Made by a program: the position numbers and the translations under genes. Source: Patescibacteria group bacterium (GTDB taxonomy: Bacteria; Patescibacteriota; Patescibacteriia; Patescibacteriales; UBA12075). Taken from it: a DNA stretch of 24,424 nt. Positions 1-24,424 of this stretch are shown here, in pieces (the stretch's first letter is position 1; each line of letters begins with the position of its first letter). The notes beneath the pieces were generated by a model that did not search any database, had not been told where the DNA came from, and saw only the letters and a list, made by a program, of their open reading frames with translations. Location of the stretch: contig JBBRXK010000001.1 of assembly GCA_038248465.1 (NCBI GenBank), forward strand, positions 1 through 24,424, given 5' to 3'.

Positions 1-625
1 GCTCGCTACACAAGCAGTCAATGTGGTTTGATATCTCAAAAAGTCGCTCTCTTCCTAGATCTTCTCTCATTTTTCTCCTTTCAGCCGGCGATACTTTATC
101 GGAAAGTATTCTTTTGGCGAGTGGAGCGATCTCACTCATGAGATAAATAAACATTTCAATATCTTCCTCGACTGTGTTTATTTGAATGGGTGAGTCGGGG
201 GGCGGAATGTCTTCTTCAATTTTGACTTTTTCGATTACGTCGTATTTTTCGATAAACCTTAATACACGTTCACTTCTTTCCTTACCCATTAACTCTTTGC
301 TTAGAAGAAAATCGAACAAGGCTTGCCTGGGAATGTTTAATTCATCTGACATAGCCTGAAAAGTGAAATCAGATTGAATATAGCATATTCCAAGCCGTCG
401 TGCCTGCGGAGATAATTTATCAACTTCTTTTACCTGGTAGCCCAGCACATAAAGCCCAAACCTCAGATTTACCGCGTTGATTCCGATCGGAGACATCTCT
501 CCCTTAATCCATCTTTTTAAATTTCGAAGAGATATGTCCCTGAGAGATTCTGCCAAGGTCTTGAGTTGTTCATGCTTTTTGATTTCGCCTAGTCCATAAA
601 AAGTTTTTTCAGTCTCGTATTCCAT
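1..625 (-). CDS. Hypothetical protein with two putative XRE/Cro-like helix-turn-helix motifs; 3' end runs off the window (at least 208 aa)
   Basis: Not in the ORF track. Hand translation from ATG at 625 is open to base 1: MEYETEKTFYGLGEIKKHEQLKTLAESLRDISLRNLKRWIKGEMSPIG...FQAMSDELNIPRQALFDFLLSKELMGKERSERVLRFIEKY...ISNHIDCLCSE. SD AAGGAGG at 636-630, 4 nt before the ATG. LKTLAESLRDISLRNLKRWIKGEMSP and FQAMSDELNIPRQALFDFL fit the HTH pattern (inference). Confidence 0.75.
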   Translation of the reverse strand, partial: MEYETEKTFYGLGEIKKHEQLKTLAESLRDISLRNLKRWIKGEMSPIGINAVNLRFGLYVLGYQVKEVDKLSPQARRLGICYIQSDFTFQAMSDELNIPRQALFDFLLSKELMGKERSERVLRFIEKYDVIEKVKIEEDIPPPDSPIQINTVEEDIEMFIYLMSEIAPLAKRILSDKVSPAERRKMREDLGRERLFEISNHIDCLCSE

Positions 626-689
626 AAAACCTCCTTGGTTTTTTTATTTTGATAAAAAGAACAGTTATATTACTTTTTGGTAATATTTA

Positions 690-718
690 AATATACATAA
701 TAAATAAGTTTTTGTCAA
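690..718 (-). promoter_or_regulatory. Sigma70-type promoter for the minus-strand HTH gene
   Basis: Minus strand TTGACA (718-713), 17-nt spacer, TATATT (695-690), about 65 nt upstream of the ATG at 625. Confidence 0.65.
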
Positions 719-931
719 GGCAATTTCAGATTTTGTAAAGGTTTTATTAAAATGAGCTAAGTTGACGCTTCTATAATTGAATTTGTTTTCCACAAGCAAA
801 TTAAGAAATGGATAGGGTTAATAATTTATTATAATTAATCACTAAACCTGACCACAAAATTGAAAATTTAGTACATTAATATTAGCTAAAATAATTTTAA
901 AAATTTATATATTAAATTAAAGACAGCACTA

Positions 932-961
932 TTGCCAAAATATAGCTAAAAATGGTAAAAT
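932..961 (+). promoter_or_regulatory. Candidate sigma70 promoter for the HTH-TM / giant protein cluster
   Basis: TTGCCA (932-937), 18-nt spacer, TAAAAT (956-961) preceded by TGn (extended -10). The region is very AT-rich, so a chance match is possible. Confidence 0.45.
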
Positions 962-1057
962 ACTTTTGAATGAAAGAAATATCTCGGTACTCGAGAAAAT
1001 GATTTAAAATGTAGCCACGATGGTCGAGATAAAACGAATATTAGACAATTTCTGTAT

Positions 1058-1479
1058 ATGTCGGACAAAACCCTAATAAATCTAATAAGAAGCAGTCAAA
1101 ATAACTGGTTATTCAAATGACTATATTGGGCAGCTTATCCGTTCTGGGAAAATACCTGGAAAGCAGATTTATTCTAACATTACCTGGATGACCACCCCAG
1201 AGGCTATCAATGAGTACAAGAAAAAACGCCAAGAAAAAGGATACTGAGCTTGGAATATTGTACAAATTTCAGAATTATAGACGAAAATTGGTTATGGAAA
1301 TCGAGATATTTAAAATGATTTTTCAGAATTTTAAATCAGCACCACCACCACCACTGGTTTTACTAATATTTATAACATTTGCTGGCATCATGTATTCAGT
1401 ATTTTATTTTTCTTTATCAAAAAATAATCAAATAAAAGACTCAAGCCTGCAAACACAGTCACAAAAAATAAACTTTTAA
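1058..1479 (+). pseudogene. Frameshifted small protein: N-terminal excisionase/MerR-like HTH (HTH_17-type) plus C-terminal TM helix, about 139 aa if repaired
   Basis: ATG 1058 gives MSDKTLINL. The +1 frame from 1089 reads EAVKITGYSNDYIGQLIRSGKIPGKQIYSNITWMTTPEAINEYKK (HTH_17-like, no start codon of its own before the HTH). The next +1 frame (ORF 1210-1479) gives KNAKKKDTELG...PPPPLVLLIFITFAGIMYSVFYFSL (TM). Deleting one base near 1086 and one A in the A6 run at 1221-1226 joins all three parts. Confidence 0.65.
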
Positions 1480-1547
1480 TCTTTGCCTTAATTTAAGCGG
1501 AAGTCGCGAGGACAGTAAAAAAGAGACTTTCGTGGAATTGCATCCCC

Positions 1548-4500
1548 ATGCGCATCCCAAAAAAGCACAATACAACGTGCTCGGTTATTCCCCTGGATAA
1601 GAAATTACTCGGCGGAATGAGCAATATAAGCCAGCTAAAACTACGAATTTTTAGCTGGCCTTTGCTTTTTCTTGGGGCTTTTGTTTTGTTAATACTTCTT
1701 ACTATCGTACCTTGGAAAAATCTAATCAAGTCCCTTTGGGCAAATAGCGAAGATATAGAAACTATTAGTTTTTATGCAAGTGGCGTAAATACAGATAAAG
1801 CTGGTGAAAATTACGATGAAGGCTGGTGGCAAACAACAAAAGCTCAGCTAAATCCTGATCTAGCTAGTGACGCCAGTCTTATAGATTTTTCTGATCAAAA
1901 TTCGGCCTTTTATGCCGGTGGCAAATACTCCTTGGTCTTTTCTGCTTTTAATTTTTTGAAAGAAGAGGTGCCTTTCGAGACGCCTGAAGAGATTGATCCA
2001 TGGGATGAAGCGATGCAGGCGGAAAATAGCGAAGATATCCCAGAAGTAGATAACAGTGGAGAAGTAATTGTCGATGACTCGAAAGAAGATTTTTTAAATG
2101 AAGAGCTTGTAGTACCCATTCAACTGGATTCAGAAAGTCAGAACGAATCAGATGTTATTATTGAAAATGAAACTAATAAGCTAGAAGTGGACACGGAGAC
2201 ACCTGAAACAGTTGAAGAATTTTTTGATAATGATGGAGATAGCTCTAGCGACGCAAAAGTATCTAGCCCGCCACAATTACCGACTAATAGCGAATCGGAA
2301 AGCTCGAGAGAAATTAAACCGGTTTCAGTGTTAAATAATATTTTTGGATCAACCGAGGCCATTGCCCAAGAATACCTTACTTCGAAGGTCGAGAAATTTG
2401 AAGACCTGGGGGAATTCAAATCGGCTAAAATTAAATTGTCATTGGCATTTGGGGCTGTAAGTTCAATTAAAAATGAAGATGAAAATGAATCAATTAAGAA
2501 TGAGGATGAGGCAATTCAGAATGAAAATGAATCAATTCAGAATAAGGATGAGGAATTAAGAATTAAGAATGATGGGGTAGATACTTCGAGTGATAATTTT
2601 CCGGCGGCTGATACGATTGATCAAATGATTGCGCCGAGTGAAGATTTGAAGGTTGAGACCTTGCCTCCAGGTGAATCTGATCCAGAGGTGGAAGTGGTGC
2701 CGACAGAGGATAATGCCGAACCGGTTAAGGTGCCAACTGATGAGGCGAAACCAACTAGTCGGGCTGGTGCAATTTTTAGTTTGATCAAGGCGGCTCAGGC
2801 ACAAGTGGAGAATGCTTCGGGTACCAAGCTAGTCTTGTGGTATAGTCTAGACGAGGGGGCGATGGCGACAACTAGCCCGGACAATGCCCAGTTGTGGCAA
2901 CAATTTGACACCCTTGGCCAAGATAGTTTTTCCAATGCCCTGAATAGTGATTATCTAAGCTACGAGGCCGATTTTTTGAAATCTTGGGCCGATATTGAAA
3001 ATCTAAAAATAAAAATAGAAGCAGTTGATGGGGATGAGCTGAAATTTGTCGCCTATATCGATTCAGTTTGGGTGGAAGTGGACTATGATCCAGAAACAGA
3101 GCTTGAAAAAATAGAGAAGCGACAACGTTTTGAAGAAGCTTTAAAATTAATATCAGAACAGACCGTCTTTGAAGTATTTGAAGATGGAACTTTTGTTTTT
3201 GCCTATGAGAAGAATGAAAGACGGATTTGGGATACGCTATCAGAGATGCTTGGGGTGGGAGATTTTTGGAAAGATGTTTCTATATATGTTGATCTCTTTA
3301 GCAGTGACGGCGAGAAGATGGATATCCCCATGAGTGTGATTTTTAATTCTGATGGCGAAATGAATATTACGATTGACAGAGAGGGTAAAAGTATTATGCC
3401 CGGTAAATACAGTTTGCGTTTTCATATTGAAGACAATTCAGGAGAAGTGCCTGAAATTTTTGATATCACCAAAGATTTTTATTGGGGAGTACTCGTAATG
3501 AATACGAATAAAGATATTTACTTGGCTGGTGATTCTGCTTTTGTTCAGATGGCGGTACTTGATGAAGGCGGACACACAGTTTGTAATGCCAAACTAGAAC
3601 TAAATGTAAAAGGTCCAAATGGGGAGGAGGTTTATAAAAATTTCGGAGAGGGAGAAAATGCCATCAAGCTTAGTGACGCTTGTGGTCCGGATACGGTGAC
3701 GGACCAACCAGATTATTCTGTCTTTGTTCCCTTGCGTGCCGAGGGCGAATACGAGATGACTCTCAAAGCCACGACAGCATCTGGAGAGAAGAGTATTAGT
3801 CGTAGCCTGGTGGTAGGCGAGAGTGATTTTAGTATTGAGCGAATTTCGGCGACAAGAATTTACCCCAAAAGTGACTATGATATGCACATTAAAATTGAAG
3901 CAAACAAAGATTTTTATGGTGATATCAAAGAAGTTTTACCAGCTGGATTTAAATATAAACATTTAGACCTAAAAATAATAAATAAAAATACCTCGCTAGT
4001 CATGGATGGCACATATTTATTTAGTGAAGAGCGAGGACCAAACGATGAAGTGGAATTAATCTGGCACGAAGTAAGCTTATCACCGATTGATATTTTGGAA
4101 ATTAATTATACTTACGATGCACCAGACAAATCGCCCGAGACATTCCTAGCTGGTCCAATGGTGCTTAGTCAGAATAGTGAAGCGGTCTATAGCGAAAAAA
4201 GATCTTGGCAGATTGCGTCGGATGCATTGTTAAAAAGAGCCAGGACGGTGATGTTTCAAGCCGGTGTTTATAACGGTGCTGCGACAGCTGGTCAGAACAC
4301 TAACACGGATTATAAATTGGCCGCGTTTAACTGGCGTTTGGCTGAAACGGGTGTCTCAATAAAAAATGCTTACATTGTAATGGAAACACAATTTGAAGCC
4401 TACAATACCATTGGTGGAACCTATGCCGGATACAAACTTGGTTTTGATGCTTGTGTGGAGAATTGTAGCTCGGACGCCTTTGGGGTAGGCAGCGGACAAG

Positions 4501-7500
4501 TCTTGAGTGACAATGCCAATGCGCTGGTATATGACGAGGGTGAGTCCAATACGGGGCGTCTACTCCTGGATGTAAGTAGTGAAGCTCAGTTGGCGGCTTA
4601 TACTGGAGATAGCGTCTTGATGGAATCGCAGTTTGGCTATCGTCTTAAAAACTCTTCGGCCTATAGCTCTATAGCCAATCTGAGCGCGATGCTTATTGTT
4701 ACTTATACTTATGATCTTGAGGCACCTAGTATAACTAATACAGTGGTGTATCCAGTCGATTCAACTACGGGCACCAACAATGGTTCTACTAAAACTGGTA
4801 TCACCACTCATTGTACGGCAGACAATAACTGCCCCACCTTTGCTTACAACATGAATATTCCAGAATGGCCCGGCACCTCGACCTCCACCAATAGAGTATC
4901 ACAATTTTTTAGAATGGATTCTCATCCTTACAACAATACTATTTTTGACATCGAGCCTTATCTGGATATCGAGACCTATAATGTAGATAGTAGTAGATTC
5001 CATTATGAATCAGCGCTTAGTTCCAATGGAAATATGCCTCCGATGTATTTCCCGACTTGGGCAAATTCTGGATATGCCGAAAATCAGGATCAGCAGACAG
5101 AGTTTTATATGGGAGGCGCTACGACTACTTATGCTATCGGGGGAGAAGTTACGGAGACATATATCGCCTCGTCTTCGGCACCACTGAAAACTAGAACTGT
5201 TTCATTTCCGGTGGGAGTTATAAATAATGGTAATAATATGGTCTTGAACAGTAAAGACATAAGCGTGTTTTTCCCGGAGAATGGCAATGCGACTGGCACG
5301 GTGGATATCAAAAGCGCTTGGCTTAGACTAAGGGTGCATGGTGCGATAATCACTAATGCTTATACGGTAACTGTATCGACCAAGGCAGGAAACAGCGCAA
5401 CTTCGACTCCCCAGGCTTATGCTTATCGAGCTAACTCAGCTATTGTAAAACCGACTTTGAATCTATATCATATCATTCCGGAGACTGATTATGCCGAACT
5501 TGAGGAGGCAACAGCCAATTCGGGCAAGACTTTGCGCATTAATTCTACTTATAGTAATGGTAATTTTAGTGTGGCTTCGGCCGAGCTGATGATTACTTAC
5601 ACTTATTCGAGTGAGGCAAATGGCTATGCCACTAGCCTTAGCCTTTTTGGCGGACAGATGACCGCGGCGGCTGCGACGAGCACCACCCTGGCTACTGCCA
5701 ATTCGGTTTTTCCAGAGCAAAATAATAAGACAGTTTTGGCTGGTGGTTTATTTGCTAGTTTTATGAATTCAGATACAACCCGTGCTGTTGGGAACACGGT
5801 CCGTTTAATGGGAGTAAATTTGTCTACCACCATTCCATCATGTACTACTTCCTATAGAGCTCTTCCCGATTCACAAAACATGCACACGGAAATGATTGCT
5901 GAAGTTTCTAGTCTTATAAATACCACCGATAACCAGTCTTACAACGCTTGTTATGCTATAGACGATACAACCGTAGCCACCGATGTGGCTAGTATGAATG
6001 GTCAACTCGTCTACACCTATGGCTGGACAAACACTCCTCCCACGGGCACATTTAATTCTGCCTCATTCCGAATCGATGGCTCGGGCGTAATTGATCTTGA
6101 GGCCGAGGTAGACGATCTTGATGATCAGGATTGTCAGGCCAAGCTCGAATATGCGACTGGCACAACTTGTATTTTCTCTAGTCCGAGTAAGGCGACTATC
6201 GATGAGACGGATGCCAATATAACAGCCCTTTATCAGGATCCATGGGCAAGTAATGCGAACACTTATCAACTCGGTACGGCAAATGGCTACATCACTACTG
6301 CCTCTGGGTCAAACGCTGTGGCTTTCGACTGGAAATCCAAAAGTGATTTAGTAGAGCTTGATGGTGATTATTGTTTGCGCATTACCGCGAGTGATAGACT
6401 GCTTGACCAAGCGACACCAGCCACCACCACCATTTATATTGATAATAAAAAACCAAGTGCTCCAGAGGCCTTGTCTTTACATTCACGAACTGGCTCAGAG
6501 TTAGTTTTAAATTACGGCGCGACTAGCACCGAAACCAATTTTAAAGAGTACAAGATATTTTATAAAGTTTATGATGGCACTGATCCGACCGAAGCGAGTG
6601 CAGTGATTTCTTCGTCGACGGATAGTAATCTCGGGGACAAATATTTTAGCAACCAGGCCACCACTTCAATTTCTGGATTAAATATCAATGTAATTTATAG
6701 CATTGCTATCTGGGCTTATGATTATTATGGAAATGTCTCTAGTTCCAGCCGAGTAGATATTTTTACTAATGACGCACCGATTTCATCGTTTAATAACCCG
6801 ATATTACAAAAGAATGATGGCAGTGGGGCGGTCGATATTTCTATAGAAGCGGATGATTTGAATAACAATGATACCTTGAAGGCAAAAGTAGTGTTTGCCA
6901 CCGGCACCTCCTGTTCTTTTGTAACTCCTGCTACACCACTGCTCGATGAAAATGGAGCGTCAATTCAGGTAGATTTCGGTTCAATTACTATTTCCAACGC
7001 CAATCCTTATCAAGTAGGTGCGAGTAGTGCTTGGATTCTGACCTCGCCTGGATCGAATACTGTTCAATTTGACTGGTTGTCCAAAAATAATCTGCCCAGT
7101 GCCGATGGTGATTATTGTCTAGGTGTAATTGTAAATGATTCTTATGATGATCAGCTAGCTACTTCTACCACTATTGTGACAATCGATAATGTGAAACCGT
7201 TTTCGACCGGCAATTTGCTAACGGGGGAATTAGACGAGAGCCAGATAACTTTGATTTATAATACAGCTAGTCCAGCGACCGATACTCATGAACCAGCGAG
7301 CAATGCTTACAAAATATTTTACACACAAGGAACCACCGGAGTCAGCGAAGCCAACACCGAAGTTGATCGTAGTGACCTAGATGCTTACAATTATAAAAGC
7401 GCCACCTCTACGGTCGTGAACGGATTGTCTCAAAATACTTGGTATGTCTTTAATATCTGGTCTTATGATGATTATGGTAATGCGACTAGCGCCAATGAGA

Positions 7501-8012
7501 TTGCGATCAAGACCGATGCCAATATTACCAACAAGGCACTTACTTTTGTTAATCCGGCCGAGGGCGGATATATTCACAATATCGCCGCAGCGGGTACTGG
7601 AATTTGGACTTTTAGAGTGTTAGTCAAAGAGGTTAGTGGATACTATGCCATAGCTAGCACTACTTTGCGTCTAGCTAATGAGAACGACAATATATCACCA
7701 TATAATGATTTTGCTTTTAGTTGGGATCAGAGTTCCAATGTCTTTTCCGAGATCGGAGCCGATGTTAATTCCCTTGTAACCCTAAGTCCAACTTCAGTTT
7801 CTAATTGTGCGGGTGATTTTTGCACCTTGGATTTTGATTTGATATTTAGTAAAAAAATAATTAGTTCGAGTGTCGAGTTCAACGCCGAGCTATTTAGCGG
7901 TAATGATAGTTTGACCGTAGATCACGACGTGTATCCCAATTTTTATCAAGTGAGAGTACCATATTTGGAGCAGATGCATTATCGGTGGAGGAATGATAAT
8001 GGGGGAGAATAA
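1548..8012 (+). CDS. Giant surface protein P1 (2154 aa): N-terminal TM/signal, acidic region, MG-like module, unique beta-rich region, 2x (Cys-paired Ig-like + FN3-like), C-terminal YRWRNDNGGE tail
   Basis: 6.5-kb uninterrupted ORF. Hydrophobic segment WPLLFLGAFVLLILLTIVPW. FN3 hallmarks YKIFY...GL....Y.F.IW.YD.YGN.S. MG2-like NTNKDIYLAGDSAFVQMAVLDEGGHTV. The start could instead be the in-frame ATG at 1617 (GGCGGA upstream). Confidence 0.9.
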   Translation: MRIPKKHNTTCSVIPLDKKLLGGMSNISQLKLRIFSWPLLFLGAFVLLILLTIVPWKNLIKSLWANSEDIETISFYASGVNTDKAGENYDEGWWQTTKAQLNPDLASDASLIDFSDQNSAFYAGGKYSLVFSAFNFLKEEVPFETPEEIDPWDEAMQAENSEDIPEVDNSGEVIVDDSKEDFLNEELVVPIQLDSESQNESDVIIENETNKLEVDTETPETVEEFFDNDGDSSSDAKVSSPPQLPTNSESESSREIKPVSVLNNIFGSTEAIAQEYLTSKVEKFEDLGEFKSAKIKLSLAFGAVSSIKNEDENESIKNEDEAIQNENESIQNKDEELRIKNDGVDTSSDNFPAADTIDQMIAPSEDLKVETLPPGESDPEVEVVPTEDNAEPVKVPTDEAKPTSRAGAIFSLIKAAQAQVENASGTKLVLWYSLDEGAMATTSPDNAQLWQQFDTLGQDSFSNALNSDYLSYEADFLKSWADIENLKIKIEAVDGDELKFVAYIDSVWVEVDYDPETELEKIEKRQRFEEALKLISEQTVFEVFEDGTFVFAYEKNERRIWDTLSEMLGVGDFWKDVSIYVDLFSSDGEKMDIPMSVIFNSDGEMNITIDREGKSIMPGKYSLRFHIEDNSGEVPEIFDITKDFYWGVLVMNTNKDIYLAGDSAFVQMAVLDEGGHTVCNAKLELNVKGPNGEEVYKNFGEGENAIKLSDACGPDTVTDQPDYSVFVPLRAEGEYEMTLKATTASGEKSISRSLVVGESDFSIERISATRIYPKSDYDMHIKIEANKDFYGDIKEVLPAGFKYKHLDLKIINKNTSLVMDGTYLFSEERGPNDEVELIWHEVSLSPIDILEINYTYDAPDKSPETFLAGPMVLSQNSEAVYSEKRSWQIASDALLKRARTVMFQAGVYNGAATAGQNTNTDYKLAAFNWRLAETGVSIKNAYIVMETQFEAYNTIGGTYAGYKLGFDACVENCSSDAFGVGSGQVLSDNANALVYDEGESNTGRLLLDVSSEAQLAAYTGDSVLMESQFGYRLKNSSAYSSIANLSAMLIVTYTYDLEAPSITNTVVYPVDSTTGTNNGSTKTGITTHCTADNNCPTFAYNMNIPEWPGTSTSTNRVSQFFRMDSHPYNNTIFDIEPYLDIETYNVDSSRFHYESALSSNGNMPPMYFPTWANSGYAENQDQQTEFYMGGATTTYAIGGEVTETYIASSSAPLKTRTVSFPVGVINNGNNMVLNSKDISVFFPENGNATGTVDIKSAWLRLRVHGAIITNAYTVTVSTKAGNSATSTPQAYAYRANSAIVKPTLNLYHIIPETDYAELEEATANSGKTLRINSTYSNGNFSVASAELMITYTYSSEANGYATSLSLFGGQMTAAAATSTTLATANSVFPEQNNKTVLAGGLFASFMNSDTTRAVGNTVRLMGVNLSTTIPSCTTSYRALPDSQNMHTEMIAEVSSLINTTDNQSYNACYAIDDTTVATDVASMNGQLVYTYGWTNTPPTGTFNSASFRIDGSGVIDLEAEVDDLDDQDCQAKLEYATGTTCIFSSPSKATIDETDANITALYQDPWASNANTYQLGTANGYITTASGSNAVAFDWKSKSDLVELDGDYCLRITASDRLLDQATPATTTIYIDNKKPSAPEALSLHSRTGSELVLNYGATSTETNFKEYKIFYKVYDGTDPTEASAVISSSTDSNLGDKYFSNQATTSISGLNINVIYSIAIWAYDYYGNVSSSSRVDIFTNDAPISSFNNPILQKNDGSGAVDISIEADDLNNNDTLKAKVVFATGTSCSFVTPATPLLDENGASIQVDFGSITISNANPYQVGASSAWILTSPGSNTVQFDWLSKNNLPSADGDYCLGVIVNDSYDDQLATSTTIVTIDNVKPFSTGNLLTGELDESQITLIYNTASPATDTHEPASNAYKIFYTQGTTGVSEANTEVDRSDLDAYNYKSATSTVVNGLSQNTWYVFNIWSYDDYGNATSANEIAIKTDANITNKALTFVNPAEGGYIHNIAAAGTGIWTFRVLVKEVSGYYAIASTTLRLANENDNISPYNDFAFSWDQSSNVFSEIGADVNSLVTLSPTSVSNCAGDFCTLDFDLIFSKKIISSSVEFNAELFSGNDSLTVDHDVYPNFYQVRVPYLEQMHYRWRNDNGGE
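2464..2573 (+). repeat. In-frame imperfect 21-27-bp tandem repeat built from heptamers, inside P1
   Basis: Units such as caattaa-gaatgag-gatgagg and caattca-gaatgaa-aatgaat encode IKNEDENES/IKNEDEA/IQNENES/IQNKDEELR/IKNDG. Confidence 0.75.
6030..7520 (+). repeat. P1 domain repeats A-B-A-B (A about 148 aa Cys-paired Ig-like; B about 98 aa FN3-like)
   Basis: A consensus DGSG.IDIS.E..D...AK.EY..G..C.F..P...YQ.G....I.T..G.NTV.FDW.S...L...G.YCL.....D...DQ...ATTT..IDN..P. B consensus NFKEYKIFYK...ATT.I.GL....Y...IWAYD.YGN. Boundaries approximate. Confidence 0.85.
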
Positions 8013-8063
8013 TCAATTGCCCTTTTTCCAATCACACATTTTTTTTTCAATCGCTAAGCTTTG

Positions 8064-8140
8064 TTGTTATCCCGAACGCTCCTCTTTGTCATCCCGCACA
8101 CCCTTTTGTCATCCCGCGCACCCTTTTATATGACAGAAAA
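8064..8140. repeat. Tandem copies of the TTGTCATCCCG repeat family
   Basis: ttgttatcccg 8064-8074, ttgtcatcccgcacacccttt from 8086, ttgtcatcccgcgcacccttt from 8106 (20-bp period between the last two), and an inverted half atgacagaaaa at 8130-8140. Confidence 0.8.
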
Positions 8141-8165
8141 GTAATGTTTGGTTTGCAAATCACGA

Positions 8166-8214
8166 GTTTTCAGCGGTCCAACCGCTGTGGTACAGCGGTT
8201 GGACCGCTGAAAAC
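8166..8214. repeat. Perfect 23-bp inverted repeat with 3-nt loop; each arm is itself a hairpin
   Basis: GTTTTCAGCGGTCCAACCGCTGT (8166-8188), loop GGT, ACAGCGGTTGGACCGCTGAAAAC (8192-8214). Arms contain CAGCGGT-cca-ACCGCTG and CAGCGGT-tgg-ACCGCTG. Confidence 0.95.
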
Positions 8215-8244
8215 GGGGCTTGAAATAAATTTTCTTGAACAAGA

Positions 8245-11200
8245 ATGAAACAATATTTCCAAAAACTAAAAAAACTTTTTCCTCTAGCACTGGCAGTGCT
8301 AGTGGTTTTTGTGTTGTCGACGACTATGGTTCGGGCGGGTTCGGGGCAGGTGCAAAAAGATAAAGGTATGGATTTTGAGCTGGCTTCCAAGAATACAGGG
8401 TTTTCGGCGAATCAGAATGCGGAGTTCGATTTTAAAATTTCTAAAGACCAGAATTGGCTGGCTTCTGTTGGGCAATATTTCAGAAGTTTTTTTGTGGACG
8501 ATTACAAAAATACCGATATCCAGGCCGAAGTTGAGAATGCCACCGGGAATGGACTAACTACCGAGGTGCTTCGTGAAAAGAACGGACAGTTTAGCGTGAA
8601 AGCCAAGTCGGTCGGGCGACAGAGTAAGCCCGGTAAGTATCGCGTAAAGGTATCGGTGAAAGATGCAAATATTACGGGCGGGCAAGAGGCCGTTTTTTAT
8701 CAGGACTTTTCTTGGGGTGTGCTTGCTTTCAACTCGAATAAATCGGCCTACTTGCCTAATGAAAAAGCCTATTTACAATTTGCGGTTTTGAATGAGTCGG
8801 GCCATACGGTTTGCGATGCCGAGCTAAATGTTTTGATAACTGGACCTGGCCGTGACATAAAACTAAGTACCAAGGACGGCACTATCACTCGCAATGCCGA
8901 ATGTGGCCCAGATAATATAATTTTGAATCCAGATTATTATAGTTATCAAGAGCTTAATGGGGCGGGGGATTATGTTGTAAAGGTTACAGCCCAAAATAAA
9001 AACGGAGTTTGGGAGATTAGCGATAAACTTAGTGTACAAACTAAAATTCCATTTGAGCTTGAACGCATGGGTCCAACTCGTATCAATCCAAAAGCTCCTT
9101 ACGGCGTCAAAATAAATATTAAAGCTAATGAGAATTATAAAGGAGATTTACTCGAAATGATTCCATTACAATTTTCAATCTCAAATTACGAATTACGAAT
9201 TAATGATAAAATATTTACCAAAAATCCAAAAATTGAAGTGACGGATGTCGAGACAAAAGTAATCGCGGATAATATTGATATCAAGGCTGGCGACAACATT
9301 GTCATAAGCTACAAATTCAACGCACCAGAAGTAACACCAGAGTTTTATTTGCTGGGATCTTTGCAGACAAAAATAAACGGTAATTTGAATCCGATGGAAA
9401 GTAGGCAATGGCAGATAGCTTCGGACGGAGAGAATCAGGTAATAGTGGCGCAAAATATTCCTATTTCTGCTGGGAATATTGATACGGTTAATTGGAAGGA
9501 TGTGGCCATAGCCTCTTCAACTTTGTTTACCGGCGGAAAAAAATATTTTGTTTATGTGACGGCTGGATTTTCTAGCGCATTGGCGGCGGCCAATCTTGAT
9601 TTTCAAATTAGCTATGGCTCAACTACGAAGTATACAGGACTGATACAAGCCTCCGGTGATCAGGCGAATGACGCTCAACAGATATCTTGGTATGATGTAA
9701 TGGATCAACCAGCCACCACAACTGATATTAGTCTTCAATTTCGACCTAATTCTTCTACGGCTTATGCTATGAACGCTCAGATTATAGCTATCAATCTTAG
9801 TAATCTAGAGACTACTGATTGGAAATACGCGAGTAATACCACGTCTCGCGCTTTGTCTAATGTGGCTACTATAGATGCGACCATGACGATGGACACAGCT
9901 GATGGTGTAAAAGACTGGTTAGTTTTTGCCGGTAATGAATTTTCTATCACAAATACTACAAGACAATATATTAGTCATATTTGGGATGGTACAACGGCGT
10001 ATATGCAAGAGACCCGTGAAGGGCGCAATGCCGCCGAACTGTTGCCCCATGTTTTATATCGATCTTTTGATAATGTCGCTACTAATACAGTTTTTAGTAT
10101 TCGTAATTATGCCTCTGTTGCCGCGGACACACATCTCAAAAGTCGGGTCTTTGCGCTGAACTTAAATCGCTTTGAAAGTTTCAAGAATTATTATGCTAAT
10201 ATTAATACTACGATGACGCCAGTTGGCACTTGGTTTTCGGCGGGCAACTTGAATGCGGGCGGAAACTATTCGCCACTCACTATCGGCAACCAATTAATTT
10301 TTGCTGGCCTTATTAATGACGTAAACACTCAGGCCAATGAATACAATACCAGACTTTTGGTAAATGCCGTCACCTCCCCAGTGGCTTGGAGTTGGGCGCA
10401 AGCACCCGCAGGTTATTTGACACCCAACGAAGCTTTGGAAGAAATTGACAGCAATATTGTGACCCAAATAAGTATTCCATCAAGTGGACAGACTATCAGC
10501 CTGGATGCAGTATCGGCAGTCGGTGTTAATCAAATCTTGGACGAGGTGAGTTTGACGGCTTTTAGTACACGCTTAAAAAATAGCAATAAACCTAATGGAA
10601 TAATTAAAACCGCAAATTTTAGAACGAATGGCTCGGGAATAATCGATTACTCTATTGATGTCGCTGATCGTGATCTCGACGACTCGCGCATGAAGGTGGA
10701 GTTTGCGACCGGTACTACTTGTTCGTTTGTCACGCCGGGCAAAGCCACAATTTCCACAGCCGACGCTGATACCACGGCCACCTACGGCGATCCAAAAGTA
10801 GACAATCTGCTCGCCTATCAAGTCGGCTCCTCGACTGGTTGGATTACAACTACTTATGGTACTACAACGGTAGATTTTGGTTGGACCAGTAAAAGTGATA
10901 TTCCTAGTTCCGAAGGTTCGTATTGTTTGCGCATTACCGTAAATGACGGCACAAATGATCAGGCTAGCCCGGCTACGACCACCGTGTTTATTGATAATAG
11001 TACGCCAAATATTTCGGCGCTAACGACGGCTAATATAAAATATAAAATTGGCGATACTTTGCGAGCGACGGCTACAGTACCCCTCGAGTCGGGGAATTTG
11101 GTGCTCGGAAACGGTTCAACTATCAATGGCAAACCAGCAATTAATGTTCAAAGAGTAGATGACACCACCTTTACTTTTGATTATACGGTTGTAGCCGGGG

Positions 11201-14200
11201 ATACGGATAGAGCGACCGGCACTATTCCATACGTGATTTCTTTGATTGATGCATATAACAATAAAAGTGCGACTTCAAGTGGTAATTTCGCCAATGGCAC
11301 TATAGACGCCAATCCACCGGCGATAAGTTCTGTCACGATTTTAAATAATATGTATGGCGTCGGAAATACGATTACGGCTACGGTCACCGTGACGGCGGAT
11401 GCCGATGTTTATTCACTCGGTGCCTCTACTATAAATGAGGTAAATGCTCAAAACCTTAAAAAAATAAATAATACGACCTATACCGTTGATTACGTGGTTG
11501 TTAGTGGTAATACGGATAGGGCTACTGGAACAATCCCGTATTCTATTATTTTGATTGATTCATTTACCAATAGCAATACAGCTTATGCCGGCAACTTGAC
11601 TAATGCTTCGGTGGATGCTCATCAGCCGATAGTATCATCGGTCTATTTGACCAATGGAGATTATGCTATTGGCGATACCTTGACAGCCGTGATTACAGCC
11701 GACAGCCCAAACTATACAGCAGGTGCGATTACAATTAACGGGAAAAATATTAGTAACTGGGTGAATAACAATAACAATACCTATAATGTTGATTATATGG
11801 TAGCCGAGGGAGATACGGATCGGACGGCTAACACCATTCCAATTTCCGTAGTAGTTTTAGATAATTATGGTAACAGTAATATTGCCTATACTGTGCCCGC
11901 TGCCAACACAGCTACACTTGATGCCCACACACCAAGTATAGCGAGTGTTAGCTTCGCACCAAGTGCTGGCGTACTCAAAGTCGGCGCGACCGCAACCACA
12001 ACTATCACTGTAGCTGGCGCGGAAACAGCGATGACTGCCGGCACAATCTTTACTATCAACGGCATCGACGTGAGTGGCTCCTTCACGGAAATCGGTGGCG
12101 GACAATATCGTGTGACTTACACTGTCAGCGAGGGAGACAACGACATCCTTGATGCTAGTGACTTAGCAATTAATTTTAACATCAAAGATTCCGCCGGCAA
12201 TCAATCGGTATTATTTACTACCGCGGACGCAAGTAACCGGCCTGGTGTTGATGCGCACCATCCAACAATACCAGGAGATTTAAGCTTTGTAGTTCATGGT
12301 GATAATTTTATTACCTTGGCCTTTGGTGCAAACTCTAGTGATTCAAATTTTAAAGAGTATAAAATATTTTATAAAGCTGGTACAAGTGGAATTACAGAAA
12401 GTGATAAGGAATTTAACCAAACTAATGATATAAATTTGGCTAACAATTTGTTTAATGGTCATGCCACCACTACTATTTATGGGTTGTTGTCGGCCACGCA
12501 ATATGTATTTAATATTTTTGCCTATGACAATGCTGGCAATATGTCGGTCGCCGCTATTGAATTATCCGCAATTACCAATTATCCCCCAAGCGACCCTAAT
12601 TTATTAACTCAATACAAAAATGATGGTGTAACAGAATTAAATAATGAAGATTGGACGAATAATAACAGTCTGAAATTTATAGCGAGTTCGACCGATTACG
12701 AGTCTGACCCTCTAATTTTTTATTATGAGTTTTTGCCAAGCGCCAGCTCTTCGTTAACGGCGACCACTGTGCCCGTGTCGACCTGTGCTTCGGCCACAAG
12801 TTACCAGACTTGCGTATCCAAAGTTTGGGAGGTGATCGGAGGCCAGATGTTAGGCATTAACTCTATTCCAGATTCGTCGACTGGTTACAAATGGCAGGTA
12901 CTGGCCTGTGACGAGCATGCTTGTTCTGATTGGACAAAATACAATAGTTTAACTCCAAATATTCTAATTGATACATTGGACCCCGGTGTTCCGGGGAATC
13001 TTACTATTTTTTGGGATGATGCCACCAAAGCCATATTTACGCTTGGCTCATCTTCTGCCGAAGCTAATTTTAAAGAGTATAAGATTTTTTACAAGGGCGG
13101 TTCTTCGGGGGTGAGTGAACTTGATTTTGAGCACAGCTCTTCCACCGATATTAATCTGTCATACAAAAATTACAACAATGCGACCTCAACCTTGATTGAA
13201 AATTTTTCAGTGTTAACAGAGTACACGGTCAATATTTGGGCCTATGACTGGGCAGGTAACAAAAGTCACGCAACAGAAATAACTTTTACGACTGATAATA
13301 CCTACACCCCACCGACTGGACTTTTTAATTCTGTTGCCGAAAAAACTAATGGCAGTGGTGCCATCGATATTTCAGTAGAAATAGATGATCCAGACGACAA
13401 TAATAATCTAAGATTGAAAATTGAATACGAGGCTGGAGCAGACTGTGTCTTTGCCACTCCGCTTGACCCGACACTCGATGCTAATTCGGCAAATATAAAC
13501 GCTGATTACGGTAGTCCGGATGTTGATAACAACAGCACCTATCAAGTTGGAAGCTCGACTTCATACATTCTAACTTCATTTGGATCAAACACGATAAATT
13601 TTGATTGGTTGAGCGCAGTCGATTTGCCAGATGCCAACGGAGTTTATTGTCTTAGAATGACTGCCAATGATGGTATGTTTAATCAGGCCATATCAGCAAC
13701 GACTACGGTGTATATCGACAATCTCGCGCCGACAACGCCAGGGGATTTGAATTTGGAAACAAAAAACACCCATGATTTAGTATTGCGCTATGGCATTGCC
13801 TCAGTCGAAGATAATTTTGCGACTTACAAATTATTCTACAAGCCAGGCGCCGATGGCGTCACAGAGGGAGACACACTACATTCTGATATAAATCTAAGTA
13901 ATCGTTTGTACAATAATAAAGCAACTACGACTGTGGTTGGTCTTGATCCAGGCAACGCTTATGTGTTTAATATTTACGCTTATGACGACTACGGCAACCA
14001 GAGTCAGGCGACTGAACACACTTTTAGCACGAACTTTATTCCCGAGGCACCGAGCTCGCTTGTTCAAAAGAAGAATAATGATACTACGGTGATCGCAAAT
14101 AATAACTGGACCGATGAAAATAATATTCGTTTGAGTTCAAGTATTATTGATGGTGATGCCAGTGAGGTGCTTACCGCTTTTTTTGAATTTCGTCCAGCCG

Positions 14201-17200
14201 GTGATTCCTTTTTGACCGCAACCAGCGTGCCGGCCAACGCTTGTTCAGCGACTGATAACTTTGCTAATTGTACAAGCAAGGTGTGGGCGATTAGCTCGGT
14301 GGCGGGTGATTACAGTTCAAGCCCATTTATAGCCCAAGTTCATCCTAGCGCTATTCCTGATTCGGCAAATGGCTACCAGTGGCAGTCAATCGCTTGTGAT
14401 GACAACGGTGTTTGTTCAGATTGGATAAGTCTTGGGGTGGAGCCAAATTTCAAAGTGGACACAGTTAGTCCAACTAGTCCAGGTGATTTGAGTTTGAATA
14501 CGAGAACACATGACAGTTTTACGATTAATTTTGGTTCGGCAACTGTCGAAAATAATTTTAAAGAATATGTAATCCATTACAAAGTGGGTACGGGCGGAGT
14601 CACTGAGGGTGATACGAGTTTTACATCAGCTAATGATGGTAATTTGTTAATAAAAAACTACAATGGTGTGGCTACGACCACGATAAGCGGACTAAACGAA
14701 AACACCCAGTACGTCCTAAATATCTGGGCCTATGACGATTCGGGACAAAAATCGAGTGCGACGGAAACTAGTTTCACTACCAACAATCGTCCAACTGGTC
14801 AGTTTGTTAGTGCCACGCAAAAAACCGATGGCAGTGGCAAAATTGATTTGTCTATTAGTGTCAATGATAGTAATGGCGAAAATGGTATGGCAAAAATTGA
14901 TTATGTTGTCGGTGTCGATTGTAATTTTTTAGCACCACTTTATCCGACCTTGGATGAAACAGACGCTAGCGCTACCAGTACTCACGGTGACGCCAAAATA
15001 TTAAATAGCAATGTTTATCAAATTGGTAACGATAGTGGCTGGATTGTGACTTCGAGCGGGGCCAATACCGTTAATTTTGATTGGCTTAGTCAAGATAATC
15101 TGCCAACAGAAGATGATGCCTATTGTTTGCGCCTAACTGCGAACGATCAACAAGACGATCAGGCGACCTCCGCTACTACCACTTTGATTATCGACAACAA
15201 AGCACCCACTATACCGGGAAATCTTGGTTTGGAAGGGCACACAGGTTCAACTTTGACTTTGTCATTTGGAGCAGCTTCGCTTGAAAATCATTTTGCCTAT
15301 TACAAAATTTATTACAAAGAGGGCTTGGGCACAGTGAATGAAACTGATACAGAATTGCTTGATGGAGATTTGAATGATAGATTGTTTAATGAAACCTCGA
15401 CTACTTCGGTAAGTGGGCTAGGATATAATACTCAATATAGTTTCAAAATTTATGCTTATGACATTTATGGGAACAAATCAAACTCCGATCAGGTAACATT
15501 CACTACCAATGCACCACCAACTGGTTTTATAAATTCCATCGCGCAAAAGACCGACGATAGTGGAACAGTTGATATTTCTATTGAAGTCTATGATGCTAAC
15601 AACGACGACTGTACAGCCAAGTTGGAATACGTGTCTGGCGCACTTTGTAATTTTGCCTCACCGCTTGATCCAAGCTTGAGCGAAACACAGTCAGATATTA
15701 GTTCCGACCACGGTACCCCTACCATAACAAATTCCAGTGCTTATCAAATCGGCAGTCCTACCAAAATCATCACTAATCAAGGCTCAAACACTATAAACTT
15801 CGATTGGTTGGCAGCTAGCGATATTGGCAGCATGGAAGGAGCCTATTGTTTGCGATTGACCGTAAATGACACTAATGATGATCAGCTTGTTCAAGCGACC
15901 AGTTCATTTTTTTATGATAATAAAAACCCAACTACTCCCGGAAGCTTGAACATTGCTTCTGTTTCCGCAATTTCTGTTGATACCAATTTCGGAACACCTG
16001 GATTTGATACCAATTTTAGTGAATACAAAATATTTTACAAAGTTGGCACAACCGGAGTTACTGAAAATGATTTGGAATTTAATCGCAACGATGATCCAGC
16101 ACTAGGAAATGAGAATTTCAATTTCAGAGCCTTTGCCACAATTGATCATCTCAACCAGAATGCCAATTATGTATTTAATATTTGGATGTACGATGATTAT
16201 GGTAATAAAACAAAGGCGACAAATGAAGTTTCGACGACGACTACCGCTATTGCCTCGGCTACTTGGCGTGAGTCCGAAGACACCCCGGACCCAACTAACA
16301 TAAATTATTTAACTAGACAAGAAAATATTAGATTACGTCTTGATATTGCCAATACGCGTGATTATAAAGCCGATGCAAATATTTTTGATCTCCAGTATGC
16401 AATCAAGACAGGTTCATGTAGTTCTATCTTTGATTGGACGACGGTGCCAGTAACATCAAGCAGTGAACATTTCAATTTTGTCTCTAGTGGGTATGTGAGT
16501 GATGCCTCATCGACAACCGAACGACTTAGTAACTCAGGTGCTTATGAATTTACCCCTGGTTATGTTGTAGCTAATCCATCCAGCAAGGGTGCAAGTATAA
16601 ATATTGCTGCTAATCAGCATACTGAAATGGAATTCGTCTTCAGGCCCAGTATCCATGCCCAGGCTGATACTACTTATTGTTTTCGCTCTACCAATGACGG
16701 TGTGCCGCTTGATTATTACAGACAATACGCTATTTTTACCATGGCTCCACCGCCAATTGGTTCTTTTGAGTCAGCCGAACTTAGAAGCGATGCCTCTAGT
16801 ATAGCCGATATTAGTTTTAAAGTTTTTGATGTCAATGGTGGCGATGCCAGAGCCAAGCTTGAATACGTGGCAAGTTCTACTTGTAATTTTTCTTCGGCAC
16901 TCGAACCGACCCTCGATGCCACTGACGAAAACATTACAGCCACCTATGGAGATCCAGAAATCGACAATGCTTATCCGTATCAAATTGGAACTACTACTGG
17001 TTGGATTATTACTGATTACGGCACGAGCACGGTTAACGTGGATTGGTTGGCGGGAAGCAATCTCACGGGAGCAGATGGAACTTATTGTTTACGCTTGACA
17101 CTGAACGATGGTTATGATGATCAGGCAATACCAGCTACCACCACCATTGTGATAGATCAAGTCAACCCGACTGTGCCAGGTGATTTGGTCGATTTTGATA

Positions 17201-18531
17201 TTTACTCGAACACTGTAACCTTGTCTCTAGGCACTAGTTCAAGCGATACAAATTTTAATGAATACAAAATATTTTACAAAGAAGGGGCTTCGGGCGTAAC
17301 CGAGTCCGACACATTGTGGGGCTCAAGCTCGGATCCAAATCTGGGATTTGCCGATTATGACGGAGCTACTTCTACTACCATCACTGGACTTACTATAAAC
17401 AAACAATATGTTTTCCGAATTTGGGCCTATGATCGGTTTGGCAACAAGTCGGTTTCTGGTGGCGAAGTTTCTGTAATAATTCGTTATAAGTCCCGATCAG
17501 AAAATTGGCGCTGGTACAATGATCAAGATTTAGAGACGCCGACTGCGACGCTCGCTCCGGAAAACGTTAGTCCGATTGATGTGGCCGATGGTGCCAAGAT
17601 AAAGCTTCGATTAGCGCTTCGAGAAATAAGACATATTACGGGTGAAAATATCAAAATCCGTTTGCAGTACTCCACCTTCTCTGATTTTTCAAGCGACTTG
17701 CATTTTGTTGGTGAAATAGGTTCATCCACAGAATTGTGGAATTATGCCGATGGCATTGATGATGATAACGCCGCCATTAGTCAAGCACTTCTAAATGGAG
17801 TTGTGATTGGTGCCACCCACAATGAGTCCGGTATAGCAAGCACTAGCTATGCTCATACGACCGGATCGATAGCCGAGTGGGAATTCACGATACGAAACAA
17901 CAGCGCCCAAGTAGGAACAAGTTATTATTTTCGCGCCTACGATAATACCAATCTATCACCGATAATGAAAAATGGCGTCAGCACCTATCCTAGTTTGTTG
18001 GTTGCCTCACCAAACCTTTCCTACGTTGTCAGCGGTCTGGCGGAGAACGAGGCCGTTGAAGGTTTACATACAACTATTTCAACAACACCAAACTCAATTG
18101 ATTTTGGCAGCCTGATTCCCGGCCATGATGAAATCGCCGCTCAACGTTTTACGATTGATACCAATGCCGGTGGTGGTTATCAGTTGTTTGTTTACCAGAG
18201 ACAAAAACTTCTCTCAGACAATGGTGCCGATATTAACCCAGTACCATATCCAAATGCGACACCAAATGCCTGGCCCATCAATCCGAGTCCAAGCGCTTTT
18301 GGTTATCATGCGGGCGATGACACCTTGTCTGGAGCTTCGCCGTCAAGATTTTCGGCCGACAATACCTATGCGGGCTTTGATTCAGATTTTGAAGAAATTT
18401 CATACTCGAGTATTCCGGTAGCCAACGAAACAGTTGACATGGTGATTCGCCTGGAGTCGAGTAATATGCAAGAAGCGGGAGACTATGCGACCGAAATTGT
18501 TTATGTACTACTACCAACTTTCTTTGAATAG
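8245..18531 (+). CDS. Giant secreted multidomain protein P2 (3428 aa), adhesin/filament-like: signal peptide, MG-like module, unique region, Ig-like/FN3-like repeats, C-terminal WxL-like beta domain
   Basis: 10.3-kb uninterrupted ORF. Sec signal MKQYFQKLKKLFPLALAVLVVFVLSTTMVRA with probable cleavage VRA/G. By hand: 5 A modules, 7 FN3-like, 4 Ig-like C repeats, 2 four-Cys D modules, 2 E domains. The WxL-like call for 18007-18528 is inference. Confidence 0.92.
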   Translation: MKQYFQKLKKLFPLALAVLVVFVLSTTMVRAGSGQVQKDKGMDFELASKNTGFSANQNAEFDFKISKDQNWLASVGQYFRSFFVDDYKNTDIQAEVENATGNGLTTEVLREKNGQFSVKAKSVGRQSKPGKYRVKVSVKDANITGGQEAVFYQDFSWGVLAFNSNKSAYLPNEKAYLQFAVLNESGHTVCDAELNVLITGPGRDIKLSTKDGTITRNAECGPDNIILNPDYYSYQELNGAGDYVVKVTAQNKNGVWEISDKLSVQTKIPFELERMGPTRINPKAPYGVKINIKANENYKGDLLEMIPLQFSISNYELRINDKIFTKNPKIEVTDVETKVIADNIDIKAGDNIVISYKFNAPEVTPEFYLLGSLQTKINGNLNPMESRQWQIASDGENQVIVAQNIPISAGNIDTVNWKDVAIASSTLFTGGKKYFVYVTAGFSSALAAANLDFQISYGSTTKYTGLIQASGDQANDAQQISWYDVMDQPATTTDISLQFRPNSSTAYAMNAQIIAINLSNLETTDWKYASNTTSRALSNVATIDATMTMDTADGVKDWLVFAGNEFSITNTTRQYISHIWDGTTAYMQETREGRNAAELLPHVLYRSFDNVATNTVFSIRNYASVAADTHLKSRVFALNLNRFESFKNYYANINTTMTPVGTWFSAGNLNAGGNYSPLTIGNQLIFAGLINDVNTQANEYNTRLLVNAVTSPVAWSWAQAPAGYLTPNEALEEIDSNIVTQISIPSSGQTISLDAVSAVGVNQILDEVSLTAFSTRLKNSNKPNGIIKTANFRTNGSGIIDYSIDVADRDLDDSRMKVEFATGTTCSFVTPGKATISTADADTTATYGDPKVDNLLAYQVGSSTGWITTTYGTTTVDFGWTSKSDIPSSEGSYCLRITVNDGTNDQASPATTTVFIDNSTPNISALTTANIKYKIGDTLRATATVPLESGNLVLGNGSTINGKPAINVQRVDDTTFTFDYTVVAGDTDRATGTIPYVISLIDAYNNKSATSSGNFANGTIDANPPAISSVTILNNMYGVGNTITATVTVTADADVYSLGASTINEVNAQNLKKINNTTYTVDYVVVSGNTDRATGTIPYSIILIDSFTNSNTAYAGNLTNASVDAHQPIVSSVYLTNGDYAIGDTLTAVITADSPNYTAGAITINGKNISNWVNNNNNTYNVDYMVAEGDTDRTANTIPISVVVLDNYGNSNIAYTVPAANTATLDAHTPSIASVSFAPSAGVLKVGATATTTITVAGAETAMTAGTIFTINGIDVSGSFTEIGGGQYRVTYTVSEGDNDILDASDLAINFNIKDSAGNQSVLFTTADASNRPGVDAHHPTIPGDLSFVVHGDNFITLAFGANSSDSNFKEYKIFYKAGTSGITESDKEFNQTNDINLANNLFNGHATTTIYGLLSATQYVFNIFAYDNAGNMSVAAIELSAITNYPPSDPNLLTQYKNDGVTELNNEDWTNNNSLKFIASSTDYESDPLIFYYEFLPSASSSLTATTVPVSTCASATSYQTCVSKVWEVIGGQMLGINSIPDSSTGYKWQVLACDEHACSDWTKYNSLTPNILIDTLDPGVPGNLTIFWDDATKAIFTLGSSSAEANFKEYKIFYKGGSSGVSELDFEHSSSTDINLSYKNYNNATSTLIENFSVLTEYTVNIWAYDWAGNKSHATEITFTTDNTYTPPTGLFNSVAEKTNGSGAIDISVEIDDPDDNNNLRLKIEYEAGADCVFATPLDPTLDANSANINADYGSPDVDNNSTYQVGSSTSYILTSFGSNTINFDWLSAVDLPDANGVYCLRMTANDGMFNQAISATTTVYIDNLAPTTPGDLNLETKNTHDLVLRYGIASVEDNFATYKLFYKPGADGVTEGDTLHSDINLSNRLYNNKATTTVVGLDPGNAYVFNIYAYDDYGNQSQATEHTFSTNFIPEAPSSLVQKKNNDTTVIANNNWTDENNIRLSSSIIDGDASEVLTAFFEFRPAGDSFLTATSVPANACSATDNFANCTSKVWAISSVAGDYSSSPFIAQVHPSAIPDSANGYQWQSIACDDNGVCSDWISLGVEPNFKVDTVSPTSPGDLSLNTRTHDSFTINFGSATVENNFKEYVIHYKVGTGGVTEGDTSFTSANDGNLLIKNYNGVATTTISGLNENTQYVLNIWAYDDSGQKSSATETSFTTNNRPTGQFVSATQKTDGSGKIDLSISVNDSNGENGMAKIDYVVGVDCNFLAPLYPTLDETDASATSTHGDAKILNSNVYQIGNDSGWIVTSSGANTVNFDWLSQDNLPTEDDAYCLRLTANDQQDDQATSATTTLIIDNKAPTIPGNLGLEGHTGSTLTLSFGAASLENHFAYYKIYYKEGLGTVNETDTELLDGDLNDRLFNETSTTSVSGLGYNTQYSFKIYAYDIYGNKSNSDQVTFTTNAPPTGFINSIAQKTDDSGTVDISIEVYDANNDDCTAKLEYVSGALCNFASPLDPSLSETQSDISSDHGTPTITNSSAYQIGSPTKIITNQGSNTINFDWLAASDIGSMEGAYCLRLTVNDTNDDQLVQATSSFFYDNKNPTTPGSLNIASVSAISVDTNFGTPGFDTNFSEYKIFYKVGTTGVTENDLEFNRNDDPALGNENFNFRAFATIDHLNQNANYVFNIWMYDDYGNKTKATNEVSTTTTAIASATWRESEDTPDPTNINYLTRQENIRLRLDIANTRDYKADANIFDLQYAIKTGSCSSIFDWTTVPVTSSSEHFNFVSSGYVSDASSTTERLSNSGAYEFTPGYVVANPSSKGASINIAANQHTEMEFVFRPSIHAQADTTYCFRSTNDGVPLDYYRQYAIFTMAPPPIGSFESAELRSDASSIADISFKVFDVNGGDARAKLEYVASSTCNFSSALEPTLDATDENITATYGDPEIDNAYPYQIGTTTGWIITDYGTSTVNVDWLAGSNLTGADGTYCLRLTLNDGYDDQAIPATTTIVIDQVNPTVPGDLVDFDIYSNTVTLSLGTSSSDTNFNEYKIFYKEGASGVTESDTLWGSSSDPNLGFADYDGATSTTITGLTINKQYVFRIWAYDRFGNKSVSGGEVSVIIRYKSRSENWRWYNDQDLETPTATLAPENVSPIDVADGAKIKLRLALREIRHITGENIKIRLQYSTFSDFSSDLHFVGEIGSSTELWNYADGIDDDNAAISQALLNGVVIGATHNESGIASTSYAHTTGSIAEWEFTIRNNSAQVGTSYYFRAYDNTNLSPIMKNGVSTYPSLLVASPNLSYVVSGLAENEAVEGLHTTISTTPNSIDFGSLIPGHDEIAAQRFTIDTNAGGGYQLFVYQRQKLLSDNGADINPVPYPNATPNAWPINPSPSAFGYHAGDDTLSGASPSRFSADNTYAGFDSDFEEISYSSIPVANETVDMVIRLESSNMQEAGDYATEIVYVLLPTFFE
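9169..9203 (+). repeat. Five tandem heptamers in frame within P2
   Basis: caatttt caatctc aaattac gaattac gaattaa, encoding QFSISNYELRIN. Confidence 0.7.
10585..17481 (+). repeat. P2 repeat array A-C4-B-D-B-A-B-D-B-A-B-A-B-E-A-B
   Basis: Read from the translation. C repeats (11005-12258) share P.I.SV......Y.IG.T.T.T....Y.V..GDTD....IP....L.D...N. D modules share Q.K.D..T...N..W...C...C.SKVW...IPDS..GY.WQ..ACD...CSDW. Boundaries approximate. Confidence 0.85.
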
Positions 18532-18567
18532 GTAGCGGTAAAAAAATCGACATAATCTTGCCCACAA

Positions 18568-18596
18568 AAAAAGTCTCTTTATACAAGAGACTTTTT
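18568..18596. terminator. Bidirectional intrinsic terminator between convergent P2 and DKNYY genes
   Basis: AAAAAGTCTCTT-tatac-AAGAGACTTTTT, with A and T tracts on both sides, located between the stops at 18531 (+) and 18610 (-). Confidence 0.8.
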
Positions 18597-18609
18597 GTTT
18601 ATTTCTTAT

Positions 18610-19287
18610 TTATTTGCAAGAATCTTCACTGCTCACCATCCCATCTTTATAGAAAGCGCTCCTATCGCGACCGCATTTTTTATTTTCTTGCATTACAAAA
18701 GACTTGGGGTCAGCGTTTTCAATTTTCTGATTCAAATAATAAACGTTATTTTTATCGATTGCAAAGGGGAAGTCAAGCGGAGTAAATGTTTTTGGATCAG
18801 CCCCGACGATTATTTTATTAGCAATTTTAATTTCCATATTTTCTCGTCCATAAACTTGTTTTTTGTCTTTCGAAAAATTGGCGTCGATAATTTCAAAAGT
18901 TTTGGCATCGGACCCAGATAGTTCGCCCGCATCTTCCGAGAAGCCAGTTAAAATCTTGGCATTGATAAAATAATACACTTTGTTTTTGTAAGAAAAATAA
19001 AAAGCTTTTTCATCAAATCGCCCTTTGGCAAAATCTGCGCTCGGATCGGTATTGTAGTAGGAGTTGGCACGATGATGGTCGCTCGGATAGCCAACTACAT
19101 TTTTTAATACCGCTTCAGCCGGAGCGCCGTTTATTGTTTTGCATTGCTTGGGAGCGTAGCAGACCATAAAACTTTCCGCATTTTTATTTTTTTGCAAATA
19201 AAAATACAGAGCGGAAGTTGCCAGTAGAAGTAAAATGAAAACAAAAATAAAAAGTTTCGAAAGCATTTTTAATTTAGAATTTTGCAT
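18610..19287 (-). CDS. DKNYY family protein with N-terminal membrane anchor
   Basis: Repeated motifs SDAKTFEII..NFSKDKKQVY, GADPKTFTPL..FAIDKNNVYY and NADPKSFV...GRDRSAFY are characteristic of DKNYY (PF13644). TM segment LFIFVFILLLLATSALYFYL. Confidence 0.85.
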   Translation of the reverse strand: MQNSKLKMLSKLFIFVFILLLLATSALYFYLQKNKNAESFMVCYAPKQCKTINGAPAEAVLKNVVGYPSDHHRANSYYNTDPSADFAKGRFDEKAFYFSYKNKVYYFINAKILTGFSEDAGELSGSDAKTFEIIDANFSKDKKQVYGRENMEIKIANKIIVGADPKTFTPLDFPFAIDKNNVYYLNQKIENADPKSFVMQENKKCGRDRSAFYKDGMVSSEDSCK

Positions 19288-19315
19288 GGTTGTAGAAAAA
19301 ATTAATTATGTCTAA

Positions 19316-19343
19316 ATTATAGCATTTGCAGAATATTACGCAA
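19316..19343 (-). promoter_or_regulatory. Sigma70 promoter for the DKNYY gene
   Basis: Minus strand TTGCGT (19343-19338), 16-nt spacer ending TGc, TATAAT (19321-19316), about 28 nt above the ATG. Confidence 0.6.
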
Positions 19344-19485
19344 ATAAAAAATCCCGAGCATCTTTTTTTGTCCCCAGCTTCTTTTTCTGTCACCCCGCCT
19401 GTCCGCCTTGGGCGAGAGCGAAGCCGAGAGATCTATAATGTTCTATTGTTTCGTCCATGTTTTTTCTTTCAATACTTTTTTGTCT

Positions 19486-19644
19486 TGAACCCCGATTCGC
19501 CTGATTAAAGGATTAACAGGATTCTAGGTAATTTAATGAGAATATCATTTCAATTTTTAGTGGATTAAACTTTAACTTGTTGCCAAAGAAAAAATAAGGG
19601 AAATAGAATCGAGAAAATCCTTTAATCGGGCGAATCGGGGTTCA
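19486..19644. mobile_element. MITE-like non-coding element bounded by 29-bp inverted repeats
   Basis: TGAACCCCGATTCGCCTGATTAAAGGATT (19486-19514) versus AATCCTTTAATCGGGCGAATCGGGGTTCA (19616-19644): one mismatch, about 100-bp AT-rich interior, no transposase. The repeat is certain; mobility is inferred. Confidence 0.5.
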
Positions 19645-19718
19645 GACGAAAGAAATGGGGCGAAACGGGATGACAAGGGCGGGGCAGGGCTTCGCATGGG
19701 ATGGCAAATGGTTTTTGA

Positions 19719-20243
19719 TTAACTAAAGAAATTTTTTGTCTGCAAATATTTCTCTGCCTGTAAAACAAAATTCAAATCTCTATTATTCATATTTAGCTCG
19801 AAGGGATCTTTGCTTTTGACATTTTTAAATAATGCAATTGCTTCAAAAATAGTCACCCACAAAAGTTTAAAATTTTCTTTCGTCTCTTCCTGGGTAAAGT
19901 CAGTGCTTTTGTGGCCCTTTATCTTCCGTGCCAAAAAACAAACAGAGTGATTAATCTGTCCGCCAAACTCTGGACTGTCAAACTGCGCTTCGCCAAGTTT
20001 TGTAATTATCTCAACGCCACAAGCTGCTTCCTCCAAGGCTTCGCGCATGGCGGTTTCTTCAAGGCTTTCGTTGTCTTCAACTCCGCCACCAGGAATTTTG
20101 TGGTAGTCACCACCCTTTACCTCGAGTACTGCAATTTTATTTATTGCCACATCAAAAATAACAGTCCGGGCAGCGTGGCGAATCATTTGTGTAGTGGGCA
20201 TAGATGATTTATAAATTTCTTTTGAAGAAGTTGTTTTCCACAT
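19719..20243 (-). CDS. Nudix hydrolase
   Basis: Nudix box GGVEDNESLEETAMREALEEAA (GX5EX7REUXEE, final Gly replaced by Ala), preceded by YHKIPG. Substrate not determinable. Confidence 0.92.
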   Translation of the reverse strand: MWKTTSSKEIYKSSMPTTQMIRHAARTVIFDVAINKIAVLEVKGGDYHKIPGGGVEDNESLEETAMREALEEAACGVEIITKLGEAQFDSPEFGGQINHSVCFLARKIKGHKSTDFTQEETKENFKLLWVTIFEAIALFKNVKSKDPFELNMNNRDLNFVLQAEKYLQTKNFFS

Positions 20244-20304
20244 AAATTAAGAAAGTTATTTGTTTAGTTTTTTTTAAATAAGCCAGACACTTTAGCTTAA
20301 TTTT

Positions 20305-20332
20305 ATTATAACAGAGTAATTTTATATTACAA
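20305..20332 (-). promoter_or_regulatory. Sigma70 promoter for the Nudix gene
   Basis: Minus strand TTGTAA (20332-20327), 16-nt spacer ending TGt, TATAAT (20310-20305). Confidence 0.5.
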
Positions 20333-20353
20333 ATACACCAGTTTTACCAAGGC

Positions 20354-20382
20354 TTGAACAAAGCGAAGTAATAATATAAAAT
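20354..20382 (+). promoter_or_regulatory. Candidate sigma70 promoter for the M23 gene (divergent from the Nudix promoter)
   Basis: TTGAAC (20354-20359), 17-nt spacer, TAAAAT (20377-20382). Confidence 0.4.
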
Positions 20383-20446
20383 AAACGTATTAGTTTATAA
20401 GGGGCTTCGTATTGATTATGGTACAGGTCCTTTTTTGGATGGGACT

Positions 20447-20509
20447 TTGTCATTTCGGGATGACAGAAAAAAAAGACGCGGGATGACAGAAAATTCTGGA
20501 TGACAAAAA
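20447..20509. repeat. Cluster of CGGGATGACAGAAAA repeats (inverse of the TTGTCATCCCG family)
   Basis: Identical 15-mers at 20456-20470 and 20479-20493, partial GGATGACA at 20498-20505, degenerate forward copy ttgtcatttcg at 20447. Confidence 0.8.
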
Positions 20510-20525
20510 ATTTAAAAAATAACCT

Positions 20526-21773
20526 ATGTTCAAAAAATTTCTTATATTTTTAATAATAATTGGTGGGGCTTATATGTCTTATCATTTTTATTCTGCCAAA
20601 AAAATTCAGGCTCGAGCTTTGAATGAGGAGCAGAAAAATCATCTTATGGCGGAAGCTACCAGCACTCCTCCGGAAAAAACAGATCGTATTGCCAAGTTTG
20701 AGATTGGTGAAGGGACGACTTTTGCGCAGGTGATGACGGATAAAGCCAGCACGACTTATGGTGTGGCGATGGAGATATACAATGCAGCTTTGCCGGTTTA
20801 TGATCTCACCAAGGTGAAACAGGGAAAAATTATTGAACTTGTTTATGATAAAGATTCGGACGAGCTGAAAGAATTGCGCTACAAAGTGGATTCCGAGGAT
20901 GAATTATTTGTGCGCCAAACTAGCCTGGCAAGTTCGAGCGCGATTTGGAAAGAGGAGAAAAAACCTATTCCCTATGAAATACGCGAGCGTGTAGCCAAGG
21001 GCACAGTGAAGACTTCAATGTATCAGGCGGCGATTGACGACAACATTGATATCAAGGCGATCATTGAGCTTGCCAATGTGTTCCAGTGGACAATCGACTT
21101 TGCTATGGATCCTAGAGTAGGGGACACTTTTGAATTTGTGTACGAGGAGCGTTATCTCGACGGTGAGTACGTGATGCCGGGGAGAATTTTTGCGGGTAAA
21201 TACGTGAACGCCGGTACCGAAGTGGCAATGTATTATTTTGAAGAATCAGAAAGTAATAAGGCCTATTTTGATGAGAAGGGGAATGCGGCCCAGAAAATGT
21301 TTTTGAAAGCGCCGGTGGAATTCCGTTACATTTCCTCGGGTTTTACCACAGGCAAGAGATATGTAGAGGCCTTCAATGTATCCACTGGACATCGCGCCAT
21401 TGATTATGCGGCATCGGCGGGTACGCCTATTAGGGCGGTGGGTGATGGAGTTGTCACTCATGCTTCTTGGAGTACGGCGGGCTACGGCAACCTGACAAGT
21501 ATAAGACACAATGGAACTTACTCAACAAATTATGGTCATCAATCCAGATTTGCGGTCAAGGCGGGGGAACGAGTAAAGCAGGGACAAATTATTGGTTACG
21601 TAGGCTCGACTGGATTTTCGACTGGCCCTCATCTTCATTACGAAATGGTAAAGAACGGCACAAAAATTAATCCACTACTCGAAGTACAGCCACCAGGTGA
21701 ACCAATCAAGGCAGAAAATAAACAGCGCTTTCTTGATTTGCAAAAACTTTATAATGATAAGATGGCAAAGTAG
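20526..21773 (+). CDS. M23 family zinc metallopeptidase (MepM/LytM-type peptidoglycan endopeptidase) with N-terminal anchor
   Basis: HRAID (HxxxD), GTPIRAVGDGVV, YGHQS and STGPHLHYE (HxH) motifs. The central region VFQWTIDFAMDPRVGDTFEFVYE resembles MepM/Csd3-type proteins. N-terminal TM FLIFLIIIGGAYM. Confidence 0.95.
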   Translation: MFKKFLIFLIIIGGAYMSYHFYSAKKIQARALNEEQKNHLMAEATSTPPEKTDRIAKFEIGEGTTFAQVMTDKASTTYGVAMEIYNAALPVYDLTKVKQGKIIELVYDKDSDELKELRYKVDSEDELFVRQTSLASSSAIWKEEKKPIPYEIRERVAKGTVKTSMYQAAIDDNIDIKAIIELANVFQWTIDFAMDPRVGDTFEFVYEERYLDGEYVMPGRIFAGKYVNAGTEVAMYYFEESESNKAYFDEKGNAAQKMFLKAPVEFRYISSGFTTGKRYVEAFNVSTGHRAIDYAASAGTPIRAVGDGVVTHASWSTAGYGNLTSIRHNGTYSTNYGHQSRFAVKAGERVKQGQIIGYVGSTGFSTGPHLHYEMVKNGTKINPLLEVQPPGEPIKAENKQRFLDLQKLYNDKMAK

Positions 21774-21797
21774 CCACATTAAAATAAATTCCCCCTT

Positions 21798-21839
21798 ATC
21801 CCATTATCTTGACAATGGGATTATTTTTGTTGGTATAAA
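21798..21839 (+). promoter_or_regulatory. Hairpin/operator overlapping a TTGACA, followed by extended -10 TGgTATAAA
   Basis: ATCCCATT (21798-21805) and AATGGGAT (21814-21821) flank TTGACA (21809-21814); a T-rich tract follows; TG-g-TATAAA at 21831-21839. Could be the M23 terminator, the AAA gene promoter, or both. The -35/-10 spacing of 19 nt is long. Confidence 0.45.
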
Positions 21840-21901
21840 AGCTTATTTTATGCTAAAATTAAAGCGCATATGTAAACTTTAATTAAAATTAAAAAAATAA
21901 T

Positions 21902-23854
21902 ATGAGTAAAGCAGAGATAAAAGAGCCAATCCAAGAAGCGGAGAAAACCCAAGAACTAAGCCCTGATGAAATAAAAATGTGGCTTAGTAAAATGAAAAAA
22001 GAATATTGCATTGATTTTTTTGCTGAAATTGGCGAACAAATATATTTCCCCGAGGGAACAATGATGGGTAACATGGATGTGTCTGGTAAATCTTTGCAAG
22101 ATATTTTTGACATGACGATTGCAAAACTCGATAGTTATGAACCGCCCTTTGTTCAAGAGGCGGAAATCAAGGAAGAACCGGACGAGGTGCCAACTTGGCT
22201 CAAGGGAAAAGAAGCACTAATTTGGCATGGTGCTAATGAAAATCCTACTTGGGAAATAAAAAGCCATCAGTACGGCAAAGAAATTGCTTTGTCTTATGTT
22301 CGACGAGGTAAAGAAATGAAATCGGGAAGAGACGAAGTGGAGCAAGGCAGAAAAATAGAAGCAGTCGACAGTGACTTTTCGTTGGATGAATGGAGAGTCG
22401 TAGAAACAATTTTCAAAGAATATCAGGCTTTAGAAAAAGATTTAAATTCTACTGATGAAAATTTAAAAAAAGAAACGAAGACAAGAATCAAGAGTGTTCT
22501 CAAGGAAGAAAACGCCTATCGTAAGGGAGGCGGGGTTGAACCACAAATTCTTAAAAATCTGATAGCTGAAGCCTTGGATAAAACAGCCAATAAGACCAGA
22601 GGTTTTAAAAAAGACAAAATTGAACTAGAGGCTTTAACGCAAAAAACCGCGGAAATACTTAGCCAATTGTTTGTTCTTAATAGAAGCCGAGGGGATGGTG
22701 CTGATAAAATTCCAAAAGTTAAATCCGATATCAAAGAAACGCCGTCATTTGCCCATGGGCTAAAGCAACTAGCTGAATGTTTGACAATTCAATTAAATGC
22801 CAAAGATGAAAATATTAATAATGACGATTTTGAAGAAAGCGATAATTGGGTTGAGTCTTTTGAAAATGCCAAAGGAATAACTTTGATGATCGGTGAAGCT
22901 GGCACGGGTAAAAATGAAGCAGTAGAATATTTTGCCGCCAAGACAAAACGGCCTTTCTTTTGGTTTCCTTGTGGGCGTGGTATGGAAGCTATCGATTTGG
23001 TGACTCATTATGAGTTTGATACCAAGGAGGGCACCAAAAGATTTTTGACTGAACTAGCAAATGGTATAGCGACCCCAGGAGCGATTGTTATGATTGATGA
23101 AGTTAATGCCCTAAAACCAGAAGTACAAGCTATTCTACATGGCTTGGGCGATTCGAATCGTTCTTTGAATTACGATGGAGTGAGAATTCCTGTGGCCGAG
23201 GGGACGCTCATAGTGATTGCTGGTAATCCGGCTACCTATGGCTCGGCTGGCAATCTGGGTCAGGCCCTCTTGAGTCGTACTCGCGGACAATCGATGGTGA
23301 TGGAGTATTCTGCATTAACCAAAGGCGATTTGGCAAAGCGGGAAAATGGCTGGAGCGATGCAATATTAGAACAAAAAAAGCAAGAGGACAACAAACTACA
23401 AGGCTACGCGTGTGACGAAATACTTGCCCTATTTCCTGTGTTTAATGAATTTTCAGGTCTAGATGACAAGGAGTTTGAACTGCTTTGGGAATGCGAGATA
23501 AATGAAAAAACAGAAGGAACGAAAATTCAAGAATTGGAAAACCACCCCAAATTAAAAGAACTTAGGGACGGAGATGTCGGAAAACATATTCACAAAACAT
23601 TGGTGGATTTGCGTGACATTCTTCGCATTTCGGATGCTTGGCGCAAGGCTTACGAAAAAAGGAGCGGTGGCTTTGATCTATTGAGCGTTGGTATTCGCGA
23701 TACTATCGCTATCGCCAAAGTATATAAAAATGAAAGGGATGTGCGCAAAGCCTATCTAAAAACTTTTGCAGATTTTCGAAAAAATCCAATCGATGGTCTC
23801 GACTCTACCTTTAGTTCGCTAGAACTTCTAATCAATAATGTTTTAAGTCAGTAA
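21902..23854 (+). CDS. MoxR/AAA_5 (CbbQ/NirQ-like) AAA+ ATPase with long unknown N-terminal extension
   Basis: Walker A GEAGTGKN, Walker B IVMIDEVN, sensor I AGNP..YG, arginine-finger region ALLSR, sensor II-like GIRD. About 325 aa of charged/helical sequence precede the ATPase domain. Confidence 0.88.
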   Translation: MSKAEIKEPIQEAEKTQELSPDEIKMWLSKMKKEYCIDFFAEIGEQIYFPEGTMMGNMDVSGKSLQDIFDMTIAKLDSYEPPFVQEAEIKEEPDEVPTWLKGKEALIWHGANENPTWEIKSHQYGKEIALSYVRRGKEMKSGRDEVEQGRKIEAVDSDFSLDEWRVVETIFKEYQALEKDLNSTDENLKKETKTRIKSVLKEENAYRKGGGVEPQILKNLIAEALDKTANKTRGFKKDKIELEALTQKTAEILSQLFVLNRSRGDGADKIPKVKSDIKETPSFAHGLKQLAECLTIQLNAKDENINNDDFEESDNWVESFENAKGITLMIGEAGTGKNEAVEYFAAKTKRPFFWFPCGRGMEAIDLVTHYEFDTKEGTKRFLTELANGIATPGAIVMIDEVNALKPEVQAILHGLGDSNRSLNYDGVRIPVAEGTLIVIAGNPATYGSAGNLGQALLSRTRGQSMVMEYSALTKGDLAKRENGWSDAILEQKKQEDNKLQGYACDEILALFPVFNEFSGLDDKEFELLWECEINEKTEGTKIQELENHPKLKELRDGDVGKHIHKTLVDLRDILRISDAWRKAYEKRSGGFDLLSVGIRDTIAIAKVYKNERDVRKAYLKTFADFRKNPIDGLDSTFSSLELLINNVLSQ

Positions 23855-23856
23855 AT

Positions 23857-24424
23857 ATGCCCGAAACAATCAATGAAAACCGATTCAAAGACATACAAGA
23901 ATTGACTAAAGAAACTGGTACTGGTCTTGAACTTTCCAAAACACCAGCGACAGAAAAGGTAGCCAAGGGTTTGGCTGTACTAAATGTTGCCATTGATCAT
24001 GACACCAGCATAACGCCAAATGACCTAGTCGCGATAGAAGAAGGTCTAGCTACGGTCAAGCTAGATATGGGTGGAGAACAATTTAGTATTCAAGAATTAA
24101 AAGACATCCCAGATTTAAAAATGAATGTTGAAATATGGAAAGAGATAGTGAACGGAAATTTTAATAATGTTAGAAAGCTAACTTTCATTACTCCAAAAAT
24201 AGCCGAACACCTCGCCAAACATCGAGGAAATCTCTATCTCCAGGGCCTCAGCTCCATCTCCGACACCATCGCCGAACACCTCGCCAAACACCAAGGAAAT
24301 CTCGATCTCGGTGGCCTCAGCTCCATCTCCGACACCTCCGCCGAACACCTCGCCAAACACCAAGGATATCTCAATCTCGGTGGCCTCAGCTCCATCTCCG
24401 AAACCGCCGCCGAACACCTCGCCA
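23857..24424 (+). CDS. Leucine-rich-repeat-like protein (23-aa repeats), 3' end outside the window
   Basis: Not in the ORF track. ATG 2 nt after the AAA stop, open to the window end: MPETINENRFKDIQELTKETG...KLTFITPKI then (AEHLAKHxGxLxLxGLSSISDTx)n. Confidence 0.85.
   Translation, partial: MPETINENRFKDIQELTKETGTGLELSKTPATEKVAKGLAVLNVAIDHDTSITPNDLVAIEEGLATVKLDMGGEQFSIQELKDIPDLKMNVEIWKEIVNGNFNNVRKLTFITPKIAEHLAKHRGNLYLQGLSSISDTIAEHLAKHQGNLDLGGLSSISDTSAEHLAKHQGYLNLGGLSSISETAAEHLA
24202..24424 (+). repeat. 69-bp coding tandem repeat (3 full copies plus a partial)
   Basis: gccgaacacctcgcca begins at 24202, 24271, 24340 and 24409, in frame with ATG 23857; C-rich codons. Confidence 0.95.

Follow-up and report, generated by a model that had tools for sequence, protein, structure and literature searches.

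Organization of the P1–P2 locus

We analysed a 24,424-nucleotide window of a Patescibacteria (CPR) genome (GenBank assembly GCA_038248465.1, contig JBBRXK010000001.1, positions 1 to 24,424), in which two neighbouring genes on the forward strand encode giant surface proteins. P1 (1548–8012) is a 2154-aa protein with an N-terminal hydrophobic segment. Towards its C-terminus lies a Z domain (7515–7955, about aa 1990–2135), which ends ..FYQV and which is widespread elsewhere without the tail described below, being then usually followed by a W-type C-terminal domain. In P1 the Z domain is instead followed by a linker plus a short putative donor strand, YLEQMHYRWRNDNGGE (7962–8009), whose near-invariant 11-residue core, HYRWRNDNGGE, lies at 7977–8009. 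The protein ends EQMHYRWRNDNGGE, with stop, at 7968–8012; the stop codon itself (8010–8012) is TAA here and TAA or TAG in orthologues. The P1–P2 spacer (8013–8244) holds a 49-nt palindrome at 8166–8214 and does not continue the domain in any frame.

P2 (8245–18531) is a 3428-aa protein with a signal-peptide-like N-terminus. It contains two related domains of a type that we call E. The first, E1 (16255–16755), lies directly behind an fn3 domain (15958–16248) whose last strand, ..EVSTTT, is followed by four residues and then by SATW, at a spacing that is fixed in 31 orthologues. The N-terminal segment of E1 (IASATWRESEDTPDPTNI, 16249–16302) has invariant A, W, R, D and P residues, and E1 begins SATWRESED at 16255. 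The second, E2 (17494–18006), begins RSENWRWYND at 17494 and is complete, with its own first strand (NWRWYND at 17503–17523). P2 ends in a W domain (18007–18528), homologous to the domain that follows Z in tail-less relatives of P1. The neighbouring genes in the window encode DKNYY, NUDIX, M23 peptidase and AAA_5 proteins, while orthologous loci are flanked by Cas genes, McrBC and unrelated genes. Pfam and NCBIfam gave no family for the E, Z or W domains.

E1 lacks the first strand of the E domain

The initial annotation noted that the C-terminal tail of P1 resembles a segment present in E2 and missing from E1. This observation holds, with its coordinates and sequences, and is better supported than could be seen from the window alone. 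E1 and E2 are homologous (BLASTP E 3e-7; 88 and 214 bits respectively against an E-domain HMM). Plain BLASTP aligns ATWRESED of E1 with ENWRWYND of E2, which would suggest that E1 retains a degenerate copy of the strand. However, this register needs an 8-residue gap and is wrong, because a MAFFT alignment of 11 E domains, the HMM (in which E1 starts at position 14) and hhalign all place ATWRE.ED on the second segment of the domain (TATLAPEN in E2; TATWREAED in a paralogue encoded on another contig of the same genome, C9). We conclude that E1 truly lacks the first segment. All 31 P2 orthologues have exactly one such strand-less E domain, starting at HMM position 13–30 with a fixed-length fn3|SATWRE junction, plus one complete E2. 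About 100 other E domains in four sequence contexts, behind fn3, X or other domains, keep the first strand, so the strand belongs to E and not to the preceding domain. Two class-B-like giant proteins of more than 5000 residues, P0080 and P0105, have an E domain without the canonical first segment and no known partner; these may be independent strand-less E domains, and suggest that some E domains may tolerate its absence.

The P1 tail is a conserved terminal peptide

We then asked whether the tail is a general feature of the P1 family. All 43 P1 homologues first examined, and 27 further representatives from an exhaustive search, carry it at their C-terminus, with two short extensions and one variant; together with the single strand-less E domain of all 31 P2 orthologues, this is far beyond chance. 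The tail is the best-conserved part of the P1 C-terminus, with a mean column identity of 0.94 for the last 11 residues against 0.63 for the preceding 169. Its codons differ at synonymous sites, and the DNA downstream of the stop is unrelated. Selection therefore acts on the peptide, and DNA-level conservation of this region, for example as a regulatory or recombination site, is rejected. A simple truncation, frameshift or read-through of P1 is likewise rejected: no frame continues the domain after the stop, and the stop position is conserved in about 70 homologues.

The two pieces abut in an unsplit module

Paralogous giant proteins, one on contig C9 of this genome and others among P0075–P0115, carry the module in unsplit form, with the strand preceded by a CBM-like X domain instead of the Z domain of P1. 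When profiles were compared by hhalign, the P1 C-terminal profile ended at column 191 of the unsplit X–E module (E 1.2e-10), and the fn3+E1 profile started matching at column 193 (E 8e-60). The concatenated P1 tail and E1 start match the C9 module at about 16 of 20 positions around the break. Both halves of the split interface are more conserved than in the unsplit module at equal overall divergence (tail, 0.90 against 0.77; second segment, 0.81 against 0.73), as expected if binding must work in trans.

The AlphaFold2 model of the unsplit module has pLDDT 89.8 and pTM 0.83, and in it the equivalent of the tail is a 10-residue strand (residues 167–176, pLDDT about 96), followed by a turn, at the start of a predicted Ig/fn3-like sandwich. 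In the model of fn3+E1 alone, the fn3 domain ends at about residue 97, all E strands except the first are present, and residues 98–115 (IASATWRESEDTPDPTNI), which are ordered in the unsplit module, form the only stretch with pLDDT below 50. The rest of E1 is modelled confidently without the strand, so E1 might be stable on its own. The similarity of E to solved folds is only middling: the best solved matches are GH3 C-terminal fn3-like domains, at Z about 8 over model residues 165–344, and uncharacterized AFDB relatives match at rmsd 2.2 and 32% identity. Structural matches to the E unit start at residue 163–165, and so include the first strand. Foldseek against the PDB with the two-domain model returned only generic jelly-roll and Ig tandems, without ranges; a VIA search with the fn3+E1 model was dominated by the fn3 domain and was uninformative on E1, and an ESM-Atlas feature search gave nothing usable.

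Tail and strand-less E1 occur together

Among 316 genomes of the order, 23 have both pieces, five have the tail only, two have strand-less E1 only, and 286 have neither; the unpaired cases come from fragmented assemblies. There is one of each per genome, and P2 lies directly downstream of P1 on the same strand. Apparent separations of the two genes, in the cases checked, are contig breaks inside P2. These counts come from related genomes and adjacent genes, and are therefore not independent events; the split may have arisen only once.

Thus, of the findings that would have spoken against strand donation, and that had been named beforehand, none was observed: E1 does not use its own upstream residues in the predicted structure, E1 and E2 are homologous, tail-bearing and strand-less proteins co-occur, and P1 homologues do not normally continue past GGE.

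A predicted trans complementation of a split domain

We believe that the best reading is that P1 and P2 form a 1:1 complex by trans beta-strand complementation of a domain that is genetically split between them, and we put its probability at about 0.7. In this view, the E domain is a roughly 170-residue Ig/fn3-like beta-sandwich whose first strand (consensus Q.HYRWRNDDG.E) places two aromatic side-chains (Y, W) towards the sandwich and then turns back into the segment ATW.E.ED; the gene break lies exactly at the tip of that turn. P1 would keep the linker and first strand as its free C-terminal tail, while E1 starts with the second segment. After export of both proteins, the tail would insert at the vacant first-strand position of E1 and order the otherwise floppy SATWRE.ED..DP segment, its presumed docking partner. 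This would join the about 2150-aa P1 arm to P2 at residue ∼2670 and rebuild the architecture Z-E-...-E2-W seen in single-chain relatives. What our analysis demonstrates is the homology of both pieces to one unsplit module with abutting boundaries, their conservation, co-occurrence and adjacency, and the predicted fold; that the tail physically docks, in what stoichiometry, and where and when, is inferred from these.

The initial annotation proposed that P1 donates its last strand to E1 in trans, tethering secreted P2 to membrane-anchored P1, as a plug-and-socket assembly code for CPR giant surface proteins. That interpretation is supported only in part. The assignment of P1 as membrane-anchored and P2 as secreted remains unsupported; both proteins have N-terminal hydrophobic segments and only P2 has the C-terminal domain. 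A general assembly code is too broad a claim, because the pair is confined to a few families of one order (28 of 316 genomes; 4 of 401 across the class).

Alternatively, the tail might be a conserved C-terminal recognition peptide for something other than E1, such as a sorting, processing or anchoring factor, a host-cell ligand or another protein, with E1 functioning as a first-strand-less sandwich. The strong terminal conservation of the tail, which recalls C-terminal sorting tags, the confident prediction of the E1 core without it, and the E domains of P0080 and P0105 are all compatible with this. Nevertheless, we consider it unlikely. The tail is homologous to the first strand of exactly the E subtype to which E1 belongs, its end abuts the start of E1 within one column, and tail and strand-less E1 occur 1:1 in the same genomes. 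In addition, the tail has no hydrophobic or transmembrane part as sortase- or exosortase-type signals do, and no sorting enzyme is seen in the neighbourhoods examined. It is also possible, though still less likely, that the vacant position is filled by another segment of P2 or by a third protein, and that the tail docks elsewhere or stays free, as our model covered only fn3+E1 and not distant parts of the 3428-aa P2. Against this, no other xRWxxD-type segment exists in P1 or P2, nor at the end of any other reading frame of this genome, and the residues upstream of E1 belong to the fn3 G strand and its fixed 4-residue spacer. That the tail is a non-functional relic of gene fission or truncation, or an assembly or gene-calling artefact, as its stump-like appearance in a single genome might suggest, is effectively refuted by the same stop position in about 70 diverged homologues, the synonymous codon turnover, and a conservation exceeding that of the rest of the protein and of the same strand in unsplit domains.

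Relation to other strand-complementation systems

A beta-sandwich lacking one canonical strand in its own sequence, and a second polypeptide carrying a matching strand outside its own folded domains, are the sequence features of donor-strand complementation, and both are present here. In type V pili of Bacteroidota (FimA/Mfa1-type), the groove left by an absent N-terminal strand is likewise filled by the C-terminal strand of another polypeptide. There, the N-terminal strand is first made and then removed by a protease from a lipoprotein precursor, and every subunit is both donor and acceptor, so that a polymer forms. Here, the strand is absent from the gene and E1 is internal, at residue 2671 of P2. 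P1 has a donor strand and no E domain, and P2 has an acceptor and no free strand of this type, as expected for a heterodimer rather than the filament of type I, type V, Pam, TasA or archaeal-thread subunits. The partners are 2154 and 3428 aa rather than small pilins, and no sequence homology to type V pilins is known. In chaperone–usher (Pap/Fim) pili, an incomplete Ig-like fold is also completed by a strand from another chain; there the missing strand is the C-terminal G strand, the donor is an N-terminal extension, and a periplasmic chaperone and an usher are required. The polarity here is the opposite, and no such genes lie near P1/P2 in the loci examined.

The surrogate light chain VpreB/lambda5 (PMC12859133) is a natural 1:1 heterodimer in which an Ig domain lacks one strand because it is encoded on a different gene, as an extension outside the partner's folded domain, the acceptor being unfolded or disordered until the strand binds. 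It is a small vertebrate immune protein pair, unrelated in sequence, in which the missing strand is the last one (the J-region strand). Within the CPR, donor-strand exchange between Ig-like domains of surface proteins has already been described for the Pam pili (PamA/PamB; preprint PMC13278184), so the principle is not new to the group. According to that description, Pam pilins are small two-domain subunits that polymerize through a linker strand, are found mainly in Saccharimonadia and Microgenomatia, and have chaperone-like genes nearby; the donated strand and its binding site are the most conserved regions there, as they are here. P1 and P2 are giant, presumably non-polymerizing proteins of another lineage (records labelled Falkowbacteria/Parcubacteria). 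Our literature search found no paper containing the tail motif and none describing this pair.

The most far-reaching possibility, which we regard as somewhat more likely than not, is that a naturally split Ig-like domain serves as a dedicated plug-and-socket joining two separately exported giant proteins into one branched surface assembly of about 5600 residues, with an 11-residue C-terminal peptide (HYRWRNDDGGE) as donor and an internal strand-less domain as acceptor. This would be a genetically encoded, chaperone-free, non-polymerizing use of donor-strand complementation and a natural tag/catcher-like pair, which could also be useful as a protein-coupling tool. It would extend donor-strand complementation from filament polymerization to 1:1 coupling of huge multidomain proteins, without a chaperone or usher. 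The pair is also a clean natural example of domain fission in which both halves stay under selection, so annotation pipelines should not read such C-terminal stumps and N-terminally incomplete domains as truncations. Giant surface proteins are among the most conspicuous and least understood genes of CPR/Patescibacteria, which depend on contact with other cells, and a conserved split domain gives a concrete, cheap and testable rule for how two of them assemble, based on a short peptide and a roughly 170-residue domain that can be made in E. coli.

Organization of the P1–P2 locus

The sequence analysed here is the whole of contig C1 of a 1.06-Mb, 165-contig, 79%-complete genome, and is dominated by two giant genes on the same strand. 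P1 runs from 1548 to 8012 and encodes 2154 aa, whereas P2 runs from 8245 to 18531 and encodes 3428 aa. P1 ends ...FYQVRVPYLEQMHYRWRNDNGGE-TAA, and none of the three frames continues any domain after the stop. The 233-nt spacer between the genes contains a perfect 49-nt palindrome (8166–8214), flanked by T and A runs, that may be the P1 terminator, and two direct repeats of about 20 nt (tgtcatcccgc.cacccttt) at about 8088–8130. P2 carries two copies of a roughly 170-residue domain for which there is no Pfam or NCBIfam model. We retain for it the name E, used in the initial annotation; E1 lies at about aa 2671–2837 and E2 at about aa 3084–3254. All coordinates of the initial annotation were confirmed, and its observation that E1 lacks a segment matched by the P1 tail holds.

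No sortase, chaperone or usher gene was seen in the neighbourhoods examined. A McrB-like AAA_5 gene and a following ORF lie downstream of P2 (21902–24423), and in another genome an McrB/McrC pair lies just upstream of the P1 orthologue (positions 5570–8646 of that locus, L006); this may be coincidence or loose synteny with a restriction system.

E1 lacks the first segment of the E domain

We first asked whether E1 is really missing a strand. A plain BLASTP comparison of E1 with E2 (26% identity, E 3e-7) pairs ATWRESED of E1 with ENWRWYND of E2, which would mean that E1 keeps a degenerate copy of the strand, but this register costs an 8-residue gap. The question was resolved by a paralogous giant on contig C9 of the same genome (1–7494), a 5'-truncated ORF of more than 2498 aa that comprises a LamG/DUF2341-like region, fn3, E, a CBM-like domain (X), E and then cysteine-rich repeats, and which is the natural single-chain counterpart of the P1 tail/E1 pair. 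Its E domain reads ...THSRWRYDNGTE-ATATWREAEDTGDP..., and a complete E domain therefore has two consecutive N-terminal segments, xRWxxDxGxE and then ATW.E.ED. A MAFFT alignment of 11 E domains, an HMM built from the complete ones (E1 matches from HMM position 14) and profile–profile alignment all place the start of E1 on the second segment. E1 lacks the first segment, and what precedes it is the last strand of an fn3 domain.

A search with the fn3–E1 region found 31 P2 orthologues. In all of them the first E domain starts at HMM position 13–30 and the second E domain is complete. The junction, YD.YGNK..A..EVSTTT-xxxx-SATWRE.ED..DPT, has the same length in all 31 apart from single-residue gaps, and A, W, R, D and P are invariant. 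In two relatives the open frame that contains the strand-less junction is 10246 and 9052 aa long (genome G685, contig C8, about 75–135 kb, and genome G683, contig C32), so that P2 orthologues vary about fivefold in length through fn3/D-module expansion. About 37 other giants, which like that on C9 belong to the unsplit class (class B), carry two to three complete E domains each. In total, about 100 E domains, located behind fn3, behind X or behind other domains, keep the first segment, which therefore travels with E and not with whatever precedes it.

Two class B-like giants are exceptions. P0080 (E at aa ∼5057) and P0105 (E at aa ∼4329) have a last E domain that begins at ..ATWRE.ED directly behind a LamG-like domain, without a canonical first segment. 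They might be independent splits, or they might be evidence that E tolerates loss of the strand.

The P1 tail is conserved as a C-terminus

A search with the P1 C-terminus returned 43 homologues at 44–63% identity from Patescibacteria assemblies, several of them labelled Candidatus Falkowbacteria. Every one ends ...Q.HYRWRNDDGGE, although a few end GGG and one has five extra residues. An exhaustive profile search of 1.84 billion representatives added 27 more proteins in which the match runs to the C-terminus with the same ending; one of these has 12 extra residues and one reads HYGWRNDDGGE. The last 11 columns have a mean identity of 0.94, against 0.63 for the preceding 169. Across five loci the tail codons differ at 6–17 of 45 nucleotides while HYRWRND.GGE stays unchanged, the stop is TAA or TAG, and the DNA after it is unrelated. 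Selection therefore acts on the peptide and on its being the C-terminus, and the tail is not a truncation.

The two pieces abut in the unsplit module

We then aligned the unsplit X–E module of 38 class B proteins (A1), the fn3+E1 region of 31 P2 orthologues (A2) and the last 180 residues of 41 P1 homologues (A3). In hhalign comparisons the end of A3 (...HYRWRNDDGGE) falls on A1 columns 151–191 (E 1.2e-10), and A2 from SATWRE onward falls on A1 columns 193–358 (E 8e-60). The gene break thus falls within one column, at the tip of the turn between the first and second segments of the domain.

The three alignments have equal overall divergence (mean pairwise identity 0.50–0.53). Against that background the trans tail has a mean column identity of 0.90, whereas the same strand in cis has 0.77, and the second segment of E1 scores 0.81 against 0.73 in cis. 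This is as expected if the strand must find and hold its socket without a covalent tether.

Predicted structures

The AF2 model of the unsplit C9 module (pLDDT 89.8, pTM 0.83) makes the tail-equivalent a 10-residue strand (167–176) with pLDDT of about 96, followed by a well-ordered second segment. VIA-align separates a CBM-like jelly roll (residues 9–164; phage phi812 baseplate protein, Z 14; CBM22 and CBM16, Z 8–9.5) from the E unit (residues 165–344), whose best solved match is the fn3-like C-terminal domain of GH3 glucosidases at a Z of only about 8. AlphaFold-DB relatives of E also align from residue 163–164. The strand is therefore, in the predicted structure, the first strand of the E sandwich. 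The AF2 model of fn3+E1 (pLDDT 85.6) has every E strand except that one, and its only low-confidence stretch (pLDDT below 50) is residues 98–115, IASATWRESEDTPDPTNI, which is exactly the invariant second segment. The fn3 domain ends at about residue 97, and no upstream residues substitute for the strand in this single-chain model.

Co-occurrence of the tail and the strand-less E1

The P1 orthologue is followed on the same strand by the P2 orthologue, with a gap of 115 nt in one genome and a small inserted ORF between them in another. We searched 316 genomes of the order with two profiles. The P1 C-terminal profile hits strongly in 28 genomes, and a profile of the fn3|SATWRE junction hits over its full length (E at most 5e-27, clearly separated from partial hits) in 25. 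Both are present in 23 genomes, the tail alone in five and the junction alone in two; neither is present in 286. All seven singletons are fragmented assemblies, or the hit lies at a contig end. These counts are not phylogenetically independent and may reflect a single origin. Each positive genome has one of each. In 15 of the 23 genomes the two features lie on one contig and strand, with the junction 6.8–28.5 kb downstream of the P1 end; two of the split cases were checked, and both are contig breaks inside P2. Across the class, only four of 401 sampled genomes have P1.

Interpretation

The most economical reading of these results is 1:1 trans beta-strand complementation, to which we assign a probability of about 0.7. 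The homology of both pieces to one unsplit module, their abutting boundaries, their conservation, co-occurrence and adjacency come directly from sequence comparison, and the fold from structure prediction; insertion of the tail into E1, and its stoichiometry, are inferred. Most of the remaining probability goes to a different binding partner for the tail or to a different filler for E1, either of which we consider unlikely. The proposal of the initial annotation, that P1 donates its last beta-strand to complete E1 in trans and thereby tethers a secreted P2 to a membrane-anchored P1, is partly supported, the choice of P1 as the anchor remaining conjectural: P1 has an internal hydrophobic segment near its N-terminus and P2 a signal-peptide-like N-terminus, both as read by eye.

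The polarity of the inferred interaction, an absent N-terminal strand and a C-terminal donor, resembles type V pili more than chaperone–usher pili. However, the strand is missing genetically rather than removed by a protease, and the donor and acceptor sit on different proteins, so no filament can form. The nearest conceptual precedent is the surrogate light chain, where VpreB lacks a strand that lambda5 supplies and is unfolded until it binds (PMC12859133). Donor-strand exchange has just been reported for small CPR pilins, the Pam pili (PMC13278184), and the principle is therefore not new to the group. No paper in the literature searched contains the motif or describes this pair.

The P1 domain that precedes the tail (Z; 7515–7955, aa ∼1990–2135, ending ..FYQV) has no Pfam model but occurs in more than 100 representative proteins of 200–5600 aa, nearly always close to the C-terminus. 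In about 100 other representative proteins it occurs without the tail, and there it is usually followed by a roughly 160-residue C-terminal domain. That domain is homologous (26% identity, E 1e-6) to the C-terminal domain of P2, W (18007–18528, aa 3255–3428; FGSLIPG...GGYQL...GDYATEIVYVLLP), whose motif pattern recalls WxL-type cell-surface domains, although Pfam gives no hit. P1 and P2 also share a homologous MG2-like N-terminal region (3399–4223 and 8629–9426 respectively), with weak Pfam MG2 and InlK_D3 hits in both, and are therefore paralogues at the base as well as, in this view, partners at the tip. Docking of the tail into E1 would rebuild a Z-E-...-E2-W chain from two polypeptides.
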